Source: Gekko japonicus
Lineage: Eukaryota
Length of the DNA: 64,000 nucleotides
NCBI RefSeq assembly: GCF_001447785.1
Contig: NW_015162102.1
Span: 3,615 to 67,614, forward strand
Direction of reading: 5' to 3'
The position numbers and the translations under genes were made by a program. How positions within the stretch are numbered: position 1 is the stretch's first letter; every line of letters starts with the position of its first letter. Positions 1 to 64,000 of the stretch are shown here, one piece after another. The notes under the pieces were generated by a model, which was not told where the DNA came from, searched no databases, and saw only the letters and a list, made by a program, of their open reading frames with translations.

Positions 1-35
1 AGTGGGGAATCAAACCTGGTTCTCCCAGATTAGAG
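1..35 (-). mobile_element. Squam3-type tRNA-derived SINE fragment abutting the CR1 tail
   Basis: AGTGGGGAATCAAACCTGGTTCTCCCAGATTAGAG matches the full copies at 38751-39035 and 51818-52117. Confidence 0.8.
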
Positions 36-3000
36 AACATAAGAACATAAGAACATAAGAGATGCCAATGTTGGATCAGGCCAAAGGCCCATCCAGTCCA
101 ACACTCTGTATCCCACAGTGGCCAGAAATACCAGTGCCATCAGGAGGTCCACCAGTGGGGCCAGGACATTAGAAGCCCTCCCACTGTTGACCCCCCCCCA
201 AGCACCAAGATGACAGAGCATCACTTGCCCCAGAGTCCCTATCTATACCTTGTGGCTAATAGCCACTGATGGACCTCTGCTCCATATGCTTATCTAATTC
301 CCTTTTGAAGCCGTCCATGCTTGTAGCTGCCACCACTTCCTGTGGCAGTGAATTCCAAGTGTTAATCACTCTTTGGGTGAAGAAGTACTTCCTTTTATCC
401 GTTCTAACCCGACCGCTCAGCAATTTCATGGAGTGCCCACGGGTTCTTGTATTGTGAGAAAGGGAGAAAAGTACCTCTTTCTCTACCTGCTCTTTCCCAT
501 GCATAATCTTATAAACCTCAATCATGTCACCCCTCAGTCGTCGTTTCTCCAAGCTAAAGAGCCCTAAGCGCCTTAACCGTTCCTCATAGGGAAAGTGTTC
601 CAACCCTTTTATCATTCGAGTTGCTCTTTTCTGCACTTTTTCCAAAGCTATAATATCCTTTTTAAGGTGTGGTGACCAGAATTGCACACAGTATTCCAGA
701 TGAGGTCGCACCATTGATTTATATAGCGGCATTATGATATTGGCTGATCTGTTTACAATACCCTTCCTAATAATCCCCAGCATAGCATTGGCCTTCTTTA
801 TTGCAGTCACACACTGTCTCGACATTTTCAGTGAGTTATCTACTACAACTCCAAGATCTCTCTCTTGATCTGTCTCTGCCAGTTCAGACCCCATCAACGT
901 GTATTTATAGTTAGGATTTTTGGCTCCAATGTGCATCACCTTGCACTTGGCCACATTGAACCCCATTTGCCATGTTGACGCCCACTCGCCCATCTTTGAC
1001 AGATCCCTTTGGAGTGCCTCACAATCCTCACTGGTTTTCACCACCCTGAACAACTTCGTATCATCCGCAAATTTAGCCACTTCACTGCTTACTCCCAACT
1101 CCAAATCATTAATGAACAAGTTAAAAAGCAGTGGACCAAGTACTGATCCCTGTGGTACCCCACTGCTTACACCCCTCCACTGGGAGAACTGCCCATTTAT
1201 ACTCACTCTCTGTTTTCTATTAATTAGCCAGTTTTTGATCCATAAAAGGACTTGTCCTTTTATCCCATGATTTTTGAGCTTGCTTAGGAGCCTTTGATGA
1301 GGAACTTTATCAAAAGCTTTCTGGAAGTCAAGGTAAACAATATCTATTGGATCCCCCTTGTCCACATGTTTGTTCACCCCCTCAAAGAACATTAACAGGT
1401 TAGTGAGACAAGATCTTCCCTTACAGAACCCATGTTGAGTCTGCCTCAATAGGTTTTGTTCATCTATGTGCCTACTAATTCTTTCCTTAATAATGGTTTC
1501 CACCAATTTACCCGGTATCGACGTCAGACTGACAGGCCTGTAATTTCCCGGATCTCCTCTGGAACCCTTTTTAAAGATGGGAGTGACATTAGCTACCTTC
1601 CAGTCCTCAGGAATGGAGGCTGATTTTAAGGAGAGATTACATATTTTTGTCAGGAGATCCACAAGTTCACAATTGAGTTCTTTCAGAACTCTCGGATGTA
1701 TGCCATCTGGGCCTGGTGATTTATCAGTTTTTAAGTTGTCTATCAGTTTTAGGACCTCCTCTCTCGTCACCTCAATCTGACTCAGGTCTTTCAACACCCC
1801 TCCCGAACTCAGCGGCTCTGGAGTGGGCAAGCACCTCTCATCTTCCACAGTGAAGACGGAGGCAAAAAATGCATTTAGCTTCTCAGCCATTTCCCTATCA
1901 TCCTTCAGTACTCCTTTTACCCCTTGGTCATCCAAGGGCCCCACTGCCTCCCTGGCTGGTTTCCTGTTTCTAATGTATTTGAAGAAAGTTTTATTGTTGG
2001 TCTTTACATTTTTTGCTATATGCTCCTCATATTCCCTTTTTGCATGCCTGACCACAGACTTGCATTTTATTTGCCATAGCCTGTGTTCTGTTTTATCAGC
2101 CTCACTGTGACTAGCTTTCCACCGCTTAAAGGAATCCTTTTTACCTTTTACAGCTTCCATTACTTTGTTTGTTAACCATGTAGGCTTTTTCTTATACCTG
2201 TTTGTGCCTTTCCTAACCTGCGGAATATATTTTATTTGAGCTTCTAGAATTGTAGTTTTAAACAGTTTCCAAGCTTCCCCAATGGTTTTGACCCTTTCTA
2301 CTTTTCCCTTCAGTTTCCTCCCCACATGTCCCCTCATATCAGAAAAATTACCCCTTTTAAAGTTAAAAGTGGTTGTGTGAGTCTTTTTGGCCAATTCCCT
2401 ATTTGTACAAATGTTGAACTCAACAACATTATGATCACTGTTTCCAAGTGGTGCAATCACTTTTACATCTCTCACCAGGTCTTGAGTGTTACTTAGGACC
2501 AAATCAAGGATCGCCTCTCCCCTGGTAGGTTCCGTGACCATCTGCTCCATAGCACAGTCATTTAGAGTGTCTAGAAACTCAATCTCTTTCTCTCGACTAG
2601 AACACATATTGACCCAATCAATGTGTGGGTAGTTCAAATCACCTATTACGACACAGTGTTTTTGTCTAGCTGCTATCTTTAATTCATTCATCATTTTATA
2701 ATCCTCCTCTATCTTTTGATCTGGTGGGCGATAACAAACTCCCAGTGTTAAGTTTCCTTTTGGCCCCCCTATTTCAAACCATAGAATTTCCAGAAGTGAA
2801 TCCAATTCTCTTAGCCTCTCAATCTTTTTGGACTTTATACCCTCTTTGACATACAGAGCCACCCCACCTCCAACCCTTCCCCCCCTATCCTTCCGATATA
2901 ATATATAACCGGGAATCACCGTATCCCACTGATTTTCCTCACCCCACCAAGTTTCTGAAACACCAAGCACTCCAACTCCCCGATTTTATCTCGGACACTT

Positions 3001-3255
3001 CTAGCATTTGTATAGAAACGGCTATAATTTCCCATATAAGTTAAGCTTGCAGCCTTCCTCTTGCTACCTCAAGACCTTGTCAGGCAGTCCATGTCACTAG
3101 CCATGGTCTCAGTGGACAATTTCAATCCACCTCCCTGTAGAAAAAACAGGTACCCCCTCATCTCTCCGAGATGAGCCAACCCGAACCAGAGACATTTCGT
3201 CTCCTGTCGGCTTTCCTCCTGGCGGCCTGGGATGGGAGATGAACTAGAAAGGTGT
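36..3255 (-). mobile_element. CR1 LINE, 5'-truncated, young
   Basis: 8-bp microsatellite tail (AACATAAG)n on + at 36-60, 3' UTR, ORF2 with endonuclease and RT. The 5' boundary is approximate. Confidence 0.93.
256..2970 (-). CDS. CR1 ORF2: apurinic-like endonuclease + reverse transcriptase (904 aa open; N-terminus frameshifted)
   Basis: Motifs SETWW, GGGVALY, YRPP, GDLNYP, SDH, KSPGPDG, YRPVSLTS, YLDFQKAFD, GVPQGSVLGP, FADD, and a CR1 C-terminus LFSLEKRRLRGD. The true N-terminus (YTNARSVRDKIGELECLV) is in another frame at about 2961-3030. Confidence 0.95.
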   Translation of the reverse strand: MLGVSETWWGEENQWDTVIPGYILYRKDRGGRVGGGVALYVKEGIKSKKIERLRELDSLLEILWFEIGGPKGNLTLGVCYRPPDQKIEEDYKMMNELKIAARQKHCVVIGDLNYPHIDWVNMCSSREKEIEFLDTLNDCAMEQMVTEPTRGEAILDLVLSNTQDLVRDVKVIAPLGNSDHNVVEFNICTNRELAKKTHTTTFNFKRGNFSDMRGHVGRKLKGKVERVKTIGEAWKLFKTTILEAQIKYIPQVRKGTNRYKKKPTWLTNKVMEAVKGKKDSFKRWKASHSEADKTEHRLWQIKCKSVVRHAKREYEEHIAKNVKTNNKTFFKYIRNRKPAREAVGPLDDQGVKGVLKDDREMAEKLNAFFASVFTVEDERCLPTPEPLSSGGVLKDLSQIEVTREEVLKLIDNLKTDKSPGPDGIHPRVLKELNCELVDLLTKICNLSLKSASIPEDWKVANVTPIFKKGSRGDPGNYRPVSLTSIPGKLVETIIKERISRHIDEQNLLRQTQHGFCKGRSCLTNLLMFFEGVNKHVDKGDPIDIVYLDFQKAFDKVPHQRLLSKLKNHGIKGQVLLWIKNWLINRKQRVSINGQFSQWRGVSSGVPQGSVLGPLLFNLFINDLELGVSSEVAKFADDTKLFRVVKTSEDCEALQRDLSKMGEWASTWQMGFNVAKCKVMHIGAKNPNYKYTLMGSELAETDQERDLGVVVDNSLKMSRQCVTAIKKANAMLGIIRKGIVNRSANIIMPLYKSMVRPHLEYCVQFWSPHLKKDIIALEKVQKRATRMIKGLEHFPYEERLRRLGLFSLEKRRLRGDMIEVYKIMHGKEQVEKEVLFSLSHNTRTRGHSMKLLSGRVRTDKRKYFFTQRVINTWNSLPQEVVAATSMDGFKRELDKHMEQRSISGY

Positions 3256-4210
3256 TCTCTGGAATTCCACATGGCCACTTGCAAATTGGCCCTGGCTTCA
3301 TGCCCAGCGATGGTGGGTTGGCAACCAGTTTCATCACCATCGGCTGGCCTAGGGCTGCCTCTAGGGCTCTCCTTGGTGACCATATGCTCCAATTACGAGG
3401 AAGCGGAATGAGGTCTTGCATCTGTGATTTTGTGCTTGGATCAAAAGGATTGCTGAGTGCTTGCTGTTTCGCTGACCCCTGTGCTTGCGTGCATCAGCTG
3501 ATTGGAGCAGAGCCAGCTAGCCCTTTAAATTGAGCAAGGTTGTTGGTGGCTCTCACCCGAGACCAATGCACTCCTTTAAGCTCTGTTCAGGAATTGTTGC
3601 CAAGCTGATTCAACAGGATTACAGTGTCTGGGTTTGCAGCCTGGGAGCATTCCAGTAACTTTTACTTTTGTGGGCTTCATTTATTTACTCATGCCACATA
3701 GGCACTGCCACGGTGGCTTCTGAAGCTGGGCTTTCACCAGATAGAATTAGGGCAATTGGTCGCTGGTGCTCTTCAGCGTATTGTACTTACATACGCTCTC
3801 AGTCCAAGTAAAGACAATTTATTTTTGATTCTAGTCCCTGCAGGTGTGTTCAAGACAGTTTGGATTATAGGGCACAGCATCATCTATTGGGCAGAGAAAT
3901 ATGCATCTTCATCTGTCTGGGGGAGATCACTGTGGCTCAACAATCAACTTCAAATTTACTGTGGGCCTCCCTACTAGATACCATCTCCACTCAAGTTTTC
4001 TACCATGGCCTCCAGATGCTTTCATCATACAGCTGGGAGAAAATGACTTACCTGCTGAGAAAGGTGCGATGCTGCTACATTCCATCTAATCAGACCTTCA
4101 GATCCTTGAGTCTCATCTACCAGACACAAAATCATTCTGGTCAATCAATCAATCAATCAATCAATCAATTTTATTATTATGGTTCATGACCAACACATAT
4201 CAATTTAAAT

Positions 4211-4622
4211 CAGGGGTCATTTTGTAGAAACAAGAGGTACACGAGCTCATTAGCATAACTCATTAGCATAACTTATTTGCATATTCCACACACCCTGACA
4301 TCACCGGAAGTGTGTCAGAAGGCAACATCCACTGTGCAGGCTCCACTGGACTGTTCTGGATTGCTAGCTATTGGGGGGGGGGGAAACGTGCAGATCTGTC
4401 CTCGCAGAGGAGGGAGAGCTTGAATAAAACCTGGTTTTAAAGGTGCCACTGGACTGTTTTGGACTGGGGGGGCAGGGAAGGCTCTGCAAATTACCTGGCT
4501 GTTTCTTGCTCTGACTGAGGGCTGCTGGGAGCAGGGGGTGGGGCTTGTTGCATGTGCCCATCCCCTGGCCTCTTTACTGCCGGAGCTCCGCTCCTGTGCA
4601 CTCCCGCAAGAAATGATCCCTG
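4211..4622 (+). mobile_element. hAT MITE (CAGGGGTCATTT TIR family), copy 1
   Basis: TIRs CAGGGGTCATTT / AAATGATCCCTG and 8-bp TSD ATTTAAAT on both sides. Confidence 0.9.
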
Positions 4623-7384
4623 ATTTAAATGAATTATACCAGTATCATAAAGGTTTTAAGAAATAAACAGTAGTAAAATTTACAGAAATGAATAAAAATG
4701 TTATACATTTAAAAACAAAAAATCAGAATTGATGCATGAAACTACATGGGGAACACTTATTTCATGCATCAAATGCCTTTTGTAAATCATTCCTTGAAAT
4801 TTCTAAAGGCTGCAGCAAAGCATCTGGTGCAAGCAAATGTCAACTGAGGAATTACATCAGATAAAAACTTTTTAGTAATTTCTAATGCGGGCCATGCAGG
4901 AAACCTCCCAAGCAAAGTTTGTAAGAGCTTCACATGAACTTTCTGATAAAAACAGCAGTGAAGCAGAATATGCTCGATTGCCTCAACCTTGCCTGCTCTG
5001 CAAGGGCAGACCCTCTCTTCCATTGGAATCTTTTTGTAATGTCCCTCGACAACTACAGAGGGGAAGATATTCCACCTGGCCATGGAGAAAGCCCTGCAAT
5101 GGGATGGAATCTCTAAGAAATAGGATGCTGGGGTTAAAACATATCTCATTTTCATAGGGGTCAAGAAATTTGAAACTCTGTCAATATCTCTCTGCTGTTT
5201 GGTATTCAAAGTCCTTTGTTTAACGAGGGCCCTTGCTTGCTCACAGGACACTGTTAGAAGAAACTCAGGGGGAAAGTCGAGCAAATTCAGCTTCTGATAG
5301 ACTGCTTTAAGCCAGGTAGAACAGAAGCCATCCCTAAGAATTAACAATGTAATATCAGAACAGGGATGGTTTATCTTAAGCCAAATATTTATAGAAGTGA
5401 GGCTGACCTTGGCCTCTCATCTTATCAGGCCAGATTCTAGAAACAGGCTAGCATTGGAGACACAACTAGGGAATCAGAATATTGCTCTTAAAAATTTGAT
5501 TGTGTTTTCTCTAGTGGAATGAAACTTGAAGAAGGTGGACCTAGCATAGTTCCATACAAAAATTGGGAGACCATTTTAGACTGAGGGCTGTTGGTATATA
5601 CTGCCCACCTTTAGTTAAAAAAAAAATCTTTAAATGCCCTGTGCAGATTTTTGTCCAATATAGACAACATACTTATGGTGAGCTTTCCTCGCCCTTGAGA
5701 ACTGGATTACCACCCCCAGATATTTGAAGCTCAATACCTGCTGTAAACTGTGGCCATTAATACTCCATGACCTGACTTTAAGTCTCTCACCAAAAGCCAT
5801 AACTTTAGTCTTTTGGTAATTGACTTCCAGTTAGTCAGGCAGGCAGGCATTTATTATGGCAAGAAGCCATAGAACACACATGGACCTTCAGTTGGTTGTT
5901 GCAGTAATGGCTAAACTCCTTCAGTGCCCATCTAAGGCCCACAGGGGTCCTTGATAACAAAACTGTATCATCTGCATAGAGTAAGGCAGATATCTTCCAA
6001 TCAGCTAGAGTAGGAGGATGGGTATCAGCCCTGCCAAGGCTGCCAATCATATCATTGCCGTAGAAAGTGAATAATAGGGTTAGTTAGGAGCCCATTTTTA
6101 TCACACCTGATTCTAAATGATGTATTGGTATGCAATGCTTGAATCAGATATAGGAGTCTCTTATCTATTGATGAAGCTCCTAATTTTTCCATAGTCTATC
6201 CCTAGGTATAGAATCGAAGGCGGTTTTTAAATCGATACAAGGCTGAATACAGCGAAACGGCGCTATTGGAGGCATATTTATGTATGAGATGAGACAGGAT
6301 CAGATTGTGCCCCATGGTGGATCACCCATCCCTAAAGCCTGCCTGTTCGTTCACTAAAAGATTCTCCTGGTCTAACCAGCTCTTGAATTTCCCAAGGAGA
6401 TAACTAGCGTAGAGCTCGCCAGTTATACTTAGCAAACTGATTGGTCTAGACTTCCGGTTTGGGCGGTGGCTGTTACGGATGGAGAAGGTAAAGGCTCTGA
6501 GGTTTTCAAGGATTTTAAGGTTTTTATGACAATTTTTAATTTGTGTTTTGTCTTGTTGAAGAGCCAACCTGTGCACAGCCGGACAGCTGCGAACCAGAGG
6601 CATATTTATCTATTAGATGGACAGGATCGGATTGTGCCCCATGGTGGATCGCCCTTCCCTAAAGCCCGCCTGTTCGTCCACTAAACGATTCTCCTGTTCT
6701 AACCAACGCTTGAATCTCTCAAGGAGATGACTAGCATAGAGCTTGCCAATTATACTTAGCAAACTGATCAGTCTATATTTTGCCGGAGCATCTCTCCTCC
6801 TGGTCGTAAAAAATGGAATTATGATCGTCTTCTTCCAATCATCGGGGATTCCCCTAGTCAAGTCAACATAGGTGAAAAGGGAGGCCAGCGGAGAGGCCCA
6901 CCAGTTGATGTTCTCCTGTAATAATTCTGGTGGGATATTATCTGTGCCAGGAGCTTTGCCTCTCTTGAGTTGGCCAATGAGGGACTTGATTTCCTTTATA
7001 GTAACAGGGGACCAGTTTTTGGAGATAAGATGGTTGCTGAGCCTCTGCATGTAGTTTCCAAAAATACACTTCCTGTTTATCAGGTAAGATTAAAGAGTCT
7101 ATAGGAGAAATATCCTTTTAAGTGTGTCTGGATATCAGTTTCCAAAAAAGCTCAGAATTTTTATCTTTGGTTGACTGGATTATTTGATTCCCTAACACCA
7201 TTATATCCTCTTGCTTCTTTGTTGCCACTGCTTGTTAAATAGGATTTCTTTAGATATAATAGATGGTGGGAGGTGCTCTGAATACCTATACCTGTGGCAG
7301 TCTTATATGTCTGATAAGCAGCTCTAAGCTCCTTTTTTGCTTTTTGGCAATCCTTATCAAACCATCACTTTGAGTAATTCTTAG

Positions 7385-8087
7385 TGTTGTGCTTCGGGTC
7401 CGCCCCCGGTTGGGAATAACCACTGGCCGTGGTGAGGGTAGGTCGGAAGAAGCGGGTGCCTCAGAACTGGAGAGACTGGTGTTGCTTCACACTCAGTCGT
7501 CTCCTCGGATAGAGCACCTCTTTACCCGTGGCTCTCTCTCTGTGCCTCACAAGTACTCTCCGACTTCCTCCCCGGCACCTTGTAGCTTCTTCCCTTTTAT
7601 ACTTCCCCACCTTGTGTCTCCTTATCCCACAGGCTATCTCTCCTGTCTATCACCTCGTGTGCCAATCCCCTAGTACTTCCCCTCTGGTGGTCCAACCCCC
7701 GTTATAGTCAGTGTTAGCTAAGGTGTGCCTACTTCCGGTTTGACAGCTGGGATCCACCATCCCCGTCCCGTCGTCTGGTGGCATGGCTGGGGTTATCCAG
7801 GGGACGTGCCTCCTCGAGCGAGCCCTTCCTCCCCCCTCTATGTGCCGAGCCATGGGGTTGGATCCAGACCGCTCTTTCCTGGGGGTTTTCACACCCCGCC
7901 ACTGACGCTGAGGGAGTGGTAAGCGCCCTGGGGATTCCCCGGGACCAGCCCCCTTTCCCTCCCTTCTGTCCGGCGAAGCCATTTCCTCGGCACCTGGGAA
8001 GCCCGGGGTCGGCCTGGAGATCGGCGCGAGCCATGCCAGTCCCGCCGCAGTGGCCGATAGGGCCGCGGAGGAGCCCGCGGCGGGACA
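7385..8087 (-). mobile_element. Solo LTR (probably Gypsy)
   Basis: TG...CA termini, 5-bp TSD CTTAG (7380-7384, 8088-8092), TATAAAAGGG on the minus strand at about 7592-7601, CpG-rich. Confidence 0.85.
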
Positions 8088-8734
8088 CTTAGAAATCTGT
8101 ACTTGTGTACTGGCATCACATTCTAGTAATGGTTTCAGGAGCCAAAGTATGTTGTCAAACGGGATCGAGGGATTCCAGTCCTGGGAGATGTCCATAATGG
8201 CTGATCTAAACTAATGCGCATCCTCATCCTCCAGAAGCGTCTTCAGTCTTAGCATCAGACAGTCCAACCATTTGGTGTGACACCGCAATTGTTGGGCTGG
8301 TAATATACATGGTCCCGGTGAAATATTATAATATATTCTGCTCAGAGCTTTTGGAACTTTGAGTATGGAGGGCTTCCATCGCACCAGATAAAGTGGATTT
8401 AGCCAGAAGGGAGGTCTGCAAGGCAGTAGGAAAGTTTGTCAACTCTTGTGGTGGGGGGGTTTGTCATATTATTAAACATTTCTTTCTGGCAAGTAGTGTT
8501 ATTCAGGGACAATGGTGTACACCTCTCAGAGCGGGGCATGGACACCTGGCTTTACAGCATCCATCATGGCCTGCTTTGTTGGCTACAGGTTTAGGAGCAT
8601 TGGTGGGAGCTGAGAGCCCCCCCCCGCTCTTGTGGTGAGTTGGGCATTGGGACGGGTCTGTTTTGTGGATGCTGGGCCTGTGTGTTCATCGTCTCTGGTT
8701 GGGGACACCCAATGGGGTCTTGGGGGTGGAGCTG

Positions 8735-8872
8735 TCATGTTCTTGACAGAACAGCTCTGAGAGAGCCACGACTGACCCAAGGTCACATCAGCAGCTGCAT
8801 GTGGAGGAGTGGGAACTCAAACCTGGTTCTCCCAAATTAGAGTCTGCGCTCCTAACTGCTACACCAAACTGG
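8735..8872 (-). mobile_element. Squam3-type SINE, 5' portion
   Basis: Minus strand CCAGTTTGGTGTAGCAGTTAGG...CCAGGTTTGAGTTCCCACTCCTCCAC with A/B boxes. Confidence 0.8.
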
Positions 8873-10239
8873 AGCAAAAGTTTAGTTAAAAAAATTATTA
8901 GGCTGACCTTCCAGGTTTTCAGAAGGAAGCTATTTACATTTTGGGGGGAAAATATGCTTTTCTTGTCGAACAGGTAGGAAGCAAAATAAATAAAATCAAT
9001 ACTTTAAAAAGGAGTTCATCCTTCCATTTCCAAGTTAGTTTTAAACAAGTTAGCCAGCTTTTAGGTTAGAAAGTCAGAATCAGGTTGTTGTTTTTTTAAA
9101 AAAAAATTCAATTGAAGCAAGGCTAAGTGTAGTTTTACATAACAAAAAGTTGGGTTGTGAGGGGCTGTCAAAAAGGCAGCTGCAGGTTGGTGCCGATGAG
9201 GAAAGAGTCAAAGGCAAAGCAGGTTAGACAGTCAGGTTACAGTGTAGTGCAGCTAGCTTACTTTGGTGAAGTAGTCAGGCTCCAGAAGCACAGAATGATT
9301 GGTAGGAAGGGAGTGCAGAGGGGCCCTTAGGGAACGGTTAAGCAGAAGAGTAGTGGGGTGGAGGGAAGGGGGCAGGCTGTGGCTTTCCCCCTCCCATTTG
9401 TGCAGATGTCTGCCTCTCGATGGTGTGATGAAGAGGCCTCCCAAGGCCATCATTGAGGCTGTGGCTGGAGCTCCACCCACAGAGGTGCCTGTAGATGTTG
9501 GCACTGTGCAGGGGTCTGCTGCTTAAGCTGCTTTTTCTTCAGCTGTTGTGACTTAACAACAGGAGAAGGAACAGCATGAGCTGTCTTTTGGATTGAACTT
9601 GGGGAACAGGAGTATTAAGCTCTCAAGTTCACCTAGGGACCCACAGGCTGCTGGAGGAGCTATAGGAGAAACTGGGTGCCTTTTCTCTGGTTTCCCCAGA
9701 GTCCAGAAGGCCTTCCGAGGCAGGAGGGGAGGCTGGAGGTGGCACAAGAAAAAGAGATGGAGGTGCACCCCAAGCTGCTGCTAGTTTGACCCCTTCTCCT
9801 TTGGCCATCTCATCCTGCCCCTCCCCAGACACAGTGCATCTGCCCCAGGTGGTCCTTCTTCAGGAGGACAGACGGATTGGTGGGGTGGCCATGCAGCTGC
9901 CAGCCAGCCAAGAGGGGAGCAATTCTGCAAACACCTCTGGTGCTCTACCCTTCAGGTCTCCTGTAACGAGGGACACCAAGCACTTCCAATTGAGATATTT
10001 GGTGAGGTTGGTACTAGATGCCAAGGGGTGGGTAGCCGCAGGTAGAGAATCGAATCACTTACCTCATTGGTGAGAGGATCTCTCTGGATGGGCAGTCCTT
10101 TTCTATTGTAGAGGGTTCTGCAGGGTGCTCCAAGATACTTATACCTGCCTGTATGTTCCATGCTTATACCATGCTGAACAAGACCGTAGTGCCCTCCTTG
10201 GGTAGGGCTGTCAGGAAGGATCTTGGCATTTTTACAAGC

Positions 10240-11075
10240 ATCTTCTAATACTGTATATGCCATTAAATGTCAACAATTCCCTTCGGCTCTCTACATAGGA
10301 CAAACCCTACACCAGAGGACAAATCGACACAAATCTGACATCAGGAATCACAAGATTGAGAAACCTGTAGGAGAACACTTCAACCTTCCAGGACCTTTGG
10401 GTGACCTCAAAGTACCTGTTTCATTACAAAAGAACTTCAGGAATGGAATGGAAAGGGAAATTGCTGAATTACAAGTTATTACAACACTTGGAACAGAAAC
10501 CTCCCCAGGACTCAACAGGGATATTGGTTTTTTATCTCATTACATATGCTAACTCATTCAGTCCTCACATATGTATTATTGACAAGGACTATAAATCCTC
10601 TATATTTTAGTGTATTTCTTTTTCAGAATAGTATATTAGAACACTGAATGTAATGCAAGGGATATTGACAACACCACATCCCCCTCAAAAATCCTGTTAA
10701 GTGACCTCCACACCTGAGAGTTTCAGTTACATCCCACGATTAGAAAATATATATTTGGACATTTATCTGCTATTTTGACAAATTTATCGCTTTACAACTG
10801 TTGACCTTATAACCTTAACTTGTTATTTAGTTGAACAAAACTAAATTATTTAGCTTTCACTTAGCATATCTTGAACGTCATCATGTTATATGTTAATTTG
10901 CTATTCATTCTCTGGCTATGAGTTTGAACCTTACCTACCATTCCAACGTATTTGAAAAAGTGTGCCTTGCACATGAAAGCTCATACCTTGAATAAACCTT
11001 TGTTGGTCTTAAAGGTGCCACTGGACTCTAAATTTGTTCTACTGCTTCAAACCAACACAGCTGACTAACTGGAAG
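10240..11075 (+). mobile_element. Penelope-like element (Poseidon/Penelope type), 3' part with GIY-YIG endonuclease and pLTR
   Basis: SSNTVYAIKCQQ..ALYIGQT..HKSDIRN..PVGEHFN..EREIAE..GLNRDIGFLSHY, then a 3' end AATAAACC..GGTCTTAAAGGTGCCACTGGACT. Confidence 0.9.
10948..10986 (+). ncRNA. Minimal type I hammerhead ribozyme motif (PLE pLTR), U3-A8 core variant
   Basis: GTAT-TTGAAAAA-GTGTGC CTT GCACAT-GAA-AGCT-C-ATAC: helix I GTAT/ATAC, helix II hairpin, palindromic helix III AGCT. Confidence 0.7.
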
Positions 11076-13509
11076 ACAGTAGTAGATATGTCACATGCGA
11101 GTATCATAATTTAAACAAGCAGAACCCACAGGAGCACCTAAAATGAAGCTGACATACATGCTTTAATGGTGCTGTTGTGTTTCTTCTTTACAGGAGTGGG
11201 AGAGGATAGGAGCCCCTTGGTCCAATTCCCTTGAATCCTGTTTGGTCTTTAGTGGACAGGCAGCATTACCTCTGCTGCAGTTTTGTTGCCATTTGCTTGA
11301 AAAACAGCTTCTCCATCCTCCTGGGAAGTTTCCCCATAGGGAAAAGTAGACCTGCATAATTTCTGGAATCCTGAAACACCCCCAAATCTGGATACCATAC
11401 TGGTGCTTAGGACCTGAATATCCCGGAATACCAATAATTATGTTCTCCTCAAGATCTGAAAATACCAATTTCTTTTTTCTGGTGAACATCCCTACATTAG
11501 ACTGGCTGCAAGTCGGAATGCTTATTTCTATAAGACCATGGGCATCCACATCAACAACTTTTCTGAAACTCTATCTGCAGCAGGTGATTTTGCATGTAAT
11601 AGCGGTAAATATGAGAAGATCCAAATCCAGGCAAACAAGAATTCATCTGATGGGGCCTTGGGGTTACAAAAGTTGGTAATGGCATTATGTAATGGTTTGT
11701 AATCCTCCTGATTACGACCTTGGAAAGCCCTCAAAGTTTTTGCACCTCATAATATGGTCTCTTAAATTAAGACACAGAGTTAGAAATTCAGTGATTGCAA
11801 ATTGTGATCCTTTAATAATCTAAAGTTTCAATAATTAAGAAAGAGCTTTAAGCTTGATTGTTGTTTGAATGGCTGGCATCTCTAGTTAAAAGAATTTTAG
11901 GCAGCAATAAAACAGGGGAAATCTTGAACAGCTGCCACCATTCAGAGTAGCCAGACTATGTACAGTTATATTTATCAATGGTCTGATCCAGCTGATGGAT
12001 TTGTCACTGCCAGAACTACATAGACCAATCTGCCCTCCCTCCCTACATCCTTAATTTAAGGCTTACAGAAGTCCGTTCTTATCCTCATGCTGGGGTATCT
12101 TTCTGGTAGACTTTTCTCATAGGCTTGCAATGGCATGAAAAAGGCTAAATTGTGTGCATGATGCCCAGTTCACCACAGTCAAGTGAATGTTCAGCAGCTC
12201 TCCATGCTCAATGGTTGTGTGAACTGGCTTTTGTTCAACAGCCTTTAAGAACAGTCTAATGTTGTGAACAGGAAGGAGCTTGGCATTTTTACAAGCACTG
12301 AAAACTCTTATGGCTGCCACAATGTAACAAATGCATAACAAAAATGAATAAGTGCCATAATAAAAGGTAAGGTCATTTGCATACAAACATGAACAAAGGC
12401 AAAAGAGAGACTAATGTGGCAGAGTGTCCATGCACCAGCTATTTAAACAGTCTTCTCTTTCTGTAGATTCTATTGCTCAGCAACTGGTTTGTCATAAATG
12501 AGTTCGGCGGCTATACAGAATTCACATCGCTTTGGCAAAAAGGAAAAGGGAATTTGCGTCCATGCCTTTGTTGGAGACCTTGATGCAAGCCCCAATTAAA
12601 ACTGAAGCTATTCCTCTCTCTTTTTAAAGAAACGCTAAAGGGCAACTTTCAGCGAAGGATAGAAAACCGCCAGCATTATTTGATAGGTAATGCTAATTAA
12701 CAAGCCTCTATTCTTGCACTTTTCATCTCGGTGATTTCAAATGCCATTTTATTTAGTTCCATTATTTTGAGAAAAATGTGTCTAATGCTACCAAGTTGTG
12801 TATTATTTTCACCTGTGTTCCACAGTAAAAGGGACCTTTCTTTCTCTCCAACACCCAATTACATACTGTCTGGTTGTTCCCAAGTGTCAAAATATAGATA
12901 AATAGAATATGGTTTCTTTCCAGACCCTTTGAATACATGTCCTCAGATGAGAGAGTAGAATCATGTGCATCATCTTCCCCATTTTTGTAATTTATTCATT
13001 TAGACATACTAAGAACTGACTGCTGGCTGACTTTGCTTTCACTTTTAGTAGTTTAAATGTTTCTTAGTGATTTGACAAAGGAGACTGGTCCTCCTTAAGT
13101 AGGCAAGAAACGTCAGAGCAAGGCCTGTTTATATGTCACAAGTGGAAACTTAGCTTTAAATTTAGCATTTGATTCATAGTTGAGTTTGGAAGTGAATTAC
13201 GGAATAATGAATCTCTGGCAAATACTTCTTTTGTCCAGAGTACACACAAGTTGTGATCATGGGGGCTTTTGAGTCTGTATCATTAACACTAATGAAACTC
13301 CTGCCACCTAAGTGGCGAAGTAGCTTTTTGCATGGAGAACAGCCTATTTTCTCAATTCCTCCCTGAAGTGCTAAGGGCTCATACATTAGCTTTTCAATCA
13401 TAATAAAAACTTCACTGAGGCTGCAGGCATATTTTATGGCCTGTTGAACAAGAGGTAGCTTTCTTTGTAACTGAGAAGGTGAAGAAACATTGCATCACTT
13501 AGACTGGCA

Positions 13510-13803
13510 CCTGGAGACCATTTCCTATTATAAGTTTCTCAGTTTTGTGCTGATTTTTTTTGTTTTGGAAAATTAGGTCTAGGTCATGTGGTCCTCTTTC
13601 CAAAGAAGGATACGCCTCTTTCCAAAGAAGGATACGCCATCTTTTACAACGCTCACTGAAGTGTTCCCCTGGAGACCATTTCCTATTATAGGTTTCTCAG
13701 TTTGGTGCTGATTTTTTTTTTTTTTTGGAAAATTAGGTCTAGGTCATGTGGGCCTCTTTCCAAAGAAGGATATGCCATCTTTTACAACGCTCACTGAAGT
13801 GTT
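13510..13803 (+). repeat. Tandem duplication (about 155 bp and 136 bp copies) with a nested 22-bp duplication in copy 1
   Basis: CCTGGAGACCATTTCCTATTATA...GCTCACTGAAGTGTT occurs at 13510-13665 and 13668-13803. CCTCTTTCCAAAGAAGGATACG is doubled in the first copy. Confidence 0.9.
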
Positions 13804-14264
13804 GTAAAAATTATTTATGTTAAATTTTTATATTCCAAATTGAGACTAATGCCATGGCAATGATGACTTCTTTGTGGGCCTTCATGCTCACATGAATACA
13901 TCCCTTGGTTTGTCATCCCTTGGTTTGTGCATCCCTTCAGTCCTACTGCAGTGCACGTAGTGAAATCCAGAACAAAGAGAAGCAAACCAGGTTCAATCTT
14001 TCTCAAATGTTAACCTGCCCACACACGTTGGTGGTTGGAAGGAGCCTATCCTTGCCACTCTGGCTTGGGAAATTCCTGGAGACCTGTGTGGGGAGGACAG
14101 AGTTTAGGGAAAGGAGTGAGTTCTGTGGGGTTGTGATGTTGTAGAGTCTGCCTTCTGAAGCTGCCATTTTCTCCAGGGGAACTAATCTTTATAGTCTGGA
14201 GATCAGTTGTAATTCTGGAAGAATTCCAGGCTCCACCTGAAGGTTGGCAAACGGATATTGATCT

Positions 14265-15185
14265 TGTCGTGTCCCTTGAGGCCACACCTCCATGGGGAGT
14301 ACCACGGGCTGGAAGAGGACCTTTGGGGGTTCCGCCGGGAGTCTCAGATGCATGGGTCATCCATTAAGTTACATCACTTGCAGCAGGAACCGGCACCACC
14401 TTGGAGTTCAGGTCTCACTGGCCTCAGAATCTCTCTCTCGCTCCGAGCTGCTCAGCCTGTAACTTTATCTCTCCATCCTCCTTGACTCTGGCATCCTCTC
14501 CTCCTTTTATTCCCCTTTCCAGCCCATGCTCATCCCTTCCTCTCACGCCTCAATTCTGAGTGGTTCCCTCATTGGTCACGTTGGAGCATCTCCTCTTCCC
14601 TTGGCCTCGCCTCCCTTCTACATCTGGGTGGGGCTCGCATCTTCGGCGTGGGTGCCGGGTCTGGCATCCTTGCACCCCTGGGGACCAGCAAGGCTTCTGG
14701 CAGTGTCCTGGCGCCCTTCTCGCCCCAAGGTGCTTGGTCTTTAAGATATTTTCCCTGGCTGCTCCATCTTCTCCCGGGTGACATGTGAGGGTTGCGGGCC
14801 GGGTCCGGGTGGTGCCCCAAACTATGGGACATGTCCGGGTGGAGTCTTCCTCACCATGGTGCCAACAGGTAGGTGTGGGTTGGGTTCTGGTGGCACCTTC
14901 GGCCCTGTTGCCCTCGGCGCTTCCCACGGGGGTCCTGGTTGGGAAGCCTGTTCCTTCCGCCATGCTTCCAGTTCCGGGCCCTCTCAGGACGGTCTGCTCC
15001 TAGGTGAGGGAAGGAGCATCGCCAGCCGCATCAGAGACGTCTGTGCTTGGACTGGCCTTGCTCTGTTTGGCCGCCTGACTTCTGTCGGCATGAGGACTGA
15101 TGATGGGGGGAGGAGAGCAGCCCAGTCCTGGACCGGGACTGAAACCAGGGGTGGGGGGAGAGCAACCCAGGCCCAGGCCAGGCCA
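14265..15185 (-). mobile_element. Solo or composite LTR related to the 7385-8087 LTR
   Basis: TG...CA termini and 5-bp TSD GATCT (14260-14264, 15186-15190). Shares a GGGA(A/G)TA(A)CCAC.GGC motif and a CCTTTTAT TATA-like box with the first LTR. Confidence 0.75.
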
Positions 15186-18100
15186 GATCTTTTTGGATAC
15201 AGCATAATACATCTGTAGATGAGTGTGTAATATAACGAAGCCATTTGCAGCTTTGAAAGGGCTTAACTATCCCTGATCTATAATGACAGTGCTGCATATA
15301 TGTAAAATATATTCAGTGTCTGGCTGGCGGAGGGGTGGCGGTAGGTCTGACCCGTGGTTTCTAAAGGTTACAGCATTATGCCTAAGTATGAAAGCCAAGA
15401 GGCTGAATAAAGGCAGACACTGGTTTTCACAAGTCACATAGGTGTCTTGGGTTTGGCCCACAACAAACTCATCAGCCAAAGATAACATCATGCTGTGTTT
15501 TTTATCAATAAAATTTTAATGTCTGAGTTATAAATATTCTCCATTTGTTCCCTATTTACAGTTGCAAAATATTTTAAGATATTTTCCCATCACCTGTCAT
15601 TCAGCATCTCTCTATAAATGCCATGAAAATGTCATTATGAAATAAAAATCTCTATTTTCAGCCCACAAATCTGACACCCACGCACTCACACAAAAAAGAT
15701 TAGGGGGGAGGGGAAATACAGTACAGCAGGCGACAATGCGAACATTTGCTACACAGTAGCAAGAGGATTGAGTCAAACACTTTTCTGAGTCTGTATTACA
15801 ATGGCAAGCTCTTCAAGATGTTTGTGATAGACCAACGCTGGCCAGAACATTTCTGTAGAACAAGTTGAAATCCAAATTCATTATCATTGTTTTCCTGAAG
15901 CTCCAAGCAGCGTTTGGATTTTCTATTCTGGATTGGGCCTCCCTTTAAGAGCAGAAAGAGGAAAACAACAACATATTACATCAAAAGTCACTCTTTGTTC
16001 CTCAGCTCATGACACTTCAGATTAATAGTAACTTTATCTGGGACCATACTAATAAGTGAGAGGGTAGTTTAAGTCACCCGATATGTAATGACTTGTGGCT
16101 CCACCTTTAGGAGTTAGACAATAACAGTCAGCTGGCTCACGTCACTCAGAAAATGCTCCTTCCAGCCAGACCATGCGTGGGGAGATTTTCAGACAGATAT
16201 ATCTCAAATAGCTCAAAGGAGATTTTCAGATAGACACATTCCGAAATAGTCAGAAAACACACAACCTCAAGTGAACAGACACACGCTTACCCCTCTTTCT
16301 CTCTTGTGCCAATTCCAAACTCAACAGCCCTGTTAGAAGTCCCTGTTCAAAAGCCCCAGGATGCACACCCCCAAGAAACCTGTGTCTGATCTCAGATCTG
16401 TAATCTTGCTGTGAGGATGAAGTAGGGATGAGAGATTATGCTTACTGTTCTGAAACCTTTGGGAAATCAGTAAATCGCTACAAGTCACTTGCTTATGTGT
16501 TTTCAGAGGGATTGCAGCTTTTTTGTGTCAAATTAAGTTTGCAGCCTAGCTTTGCATAACTCAGCTTCATCTATTCTTCATTATATCTAACAGTAAAGTG
16601 GTTTAGCTGTCAAATAGCAAAACCAGACCACCACAGAGAAGTCTGGGGTTTCTACAATTTCAGGAGATTCCCCAGTATTCAGAAAACCATGACTTTGCAA
16701 TTTAACCAAAGAAAAAGCATCCGAAAACAACCTGAGCGTGCTCCATGAAGAATGATCAGTAAAGGGAATTGTAAGTCAATCAAACAAAACAGCTAAGCTG
16801 ATAAAAGAAGAAATGGGGCACCACAAGCTCCTGAGAAGTTACAGGATCCCAGAAGGTGAGACTTGCAGGGGGCTGAAAAACTACTAATATGTTTTTGTGA
16901 AAAAATTCTACTCCACCTTCTTCCAAAACAGGTACACATGCTGCCCTACAAAGTTAGAAACTGAGCAAATATAAAGAAAACAATCTAATTTTGAAACATC
17001 AGCCTCTAATATAATTTACACAAAACAATTAAGCCTGAAACAGTAAGCAGCATCAATGGTAAAAGCAGCAACGTGCCTACAATGTGCTCTTGGAGGTACA
17101 GGGAAACTGGCTGTGAGTGAAATACTTGTTAAGTTAGCCAGTGTCATGTTTATCTGATCTATTTCAAACAACCCATTTGGAAACAGGGCAATATTGCTCT
17201 TACGGTCATACCTGTTACTACTTTTACACTAGTAGGTTGAGATCTACACAGCAGAGAGCAGACAAAGCTGGGAGAAATTCGACAGCTCTATGCCAAATGT
17301 TGTTACTGTCTACATTAGATGGGCAAGATTGGAGACTGCCAATCTAGAGTGAGGATGACAAAGGAAAACTACCTTGACATTGTACATAAAGCATTTATGT
17401 AGCGCAGAAGAGATCTTGGTACCTCATTCAGTGACAATGTGCAACTCTTCTAATCAGAATTATGTGAGGATTAAATAATCACCAAGATAGCATCACAACT
17501 CCACCAGGCAAGAATTCTGGCTTGATTTACAGTCAAGGCCCATAAAACGTGTACAGAGGTATAATGGTTATAATAGCAGGTGAATTTATAAAATATTATT
17601 TGATAACAATCGTATCCATTAATGAAAACTCTTAGAACTTTTATTACCACATCACTAATAAGACTAGAAAGTGACTATTTTTCCTTCTCCTTGAACATAA
17701 GTTACAGCTGGCTTTCAGGGTTATGTTATATGATCAGACAGAAAAGGCTATGAATGGCTCCTATAACAAAGGAAGAGACTGAGCTTCTTAATGAGTAAAA
17801 GAACCATTAATCTTACCCTGACATTGGTGTCCAGACATAATACCTTGCTAGGATTTGTGACTCAGATAAATTAATTCTATTAATTTTAATCTCTCGTTTT
17901 ACCCCCTCAAAATAGAGGAAAAGGGGAAGTGTGTCTTTTCCCCTTTTCTTTTCTACTGAATAGAAGTCAGATGCTCAAGGTTGGGTTTGAAGTATTATTC
18001 ACTATTAAGACAAAAGCTGCTATGCAGATGAAAGAGATAAAAGGAGATAAAAAGCATGAGTTTCACACAGATTAGATATTTATAAAGAATGAAGGGGTCC

Positions 18101-18649
18101 AACTGTGCATGGCATATATTCGAAACTGAATTATTCATGCTAGATAATTAGATTATTTTAACCTCACTCTCTGCTCACACCCATGCTGCCATTCTATTTA
18201 TTACAAATCAGTACTAGTCTATATTGGACTGAAGCCTGGACATTTGATGCCCATTTGGATGGAGGAGGAAGAGAGGACTGATCATATGAATTACATAACA
18301 GAATTTGGTTGACTGCTGACAAGAACACAACTTATAAAGCAAGTAAGTAACAACTCATTGAATGTTTATATTGACTCTGATTAGGGTCAGATGATGCAAA
18401 TAATGTTAATTTAAAAATAAATACACAATATATTATTGCCTCCTGGAATTGTTAAATAATTGACTGAGATAGTTTCATACATTCAAGAATTCAAGTAAAA
18501 GGATATAATTATCATGCAATAAACATAACCTATGAACTTGTCACACCACTGCTATGGGTCAGTGAATACAATTATAGCTGTTCCTTATAAGAAGGAGTTG
18601 ACTAGGTGCATACATATTTACTATTAAGGTTATTTTAGCTTGTTTTTCT

Positions 18650-21007
18650 GCACTTGAACCATCAAAATTCTACCATCTTCTGAGCTGCATATTAATTCTG
18701 GATGTAAGTGTTATTTGACATATATAGCTACACCTCTCTCTTTTTCATTGTCTGAAGCTATACATTTCCCCCCAAGTTTTTAAATCTCCAAATATTTTGA
18801 TCTGAATATCTTATGTGAGTCTCTTATAAATATATAATATCCAGTTGCTAATTCTTCTTCAGTTGTTGAAAAGTTTGTCTTCTTTTTTGGGGTGCATTTA
18901 AGCCATTAATGTTTATTGAAATTATTTTTATTTTCCCTCTTATCCATCTTTATTTTGGGTTTTATCATCACCTTTATGCTTCATTTTAAATCTTGTGATC
19001 CTCTGGGGTAGTGCAGTCATCTTAGATGTTCGAGTTGTTGTGGTTATTCCAGATGCTCTTTGTGTTTCTTGCTGGGTCTCATCAGTTTGCATTTCTTCCT
19101 CCTCCATCTTCAGGTCTTCACCATATGTTTTAATAAAATCCTCCACTTTAAATTTAGAATTGATTCTATATCTTTTCCCCTTGTAAGTAAAGAGGAGGAT
19201 TTCTGGAAACAGCCATCTATATGAGATTCCATTCCTTCTAAGAATGTAAATTCTGCATATTCTCTTCTCATCTCTCTCACTCTCCAGGGTATTTCCTTTA
19301 AGATTTTTATTTTTGTCTCCTCTATTTGGAAGGGTGTCTCTTTTGTTGCATTGAGAATGGCATCTCTTATTGTTCTTTTATTAAATCTCACGTGCATTTC
19401 TCTTCGTGGACTGTGTCTTCTTGCATAGGCAGAATTCATTCTGTAGGCCACATCAATTCTTTGCCATTAATAAAGGCACTTGTGCATCACTAGAGATAGG
19501 CTGTGGCTCAGAGCACATGTGGAAGATCTCAGGTTCAATCCCTACCATCTTCAGTTTATGGATTTCAAGTAGCAGGTGTTGAAAAACACATTTATATTCA
19601 TGAGGTACATTTTGAATTCTTGTCAAGTTCTAGTTTAATAAGGGCCTCATCCATATAGTTTTGTTTAGATTCTACTTTTTCCACTTTTAGGTGCATCTTT
19701 TCAGATTTGTCTTCCATCTGATTAACTGTTTTGGCCAAGGTGAACAACTCTTGTCTATTTTCTATTAGCTGTTTTTGTACTTCTGTCATATGCTGCATCA
19801 TCTGCTGTGATAAGGAGTCCAATTTGGTTTGCACAGGGTTAACAGTTGCAGCTACCACTTCTTGTATTAACGTATGCAACTCTTTTGCTGAAAGCTGGCA
19901 GAAATTTAGTTTGACCAGGAGATATGGTAGAAGGGGGAGGTTTCCCTTTCTTATCCATATTTCTGTATTTTATATTATACCTCTGATTAAGGAAACACCT
20001 CTTTACTGTTAAATATTCTATTAATCAGGTAAGAGAAGGAGAAAGAAAAATAAATAAAAAGAACCCATTTTAGTTGTCCATAAACACTCTGGCAGTTAAT
20101 ATAATCACAAAGAGCAGTTATCAGTAGTTTGTGTTACACTCTGTACAGACTATATTTTGAAGAATACAAAATACAGCCTTAAAGACATAACAGTTCCAAA
20201 TTTAGAGCCTCTCTTACACGGAAATGACATTCAGAAAGTGAAAGTAAACTGCAACATAGTCCTTGACCATCTTTCACTTCTATCTTCTTTCTTCTGTTAT
20301 CTTTATTTATATTCCAAATAAGGCACTAAATAAAACTGTAATCCAATTGTATATCTTCACAAATATCCAAATTGTAATCCCAAAAGTGTTAAAATCAAAG
20401 CATCACCAGGCTTCTGCAGACTCTTAATATTTTAATCCACAAGGTCGTGAGTCAAATAGTAATTAAAAGTAGAGTATTAAATCAAAAATTAATCCCAGAC
20501 TTCCACCTTTTTCTCCTCGTTTAGCCCTTGAAAAATATTCCAAATGCCAATTTACCTCTTCGGATAGCCGCTTCAGAGGAAGGGGGAGGGAGTTCCTTTC
20601 CATCCATCCAATCTTTTAAAGATCTCTTTAAAGGGGCTATATAGACACAGTCCCTTCCAATTGCTGTGCTTTGTCAAATACTCATGGTGTAGAGACTTTT
20701 TGAAGATTCAGATGGGATCAAAATGCTGCTCCCCTCTGTCCTGGTAGTCATGGCTCCACAGCTATGGAGGAGCCACAGCTGCTCTCATCTGGGTTTGGGC
20801 TTCAGGTGATCCTGGTCTCAATCCACTTGCCGCCACTTGCGGAGAGTCCAGGATCAAGCCCCTTGCAGTTGGGTCCCTCTCCAAGGAATCCAGGGGTGGG
20901 GGATCATAAGACAGTGTTCCCCCACCAAATCCAGCAATCCGGCTCAGCTTCATGGAAGCGCTCCTGGAGCTTGTCCGCTGCCACCATGCTGAAAACCGGA
21001 GTGTCCT
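18650..21007 (-). mobile_element. L1 LINE 5' portion: 5' UTR, disrupted ORF1, start of ORF2
   Basis: Coiled-coil ORF1 (19598-19879), then IDVAYRMNSAYARRHSPRREMHVRF..ILKEIPWRVRE (19110-19451). ORF2 start ISININGLNAPQKRR at about 18880-18925. 5' end GGACACTCCGGTT. Confidence 0.85.
19458..19604 (+). repeat. 147-bp near-identical copy of 26068-26214 inserted in L1 ORF1
   Basis: TCTTTGCCATTAATAAAGGCACTTGTGC...CACATTTATATTCATGAG at both loci, with only a few substitutions. Confidence 0.92.
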
Positions 21008-21199
21008 TCTCTAGCAGAAGGAGGGATTCAATAAGAAGCTCTCCCCTCATTTCTACTGACAGAAAATGTAGACAGGAATGGCTTCAATACAATTATTATC
21101 CAGTATCAGAAGAACACATTGGGTTGGACTCAATGATTCCATTCTACAAAGTGAGATCTGAGCAGTCTTTGCCACCAGATGTAGGTGACGTATAATTCT

Positions 21200-22710
21200 C
21201 TTCACTTCAAGTTTGCTGGAAGAAAAACAATATAATCCACTGGGAAGCACCTGGGTTTCTATTATATAAATGATATTGTAGCAAGACTAACCAGCCCAGA
21301 ATTTGTTCCACCAACATTAGGTCAACAAAAGTTATCAATATTACTATATGTAGATGATATGGTCCTAGTTTCTTTAACCAGGATTGGATTAAAGAGGCGT
21401 TTGGATAACTTGGGGGACTACTGTACAAAAGCTTACCATCAACTACTCAAAAAGTAAAGTAGTGGTCTTTCGAAGAAAGCCTAAAAATATTTCTGGAGTA
21501 TACAAGGTACTCCAATAGAACAGAGTAAAAATTACAAATATTTGGGTCTAATATTCAGTGAAACCTTGAGCTGGAATGCCCACATTGCGTCCTTAAAATC
21601 TTCAGCAAATAAGATCATTGGTGTGGTACTGAGATTCTATTACAACAAGGGAAGTCTACTAATAGATCCAGCCCTTAAACTTTTTGACAGCAAAGTAATC
21701 TCACATAAACTATATGGTATAGGACTTTGGGGGTTGAAAGAACAAACACTTTCTAGCTTGGAGGTAATCCAAAATCTTTTTTTTAAGGTGTATCTTGGTA
21801 CTTCCAAAAGGGACACCAGCAGCCCTATTAAGGGCAGAACTTGGCCTCCTCTCAATTAGGGCTCGTGCTCATCTAGCTAAAATCATGGAAGAAATACCAA
21901 TTGATGCAAACTGAATCTCTTGGTAAACTTAGCTATTGTTTGTCACTAAGTAAAGATAAAATTCGCTCTGATTTTGTTCATAACATAACATAACATAATT
22001 CCCATTATACAATTCCAGATGATTTACTGCGATCTTTAGGGAACAACCATGATCTGAGGCAGTGGGTGTTTAATGGAGATGCCATAATAGATTATTCTTT
22101 AATCATTCAGTCAAAATTTGCTCCTTGGTACAAAGACATAAAGAAAGATCATTTAAGAGCTGCATACCTGGTAAATATTACCGCATACAAGCTTAGAACA
22201 GCATTTACAGTATTGTGTTTCCAGACTATGCCAACAAAATTACTCCTTGGACGATACTTAAAAATACCCCAGGAACAACATATTTGTATCTGTAAAACGT
22301 CTGTGGAGGATCTTTTTCATTATGTTATGGTCTGCCCATTGTATTGGGAACTGAGATGTAAATTCTTGACTGCAATAACAGATCAATTGCAATTTTTTTC
22401 TGACACCGATAAATTAATATTTCTGCTGTCAGACGCAGACCCTACAGTTTCCTATAGGGTAGCAATCTTCGCCTTAGTGGCTAGTAAAATTAGGGCCAAG
22501 AACATAGGAAAATAAAATGAAATTGAACTGTAAAACAGCAATGTTTGAGGATGTGTATGTGTTTAATTAATTTAAATACTGAATGTGCAGATTTTAGAGG
22601 TGATTATATTTTAAATCTAATTCAAATTCCAGTGCTGTAAGTTGTCTAATTTGTATATTGTTTAAATTTAAATTTTAAATTGTAATGGCTAATGGCTACA
22701 CAATAAATTT

Positions 22711-22754
<44 letters not shown>
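21200..22754 (+). mobile_element. RTE-X-like LINE 3' part
   Basis: LYVDDMVLVSLTRIGLKRRL at about 21343, YKYLGLIF, C-terminal HICICKTSVEDLFHYVMVC, then AATAAA and a (TAC)n tail at 22711-22754. Confidence 0.85.
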
Positions 22755-23816
22755 TACCTAGCTTGCTATAGTTGTTAGACAAGTAATGTTCAATCCCTGT
22801 TCCCCCATTGCCCTTCTTTCTGAGAAATAGCGCAAAGTTAATATTTCTGAAACTCCACTGATTCAATGAGTAGAGACAAATTTCACATCTGCCAAAAATG
22901 ACCTTACAATATGTTGAAAGTTATTGAAGTCCATCTTTTATTCCCCTATGACAACTAATTTTTCCTCTCATACGTAAGAAAGGACATTATTTTCTTATTT
23001 TTTCACATATAAAATTCCTGACCTTTATTCTAACCTTAACTAGAAGACACAATTTCATTACTGAGATTTTTGACTAACACTGTTTTCTTATTGTTCTGCA
23101 AATTTACAAAAATGCAGTAAAGATTAATCAAATTGTATGTTTTTTTAGCACACTCAAAAATGTCCTCAATAGCTCACATAGTGTTCACAGATTTCTAGTT
23201 CTTGTTAACATAAATTTTTGCAGTCTCTTTGCCTTAACAATGTCATGGGAATGCTAGAATGGCCTAGCTTCTGAGCACTGTCATTTATATCATGTATGCA
23301 GTACTGGAAAACTATATGATAATGTGCATACAAGTACTTTTTAATTAATGAATTTTAATAACAGTTGTTTAAATCTGGCAGAAAGAAGACAATGACACAC
23401 AGCAAATCTTATTCTAATGAAAATTAAATATTGTTGCTATTGAAGGAAGCCGAAATCTAATATATGATTTTAAGATAATCTTGTTATGTGCATGAGTGTA
23501 TCAATCAAACAATCATATATCAGTCTAATTCATCATCTTATTGAAATATAGACTTTGCCTTATTTATAGAAGAACAGCAAAAAAAGGGGGGGGGAGTCAG
23601 TGTCCAATACAAGAAGCACAAAAATAAACACCACTGACTGACAATAAGCAAGTATATAATAATCATATAAGTATACAGTAAGTATAATGTAAATCAATTG
23701 GCCAAGGTGCAGTAATGAAGCATAGTCTACAGCCTTTCCATGTGTCTTACTCCAGCATAGAAGCAATATCAAAGTCCAAATTGAAGTACATGTCATCAAA
23801 TTTTTTGAGTCATAAA

Positions 23817-23880
23817 AAGCCGACGCGTAATCCGGATGCCTGATGTCGCGTTTCGAATAATTCTTATTCAAGCATGGCTG
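23817..23880 (-). ncRNA. Hammerhead ribozyme-like motif with an extended helix III
   Basis: Minus strand: CAGCCATGC-TTGAATAA-GAA TTA TTC-GAA-ACGCG ac ATCAGG cat CCGGAT ta CGCGT-C-GGCT. The core is degenerate. Confidence 0.5.
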
Positions 23881-24523
23881 TAATGGAACTGAATGCAAAT
23901 TCAAAACATATACAAGTAAGAATGCATACAGAATATAAATATTTGATAAATTTTGGAGCTGCAAGGAAAACTCACCCCAATCTCAAAAACTGGCATATAC
24001 AAAGCCTGAAGGATCAGTCAAGGAGGATTATGGGTCCTTAACCTGCCATGTGTTGCACCTTAATTTATACCCAATTTCAGGCTGCATCCACACAGGCGAA
24101 GTTTCTAAATAGTCATAGTACCATGCAATCTACTCAAAAATCAAGAAGCAACAGGTGTACTAGGCTGCCATCGCTTAGAACAACATATTAGGTGACATTT
24201 GGGCAACTGTCATTGATTGATATAAGGTGTAAAATCCATGCTCTGATTCATGCCATAAGGATGATATGTCTTTAAATCCTTATACTAATACTGAAGTCGC
24301 CCCGTCTGTGCGGATAGCTAAATACGCACATCGGGGGGACCTGGGGGGGAGGGAGAGGTTTGTGCACACGTGGGGCGGTGCCAACGTGTGCACAAAAATC
24401 CAAAAAGTGGGGGAAAACCTCGGGGGGATGTTTAAATCCCCCCGAAAGTGCCAGAGCGTTCCATGCGCACGCGCACGAAACGCTCTGTGAACGCTGCGCG
24501 AGCCAGGAGACGGGGGAAGAGCG

Positions 24524-24630
24524 NNNNNNNNNNNNNNNNNNNNNNNNNNNNNNNNNNNNNNNNNNNNNNNNNNNNNNNNNNNNNNNNNNNNNNNNNNNNN
24601 NNNNNNNNNNNNNNNNNNNNNNNNNNNNNN
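24524..24630. other. Assembly gap
   Basis: Run of N. Confidence 1.
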
Positions 24631-26104
24631 AGCTTCTGGGAATTGTAGTCTTCGATAAGCTACTCCCCTCCCCTGAACAGGCGAGACAGTCACGTTGGGA
24701 AAGCCGACGGGGGCATGTCAGGCTGAGCGGACGTTGTTGCTCAGAATGGAAAGTGACCTCTGGAATAGAAACCCAAACCTCACTTCGGAGCCGGAGGGGG
24801 GGGAGGCCAGAGGGAGGAGATCGAGCGGGGGGGAGGATACGGGGGAGGAACCAGCAGGATGGGGGGGATTACCTTCTCCTGCTGCTTCCTCCTGCGCCTC
24901 CTGAATTCGGAGCTCAGTTTGGAGCTCCGCCTCCCCCCCCGCGAGTATCGCGGGCCACCCCTTGTTATAAATGAATCTAGTTTCCTTTTGCAAAAGGATT
25001 TGTTCAATATGTAGTTGTTAAAAGGGCTTTTTTTGTTGGCAGTATAAAATTATGAACTTCATTTCATTTGCATTATGGCCTGCCTGCATGTAATGCCCAA
25101 CCATTGGTGAATTTTCTACGTTATTGTTCACTCTGGACCGGTATTCCAGCACCCGAGTCCTAATTGCCCTAGTTGTCATGCCAATATACTTTAACCCACA
25201 GGGACAGACAGAGAGGTATATTAAATTCTTTGTTGAACAGGTTGCTGTAAAATTAAAATTGTATAAAATCCCTGTATCTTTATCAGTATAACTGCTGCCT
25301 TCTATCATATGCTGACAAGTCTTGCAATGTCTACACTTAAGGAACCCTGCAACCAAAGATACAGGGATTTTATACAATTATACAGGGTGAACAATAACGT
25401 AGAAAATTCACTGATGGTTGGGCAGAGAAGATAGGACAAGTAAGGTTAAAGCTTGACAAAACATTAGAGGCATGCAAAGAAAGAGAGAGTAAGCCTGTGA
25501 AAAGAAAGCTATATTCATTGGTAAAGAAAAAGCAAGAGGCCACACTGCAAGCAGTCACAGGCACATTGAAATTAGAGGGTGTTCTCTGCTACTTGATAAA
25601 GGTATAGGGCATTACATTTATAAAAACCAAAACGTTATTAAGTATACTAAGCCAGTTGATTCCACTGGGGCACTAGGGTTTCAAAAGGGTTGGATAATTT
25701 TATGTTCACTAGTAAAATGCATAGATAGGTGGAAGTTATATTGATTATATGGACAATTAAATTTCATACTTCAGACAGGAGGTGAGCAATTAAGGGTTCA
25801 AGGGCACAGCATCCTATCACCATGTACATCGACATGAGAAAGTGGAAGCAGATAATGTCTTATGAAGAAGACAAATGCAGCAGATTACATGAACTGTAGA
25901 ACTTGTACAAATTTTAAAATGATGCTCTTTTGTATCGGATGCACTTTTTAAGACACCTTCATATTTATGTTTTGTACTGACGATTCAATTCAGATAGAAG
26001 GATCTTATCTGAGGATGAAATTTGCCCACTTCTGTCAAAGAAAGAAACCCAAGTTTTATCCTGGATCTCTTTGCCATTAATAAAGGCACTTGTGCGTCAC
26101 TAGA

Positions 26105-26260
26105 GATAGGCTTTGGCTCAGAGCACACGTGGAAGATCTCAGGTTCAATCCCTAGCATCTTCAGTTTGTGGATTTCAAGTAGTAGGTGTTGAAAAACACA
26201 TTTATATTCATGAGACATAGGGCAGACAATTCTGAACTAGATAGATCCATGTGAGGGTAT
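26105..26260 (+). mobile_element. Old tRNA-derived SINE (Ala-like head, CR1-like tail), degraded
   Basis: GGCTTTGGCTCAG...CAGGTTCAATCCCTAGCATCTTCAG B-box region. Confidence 0.6.
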
Positions 26261-26536
26261 ACTATATAATACCTAATATATAATATAAATGTCCTCTGCA
26301 GTGGAAAATTCTACATGAGAAAAGTATTATAAAGAAGCCATAGTGACAAAGAAAGGTTCAGACCTATAAAACCAACATGTTTATTAAATGATCAGCTTCC
26401 AATGTTTTGGAATTCTGGATTTCATTATAATTCACCCTTTCAGCCTGTGCTGAATATTCCCTTAAAATAATTTTGCCAACATTATGATATTTATCACAGC
26501 CAAAAAATCCAAAAACTTATTCCCATTGACAATATT

Positions 26537-27478
26537 NNNNNNNNNNNNNNNNNNNNNNNNNNNNNNNNNNNNNNNNNNNNNNNNNNNNNNNNNNNNNNNN
26601 NNNNNNNNNNNNNNNNNNNNNNNNNNNNNNNNNNNNNNNNNNNNNNNNNNNNNNNNNNNNNNNNNNNNNNNNNNNNNNNNNNNNNNNNNNNNNNNNNNNN
26701 NNNNNNNNNNNNNNNNNNNNNNNNNNNNNNNNNNNNNNNNNNNNNNNNNNNNNNNNNNNNNNNNNNNNNNNNNNNNNNNNNNNNNNNNNNNNNNNNNNNN
26801 NNNNNNNNNNNNNNNNNNNNNNNNNNNNNNNNNNNNNNNNNNNNNNNNNNNNNNNNNNNNNNNNNNNNNNNNNNNNNNNNNNNNNNNNNNNNNNNNNNNN
26901 NNNNNNNNNNNNNNNNNNNNNNNNNNNNNNNNNNNNNNNNNNNNNNNNNNNNNNNNNNNNNNNNNNNNNNNNNNNNNNNNNNNNNNNNNNNNNNNNNNNN
27001 NNNNNNNNNNNNNNNNNNNNNNNNNNNNNNNNNNNNNNNNNNNNNNNNNNNNNNNNNNNNNNNNNNNNNNNNNNNNNNNNNNNNNNNNNNNNNNNNNNNN
27101 NNNNNNNNNNNNNNNNNNNNNNNNNNNNNNNNNNNNNNNNNNNNNNNNNNNNNNNNNNNNNNNNNNNNNNNNNNNNNNNNNNNNNNNNNNNNNNNNNNNN
27201 NNNNNNNNNNNNNNNNNNNNNNNNNNNNNNNNNNNNNNNNNNNNNNNNNNNNNNNNNNNNNNNNNNNNNNNNNNNNNNNNNNNNNNNNNNNNNNNNNNNN
27301 NNNNNNNNNNNNNNNNNNNNNNNNNNNNNNNNNNNNNNNNNNNNNNNNNNNNNNNNNNNNNNNNNNNNNNNNNNNNNNNNNNNNNNNNNNNNNNNNNNNN
27401 NNNNNNNNNNNNNNNNNNNNNNNNNNNNNNNNNNNNNNNNNNNNNNNNNNNNNNNNNNNNNNNNNNNNNNNNNNNNNN
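26537..27478. other. Assembly gap
   Basis: Run of N. Confidence 1.
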
Positions 27479-27479
27479 C

Positions 27480-28030
27480 ACCATCTCAAGCTGGGTATTC
27501 CAGCAGGGTCTTTGGAATGCCGTCATCATCCAGCTCAGTGAGAACAACCTTTCTGCCTCCAAAGGAGTCATACTGGCAAAGACTACGGCTGCTGATCTGG
27601 AGACCCTTCATTCAAGGCTCCTTGAAACAATGCAGAGTCTGGACTGCTGGAACTCCAGGAGTGGCAGGGAGCAATTTCACCAGGTAAAGTAGATTTAAGG
27701 AAGATCTGCAAAGCTGCATCACAGGTCATAGAGACTTTTGGAGGTTGAATCATTAGATACCCAGACACTACATTCAGGCAAACAGCCCTCTTCAAGGCTG
27801 ATAGGGTGAATCTTTCTGAATGGGTAATGGACATCCATAGTATTCTTGATGGGCTTTTGGGTTGGCTGCAGGTGTAGGAGCATTGCCAGGAGCAGGGCAT
27901 AGGAGGTTGCACCACTCTGTGGTAAACCCCAAAAGACCAACAGGAACAACATTTATACAGGCCCTGCCCTGTGTAAATTGATGGTGCAACCAGAAGTCCA
28001 GGGAGGTAGCAGGTCAGGCCAGGGTAGAGT
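27480..28030 (+). mobile_element. Second Ngaro-type SGNH hydrolase relic
   Basis: AVIIQLSENNL..KGVILAKT, then in another frame WQGAISPGKVDLRKICKA..LFKADRVNLSEWVMDI..GLLGWLQV* (stop at 27875-27877). Same C-terminus as 8340-8594. Confidence 0.75.
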
Positions 28031-28039
28031 TGGGTAGAG

Positions 28040-28910
28040 TTGACTCTCTCTCCCCCCTCCCAAGCAAGGAAGGTGGTGTGCAAAGCAACACCACCGACCT
28101 TGCAAGCTGCACATGCATGCAGCAATTGGCTGAAACTGGCCTCCCCCCCTCTGTTGGTCTTTTGGGGTTTCTGTGTGGCACTGTGGCATGCTTGCACTGC
28201 CACAGTGCCACTTGTTCTGGAGTGTGCCACTTGTTCTCCTGGCAAACAAGCACCTCCCAAGACAGTTCACTTTCCCTGAGATTCTCTGGGAGAGTCTGAC
28301 TACTGGGTGCTGCCTGCTTGCCTGCCTTAAGTGCTGCTGGCTGGGTTTCTCCATTGGAAACAATGGAGGTAATGGGGGTAACCTGTTTGGGTGTCCATAG
28401 AATTGGGCCCACTGGTCCAATTGCTTTGGTACATGGGGGTTTATGTGGGGAGAGGCTCCCGAAGCTACCCTGAACATTTGGAGCCTCTCTCTCAAACCCC
28501 CTTACCCCCAAGAGCCACTAACAGCACCATGGGAAAAAAGTTACTTTCCCCCCACCATAGAGAACAATGGAGATGGGGCAACATGTTTAGGGACCCGTAG
28601 AATTGGACCCCCTGGTCCAATGTTCTTGAAACTTGGTAGGTATCTTGGGGAGAGGCTCCAGCACCTACCGTGCAAGTTTGGAGCCTCTCCCCCAAACCCC
28701 CTCCCCAGAATATACCCTATGTTTTTGCCATTGACTTCAATGGCCCATAGGATATAATGGGGCTGAATTGCCGTTGAATTTCGGTGGCAATTCGGCAGCA
28801 CACTGATTCAGATCAGAGATTCTGAATTAGCCCGCAGCAGCCCAAAAGGGGCCCGAATGAGCCATTTTCGGGGGTGCATTTGGTTTGGACGAACCGAATG
28901 CACATCCCTA
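28040..28910 (-). mobile_element. Non-autonomous hAT-like element (TAGGGATGTGC terminus) with internal repeats
   Basis: GCACATCCCTA terminus at about 28900-28910 and repeated AGAATTGG..CCC..GGTCCAAT and AACAATGGAG modules. The left boundary is uncertain. Confidence 0.55.
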
Positions 28911-29059
28911 ATTGCAGCATGGAACATGGTGGCCAGACCATACTTTTCAGATAATGGAAGTATATGGAAACTATCCAGTGCTGATAAATGGCAATATTCA
29001 GTCCAGCCCAGTCACCTTTAATGGCATACTGGGTATAGTAAAATACATATAGTAACAAT

Positions 29060-29710
29060 TCCAACAAACTAAAATATAATAATTAAATTAAAATACATAC
29101 AATCCAGTTTAAAAGCCTGTATCTGATTTTAATCACTTCAGCTAGAAACTTAGCAACCAAACCTGTAATTTCAGGGTTGGTGTTGTTTAAGAGATATTGG
29201 ATAATTCTATCTTTATTAACATTAGAATTAAAGATCAATGACAGTGGTAAAAGTTCCTTACGAATGGCTGTATGAAATTGGCAATCTGGAATGATACGTT
29301 GAATTGAGTCAAGAGATTTTAAGGAACAGTTACACAACCTTTCATGAAAGGGGATTTTTTGGAGTCTCCCCAGTAGCATATTGCAAGTAAATAGGTACCA
29401 CTTTGGTGGGAAGGTAACAGCATTCCGTGCATCTTGGCATTTAGTCATGCTAGCCACATGACCACGGAAATGTCTTCAGACAGCGCTGATTCTTCAGCTT
29501 GGAAATGGAAATAAGCACCGCCCCTTAGAGTCAGATTTGACTTGTTTTTGAGTAAGGGAAACCTTTAATAGCGTATTTGAGGGAAGGATGTTTAATTGAG
29601 CAAGAGTAAATGCTCTACAGTGTGAAGAAACATCAAGATTGTGAAGCAACAGAGCAGATTCTACTAATTCAAATATTTCTCAACCTGGTTCACTCATTAC
29701 AACTCAATTT
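29060..29710 (-). mobile_element. RTE-X-like 3' end (zinc finger), interrupted by a Sauria SINE
   Basis: NLDVSSHCRAFTLAQLNILPS (about 29570-29640) continues as LLGRLQKIPFHERLCNC (29083-29385). Confidence 0.75.
29383..29568 (+). mobile_element. Sauria SINE, 5'-truncated
   Basis: AAATAGGTACCACTTTGGTGGGAAGG...AAGGGAAACCTTT matches 50205-50554. Confidence 0.85.
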
Positions 29711-29739
29711 TTGCTTCTCCTGACAATTCCCCACTATAT

Positions 29740-30535
29740 CTTAATAGTACTAATTTAGGTGGTGTTCCTAGCTAGCCACCTGTAAATCCAGAGGAACTGC
29801 TTGAACTAATTGCTGAACTTAAGCTGAGTAAATCACCAGGACCAGATGGAATCCCAGCTGAAGTTCTTATTAAACATCCTCAGTGGTGATCTGTTCCATT
29901 AGCTAATCTATCTACCCTAATTAACCAACATGGGTTACTTCCACAAGCTTGGTTGAATTCCATCACTATCTCTATTTTTAAAAAAGGCAATCCCAACTGT
30001 CCAAAAAACTATAGACCGATAAGTCTTTTGTCCATAATTAGTAAACATTATGCCAAATGACTAGGAAAACGATTAAAAGATTGGATCTATTCTTATCAAA
30101 TCATCAATCCTGAACAAATCGGGTTCTCTAAAAGCAACTCCACAGTAGACCATTGTACTCTCTTAGCCTTAGTGGATAAATACATGAAATCGGGTACAAA
30201 AAAACTATATGCAGCCTTTACTGATTTGAAAAGTGCATTTGATTCGCTATCTAGACAACTATTATGGGATAAATTATAACTAATGAAGATTGACCCTCGA
30301 TTACTATTTTTTATTTAAAAACTCCATTTATCTACCTCCTGTCAAGTCAAATACTCAGAATGTGGACACTTAACAATTAAGATTCCATTTCATAGAGGAG
30401 TGAAGCAATGTTGTATCCTAGCCCCCCATCTTTTAAACTTATTCTTTAATGATCTAGCTTGTACCTGGAACCTGTCAACGGCCATCCCCCTAAACTGGGA
30501 TCTCATGCAGTACCTCTTCTACTTTATGCTGATAA
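29740..30535 (+). mobile_element. RTE-X-like RT segment, inverted relative to the adjacent 3' end
   Basis: KSPGPDGIPAE, NYRPISLLSIISK, EQIGFSK, FTDLKSAFD, GVKQCCILAP and LLYAD on the + strand. Confidence 0.8.
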
Positions 30536-30539
30536 AAGG

Positions 30540-30865
30540 CAATATGTTCCACAGGGGAGATCTGAGCCTCCTACCATAGGCCAGGTTCCAGTAGCATGCC
30601 CAAGCTACAAACCTGTTATTTCAGAAGGAGTGTAACCTCCTCCAGGACAGGTGGCTTTGCAGTCATTGAGCAGCTTCTTCATTGATCAACATCAACTCAG
30701 CCTCTTCTGGACTGACCTTCAGTTTTTTGGACCTCTTCCATCTAATTATTTTCTTCAGGCACCTATTCAGGACTTCTGCAGACCCACCTGGCTTAGCTGT
30801 TAAAGTGACATAGAGCTGGGTGTCATCCACATATTGGGTGTCATCCACATCTTTACTCCAAATCA
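30540..30865 (-). mobile_element. L2 LINE RT fragment
   Basis: YVDDTQLYVTL...LNRCLKKIIRW..KLKVSPEEAE. Confidence 0.75.
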
Positions 30866-30869
30866 CCAG

Positions 30870-32826
30870 ATGGTTTTAAAGAAGGTTTTTAAAGAAGATG
30901 AAACAATTGACCAAAATCCAGAGGACTCATTATACCAAGCAACCTTGATTAGCATCTGCCAGGGTCTCATTCTGGCAGCAGCTTTCTTTTCCATCACAAT
31001 TTGCACCCTTAGTAGCCAGGAGATCTTTCACCAAACTATCAGTCTGCAGCTGTCTCATAAGTTGCAATTTATGGAATACCGGATGTTTAGCAGCCCTACA
31101 AGCTCCATCAAACCAATTATTTCTTGGAACTGCTTTACAAACAGATGGCTTAAGTAAAAATGGAGAGAAAATTTCCATCAATCTAGAAAAGAGACCAATC
31201 CCCCTCCTATGGTCAGTGATGCTCATTATCAATGTATAAAAAGTCTGACATTCTTTTGATTCCAAGGCTACTTGGGATGGGGACCAGAGAATGGGTCTTA
31301 AACCTTTCCATTATGTTTCCAAATGGTTCATTGGACTTTTTGCTAGATAGAGAGTAGCTATCAGGGGCAAATGGTCACCTACCAAGAACTCACCAACCCC
31401 AAAGTCCATGATTAAAGGAAGAGAAGCAAAATTGACTAAACGATAATCTACGATACTACATCTTCTTATAGAAATAAAAGTAAACTCTCCAAGGGCTCAA
31501 GACCCATCCCTCCATTTAACATTACTAACAGAGTCCCTGCTTGGTTGATCTTTTGATCTCTAGTTCTTCTTTCGAAACACCCCGATAAGGTCAGTTGATA
31601 ACTCTGGGATTTTACCAAGGAGAGTCTCATCTGAGGGACCTACCCTAGCGTTAAAATCTCTCCTTTTTAAAAAAACAAACAAACCTTAGCTCTAGGAAAT
31701 TTCACAAAGAGTCCTTCAAGTAGACAGTGTAATTCTGCCCAATAGACTAGAGAGTTTGTACTGAACTAACTGGAGGGATATAGATAGAGATAAATACAAA
31801 GAATAGATTATTAATAATTAAAAGAACTGGTAAGGCCAAGGATAGTCGATTTCTAAAACCTTGGCATGAAGGGAAGTAGCCATTAAGTACACCAGCCCGG
31901 CCTGGGGGCATTCCCCCCAATTCTTACAATAGTTGGACACGTAATCGTCTAATATCCAGGAAAATAAAAAGGATACTGCTCCCAAGTTTCCTCCAGAAGG
32001 ATCACCTGGAATTCCCTTAGCCTATCTACAACCTCAAAATCCAATGAGTGATCCTTTCAGCCCACTAGGTTACAAGAGAATACCCTCAGAAACCCATTCT
32101 CATTTTTCGTTAGTCAATTATCTAGGGGTGGCAATGGGTCGACTAAGAAAGTCACTTAAGGCACTTGTGAGGGTGGAGGCAGATCAGCTGCTGGGGGGCA
32201 GTGGGTCATCTAGATTAAGCAAGCACTTAGGTGGGGAAATTTGCAGGGATGTAATAAAATCACCTAATTCAGAAACCGATCAGTTGAGAAGGGATCTTAT
32301 CTAAAACATGCTTTCCACCCAATTTCCTCTTCTCACTTGGCTTGAGAATTTCACAGGTTTCAGTTGGAGCAATTGGGGGAGTTAAAAAGGAATCATGGCC
32401 AGGAGACTTACGCTGCGCAAAAAGGGAAGGAGTACTAACATTCAAAGGAACTGGCTTCTTTTTCAAGGCGTTAGAAAGTGGCCCAAACGCCTTTCCCTGG
32501 AAGCAATCCTTACCTGAAGAACCTATTTTCCCTTGTCCCCTAACAGACTGCATAGCAGAAAAATGAAAACCTGAAGGCTTAGTTTCTTCAGATTGCACTT
32601 TTGGGGGGGTTGGAGGAGCACTCTGCATCTCTGTTTCTGCTGACATGGTACCTAAAAGTACCCTTTTCATTCTATCAAATCTTAGAATGACGTTCTGCTG
32701 TTCAGCAGAAGGTAGCTGTTTGTATGATTGGTACAGCCTTAATTCTGAAAAGTTAAGTCCCAGTTTGCTCTCTCTTGACTTGATGGGCTGTGGCAACTAC
32801 TTAGACCCAGAAGTGGTCCACTGTTA
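30870..32826 (-). mobile_element. RTE-X-like 5' part (ORF1-like region + endonuclease), degraded
   Basis: IVDYRLV and GDHLPL endonuclease motifs (about 31360-31460), NWFDGAC, and the upstream ORF 32269-32796. Confidence 0.6.
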
Positions 32827-32834
32827 ACTGGATG

Positions 32835-33531
32835 TAGGGTTGCCATGCCCCAGGTCTGGCTGGGGGTCCCCCCACTTCTGGGGGCTTCAATCCATCCCCA
32901 TCCAGCTGGCAGGAGGGAGTCCCACCTCCAAGCTGCAGCCACCTTCAGCCACCCCTCTCCCTCCCCTCCTGCAGCAATTTAAAGGGCTTCAGCTGATTGA
33001 CAGGGAACACGTGGTCTGCTGATTAGCTGAAGAGCCCTTTAAATCTTTCAGCAGGGAGGGAGAGGGGCTGTAACCAGCCGCAAGGTCTTTTTGCAAGGGG
33101 GTTGGGGTCTGTGGTGTGCGGGGCTGATTTCCCAGTGGCAATTTGCCACTTGGGAGTCAGGCCCGTGCCACAGCCCCGCTCGCTGTGAGACCTGCAGCAA
33201 GCGGGGTGGTGGCGTCTGGGCCTGAATCCCAAGCAGCAAATGGCCATTGGGAAATCAGCCCTGTGTGCTGCAGCCTCCAACCCCACTTGCAGCCCCCTCT
33301 GTCCCTGCTGACAGTTTTAAAGGGCCATCCAGCTGATCAGCAAACCACTGTTAATCAGCTAAATACCTTTACATTGCTGCAGGAGGGGAGGCAGAGGGGT
33401 GGCTGTGTCTTGAAGGAGGGCTTAGGGGCATCCCCGCCCACCCCCGAACACCCCCCAAACCCCCCCCGGAAGGGCACCCAGAACACCCCCCAAATCCCCC
33501 CCTGGAAGGACGAGGGGACCTGGCAACCCTA
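32835..33531 (+). mobile_element. hAT MITE (TAGGGTTGCCA TIR), foldback interior
   Basis: TIRs TAGGGTTGCCA / TGGCAACCCTA and 8-bp TSD ACTGGATG. Confidence 0.92.
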
Positions 33532-35933
33532 ACTGGATGTTTTAGAATGCCCTTATTCCATTATTTCTAATTATATAATCCAGTTTTTATTGGATGCATT
33601 ATACCATTTTTTATTTATATATTCGAATTGCCTTGTTTATTATATATACTGGTCTTTGTTTTACTGTGATTTGCCTTGAGTGTCAATGAGAATGGTGCAT
33701 GATAAATGACATAAAATAAAATAAAAACAATATTTTATGACTTGGAGATTTCTTAAATAAAGGATTAAGAAATAGTATCACTGTAAGACAATGGACTCCT
33801 CCTCCCTGAAATAAAACTACACAAATACATAATAGTATGCCAAATATTACAAGAATAGCTGAACTTTGTGACCTTCATGAAGGCTCAGATAAATTTGCAT
33901 ATACTTGCTTATTTTGCATAATTTACACTGTTTCTATTAGACATGGATTAGATCCAGATGGATAGACTGAGTTCAGTGGAAGGGGAGAATCTTTACTGCA
34001 AATCTACAGAACTATCAGTGAAAAGTGAAGAACTGAAACAAATATAAAAAGAAACCAAGAGAATATTTTCTCATCCCTACTATTTCACATGCTAAGGTCC
34101 AGAGTGGAGGAATATGTTTATTATTGCTCCCAGCCACTGACTAATGACAAAACATTCTGGAGCCTTCAGTAGCAACAAGTAATTAACCTGAATAATTGGA
34201 GGGGACACTAACCCTGTCTTCCAGAAATTCTTCCCTGGGCCCCGTTGAATACGATCGCTAAAGCTTTTCCCAACTGTCAATAAAAGCTGCATTCCCTTTT
34301 GAGACATCAGTGCACAATGATTGTAACTATTGTTTGTGTACAATAGGGCTACCAAGATAGCAAAGTTAGACATTTTCTTTCAAATTCGAAGACTTCTCTG
34401 GGGGAAAGGATTCTGTAAAACACATCTCAAAGAACAATGCTAAAATCTGAGAGTGAAAGTAAAAGAGAAACTTGTCTATCAACAAGAATGATCCAATAGA
34501 TCACGGTCTTATCAAAGAATTTAGTCAAATTTCTTGAGAATTCAGCAACACTGATAAAACATGGAGAGAACTGAGAACAATTAATACAGGTAAGCACCTA
34601 ACGTCATTGCAGTTTATTTCCTAGTTTCTCTTTTAGAAATTCATGAAAACATGGCCCCTTTATTATGTATTTTGATGTATTTTGTAAGATAATAATGTCT
34701 AGCACAGCTCAATTATGGATTCCAATATGGAAGATACAATGAAGTAGTGATACTTTCAAAAACAGCAAAGTACCAAATTACCAACTGCAACCGCCTTTTA
34801 AATTCAGGCAATAAAGGTTTAAAAATCAGGTGGTAAATAATAACCCATGAATTAAATCAATGGCAGAGTTACTTTACTTGTAAAATTTGTTTTTAATGTT
34901 CACATTTCAATTTTTCTTACAATCCCCCACATCCTGAAAAAAATGAACAAATACTGAGACAGAACAAGATCAAAGAAATGGCAATAGAAGTTGCAAAAAC
35001 CACAGTAGCGGGATACCTTTTTATTAGAACCATCCCCTAAAGGTGAAACCAAAAAGGCAATAAAATCAGTTGACAAATACTGAGCATAAATCTCCTGCTT
35101 CTACCCTGCCCAACATCCCTCTATTTTTATTAAACCATTGAAACAGAGAGCAAAGTGTAGTATTTCAGCCTGACAAGTCAATCTTGGGGAACAATTAAGT
35201 GCCACAAAGAACTATGGTGAAATTTGTTAAATTATTTAGGATGGACATAACATTTGCCTGGTTACTTAACAGCTGCAACGTGTTACTACAATATTAATTT
35301 GGCTTTGTGCTTTTCCTGAGTTTAGTTGACATTTAGACCTCTTAGTGTGGTGCATCTCAGTAGGAAACAATTATACTCACAGGGTCCTTTGATGACTACC
35401 AAATAGTGCTGGCTACACGGGGAGAGTTGAATGGGAAGAATAGAAATCCTTTGTAGAGGTGCAAGTAATGTTCCCTTAGAACTCAAAACATACCTTCTAC
35501 CATGTTCCTTGGTTTGTATTAAGTTTGTTAAGCCTGCTGAAATCATCGACTTTTATTGATAAATCATCTGCCATAGTCTCCTTGCACCAGAGGAAAGCAC
35601 TACTATTAGTGGAAAGGATCTGTAGGATATGATCCATATTCCTGAGACATGGAGCATTGGAAGATAATGAAGTATTGTGTCAATCTAATTGTTATACGAT
35701 TTCCCATGAATAGTCTGAAATTTGCTGAGAAGCATATGTCAGTCGTATTCATACCTACATCTGCATATTGAGTATCATCTGCCTATTGGTGACACTGCAG
35801 CCCAAACCTCATGACAGCCTCTTCCAAAATACTGTTGACTGCTTGTTTGTCAGTGTGATATTTATAATGTTTACTTATTGGTTAACCTCATATTCTTAAA
35901 ACAAAAGTTAGTGCTAACATGAAAAGCGATTTG

Positions 35934-36780
35934 TTATTCAACATTTTTACAGTTCTTCTGACACTTGCAGAAAAGAGAACAATAGTCCAGCCTTCTTGCA
36001 CCTGCATGCATTAAATCTGCAAGGTTTCCAGCTACACAATGACAGTTATTGTATTCACACTTACATCTGCTTATTGGGTATCATCCACATATTGGTGACA
36101 CTGAAGCCCCAACCTCCTGATAACCTCTTCCAAAATAACCCTCAGTATGATTCTGAGACACTTTACTGGTGTAAACTGCCCATCCACCTCCTCCCAGCCA
36201 TTGTCCACAGGGTTCAGCATTGATTGGTTAGGAGGGAGGAGTGTTTCTCTGTGATGACTAGAAATGCCTGTTGAATATGTTCTCTGGTTGAGTTTGAAGT
36301 TGGTGGGAGAATATCCAGCGATCTGGTCAGCTCATCAAACGGGTCCACATCAGTATTCCTGGACCATACTCTGAAGAGGGACTTCTCCATGCTTGAAATT
36401 TCGCCCTGTGACAGACTGTCAGTTTCACCAAATTTTTCAAGAATCTTAAGAGGCTCTGCTGTCATTGCTGCCGATTTGGTCCCAACCACACTTAAAACAT
36501 GATAACCCGTTAGAATGTGGCACTTTACAATAATGCTGCATACTTCTGGTCCAAGCTTGGAAAGAAGATGATGTAAAGGAATGAAATGTTGTTTTTCTCC
36601 AGTCCCAAATCGACCCAAAGCTTATCTAAACCTTTGCTATGGAAGGTGGACATGTACCTCAGCAGTAGCACCAACACATCTTTATAATTTGATAATATTG
36701 CCACATGCTTTGCACAATGCTTGATTGCCCTGTTTGCAATGATCAGCCTCCTCATTATTGCTGTTGATTTCCTTAACCGC
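35934..36780 (-). pseudogene. AcademX-type DNA transposon protein relic: XPG/FEN1-like nuclease (C-terminal half) + Cys8 zinc finger
   Basis: Across frameshifts: EINSNNEEAD, AILSNYKDVLVLLL, GLDKLWV/RFGTGEKQHFIPLH, HILTGYHVLS, LPPTSNSTREHIQQA, NPVDNGWEEVDG, then NCHC..CRFNACRCKKAGL/CSLFCKCQKNCKN. Confidence 0.72.
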
Positions 36781-36782
36781 TA

Positions 36783-37070
36783 ATTAGTTACGTCTAGCTC
36801 TTCGACAGTTGCATAGAACTCTCTGTCAAGGAAGATGAAAGTCTTCAAGGAGCATGCAACACTGGGATTGTGGAGTTAGCAAATATATGTCCTGAACTCC
36901 TGTTCAGATGAGCAAGTACTAAACATATTCTCAAGAGAAAACCAACCTGAAACATCTTGCCCACCAAATGATTTCCAAGCAATCTGAAGAGGCACACATT
37001 ATTGGATGTGGAACTGTCACTGATGGCAAAGTTATCACTGCAGCACTACACTTGAATAATGAGAAGACTG
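36783..37070 (+). pseudogene. Inverted upstream segment of the same AcademX-type nuclease
   Basis: LFDSCIELSVKEDESLQGA (VFD..SIK..ER motif) and PVQMSKY*TYSQEKTNLKHLA..IIGCGTVTDG..NNEKTE. This joins conceptually to VKEINSNNEEAD on the minus strand. Confidence 0.62.
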
Positions 37071-37835
37071 AGGTTCCAAGGATGCTGCTGGTGTTCTGAA
37101 CTGGTGCTTGGAATCAGTAATGGGTTGCACAAGGGTGAACAAGCTGAAACGTAATCCTGACCAGACAGAGGTACTCTGTGTATGTAGAAAGGCAGACTAG
37201 AGACTTCAGATTTCTCCTGTATTGAATGGGGTTATACTCCCCTTGAAAAGTCAGGTTTGCAGCTTGGGAGTACTACTTGACATGGTGGTCACCTTAGAAA
37301 ATTGGTGGCCGCAGTGGTCTGGAGTGCTTTTGTCCAGCTTTGGCTGGTATGTCAGCTCCATCCATTCCTGGGTCACTCAGATCTAGCCATGGTGATCCAT
37401 GCCTTACTTACATCTATACTGGAGTACTGCAATGTACTGTACTTAGGGCTACCCTTGAAGAGTGTTCAGAGGCTGCAGCTAGTGAAGTACACTGAGTCTA
37501 GATTGCTGGTCAGGGCTAGCTGTCGGGAGGATGCGACCACAATATTACAACAATTAACCTGGCTACTGATCTTCTCCCGAGCCCAATTTAAGGTGTTTTT
37601 GACCTTCAAAGCCAAAACCAGGGTATTTAAAACATCATCTTCTCCCATATGTGCCTGCCTGGGAATTAAGATCACAGGGAGAGGCCCTCCTGACTGTCCG
37701 ATCAAAGGAGCTCATTTGGTGAGTACTCAAGAAAGGGTCTCTTCAGTGGCAGCCCCACAATCATAGAACAACCTCCCCAGGGAGGTGTATCAGGCCCCCT
37801 CACTTTTGATCTTTAGGAGGCAGCTGAAGGCAGTC
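37071..37835 (+). mobile_element. L2 LINE 3' part
   Basis: NKLKRNPDQTE and QLWLVCQLHPFL..IHALLTSILEYCNVLYLGLP..LQLV. Confidence 0.85.
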
Positions 37836-38614
37836 CATAAGACTCTAAAGTTAGAAAAAAGGACATATGCATTCCCTTTTTTCATCCGCTTGACAATCAC
37901 AAACCAGCCTTGACAAATTCCAGTAAGTTTAATATATTACTGCTGTAAGACCAACATATATTAACTGTGTACATTCAAGCATCATGCCGACACCAGGACC
38001 ATGGGGTTTTCAAGGGAACAGATGAGCAGAGGTGGTGTGTAAAACCAGCACAACTAGTAAAATATTTTAATACACGTGGCAGATTTTCGTAATGCATTTC
38101 CCACAGTAATCTCACCGATGCTACTGGGATGACTCTCAACTGATGTCAGTGTCAAGATGTCAGTATTCAATGGACCTGAGCATTTAGTAGATGTAATCAC
38201 TGAATAAGAAAGGAGTATTGGCAAAATAAAGCAAAAAAGAGAGAGAGCTTTCCGGATTTTTAAAAACAGCTTTCAGTTTGCTCAGAGCAATGTATTCCTT
38301 TTACAAGATTAAATGTAAGCAGCCACAACACAAAGTACAAATTTCTCTCTCAATCCTTGATTAGTCTCATTAGTTTTCTTGTAGCTTACAGCATGCAAAA
38401 CCTACTTTGCATCACATTATGTGTTCTGAAACAACAACACTTTAATCACACTGGGTATTAACAAAACAATCCTTCCTGAACAGCATGTCTTTAATTATTC
38501 CCTTGACTCTTAATCTATCATATGAAGACAAAAAAAGAAGGAGGAACTTCAACTTTTCTTCGCCAGAGCTTTGGCTGTAGATATTAGGAGAGCTTTCACA
38601 GATCTCTTTTCATC

Positions 38615-38750
38615 TGTGTCAGACTACAGTCTGGGAGTGACCCAGGTTCAAATCTCCACTCTGCCATGATAGGTCGCTGGGTGACTTTGGGTCAGTCACA
38701 TTCTCTCAGCCTAGCCTACTTCACAAGGTTGTTGAGGGGATACAACAGAG
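38615..38750 (+). mobile_element. MIR/Ther1-like SINE fragment
   Basis: CCCAGGTTCAAATCTCCACTCTGCCATG..GGGTGACTTTGGGTCAGTCAC. Confidence 0.65.
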
Positions 38751-39035
38751 GAAGAAGAAGAAGAGAAGAGATTGGATTTATACCCCGCCCTTCACACGGG
38801 GAGTCTCAGAGCGGCTTACAAACTCCTTTCCCTTCCCCTCCCCACAACAGACACCCTGTGAGGTGGGTGGGGCTGAGAGAACTCTGACACAAACTGCTCT
38901 TTTTCAAGGACAGCTGTGCCAGAGCTTGTGACTGACCCAAGGTCACATCAGCAGGTACAAGTGGAGGAGTGGGGAATCAAACCCGGTTCTCCCAGATTAG
39001 AGTCCGCACACTTAACCACTACACCAAACTGGCTC
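38751..39035 (-). mobile_element. Squam3-type SINE, full length
   Basis: tRNA-like head GAGCCAGTTTGGTGTAGTGGTTAAG, B box GGTTTGATTCC, (TTC)n tail. Confidence 0.9.
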
Positions 39036-39039
39036 AAAC

Positions 39040-39700
39040 ACATTGAACCTGATCTGGTATTCAACCTGAAGCCAGTGCAGCTGGTGGAGCACCAGTTGAA
39101 TGTGGGCTCTGAACAAAGTCCTCATGAGACCATGTGCCATCACATTCTGGACCAGTTGCAATTTCTGGGTCAGCCTCAAGAGTAGCCTGGCGTAGAGCAG
39201 GTTACAGTAGTCTACTCTGGAGGTGACCATTGTATGATTCACTGTGGCTGTGTCAGGGCAAGATGGGAAGGGAACCAATTGTGTGACCTGGCGCAGATGG
39301 AAAAATGCTAGTCTGGCCACATTTGTGACCCGGGCTTCCACAGAAAGGGAGGCATCCAGAATCACACCCAGGCTTCTGATGGTTGGCACTGGTGTTAAAG
39401 GCACATCGCCAAGAGCGGGGAGTTGGCAACCTAACCCCAAATTTCCCCGGCCCAGCCACAGAATCTCAGATGGATTTAATTTCAGCCGGCTTTGTTTCAA
39501 CCAACCAACCACAGCCTCCAAACCCTTGGCCAAAATATCCTGGGCAGTATTCAGCTGGCCATCAACAGATACAGCTGGGCTTCTTGATCGGCTATCAAAG
39601 AGAGAGGGGAACTTCATCTGTGTTATGGAGAAATAAAACAATGACTACAGGCATAAAAGTACCAAGCAGGATGTGGTCAGATAAAGAACGGTCACATATT
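39040..39700 (-). mobile_element. L2 LINE fragment
   Basis: WLKQSRLKLNPSE..RSLGVILD..AFFHLRQ..TSRVDYCN..KLQLVQN. Confidence 0.88.
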
Positions 39701-39706
39701 TTGATT

Positions 39707-40052
39707 AGAATAAGTTAATCTGAATAACACGATGAAGATACAAAGAGAAACAGACAGCAATACTAGCACAACAGAGTTTACAGGGATTTGGGTGCCATGT
39801 ATGAATGGTACAAAATTGAAAACAAAGCTCCCAAGTGCTCCAGAATTTTAGAAATAATGCTCTTACTATATTTATGCATGATCGTGTGGATCAGTCTGGA
39901 TTAGGGAATTTACAACTGGAAAGCATATTCACCTCAATTCATTTTAATTTAGTACCTGAGAAGCATGAGATGTACTTAAGCATTTAGGTTACTAGTCTTG
40001 TTCACAAGTTACAGTGACTGCACAAACAATCCATGTACACTTGATTGTTCTT
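39707..40052 (+). repeat. About 345-bp dispersed duplication of 41375-41702
   Basis: AGAATAAGTTAATCTGAATAACAC...CACTTGATTGTTCTT is highly similar at both loci, with an indel of about 18 bp. Confidence 0.92.
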
Positions 40053-40059
40053 GGTTCTT

Positions 40060-40490
40060 TTGTGCCACTGCATTTTTGTCACAGCTTGGTTGGGTGGTTT
40101 GGGAATTGGACAAGATGCTTTTGTGGGGGAGGCTTTGGGGACTCCGCAACAGGTCTTGGGGTGGAGCCATTCAGTGACATGCCCAGCTTGGGGACTGTTG
40201 GCTGACTCTCACCATCAGGTGACAGAAGAACCATGCAGCAGCTAACACCCAGGTGGAACCTGGGGTTTGCCACTCCACAGTTCCCCTCCCAGCAGGTGGG
40301 TTGGAATGGTGGGGTATATCGGACAGCAAGCAGGTCACTTGATACAGCATCCACCCCTATGCTGCATCAATGCACTTGCAGTTATATTTAGTAAAAGCTG
40401 TGGCCAATTTTCCCCCAGACTGGTTTGTGTCACTATCCTTTCTTCCTCGCCTCCATTTCCTTCCTTGTCCCTGGTCCGCAAAGATTGAAC
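40060..40490 (+). mobile_element. Probable Ngaro 3'-terminal region
   Basis: Similar to 8600-8735 (GGTCTTGGGG(G)TGGAGC, TTGGG.ATTGG). Contains TAAAAGCTGTGGCCAATTTT. Confidence 0.45.
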
Positions 40491-42373
40491 TGTCAGCAAA
40501 AAGTTTAGGTAGAAGGTGTCCCTTTAGATATCCTGGTTCAAGACCATCTTGTGAATTGAACTTGTAGACAGGTGATGCAGCCAGTGAAGATTTTTAAAGA
40601 CTGGCTGGCAGCAGATATTCCCTTTGCCAGCAGCAAAAATGACAACTGGATTGGAATGACGACCTTGGCTTCTCCTCATGAACTTACAATATTTTATTAT
40701 GTTTATTATTATGAGTAAAAAAATATACATTCTGAAACCCTCCATAATCCTCAGTGACCATCTTCTACATTGATCCCGGAAGTGTCTGTTGTAATTCAGT
40801 CAGATATGAGGTGGTTCTGCTTTGACATTCCTCCATCCCATTTTATATCCAGGTAAACAGAATTCCTGCCACGGCTGTGCCGAATCCTGCTACAACAATA
40901 ACCAGTTCACTTGCATTATGCTCACAACAGGATTAGGCATCAAGAAGTATCCAAGCATAGGGACCATAGCAAAGATATCGATTACACAGTCTTCTTGCTC
41001 AGCATTAAATCTTAATCACAGAAATAGAGCGTGTGAGTCTTTACTCCTTATGTTGATTATGTTTTTATAGAAATTTGGGAAAGATGCCTTCTCATGGGCC
41101 CTCAGAATGTTGTTGCATATAATTGATAGCTTATTTTGTACAAGTAGTGAGTACTTTGTTGTTAAAGTCTGATAAAATACTAATTATAAAGACAGAAAGA
41201 GCGAGCAGACGTTAATAAAACGGACAGGGCCTGAGAGTTTGGGCTTACTGTAGAAAATACTTTGACTAGATCATTGCCAGCACATAAAAGGACAATAGGA
41301 TACTGAAACAGATTGAAACAGGACACTGAAAAAGGACATTGCAAATCGAAAAGCTGGAACGAAAGGCCACATGGAGAATAAGTTAATCTGAATAACACAA
41401 TGAAAATACAAAGAGAAACCACAGAGTTTACAGGGATTTGGGTGCCATGTATGAATGGTACAAAATTGTAAACAAAGCTCCCAAGTGCTCCAGAATTTTA
41501 GAAATAATGCTCTTACTATATTTATGAATGATCGTGTGGATCAGTCTGGATTAGGGAATTTACAACTGGAAAGCATATTCACCTCAATTCATTTTAATAT
41601 AGTACCTGAGAAGCATGAGACGTACTTAAGCATTTAGGTTACTAGTCTTGTTCACAAGTTACAGCAACTGCACAAACAATCCACGTACACTTGATTGTTC
41701 TTTCTATGAGTAAAACCTAATATTACAGTCAATGCATATATAGACTTGAACTATGACACAAACCCCACATTTATCTAGGTACTAGTCCCCAAGTTTAATT
41801 CATAGTGAATGCATACTGGCTCTTGCCTATAAGCAGATGTATGGACATAAAAGCGGTATGTATGTGCCCTCAATGCAACATGTGAATAGTGCCAGTTTTA
41901 TCCTGTTATGAGACATGTAGATGTCTGACTGTATTCTCAACCCTTCACAGATGTAACCGGCTAGCTAGGATGAGTTGGCTAAGTGGGTCCAGCAAATGAT
42001 AAAGGCCTGAGAGAAGGTGCAGTTTTGGCAGGTTTGAAAGAAGTGTTTCTGAGAAATCTTCTGAAGAAGATATTCCTGGAGCCAAATGAACTATATAGTT
42101 ACTGCTTGGTGGCTAAGGAAACTGGGGAAGTAAAGACAGTTAAAACAGAAAGAACAGCTCCGCAAGAGGATTTAAATTGATCAGCAATCTGAACACACCT
42201 CTCTGAACAAGAACAAGCTTCATCTGTTACTGGCAGGTGCCAGGTGATGGGTGCCAAAGACATTCCATGATTGAGGTACCACAATAGAAAGCTCCTGTCT
42301 ACCTCACCTCTGCAGCTGAGAGCACACAGAGGGTCTGGTCACACGGACCTCTTACTGCGGGCTTTTCGATTTA

Positions 42374-42800
42374 AAAAAGAGACAACTAGGGGGAGACATG
42401 ACAAAGGTTTATAGAACTAACCATGGGTGGGGAGAGTTGACAAAATACTAGAACTCGAGGGCATCCAATGAAGCTGATAGCTGAGGATGGATAAAAGTGA
42501 ATTCACTGCCAGAGAATGTAGTGATTGCCACAGGAATAAACAACTTTAAAGGGGGATTACATAGATTCATGGAGAATAAGTCTATGAATGGCTACTAGCT
42601 ATAGTAACTAAGGGGAATCTCCACATTCGGAGGCACTAAGTCTCTGAATCCCAGAGCCAGGAAGCAACATCAGGGGAAGGCCTTAGCCTCTATGCCCTGT
42701 TGTTGGCCATCCAGAGGAAGTGGTTAGCCACTGTGTGAGACAGGATGCAGGACTAGATGGACTACTGGTCTGATCCAGCATGGCTCTTCCTATGTTCTTT
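42374..42800 (+). mobile_element. CR1 3' fragment, older
   Basis: KRQLGGDM..TRGHPMKL and 3' UTR ending TCCTATGTTCTT. Confidence 0.85.
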
Positions 42801-42907
42801 AAACATGAACTGAATATCAATTAGAAGAAACTGTGATGTATTTGTGCAAATCTCAGTTTAATCACATTTTAGATATCAAGTAATGTGCTCCTAGCAAGAC
42901 TGCACAT

Positions 42908-43114
42908 CAATGCTCCCTCTAAGCTGTGGTGTCTTGTGAGCAAAAATTCAGCGTTGTAAGCTACTGGCATTAAAGCTGTGAGCAGGCGATTTGGGTACTG
43001 CATAGATTAGTTTGCTCTGGTGCTATCCCTTCCTGAGCTAAGGCAAAAATGTGTGAGCCGGAGGCTAAAAAACTGTGAGCTAGCTCACACTAACTCAGCT
43101 TAGAGGGAACCCTG
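42908..43114 (-). mobile_element. hAT MITE (CAGTGTTCCCTCTAAG family)
   Basis: TIRs CAATGCTCCCTCTAAG / CTTAGAGGGAACCCTG, TSD CTGCACAT/TTGCACAT. Reverse complement of 49321-49526. Confidence 0.85.
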
Positions 43115-43229
43115 TTGCACATAGGTTTTCAATATCATTCACTTATATTTTATATGGAGAAAGGAAAAAGGTAATAGATGAATATGAAGCTGAATGCAAT
43201 AAATTATTCACTTCATATTATTTTTAATT

Positions 43230-43452
43230 CATTTATACTCTACCTTTCTCCCCAATGGCAACCCAAAGCAGACTACAGCATTCTCATCTTCTCAATTTTA
43301 TCCTCACAACAACCCTGTGAGGTAGGTTAGTTTGAAAGCATGTGACTGGTCCGAAGTCACTCAGCAAACTTACATGGCCAAATGGGGTTTTTCAGACCAG
43401 GGTCTCCCAGATCCTAGTCTGGCACTCCAATCACTATACCACACTGGGTCTC
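43230..43452 (-). mobile_element. MIR/Ther1-like SINE
   Basis: TTTATCCTCACAACAACCCTGTGAGGTAGG core and a tRNA head CCAGTGTGGTATAGTGATTGG on the minus strand. Confidence 0.8.
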
Positions 43453-43961
43453 CAAAATATAAATATCATCACAGACGTTTGTACCAAGACCAAATTTGCA
43501 AATGAACTGTTTTATCCAGAAGAGCAGCAGCAATGCAGTGATAAACTTTTAAGAGATTTCCATGAAACAAATATTGCTTCTATGCGTAAAACAGCCATCA
43601 GACCATGTTCATGGATAAAGAAAGACTGAAGGATGCAGAAATTAAACAAGGAAGAAGTAATGAGATTACTTTTACCAGGGCGTGTCTTTTTGTTGCTGCT
43701 GCAGATTGACCATCAACATTCATTCAATTTTTAGCAAGACGTAAACCAGACTGCTCTTCTCTCAAGTTACCTTAAGCCAACTGGCTTGAATGAAACCGAG
43801 TAAGTGTTATGAGCACAGTGGTGTTCATGTCACAACATTCTGCCTGAACACAGTGGTTAAAGAACTCCAGGTTAATAGCAGAGGATTTCATCGCAATGAA
43901 AGCAGTTTGCCACATATTAAAATGTAGGTTCCCTGATCCTTATTAAATCTATTCATTTAGA

Positions 43962-44257
43962 CAGGGGTCTTGTTGTAGAAAAAGAGCTGCCGGAGCTCAT
44001 TAGCATAACTCATTAGTATAACTTATTTGCATATGCCACGCCCCCTGACATCACCGGAAGTGACAGAAGGCCACACCCCCTGACATCACCGGAAGTGTGT
44101 CAGAAGGCCCGGCTACTTACCCTCCTGCTTCATCCTCATTCCCAAACGGAATGAGGATCGAAGCAGAGGGCGGGGCAAAGAAGGGGCGGGGCTTCACCAC
44201 GTGACCGCCCCGCCCCCTAGAGGTTCTCTTCCGGAGCTCCCCCCGACTAGAGCCCTG
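43962..44257 (+). mobile_element. hAT MITE (CAGGGG family), copy 2
   Basis: CAGGGGTCT...AGAGCCCTG, 8-bp TSD CATTTAGA, same left subterminal block as 4211. Confidence 0.88.
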
Positions 44258-45290
44258 CATTTAGACAATTTTTTTACATATAGTTTTCTCCAAATGCTTT
44301 ACATACATTATCAGTGGGCCTGAGCACAAAGCCATGTTTGAGTTCTACATTAGGCAGCTCACCACTAATCTACAATATCACATAGAAATGCTATCCCACA
44401 TAGAAGTAAATAAGAAAACTTGCTCTTTCATGTGGACTGGAACAGGGAAATACACTAAAAGTGGCCTTACCCTTATTAGAGGCATAGTTTAACATAATTT
44501 CCTTAGGTTGCAGGAAAAGCCTTCTTCCTTCAGCACAAAACTCCTCCTCAGCCAAAAACATTTATTTCCTACAAATTCCAAGTCCGCCCCAAAAAGCACT
44601 GAAATTTGGAGCTTGCTCCTTGAAAAGTGTACTTGGAAATGGACAGCATCGATTTCACTGAGTCCTCTCCAAACAAAGGAGTGGGTAGGGGGCAGACAGG
44701 CAGAGTGCCTGGGGGTGGATGGATGGGAGGGAAGAGGGATGGGGAAGGAGAAGCTGCTGCCACCCCTCCCATGGCACAAGCTGGGTGGGCGGGAGAGGAG
44801 CTACTGCCATCGCCCCCAACCACTTGAGGCAGGCAGGGGAGGGGAAGCAGCTGTAGGTGGTGATGGTGGCGCTTCAACCAAGTGGGCTGGCTAGTGAGTG
44901 GCCAGCACACAAACTGAGGGTTGGGGGAAGGGTGGGCGGACAGAGTGGCAAGGAGAGGACAGACTGAGGAAACTGTGGAGGGCAAGGGGGAGGGGGGTCA
45001 GAGTTGGGAGGAAAAGTAGTAGAAAGATGGGAGGAGGAGCAGGCAGTGGGAGTATGGGGTAGAAAAAGGTGGCTGGAGACGGGCGTCAGAAGCCAGGGAA
45101 CAAAGCAGGGAACAGTGAGAAAATTCCCCTACTTGTAGGGTTCTAGATTTCCACAAGCCATAGGATTTTTTTGTCTTTTGTGACACACTAGGGGGTCTCA
45201 GAAGTCACTCACTAGTATGCCCTGGTACATACTTGAGAATGGCAGTTTAGATTTCTGGGATGCAAACATCAACCTTCTAAAATACATTAA

Positions 45291-45980
45291 GGTTGCGGTC
45301 AGACGGCCTGCCGGGAGCGGTTTAAACTGTTCTGGTTCCAAGTGGATTAATTTGATCCGGGGCAAGCGCGGTCACACTCACCTCCCTCACCACGCAACAC
45401 ATTGCTCCCAGGTGTCCACACTAGGTGCGCAGCAGCACGCATTGGCGTTTTTTTGTTTGTTATTATTTTACATTTTGCGCATGCGCATAGGCAGCCATCC
45501 ACAGAATTGAGATCTTCACGCAGGCGTAGAACACCCTGTCCCGAAAAGCATGCTCTGAGCCTCCAGGAAGCATTGGCCTGACTTACCAGGAGGCCACATC
45601 TGCGGCCTGGGGCCAGTAGTGATCTGAGGCAGGCCTTTTGCTGACTGCAGCCTGGCGGCATGGAGCTCAGGGGCAGGGTCTCTGCGGCAGCCCAAGGCCA
45701 GCCAGTCACCTCTTTGCCTGGCTGGCCTGGGAAAGGCAGAACTCCAGGCAGGCCTGGACCCCGGGGTTCTCATTCTGGTCTGCGATCACACGGGGAAAAT
45801 GCGGCTGGAACCGGAGCCCTCAGGAAAACACCATTTGGGGACCTAGTAGCAAACTACACCGGTTTAGAGAGTGTTCGGGACGGTTGGCGACAGCTCGGGA
45901 CGGGAGGCAGATGTTGCCTGTGTGATCGCGCTACAAAACTGGCATCTATACCGGCTTAAATGGCCCGTGTGATCGCACCC
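45291..45980. mobile_element. PIF/Harbinger MITE
   Basis: TIRs GGTTGCGGTCAGACGG / CCGTGTGATCGCACCC, TAA TSD, internal TIR-like copies, CpG-rich. Confidence 0.82.
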
Positions 45981-46858
45981 TAACAGCGGTACTTCCTTTT
46001 TAATATTCATCATCCTTAGCAAGTTGCAAAACTTCTGCCCTACTAAATACCATCTTCTGCAGAGAAGAAGAAATCCACAGATGTTTGTGATAAAATCTTG
46101 CCAAGTCATCATGTGATGAAGATCTGACATGAAGGTAATAACAAACTTTGAAACCCGCTGATAAAGACGTCACTTGATGAAGAATGCACCCATCACTGTA
46201 AATGATTAACTGAAGGCTGGTCTATCATGTAGCAAAAAATTACGCGAGATGTACAGCTTAACAAGAGATGATTATCTGCAAGATAAATTGCAGGCTCCAC
46301 AGTGAAAGTTTAAAGCAATAAGAGACCCAAATCCAGCACAACAGCATCGATGTCAAGAGGCCCCATGGTAATTTAGTCATTTTTAGTAATTTCATTGCAT
46401 GTAAAGGTCCTCATAATCTGAGGCCCTAACCTGTTGCTTACTTAGCCTGTACAAAAATCCGGCATGGGTGGGAGGGGGGAGAGTGCAAACAAACCCTTCT
46501 GTAGGCTACAAATGGATACCCATCCCTGTATCTAAATGTGTATATAGCCCAGTATACATGACAGCCCCACATATTCACTGAATTCCCGGGGATGGAGAGA
46601 AGGTGCAAATGTGCTTGCCTGGTTGTCTGCAGGGGCCACCACATGGAGCAAGTGGCCACTCTCCCTCCTCATGATTAGCAATGTTTGTAAAGCAGCATTC
46701 CTCATAATGGGATGGGGCACGCAGACAGCCAGTTCTTCTGCACAGTTACATCCTACAGATGACCAGGCAATTGCACAGAGGTAGGACTCGGAGGGTAATT
46801 CACACTCAGACCCATGCTCCCTCCCCGCACGTTCAGTAAATGAGTGGGGCTGTCATGT

Positions 46859-47150
46859 GAGAGCCAGTTTGGTGTAGTGGTTAAGTGTGCGGACTCTAAT
46901 CTGGGAGAACCAGGTTTGATTCCCCACTCCTCCACTTGCACCTGCTGGATGACCTTGGGGAAGCCCTGGTTCTGATAGGAGCTGTCCTTGAAAAAGAGCA
47001 GTTTCTGTCAAGAGCTCTCTCAGCCCCACCCACCTCACAGGGTGTCTGCTGTGGGGAGGGGAAGGGAAAGGAGTTTGTAAGCCGCTCTGAGACACCTTTG
47101 GGTAGTGAAGGGCGGGGTCTAAATCCAAAATCTTCTTCTTCTTCTTCTTC
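46859..47150 (+). mobile_element. Squam3-type SINE, full length
   Basis: GAGAGCCAGTTTGGTGTAGTGGTTAAG..GGTTTGATTCCCC..(TTC)n. Confidence 0.92.
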
Positions 47151-48594
47151 TACTAGGATAAAGTTTCTCCCCATCAAATTCCTGGATACAGTACTAGTCA
47201 TCGCCACCAATCTTTTCATAGAGGTATCTATAGGCCAAGCAGTTAATGCAGAGGTCTCAATTCATTGCTGCATTATATTGCCAGTAATCTGAAATCATTC
47301 CCTTCCTGCATCTTCTGCAAGTTAAAATTTGCTGACAGAAAAAAGAGGACAGGCAAATTTGCATTCTTCCCTGCAGACCCCTGACCCACATGGCTCTTAG
47401 TCGACATGGGTCCCACGGTAATCAGCTTCCCTTGGGAACTGCTGGGGGGGGGAAATGACAAAAATCCACATCTGCCAGTAATTTCTGTTAACAAATCACT
47501 GGATCTAATTCAGTCTATATTTTCAACTTTTTTTGGTCAAATGTAAGGTTCCTTGATAACTTCCAATGTCTTTCCATTTTTACTGTCCTCATTTGGATTC
47601 TTTTCTTTTACTTAGAAATTCTACCACGCAGTAAGACGGCTCTGTAGACCACCCAAGCAAAATGTGATCACATTGCAGCAATTTGCTGGCAATTTAAATA
47701 AAGACATTGTATTAGAATTGTCACAATAATGCCCTTTCTTGTAAGAATATCTTCATGTGCATGGGTATAACAGAGAACAACAGACCGCCAAGATAGCACA
47801 TTTGAAGTCATGCTATGAAATTTACAGCACATCAGGCTGGAGCTCTCAGCAAAAGGCCGGATCTAAGTTTTACTTTTCTGCTTACCAGCTGAACAGAGCA
47901 CTAGCTAATGAAGTAGCAGTCCGAAGTTACTTCAAGTGTGAAGCTTATTTGAGAAGATATGGAACTAGTTTGCTCTCTGGAGATCAGCTTCTTGGCATTT
48001 CTAGCTGAATCAACCTATCAATTAATCTCACTTCATTGATTATCTTTTCCTGCAGGTGCTCTAATTAACATGTCAGGCAGAATTCAGGCTCCACATTTCA
48101 AGTCAACTATTTCAAATGTGACTATTGTAAGACTAAGAAACTATGAAACCATTGTACAATATTTAAAAAACCCAAACCCAAATGAGAGATGGACCTTGAG
48201 AGTTCAAAATCTAATTAATCTGGGAATTTTGCAATTGGTGTGAATTTGGGAAGCACCAGTAATGATTCTGGGTTGTCTCCATTCTCCCTGTTTGTCATTA
48301 ATCTCGATCCCCATTTTACCAGAGCCTGACTTCACATAGCTAAGTGGTTTGGTGGAACCTGTATCCCTTTTATAATTATATAAGGCTATAAAACAAATTT
48401 GTTTAACATGAATACTGGATAATTCCAACGTGACTCAATTAATGGCCGCTATTGTACTTTTGGTTTTGCTTTTTAAACACCAGCCCATGCACACACACAT
48501 TCTTAAGGGCTCCAGCTGTGGTACCAACAGATGAATCGACCTATTAGCTAACTAAGTCATTCTTGCCACATTTGTCTGCAGTATCTGCAATGCT

Positions 48595-48941
48595 TTCTCC
48601 AGTGCTCTCCCTTGGACTGCAAGAAGATCAAATCAGTCAATCCTAAAAGAAATGAACCCTGACTGTTCCCTGGAAGGCCAGATAATGAAAATGAAGCTCA
48701 AATACTTTGGCCACCAAATGAGAAGGGAGCACTCACTGGAGAAGACCCTGATGCTGGGAAAGATTGAAGGTCAAAGAAGACGGGGACGGCAAAGGATGAG
48801 ATGTTAGACAGTGTCATAGATGCAACGAACATGAAATTGAGCAAACTTCAGAGGACGGCGGAAGACAGGAAGGCCTGGCGGGATCTGGTCCATGGGGTCG
48901 CGAAGAGTCGGACTCGACTGTGTGACTGAACAACAACAGCA
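48595..48941 (+). mobile_element. BovB (RTE) LINE 3' fragment
   Basis: PWTARRSNQSILKE..LKYFGH..LEKTLMLGKIEG, tail GACTGAACAACAACA, approximate TSD ATCTGCA(A/G)TGCT. Confidence 0.92.
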
Positions 48942-49320
48942 ATCTGCAGTGCTGGAAACAGTATGAGTTTTCCCTTCAACAGAACTGAAGCTGCCTATGA
49001 ACAGGATTGCAGTCACTGTCAGTCTCCACTGCTGTCCTACTGACCTTACTCAGATTGGAGACCCTTGCTATTATCTCAGTTTGACAAACTGAATATACAA
49101 AAAGGGATATGCATATACTCAATGCCCCAAATCCATTTTGTAGTGGGTTTGTGAGCTCTGCATCGAAAGAATGACTGAAAATAGGCTAATTTGTATTTCT
49201 GGATGGTTGATATTGGTACATCGCCAAGGATGGTCTTTTCATGTGCCCACTGTTTGTCTCTCATCTTTCTGTCATGTTTTTATCCCACTCTCCCTCCAAA
49301 GAGCCCAGGGTGGCCCACAT

Positions 49321-49526
49321 CAGTGTTCCCTCTAAGCTGAGTTAGTGTGAGCTAGCTCACAGTTTTTTAGCCTCCAGCTCACACATTTTTGTCTCAGCTC
49401 AGGAAGGAGGGCTCCAGAGCAAACTAATTTATGCAGCAGCCAAATTGCTCGCTCACAACTTTAATGCCAGTAACTCACACAGTAGAATTTTTGCTCACAA
49501 GACTCCACAGCTTAGAGGGAACATTG
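49321..49526 (+). mobile_element. hAT MITE inserted in a MIR-like SINE (about 49275-49705, minus)
   Basis: TIRs CAGTGTTCCCTCTAAG / CTTAGAGGGAACATTG and perfect TSD GCCCACAT. Confidence 0.9.
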
Positions 49527-50204
49527 GCCCACATGGTTCTCCACTCCTCCACTTTATCCTCACAACAACACAGTCAGGTACTTCTAGACTGAGAGTGAGT
49601 GACTGTCCCAATGCGAGTCCAGTGAGTTTTATGGCTCAGGGAGGATCTGAACCCAGGTCTCCTCAGTTCCAGTACAACACTAAAACCACTACTTTATCAC
49701 ATAGCCTCTTGTTGCACATGCAGTATTATAGACATCGTCCAATAGTTTATAGAGATGATGTGGGATGTCTTTTATAGTTAACGACAATCCACCCTTTCAC
49801 TGGTTGCATATCTGTGCTTTGCATGGTGGTTTCACTGCAGGGCGGCTAAACAGAGTGAGATATTTAAAAGCTTTCAGAATAAACAAAAATAAAACTCAGC
49901 TTTTATATGTCATCTGCTGCCTAAAAGGGATGCCACAGTATTTCTTTCATATCCATGACAAAATTGACAGAAGCATAAGGTCACAAGTTCTGAAACGATG
50001 ACAAAGCTCTTATGACAATCAATTCAATACCAAGTAATCCTTGGCTTTCTGATTTGCTGCCTCAGTTTGAGCCTCTGAAGATCAGCTGAAAGTTTTTCAC
50101 AGCACACACTGTGGGATGGGGAGTAAGTGACAGAGTTAGAACAGAGTTAGAAAATTTAGATCATGTGAAAGATTGATTGCAGTAATTGGAAGGGAGGAGT
50201 TAAA

Positions 50205-50554
50205 GGAGCTGCGGTGGCTCAAGTGGTTAAGATGCTGAACTGCAGGCCGTAGAAGGTTGGTAGTTCAGCAGTTCGAGACCCGAGTGTGCCGCATGACGGA
50301 GTGAGCTCCCGTCTCTAGTTCCAGCTCCTGCCCACCTAGCAGTTCGAAAGCAAGAAATTGCAAGTAGATAAATAGGTACCACTTTGGTGGGAAGGAAACA
50401 GCGTTCCGTGCGCCTTGGCGTTTAGTCATGCCAGCCACATGACCACGGAAACGTCTTCAGACAGCGCTGGCTCTTCGGCTTTGAAACGGAGATGAGCAAC
50501 GCAACCCTAGAGTCGGATTTGACTGGCTTTCGAGCAAGGGAACCTTTACCTTTA
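50205..50554 (+). mobile_element. Sauria SINE, full length
   Basis: GGAGCTGCGGTGGCTCAAGTGGTTAAG..GTTCGAGACC..AATAGGTACC..(ACCTTT)2 tail. Confidence 0.92.
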
Positions 50555-51112
50555 CTAGAGTGCACATTAGCACTGTTTTCCAGTCAACTCCCTTCACGAA
50601 TGTAGAAATGGCAGTCGGAACAGTGCTGTCACTTGTGTTGAGGAGAAGGTCCACAGAAAACATCTAAGGGGACTACTGGAGTTACGAGAAGGAACCTCCC
50701 TGAGCTTACCAACAAGCTCAAGTTGTTAAAATAAATTCATGGACTGCACAGCTCCATTGCTCACCAACGGAGCAATTTGAAATTCTTTGCTGACCATACA
50801 ATGAACTACCCTTGCCTCATGAAAGAAATGGGCATTATGAACATGGGAATTTGATTTTAAAGTATGCTATTTGGAAGAATGACAGAATCACTACTCTTAA
50901 GCACTCACAAGCTGAATGACTGGCTGTAAGTTGAGAAGGCTCCTCTGGGAGATGATGGATTTTGGCCGGTCACTAACAGATCTCTCTGCAACTTCTGGTG
51001 GTTCCGAAAGTCCCCATCAGCTATTTTGGTGGGAGGGCCTACAATATATCCAATTAAGATTGGGATGGCCTTGAAGGAAATTCTAGATGCACTGAGATGA
51101 AGTATGATGATT

Positions 51113-51815
51113 AGGAATGTGCATTTGGCATAAGCTGAACCAAATAAATACTTGAAAAATACCTTACCAGGTTTTGGGGGGGCATTTATTCAGCCAAATC
51201 AGATTCTCCAATCTGGGTGCATTCACCAAGCTGCTGACCATTTAAACCTAACAGCTGACAGGCGGTCCATTGTCAGCTGGTACGTTTAAATGACTGGCAG
51301 CTATTTCAGCACTCTGTTTGGCTCCCCCCCCACACACTCTGAAGGGAGGGGGAGCAAAAAGAAGTACTGAAATGCCTTCCTGATCTATCTTTTCTTTCCC
51401 CAGCTGCCTCACCACAATGGGTCAACTGGGAAAGGGAAAGGAGCTCCTGTCGGTTCCTGAAACTGACCATTGCCTTCCATTCCCTAGGCAATCCACCATG
51501 GTGGGCCATGGTGGGCCAGGTGGGGAAGGGAAAGAGAGCATTTAAAGATGCCTCCCCACCCCCATCTGTCTTCCCTTCCCCAGCTGGCTGTTTGGGGAAG
51601 GGAAGGAAGATCCTGTCAGTTTCAGTCCTCTCTACTTGTAAAACAGAGGGGACTGAAACTGACCACTGTTTTCCTTTCTCCAGCCAGGCCAGCTGGGGAA
51701 GGGAAGGAAGATCCTGTAAGTTTCAGTCCTCTCTGCTTCCAAGTGGAGAGGGCTGAAACTGACCATTGCTTTCCCTCTCCTAGCCACCTGCCACAGCGGA
51801 GCAGCTTGGGGAGGG
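51113..51815 (+). mobile_element. hAT-like non-autonomous element (TAGG.ATGTGC terminus) with internal repeats
   Basis: TAGGAATGTGCA start and repeated GGGAAGGGAAGGAAGATCCTGT..CTGAAACTGACCA modules. Confidence 0.5.
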
Positions 51816-51817
51816 GA

Positions 51818-52117
51818 GAGAGAGAGAGAGAGAGAGAGAGAAGAGATTGGTTTTATACCCCACCCTTCACTACCCAGAGGTGTTTCAGAGCGGCTTACAA
51901 ACTCCTTTCCCTTCCCCTCCCCACAACAGACACCCTGTGAGGTAGGTGGGGCTGAGAGAGCTCTTGACAGAAACTGCTCTTTTTCAAGAACAGCTCTTAT
52001 CAGAACTAAGACTTGCCCAAGGTCATCCAGCCAGGTGCAAGTGGAGGAGTGGGGAATCAAACCCGGTTCTCCCAGATTAGAGTCCGCGCACTTAACCACT
52101 ACACCAAACTGGCTCTC
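51818..52117 (-). mobile_element. Squam3-type SINE with (TC)n tail
   Basis: Near-identical to the other Squam3 copies, with (GA)n at 51818-51840. Confidence 0.9.
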
Positions 52118-53962
52118 TGGAGAGAGAAGGCATGTAAATGCTTTGTATTCCGTCTCCGAATCGCCCCGCTGCAGCATTGAGTTACAAAATTTGCAAGAAA
52201 TCCACATTTCCAAAATAAATAAAAATGGTAAAATAATGTGCATTTCTGTATTTAACCTTATAGCAGGATGTGTAGATGGTCAACAAAGAATTTGAAATTC
52301 CCTGAGTTGTCTCTCCACTTCGCAGCTAAGCTGACATTTTCTTTCCAATTTCAACTGATGTATGCAAAAGACCTATAGGTTTGACCACAGGATGGAACAA
52401 GATATATGTTGGTTACAGGGTTGCTGCAGAAAACAGCAGCCACGTACCCAGGTCTTCCTTTCTTAGAACATTTAGAAATGAAAACACATGACATCACCAT
52501 TTAGATTTCAGTTTGTCAGGCAACGCTTTAAGCAACTGCATCCTTGCCAGAGCATCCACATAATGTCAAAGCCCTTTATGGTAACCAGAGTTACATAATA
52601 TAGTAGCAGCAAGACAGCATGCAAGAGATGCTTCAGTCAATTTCAATGTAATGACCATGATGTGTAGACCCAGTTTTAGTACTCAAGGTTAAGGTAGTAT
52701 GGATATGTACAATCTCTTCATGGCTGAGATTATTTTAGTCATAGCATTCCATTTTTGTGTGCTGAATCCCCCCCCCCGGTCTGTAGTCAATTTGTCTACC
52801 AATTCTTAACTTGCTTTCCTTTTAAAATAGCCTAAGAAGGGGGATCAATTTTTTAAAAAATAGCCCATGAAATGAGTTGATGCAAGCTTGATTTATTCCT
52901 GGAATATTTAGGTTATGACTGAATTAAGATTACTCTAGTTTTATATCGTGGAGTCTTTTTTTTATTTGAATTTTAAATGCCGTTGCTGAATGCCCAGACT
53001 AAGTTAAAAAATGCATGCAAATACCTGAAGCCTTCATGGGGTCTGATCCAGCAGGCAACTAGGAAAGACTTGGCTGTGCAAAGCATCCTCCATCCTCATC
53101 TGTACAAGAAGATCCAAAAAGGACTTGGCAGGTGGCACACATTATTTTTCAAAGGAGATGAGAATGACTTGGTGAAAATTGAATAAAAATCTTATTTGCT
53201 TCAGTCTCAAAATGTTTGCTCAAAAGTAAATCCCAGTGATTTCAGGGGAATCTATTTCTGAGGAAATGTCTTTGTGCTGGAAAGTAACATTGCACTTTCA
53301 GTGTACTATCACTCTTCAGTGATATTAATGCATTCCACTTATAAGTCAACCCTAAACAAAAGTACTTTGAAGGAAGTTCTGTTGAATTTAGTGGTACTTG
53401 TGCCCATACAAGTGTACTTAGGTTTGGATCCAAGCGATCTATAGATTCAGTGCTTTTGAATTTAGCTCTCCAGAGATTAAATGCTGCTCCTAACGCTACA
53501 AAATTCATGCAAAGAAAGATTTCAGATAGTAGGTGGTAAGAGGTGTAGGAGGAAAGGTACAATGGTTCAGGTTTGTAAATCAGCATTTGTATATGTTTTC
53601 CCAAGGCGTCCCCAAAACAATACACAGTTTCTCTTCAACAAGACACACTGGTTTTTAAACCAGCTTTACAAAAACACCCCAAAGGGTTGTGAAAGCCTCT
53701 CTTAAATCCAGCTATTCCTGCTCTCTTTACAAGCATTTTTGCTCTCAAAAATTGCACTTCCCCCCCGCCCCATCCTTTGTAAAAAGGTAAAAAACTAATC
53801 ATAAGGAGGTGAATGCTGGGACAAAGAAATAATGGGTTGCTGTTAGGGATGGACGTGAACCAGGTCACAAACGTGACAAATTTTGGCCGGCTCATGGTTT
53901 GCGAACTGAAGTTCGTGGCAGGTGAGCTGGCACAAACTTTCCATGAACTTTCAAGCAGTTCA

Positions 53963-54851
53963 AATGTGGGAGGCTGAAAGGGCATCTTGAAGGAAGCGGA
54001 TTACGATGGATTGTGCAGTGGACCAGCAAGAAAGTGATAAACCACCAGACTTATGGAGAACTTTTAAACTTTCCTCTTGTGTCAACAATGATGCAATGAG
54101 CAGAAAAAATGGCACTGAAAACGAAACTTAAAACAGGAACGGCCAGCACATCACCGCTGGCTACCAGACCGGAAGCAAACACAGACTTTCCCAAACTGAC
54201 TGCTGCACCTTTATGCCCTCTACTGGACCAGATGACCAACTTCAGTGACAAGCTGGATATGTTGCAAAAGGAACTCAAATTTCAGCGAGAAAGAAACAAA
54301 GGAGATGTTCCTGAACAACAACAGAAAGCGGGAGAAGGACCTGAGAAAGTGGAGGTGAATAAAGACGTGGAAAAAGAAGATGAAGAGAAGGATGGGAAAG
54401 ACTCTGATATCATCTTGATTAGTCTGGCAAAACCCTTTGATTTGAAGCAGAACTAGGGGCTGCTACCTCTAAAGCATTTAAAAACTAATTTGGACTTTGA
54501 CAGGAGGAGAGGAAAATGTAACACAGCTTAATTTCAATAGCCTGATGTTTATTCTTAACGCATAACTCTAAACCAATGATATTTACACGATAGCATTTAT
54601 TGTCAACGTATAATTTTAAAATTAAGATGCACAGCTACAACCAAATATGTTTCTGATTGTTTGCCTTTTAATTTGATATTTTTATAGTGATATCTCTCAC
54701 GCTTTATTATTTTGATAAAAGAGATGCATCAACAATTTTAAACCTCTGTAATAATGATCCTTGTTACTTTAGTTTTAGGTTGTTCCCATCCCCCGACCCT
54801 GTAGTATTGTAGTTTAGAAAAGCAATAAAAATGTTTAAAAACAAAACAAAA
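53963..54851 (+). mobile_element. Short L1-mobilised retroposon (HAL1-like or internally deleted L1) with a 115-aa ORF
   Basis: Perfect 17-bp TSD AACTTTCAAGCAGTTCA (53946-53962, 54852-54868), AATAAA + A-rich tail, ORF 54109-54456. Confidence 0.75.
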
Positions 54852-55689
54852 AACTTTCAAGCAGTTCATGGCAGTTCATGAATGGATATGTTTTCAGACA
54901 GACTTTCTCTGATCCATCAAAATGTTTACCAAAGTTCAAAGCAACAGGGGGTAGAGTTCTACAGCCTTGGAAGCACCAGTAGGGATCCTCCAAAGCTTAA
55001 CAAGCACTGCTGGCTGTCAATAACAGACTTTCCATTCTGCTCTATGGGATCACAATGCTATTATATACCCTCAGCTCAGCCCTGCACCCATCCCTCTGTT
55101 GGGTGTTGGCAGTCAGAAAGCCAGGGAACTTGTTAAAAGTACTGTGAACACCTCTCCCCTGGTGGGTGTTAGGCGGACTCAGGGCTCTGAGCCATCCCAT
55201 CTCTCTGCTCACACCGAGCAGAGGGGCTTAGCTACTAGGTGCCTCAGCTGAGAACCCACATTTATACCACCCCACCCCTCCTGATTGTGAGCACCTCTGT
55301 GCCAACATGCTGGCAGTGGTGAAGGCTGTGCTCATCAAGGGCATCATCTGCCTGGTGCACATGCTTCACGTGGTCTGTACAAGCTGGCCTGTATCTGTGA
55401 CCCCTGGATAAAAGGCAGCACTGCTCTTGGGAATGAAGAGCTCATGCAATGGAAGCTTGAGCTCAGCAAAGAAGTATGGAGGCTACAGGCCAACAGATGT
55501 GGCCAGAGGGAACAGCAGGTGGAAGAGGATAGGGAGGAGGAGGAAGAAGAGAGGAGGAGAGGGGGAACTGCAGCCCAGCGCCTCTGCCTCGAAGAGCCCA
55601 ACCAGGGAGAAGTCACACTGCTGGTTGTCAGTGGTGAACTGGGAGGTCAGCAGCGGTGGGGATGCCAGGTGTGTAATGGTGGAGGATTT

Positions 55690-55981
55690 GGAAGAGGTGA
55701 TGGTGAGGGAGTACCTCACTGAGTCTCCTGAGCCTGCTGACACTGATACCCTGGAGTACTGGTCACACAAGCCTGTCATCTGGCCCAATGTATCTTGTGT
55801 GGCCATAAGTCTCCCCTCCTGCCCTCTCACCACTGTCGAGAGTGAGCGGGTGTTCCCCCACCTGGGAAACATTCACAGCCCCAACCACTGCTGCCTGGAC
55901 CTGGCCAGGATGGACAAGTTGGCCTTCCTGAAGGTCAACCTCCCCATGCTGGGCGACCTCGCTCTGGATCTCACAGACTAA
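55690..55981 (+). pseudogene. hAT transposase dimerisation (hATC) domain relic
   Basis: EYL..DTLEYW..WPNVSCVAISLPSCPLTTVESERVF..LAFLKVN. Confidence 0.85.
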
Positions 55982-56530
55982 GAGCTAGGCTTCCTGTTGT
56001 CCCCTTATTCCTCTTCCTTTCTGAATGTTCCCGCATGTGGCCTGTGGGTTGTGCCCAAGGTGCTTGGGTGGGAAAATGGCCACCTCTCCTAGGTGGGGGT
56101 GGGTTGGCCTACACCCAAACCTTACTCACTGAAATTCCCCCAACTGAGAAAACCTCTGGATACTCCCCTTTACTTTCACACTCAAAAGAAAATCTCTACC
56201 AACCTGATACCTGCTTCATGAAACATCTACCCCATAAAACAACACCGACCTCATGGAACAACATTCACCTCAGCAAACATCTGCCTGTACAAGCAAACCC
56301 TTGTTTGACTAACCCTTTCCACTGCATTTGTACAATTCATGACAGGTGATCTCTTATCTATACAGTGTGTTCTACTAATGATTAATAACCAGAAATTTCA
56401 CCTAGGGGTCAGCTGTGACCAGAGGATCTATGTGTTTGGGCCTGAGGGGGCCTGGGAGTGTTGTGGGCATGCTTCGCTGGGTTCCAGTGCTTGTCAGGGG
56501 TCTTTGCCAAGTTGCCATGGAGTTACTTTA

Positions 56531-56860
56531 AAGGTAAAGGTTCCCTTGCTCGAAAGCCAGTCGAATCCGACTCTAGGGTTGCAGTGCACATCTCCGTTTC
56601 AAAGCCGAAGAGCCAGCGCTGTCCAAAGACATTTCCATGGTCATGTGGCCGGCATGACTAACGCTGTTACCTTCCCACCGAAGTGGTCCCTATTTATCTA
56701 CTTGCAATTTCTTGCTTTCGAACTGCTAGGTTGGCAGGAGCTGGAACTAGAGACGGGAGCTCACTCCGTCATGCGGCACCCGGGTCTCGAACTGCTGAAC
56801 TACCGGCCTTCCACAGCCTGCAGTTCAGCGTCTTAACCACTTGAGCCACCGCAGCTCCTA
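56531..56860 (-). mobile_element. Sauria SINE, full length
   Basis: Reverse complement of 50205-50554, 11-bp TSD GAGTTACTTTA. Confidence 0.92.
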
Positions 56861-57361
56861 GAGTTACTTTAGGGGGCCCCTAAAGGGGGGAGGTCTGCCT
56901 TTCTGTCCTTCAGAATCTGCCTTTGCAGACTTGGGGGTGGCCCTGCCAACTCAACATTTGTTTCCATTCCTTTGCTGCATTGAAGAAGAATACACCCTGG
57001 TTGATAGGTGTGCTCTAGACATGTGCGTTTCGGCCCTGGGTGGTGGCTGTGAGAGTTGTGGACACACTTCCCTTGCTTGCATTGTGTGGCTAGGGTGCCT
57101 GCCAAGCTGTCATGGGCTTAACTTTGGAAAGTCTGTTGCCAAGCAGCCACTTTATAAAGCATTTCTACAGACTCTTAAACATGACTGCCAATCTGGATTG
57201 CGAAATAAGTCAGCCAGGGCCATGGACAGAATAGTAGCCATGAGACCGGGCCATTATACTAGACTGAAAGCATGTGCTCTAGCCAAGGGGAACCTCGCGC
57301 TGGAGCAGCGTGCCTAGCCAGATGCGGACCCATGGATTATGATGCCTCTCGCTCCTGCAAC

Positions 57362-58425
57362 TCTGCAGCCAGACCAGTGCCAGAAGGCAAACCGGCTGCC
57401 CTGACTCCACAGAACCAGCAGCAGATCACTTCCAGTCTCTGGCTGGGCAGGGTCTGCCCAGGTGACGTTTCCCTATGAGTTTGGTGTCACTGGCTTGTTC
57501 CTGAACCATTCCATAGACTCCTGTAACTGCCGCTTTCTTATCCAAATAGAGCACTGGGGTGTCTGTAACTGAGACCCCAGAAATATAATCTGCCCCAACC
57601 TGGAGAGATTGTAGAAGAGCAGGCAGCAGGATGAGGCTCCCTTTGTGTTTGGTATGTGTAGCTTGCAGGGAGTCCATTCTATACACATTTGAACCTGTGC
57701 CTGACATTTTCCCCAAAAGCACTTTCCTGGGGTCATCCTCTTTGTGGGGCCACAACTTGGACCCCCAAAGTCCAAACTACACCTAAGTTGGAGGGCATGT
57801 AGAGGAGCCTCATGGGGAGGATCTCCTGTGAGTCTGATCTCTCTAGCTTGCCCAGTCTGCAGCCAGACCAGTGCCAGAAGGCACACCGGCTGCCCTGACT
57901 CCTCCACACACAGAACCAGCAGCAGATCACTTCCAGTCTCTGGCTGGGCAGGGTCTGCCCAGGTGACGTTTCCCTATGAGTTTGGTGTCACTGGCTTGTT
58001 CCTGAACCATTCCATAGACTCCTGTAACTGCCGCTTTCTTATCCAAATAGAGCACTGGGGTGTCTGTAACTGAGACCCCAGAAATATAATCTGCCCCAAC
58101 CTGGAGAGATTGTAGAAGAGCAGGCAGCAGGATGAGGCTCCCTTTGTGTTTGGTATGTGTAGCTTGCAGGGAGTCCATTCTATACACATTTGAACCTGTG
58201 CCTGACATTTCCCCCAAAAGCACTTTTCTGGGGTCATCTTCTTTGTGGGGCCACAACTTGGACCCCACCCCCCAAAGTCCAAACTACACCTAAATTGGAG
58301 GGCATGTAGAGGAGCATCATGGAGAGGATCCCCTGTGAGTCTGATCTCTCTAGCTTGCCCAGGGTCCATTCTATACACTCCTGAACCTGTGCCTGTCATT
58401 TGCCCAGAAAGCACTTTCATGGGAC
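57362..58425 (+). repeat. Tandem duplication of about 500 bp (494 + 507 bp) plus a partial sub-repeat
   Basis: TCTGCAGCCAGACCAGTGCCAGAAGG starts at 57362 and 57856. The units are near-identical with small indels. Confidence 0.92.
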
Positions 58426-58485
58426 CACATTTTTTGGGGGGGGGGGGGTAACTCGGACCCCATCAAGCCAACCCTCACCAAACTT

Positions 58486-59140
58486 NNNNNNNNNNNNNNN
58501 NNNNNNNNNNNNNNNNNNNNNNNNNNNNNNNNNNNNNNNNNNNNNNNNNNNNNNNNNNNNNNNNNNNNNNNNNNNNNNNNNNNNNNNNNNNNNNNNNNNN
58601 NNNNNNNNNNNNNNNNNNNNNNNNNNNNNNNNNNNNNNNNNNNNNNNNNNNNNNNNNNNNNNNNNNNNNNNNNNNNNNNNNNNNNNNNNNNNNNNNNNNN
58701 NNNNNNNNNNNNNNNNNNNNNNNNNNNNNNNNNNNNNNNNNNNNNNNNNNNNNNNNNNNNNNNNNNNNNNNNNNNNNNNNNNNNNNNNNNNNNNNNNNNN
58801 NNNNNNNNNNNNNNNNNNNNNNNNNNNNNNNNNNNNNNNNNNNNNNNNNNNNNNNNNNNNNNNNNNNNNNNNNNNNNNNNNNNNNNNNNNNNNNNNNNNN
58901 NNNNNNNNNNNNNNNNNNNNNNNNNNNNNNNNNNNNNNNNNNNNNNNNNNNNNNNNNNNNNNNNNNNNNNNNNNNNNNNNNNNNNNNNNNNNNNNNNNNN
59001 NNNNNNNNNNNNNNNNNNNNNNNNNNNNNNNNNNNNNNNNNNNNNNNNNNNNNNNNNNNNNNNNNNNNNNNNNNNNNNNNNNNNNNNNNNNNNNNNNNNN
59101 NNNNNNNNNNNNNNNNNNNNNNNNNNNNNNNNNNNNNNNN
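58486..59140. other. Assembly gap
   Basis: Run of N. Confidence 1.
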
Positions 59141-59364
59141 GCCTATACTGATTTATTTCCAATTGCCTTCAATGGGCAAACCTAACTTTTACTAATAAGA
59201 GAGAGGGGACAATGTTTAGTTCTAGCCTCTGTCTCCACAACATGAATAAACCTCTATTACGCCATGCTATGTGTTTTTTTCCTAAACTTAAAAACCCCCT
59301 TTCTCAACAGAACCTCTTGATCTTTTGTTTGCCCTTTTCTCCTTGTCTAATTTCTTTGTTAAGG

Positions 59365-59625
59365 TTTATTTACCCATAATTGTACATAATATTCCAAACA
59401 GGTTCAGGCCATAACGACGGTGTGATACTGGCCATTTTATTTTCTCCTACCGTTACTCTGCTGCCATTCTTTACCCAGTTCATGAGATATACGAGGACTT
59501 GTTCTCTAAACCTGTGATTACTAAGAGAAGCCTTTGGTAATACATTTTGTTTAAAGCTTTTTGAATGTCCAAGTAAATTAAGTCTACTGGATCGCCCCAT
59601 TTACTTGTTTGCTGACACTCCCAGG
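59365..59625 (-). mobile_element. Old CR1 RT fragment
   Basis: GDPVDLIYLDIQKA..QRLLS motif. Confidence 0.7.
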
Positions 59626-60356
59626 ATTTTTTAGAACTGTATTTATTTATTTATATTCCACCTCTGCAGAGCTCCAGGTGGCTCACAAAGTAAGATAAAA
59701 TCATACAAATGAAATTGTTAAAATTAACAACCTTTTTATCTTCTTTCCTGTGCTACTAGTACACACATGCACAATGATAAATCACTGTAAAAAAGCAGTC
59801 AGTGTTATTGTACATGACTGCACCACAGTTAGGTTTGTGCTGCATTTTACTGATGTGCACCTGCACTCATGAACAAGTAATTGAGAACACCCAAATCGGG
59901 GGAGAAATTTGGACGTGGAGAATTTTAAAACAATGTTAATTAGGGTTGCAGATGAGGTCCCTTTGCACACACCTTTCCCTGGCCCAGTACAGACTGCTGG
60001 GCATCATATCTCTACAACACACACACACCTTCAGAGTCCCTATGAGACTTTTTGTATGCCTATTCCTGAAAATAACATCATAATGGGGTTATGATGACTG
60101 AGTCTTTCTTTCAGGCTGAAGAGTTAATCCTGAGATGAATCACTATTAATAGAGAATCCTATGTAAGCACAAATTATTTCTAGTATAAGTAACTTCACAT
60201 TGTGTGAAGTATTAGTGCTGTACACATTTATGTACATAAGTACTTAATAAATGAAACATAACAAAGAGATAAAGTAATACTTAGCCAACAAAGGAATATT
60301 TGCAGAACCAAACAACTTTCATACTGCATTAATTGCACTAAGCTGTAATAACTCAC

Positions 60357-60422
60357 AGCCAGGAGCAAAGTGGAATAAAATGTTACCGGTCTTTCACGGA
60401 GATGTTTGTTCACTTGGAATTC
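60357..60422 (-). other. Candidate host micro-exon (66 nt, or 36 nt with the alternative donor)
   Basis: Acceptor TTTGTTTTTGTTTCAG|GAA, donors CCG|GTAACA and GCT|GTGAGT, open phase-0 frame EFQVNKHLRERP(VTFYSTLLLA). Confidence 0.35.
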
Positions 60423-61493
60423 CTGAAACAAAAACAAATGGCATCTTCTTTCCATTCCAGAACTAAAAATGCAGGCTTCTTTGTATGAATTTTGAAAGAG
60501 AGTGTTGTATTTATCACCAGCAGAACCCCAGGAGGAGCTACATGTGAGAGACTGAATGTTTAGCTGTGTGTGTTAGTGTCATGCTCTTGTCAAGATTTTT
60601 TAAAAACCCACAGTACTCAAAATTGTGCCACTTGTACTTTACAAATGCTAAAATTATGTCAAGTGCAAGCCAATGGTCATGAAGAGCTGCAGTCTGGTGA
60701 ACTGTCCTGTGGGGACTGTTGGAAGTTTCGGATGCAATCTCCCCTGTCTCAGACCTCCAGACTGAGTGGCAAGAGAGGCCAGATAGCTAGATAGGCACAC
60801 TGACCTTTCTTCCTATATCTACTCTTCTGCCACTGTCCTCTTTGAAATACTGATTGTGTTCTCAGGGATCAACTTCCCTTTCCTCTTCCTCTCTCTCTCT
60901 CTGAATGAAGACTTGCTCTCTACCTGCACACACCAAGAGAGGGACATGCTGTCCTCTCTTGGCACTATGAGGCAGATGGGCCTCTCACCATCCACCTCCA
61001 TCCTTTAGCTAGTAAATTTGTAACCCATCAGTCTCTGCTCTTTCCTATCCAAAGTGTACTTCTCAAATAAAGAGAGAAGTATTTCTCTTCTAAACTTGCA
61101 ATGTGGCTCTGTGTAGCTTTGTAAGCTGAGTAACCTGGTAAAGTGACGCTCCTGCATTTGTAGCTTTATTTAAGCACTCTGCTAAACTAATGGTGACTGG
61201 ACTAACCACACCAGTTAACATCAATAGGGACTACTTAAATGGTTCTGAGATTTGAGCAATTGCAGCAGCTCAAAAAAGTGGAGGTAGGATCATGACAAAT
61301 CATGGCCGCTATACAGATAGAAACAATGCAGAGGGACCAGCTCACACAAATAGTGTTTCAGCATGACTGCCACTCCCAAGTCAATCGTGTGAGGGTTAAC
61401 ACCTTGCGTGGACTGGCACAATATGAAAATTAAATAAGATAAAATAAAACCACAGCAACTTTGGGTTGCATTATTTATGTGTCAAAAAATGCA

Positions 61494-61690
61494 GTCTAAT
61501 GATACAAAATAAAAAAGAAAAGGTACACGAAAGGAGGTGGGAAAAAGTATATATGTGGATAGAAAAACTGATAGAAAATTAGTAACCCCAACTTGTAAAG
61601 AAAAAACAAGAAATGAATGACTCTTGATATGTAACTTTAACAGATGAAATGTTTGTATATATAAAGTTCAATAAAATAAAAAACTGTAAA
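61494..61690 (+). mobile_element. Short L1-like 3' end insertion
   Basis: AATAAA + A-rich tail and a flanking AAAAAATGCA direct repeat. Confidence 0.55.
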
Positions 61691-61854
61691 AAAAAATGCA
61701 AAAGCGATAGATCTTGATGTGAATCAGTCAGCATGCTATGTTGAGTTACATACTGGCTGATGGTTTACAACCTATGTTTATATGTTGACTTAAAGTTTCA
61801 CTATATTCAGTGGGAGTTCATTTGAAATTTCCTTCTAGAACAAATGCTGAAGAT

Positions 61855-62063
61855 CAGGGGTCATTTTGGGGGGGGGACGCGGGGGGACGCTATCCCCCCG
61901 GGTGAGGTGCAGGAGGGCGGGGCTGGGGGTCCCTGCTGGTGCCCCTGGAGGTCGCCGCCGGCTGTGGGGAGGACACACTACCGGTGATGTCAGGGGGTGT
62001 GGCATATGCTATTGAGTTATGCTAATGAGTCCCCCTAGCTCTTTTTCTACGAAATGACCCCTG
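61855..62063 (-). mobile_element. hAT MITE (CAGGGG family), copy 3
   Basis: TIRs CAGGGGTCATTT / AAATGACCCCTG and 8-bp TSD CTGAAGAT. Confidence 0.9.
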
Positions 62064-62254
62064 CTGAAGATCCTTTTTTTCCCTTACATGTGAAAGAAAT
62101 TACAAGGACAAAAGCTGATCGAAGACAGCAAGTGAAAACCAGGAACTTCTCCATTGCCATAGTGAGAAGAAGAGCTCACAACACGGGAGATGATCTCATG
62201 TATTCAAATTCTTACCACTAGACAACAATGGCACAGTGCTTTACATTGGATGGA

Positions 62255-62712
62255 TCATGCCCAGTATATGTTTATTCAGAAGTAAATCCCACTAAATTCT
62301 CTGGGTTTAGCTTTTAAGAAAGCATGTACAGGATAGCAACCTTACAGTACAATCCTACGCAGAGTTACACCAATGTAAATAAATGGGCTTAGATTGGAGT
62401 ACCTCTGGACAGGATTGTACTTCTAGAGAGCAATCCTAAAATTAGGCTTGCCAAGTCCCCCCGGGGGGTGGGGAAACCCCCGAAACCGTTATGGTTTTCC
62501 CTTGGATGGTCGTGGCCCCGCCCCCAGCATGCCAGGCGTGGCTGTGTCACTTCTGGGCGACGTGAATGCAGCACGCGCTCCAGCCGCCAGCCGGGAGTCC
62601 CCCGCTGAGGCTGAATTCACACTTGGCAACCCTACCTAAAATAGTCTATTCAGAATTCTACTCAGGTATATTCAGTGGGGCGTACTTCCAGGAAACGTCC
62701 TTAGGATTGTAC
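62255..62712. repeat. Cluster of old palindromic mini-elements of about 75-85 bp (CAATCCT...AGGATTG)
   Basis: TACAATCCTA...CAGGATTGTA (62348-62419), GCAATCCTAA...TTAGGATTGT (62430-62710, split by the MITE), and a similar degraded unit upstream. Confidence 0.55.
62443..62634 (+). mobile_element. hAT MITE (TAGGGTTGCCA family)
   Basis: TAGGCTTGCCAAG / CTTGGCAACCCTA and 8-bp TSD CCTAAAAT. Confidence 0.9.
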
Positions 62713-63329
62713 TATTAGTCTCCTTGCCTGTGATAAAGCTACTGAATTTACAAAATGCATAACTGAAAGATCAGAGAAATTTTGGAACTATAACTGCCAC
62801 AATGTGTAATGCATCAAAACTATAAATAGGCTGTCTATATCCTGTTGGGAATATCCCGTGGAGATAAAAATCACAATCCAGGGTTGGCTGATTTTGTTCT
62901 GCAAAATGTAAAATACACAAAACTATCAAGAGAGGATTTTATTTACTTGCTGCTAAGGCAAGGCTCTGTTAGGCACAGCTGGAGTGAAGAACTGAAGCTT
63001 CCACACTGTAGTCTGGGGACTACAACATATTCTTCATATCATAGCCACTGGGCTAATGAGAGTTTGAGGCTATGTACGTGGTATGTTGGATGGAGGATTT
63101 GTTTTGAATCTAGAAGACCAGGCAGCAATGGATAAAGTATTGCCTCCAAACCTTTATCTAGAAGAGACAGCCACTGAAATGAGCTACAAACATAACTAAT
63201 GCTACTCAGGATTAAGGATGTGCGCTCAGTATAAACTAAAATGATAAAATATTCGATACATACCTTATTGGCATTTATCAGGAATTTTCTCAGCTGATCA
63301 CTGAGGGAGCTGGTAATTTGGCTATCTGA

Positions 63330-63720
63330 AAATGGCCTCCCTGAAAACCCCCCCAAACAGCCAAAGTTACAGGGCATATAAAGGGCTCTCAGTCCATTTA
63401 AATGCCTTTGGAGTAAACTCTCAGGCATTTAAAGGGACTGTGGTCCCTTTAAATGCCTTTGGCGTTCACTCACCACAGCACAGAGGTACGCCATGGCACA
63501 GGGAAGACATTTATAGGAATCACATCCCTTTAAACACCTTTCCCTCTCCATTGGAAACAATGGAGGATGGGGGCACCTTCTTCTGGGGCCCACAGAATTG
63601 GACCCCCTGGTCCAATCTTTTTGAAACTTGGGGGGGGGGGACACTGAGGAGAGGCACCAGCAGCTACGCTGCAAATTTTGTGCCTCTACCTCATCCAGGT
63701 GAAGTGTTTGAACCCAGAAA
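63330..63720 (+). mobile_element. Internal fragment of the gecko-type hAT-like repeat (same modules as 28040-28910)
   Basis: CCATTGGAAACAATGGAG, AGAATTGGACCCCCTGGTCCAAT and TTTAAATGCCTTTGG repeats. Confidence 0.55.
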
Positions 63721-64000
63721 ATGGGAAAACCCACCTTTTAAACCTTCTGCCTACTTAGGAGACCCCCCCACTCCAGAGTTAGGAATCCTGCCCCTCCAGT
63801 GGATCCAAGACACCCTCAAGCTCTCCCAACCAGGTCATTTGGCATGTAGCCCTCGTCTCTCTACCCTGATCAGTTTTTTTTATGACCAGCATTCATCTCT
63901 TCTGTTTGACACAATCAAAATGGGCCATCTCCAGAGCAACTTGATCCCTAACATCTGACCCTTCCTGGTGCATTTTATTACCCCTCCTTGTGTGAAAATA

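Follow-up and report, generated by a model that had tools for sequence, protein, structure and literature searches.

Identity of the relic

Short peptide fragments lie on both strands at 35934-37072 of the window (the whole stretch of 64,000 nucleotides that was analysed), and they raise the question of whether they descend from one transposon gene, to which family that gene belonged, and how the family reached its host. Frameshift-aware alignment to the intact relative P0185 resolved the region as the C-terminal 360 residues of an AcademX-type transposase, encoded in pieces (Table 1). P0185, recovered by profile search (44 matches among 8000 scored), is a protein of 1582 amino acids on a Logan contig of 6063 nt and is identical with P0223. 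With the DNA as assembled, the alignment scored 632 and covered P0185 residues 1318-1581. Turning the plus-strand piece added 172 points, giving 804 over residues 1222-1581, and omitting the 87-nt insert as well raised the score to 840, with 188 of 338 residues identical; alignments to shuffled versions of P0185 scored 32-39 in all three shuffles.

Table 1. Parts of the relic and adjoining LINE-derived pieces, in window coordinates (the L2 names are presumptive)
Feature	Position	Strand	Remarks
Inverted upstream nuclease piece	36783..37072	+	P0185 residues ~1222-1318; one frameshift, one stop; tblastn of P0185: 67% over 30 aa, 41% over 64 aa, E 2e-13
Main body, FEN1/XPG-type nuclease domain	36138..36777	-	P0185 ~1319-1542; three frameshifts; EEAD, SNDTD-type and TGxD-type motifs, LPPTS; includes the 135-aa open piece 36214-36621
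87-nt insert, L2-type LINE reverse transcriptase (YADD-type motif region)	36051..36137	-	29 extra codons relative to P0185; between nuclease domain and cysteine cluster
Terminal cysteine cluster and transposase stop codon	35934..36050	-	nine Cys across two frameshifts, spanning 35951-36044; aligner offsets the first pair by one Cys at the frameshift
Truncated L2-type LINE fragment	37073..37829	+	adjoins right inversion breakpoint; high-copy; loose contig ends at 37829, where other copies extend further
Second copy of the 87-nt L2-derived piece	35745..35831	-	86% identical, same borders, ~100 nt past the stop codon

The peptide pieces quoted in the original prediction are present in a six-frame translation of 35300-37200 and collinear with the homologues, and the one insertion and one inversion that it proposed were both recovered by the alignment to P0185. 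The FDSC and MSKY..EKTNL motifs lie on the plus strand at 36798-37072, while the remaining pieces run on the minus strand from 36777 down to the stop codon at 35934-35936. The open piece found 397 representative proteins at E<=0.001 (150 of the 397 listed; best 7e-22), and a search of 301 candidates returned one match, a 1547-aa protein of Nucella lapillus (43% identity, E 7.7e-19). These relatives also align to the other pieces of the relic, in order. The stitched reading is real and far above chance. That a chance assembly of motifs, or an assembly artefact, lies behind the inversion and the stitched reading is scarcely credible: the window does have assembly gaps elsewhere (runs of N) and many repeats, but shuffled and reversed controls score far below the relic, and single contigs run unbroken across the inversion junction in organisms A, B and C, which refutes an artefactual inversion.

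The relic is, at a probability of about 0.9, what is left of an AcademX cut-and-paste DNA transposon: a dead copy, truncated at its 5' end. Its putative membership of AcademX is drawn from its relatives, since the window holds no DDE domain, TIR or TSD. A profile of 28 full-length relatives gave no match in the window upstream of position 1228, and none beyond the right breakpoint, that exceeded the reversed control (5.6 bits for the best outside match, 4.1 for the control); the domain is missing because the copy is truncated. The 5' end of the relic is lost, and 33000-40000 contains no TIR-like pair. A 17-nt inverted pair (36743-36759/37055-37071) could suggest a TIR or a duplication of the EEAD motif, but both readings were rejected, as P0185 has the two stretches consecutively; the pair represents similar runs of codons in the gene, brought into opposite orientation by the inversion. 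Pfam gave no family at cut-off for eight pieces of the window.

Architecture of the family

The fold of the nuclease region was predicted on a relative, P0035, which shares 41% identity with the open piece (E 4.7e-13) and was modelled from an alignment of 54 with a pLDDT of 90. Its 17 best structural matches among 48,161 chains are all 5' nucleases, the next having a Z score of 6.9. EXO1 ranks first (Z 15.4, rmsd 3.5, 257 aligned), followed by XRN1, T5 exonuclease, GEN1, FEN1 and XPG at about 12 (XPG Z 12.2), and Foldseek returned the same 5' nuclease families. The model predicted for P0035 supports placing the relic region in the FEN1/EXO1/XPG-type nuclease fold. With the relic pieces aligning along this domain, the XPG/FEN1-like nuclease of the original prediction holds.

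Full-length relatives supply the parts that the relic has lost. The upstream region of P0173, modelled from an alignment of 25 with a pLDDT of 76, resembles P-element transposase (Z 11.7, rmsd 4.8, 300 aligned), with Hermes at Z 7.2 and integrases lower; Foldseek found no match for this DDE model at E<=0.001 (best Hermes, E 0.19). D514/D517, D687 and D937/E941 are conserved in the DDE region of the full-length relatives. AcademX proteins carry a Cys8 pattern, C-x-C-x3,4-C-x3,4-C-x-C-x6-C-x3-C-x1,2-C, and the elements have the TIR termini TAG..CTA. A relaxed form of the pattern fits 30 of the 39 homologue tails examined. In the relic, the predicted cysteine finger appears as nine terminal cysteines at the positions of the P0185 cluster, read across two frameshifts. 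The XPG/FEN1-type fold and the upstream DDE fold of the relatives, together with this cluster, agree with the assignment to AcademX made at the outset.

Other searches for recognizable domains and ends returned little. Pfam yielded no family at cut-off for 12 + 12 relatives, and no helicase family among the relatives scanned (12 proteins in each of two sets). The family profile picked up only one chance match among PDB sequences, and none of seven candidates among proteins of near length passed. A search of JGI metagenomes for DNA of relatives, in which TIRs might be seen, gave 51 and 159 pattern matches, none of them confirmed. Atlas searches led only to eukaryotic clusters with weak TCR, XPG_I and DUF6589 leads, DUF6589 occurring in 13% of one cluster; the Pfam scan gave a weak DUF6589 lead for P0165 (E 0.027).

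The active ancestor would have encoded one protein of about 1580 residues, in which a central DDE (RNase H-fold) transposase would have excised the element and joined it to new sites. The 5' nuclease of FEN1/EXO1/XPG type in the C-terminal part most likely removed flaps or overhangs, either at the element's ends or at its target, a putative role that would fit the 3-4 bp duplications reported for AcademX. The terminal cysteine cluster probably bound zinc and DNA.

A fold shared with host 5' nucleases also invites the reading that the relic is a pseudogene or domesticated gene of FEN1, EXO1, GEN1 or ASTE1 type. This is very improbable, as the structural matches are only 8-15% identical, against 40-56% for the transposon-like relatives, and in sequence searches the family profile detects no host nuclease of solved structure. 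The frameshifts and the loss of acidic residues give no sign of constraint, and the copies are dispersed and 17% apart. Somewhat less improbable, though still clearly unlikely, is that an element of the same architecture belongs to a separate transposon group outside Repbase's Academ superfamily: Pfam yields no family, and the DUF6589 leads are weak only. Against this stand the length of the relatives (1550-1650 aa), the order of DDE, XPG-like and cysteine parts, and contigs of 5-7.5 kb, all of which fit Academ. The contig sizes also fit the 5.6-kb mean of curated bivalve Academ elements given in the available part of PMC10294476.

A piece of the nuclease family occurs as well in P0214 (Epinephelus coioides, 612 aa), joined to PF05485 and PF13359; this protein probably reflects a chimeric gene model that spans nested transposons.

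Decay of this copy

Alignment to P0185 places six frameshifts in the relic, at about 36895, 36738, 36610, 36251, 36037 and 35982, one in-frame stop at 36920, and in-frame losses of 5 and 8 codons. Among the acidic residues conserved in full-length relatives, D1224, E1326, E1327, D1329 and D1355 (P0185 numbering) are kept, while D1353 and D1414 have become Tyr and D1415 has become His; all nine terminal cysteines survive. D1353 and D1415 of P0185 are, on the FEN1 motifs, presumably metal ligands, and with both replaced the nuclease would be inactive even if made. The relic has no working protein product.

In an RNA run of which 3 in 100 was read, only 4 of 1411 reads mapped over 35100-38100 were at least 99% alike, on both strands, so that no transcript of this copy was seen in that sample. 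None of the listed runs that contain the relic sequence is an RNA run.

The inversion, the presumed L2 insert and a proposed order of events

The inversion is old and real, being shared by orthologous contigs that differ by 4-7%. Its junction is crossed unbroken by one contig of the same organism and by one contig each of two related organisms, B and C, in which other contigs run into the insert. Since contigs of B and C share both the inversion and the insert, both predate the split of A, B and C. One other copy lacks the 87-nt insert and joins 36046 to 36152 with 17 letters instead of 105.

The insert at 36051-36137 and the fragment at 37073-37829 are LINE pieces that we take to be L2. In each of the three DNA runs, LINE contigs connect 36075 with 37073 or 37092 on opposite strands. 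The LINE part that follows the piece in the insert begins on the plus strand at 37073, right where the inversion has its second breakpoint, and four letters are common to both breakpoints. On the simplest reading, a truncated L2 inserted into the gene and a later inversion turned it together with the preceding piece, and the fragment at the right breakpoint was probably co-inverted with the upstream piece. The relic copy would have lost about three quarters of its gene, then received the 87-nt LINE insert, and then undergone the inversion where the truncated L2 had landed. A twin-primed LINE insertion was rejected as the sole cause of the rearrangement, for a single event of this kind does not account for the order of the pieces.

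That the insert is a piece of L2, with the next L2 part at the other breakpoint and a second 87-nt copy nearby, had been overlooked in the original prediction. The two 87-nt pieces lie 306 nt apart, and both have a partly doubled YADD-type motif; a comparable slip duplication of this motif is present in another LINE copy at 30816-30850.

Further repeats surround the relic. An uninterrupted 909-aa CR1-type ORF2 with endonuclease and reverse transcriptase (RVT_1) occupies 256-2985 on the minus strand and represents a young LINE copy, and 55412-55981 on the plus strand holds a hAT transposase C-terminal dimerisation remnant (PF05699, E 5e-11). Nested inverted repeats with arms of 56 and 67 nt, MITE-like or a SINE pair, are found at 33011-33348, and a repeat near 38640-39030 is presumably Sauria-SINE-like. 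Closely similar segments with near-identical translations, about 1.7 kb apart (39690-39990 and 41180-41640), form a local repeat. A near-exact tandem duplication of about 500 nt at 57400-58460, with nearly identical ORFs at 57426-57776 and 57927-58283, lies just before an assembly gap and may be an assembly artefact. No tRNA gene was found in the window. The repeat types (CR1, hAT, L2 and Sauria-SINE-like, under presumptive labels) fit a lizard, probably a gecko.

Other copies and age of the family

Part of 35700-37100 is present in 18 of the 24 listed runs, which come from three organisms (A, B and C) and 8 studies. Four of the 24 runs were compared at 80% likeness, on their best rows only (for example the best 40 of 544), and the best-matching run may be the source of the window itself. 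In A, B and C, several contigs per DNA run carry variant letters over 36323-36508; at the listed sites such contigs number up to 5, 7 and 5, respectively, figures that count contigs and not copies. At position 36504, the letter needed for Asp at D1414 was seen in at least 5, 6 and 2 contigs, and missing letters are restored, with the frame intact, in contigs at 35982, 36242 and 36611. Contigs that restore the frame or lack the insert indicate that the damage is particular to this copy and that other copies exist. The AcademX trait of a dispersed, multi-copy repeat was thus observed in all three organisms.

Two paralogous contigs differ from the relic by 17.1% each (about 83% DNA identity), a figure that is a floor on the spread of copies, as the 80% cut-off hides more distant ones. 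Orthologous contigs of B and C differ from it by 4.0-8.8%. With copies still at about 83% DNA identity, the burst was probably much younger than the amniotes. The original prediction had offered an ancient fossil as one possible origin; in the sense of an amniote-age element this is disfavoured by the identity of the two contigs measured. The family would have multiplied to a modest copy number in the ancestor of A, B and C. Additionally, the Logan contig of P0125 (2584 nt) encodes a decayed piece of 97 aa that is 58-59% identical to the relic and is probably another copy of its family.

Relation to P0185 and the origin of the family

Over the C-terminal region the relic is 56% identical to P0185, compared with 39-44% for the rest of the 15 best-scoring proteins, and P0185 is itself 40-46% identical to 26 other full-length members in the same region. 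In a tree of 46 rows, with 45 of 224 matches picked by coverage, the relic and P0185 are sisters (91/86, unstarred) and the relic branch is long. P0125 and the relic have the same residue at 58 of 97 positions, and P0185 matches them at 39 of these 58 (67%), which suggests an active ancestor roughly two thirds identical to P0185. By these comparisons P0185 would represent a sister family, neither the donor nor the source element. The intact P0185/P0223 could serve to test what the nuclease domain does.

The strongest alternative on origin is vertical descent, the family having stayed active in this lineage since early vertebrates or amniotes without horizontal transfer. It concerns origin only, is compatible with a dead AcademX copy, and has a chance not far short of even. 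The accessible parts of two sources lend it weight, one recording an amniote-age Academ fossil in turtle and human (PMC9004415) and the other low-level Academ transcripts in a caecilian (PMC8498967); furthermore, the 67% match of the agreed positions to P0185 is distant enough for long separate descent. On the other side, no paper on an Academ family of lizards or snakes was found among the matches listed in the literature searched, which lay mostly outside subscription journals and Repbase Reports, and 12 of the 13 supplements of PMC6050309 hold no Academ. The per-copy Academ transfer rate is also high, at 638.9 per million copies according to the part of PMC12400950 available, a screen of 247 animal genomes.

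That rate makes horizontal transfer a plausible origin of the family, and no more. The full scenario is more tentative than the vertical one and, taken whole, rather doubtful: an uncatalogued AcademX family would have entered a gecko-like lizard lineage horizontally, well after the amniotes had radiated and out of a lineage akin to the P0185 host, risen there to a few tens of copies, and become extinct before the split of A, B and C.

Significance

The relic itself is functionless, and it serves as a marker of an AcademX family that transposed in this lineage recently enough to leave copies about 83% alike. The sole other amniote Academ trace found in the literature searched is a faint fossil of 152 bp, in the accessible part of PMC9004415. 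With that fossil already in print, the novelty suggested in the original prediction is smaller than claimed. The one supplement of the same paper contained no Academ match. Repbase, Dfam or supplementary repeat tables may well hold squamate Academ entries. If Repbase and Dfam hold this family, the relic is one more decayed repeat copy; if they lack it, the family extends the range of a poorly studied superfamily that combines a DDE transposase with a FEN1-type nuclease, and offers a testable case of horizontal transfer. Should the horizontal reading be true, no burst of Academ activity would have been described in a squamate before this one, and more complete copies could reveal, for the first time in an amniote, the ends and target duplications of AcademX.

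Comparison with known Academ systems

The AcademX layout, reportedly set out by Kapitonov and Jurka (2010) and by Kojima (2020), runs from DDE to an XPG-like part and then to a cysteine cluster. The full-length relatives share it as one long ORF with DDE, XPG/FEN1-type nuclease and cysteine cluster, and they share the dispersed copies; the relic itself shows the last two parts only. It differs in keeping the last 360 of about 1580 residues, rearranged and dead, with no TIR or TSD seen, and in having a reptile-like host genome. In the available part of PMC10045372, AcademX is said to carry a nuclease and to generate TSDs of 3-4 bp, a length linked to that enzyme, and AcademH to carry a helicase and to generate TSDs of 9-10 bp. 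AcademH belongs to the same superfamily as the relic and differs in its RecQ-like helicase, in whose place the relatives have a C-terminal 5' nuclease. Further background is given in the accessible parts of PMC5751038, PMC4455052, PMC10799480 and PMC5753468.

P0185 is the nearest relative found and differs from the relic in being intact. The Nucella lapillus (dog whelk) proteins KAL8619946.1 (P0001) and KAL8560026.1 (P0171) have the same architecture and are 43% identical over the open piece; these mollusc copies are young and intact, and more distant from the relic than P0185. At 90% identity their cluster comprises 44 members, and those listed are spread over many contigs, as expected of a transposon. 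For bivalves, the available part of PMC10294476 reports 100 curated Academ families with a mean length of 5565 bp. The closest parallel within amniotes is the Academ fossil of amniote age that was found via turtle and mapped to human chromosome 4 near NDST4 (152 bp, E 0.0067; Frith 2022, PMC9004415, Table 3, in the part accessible). Both are Academ protein fossils in amniotes; the family of the relic is much better preserved, and hence much younger.
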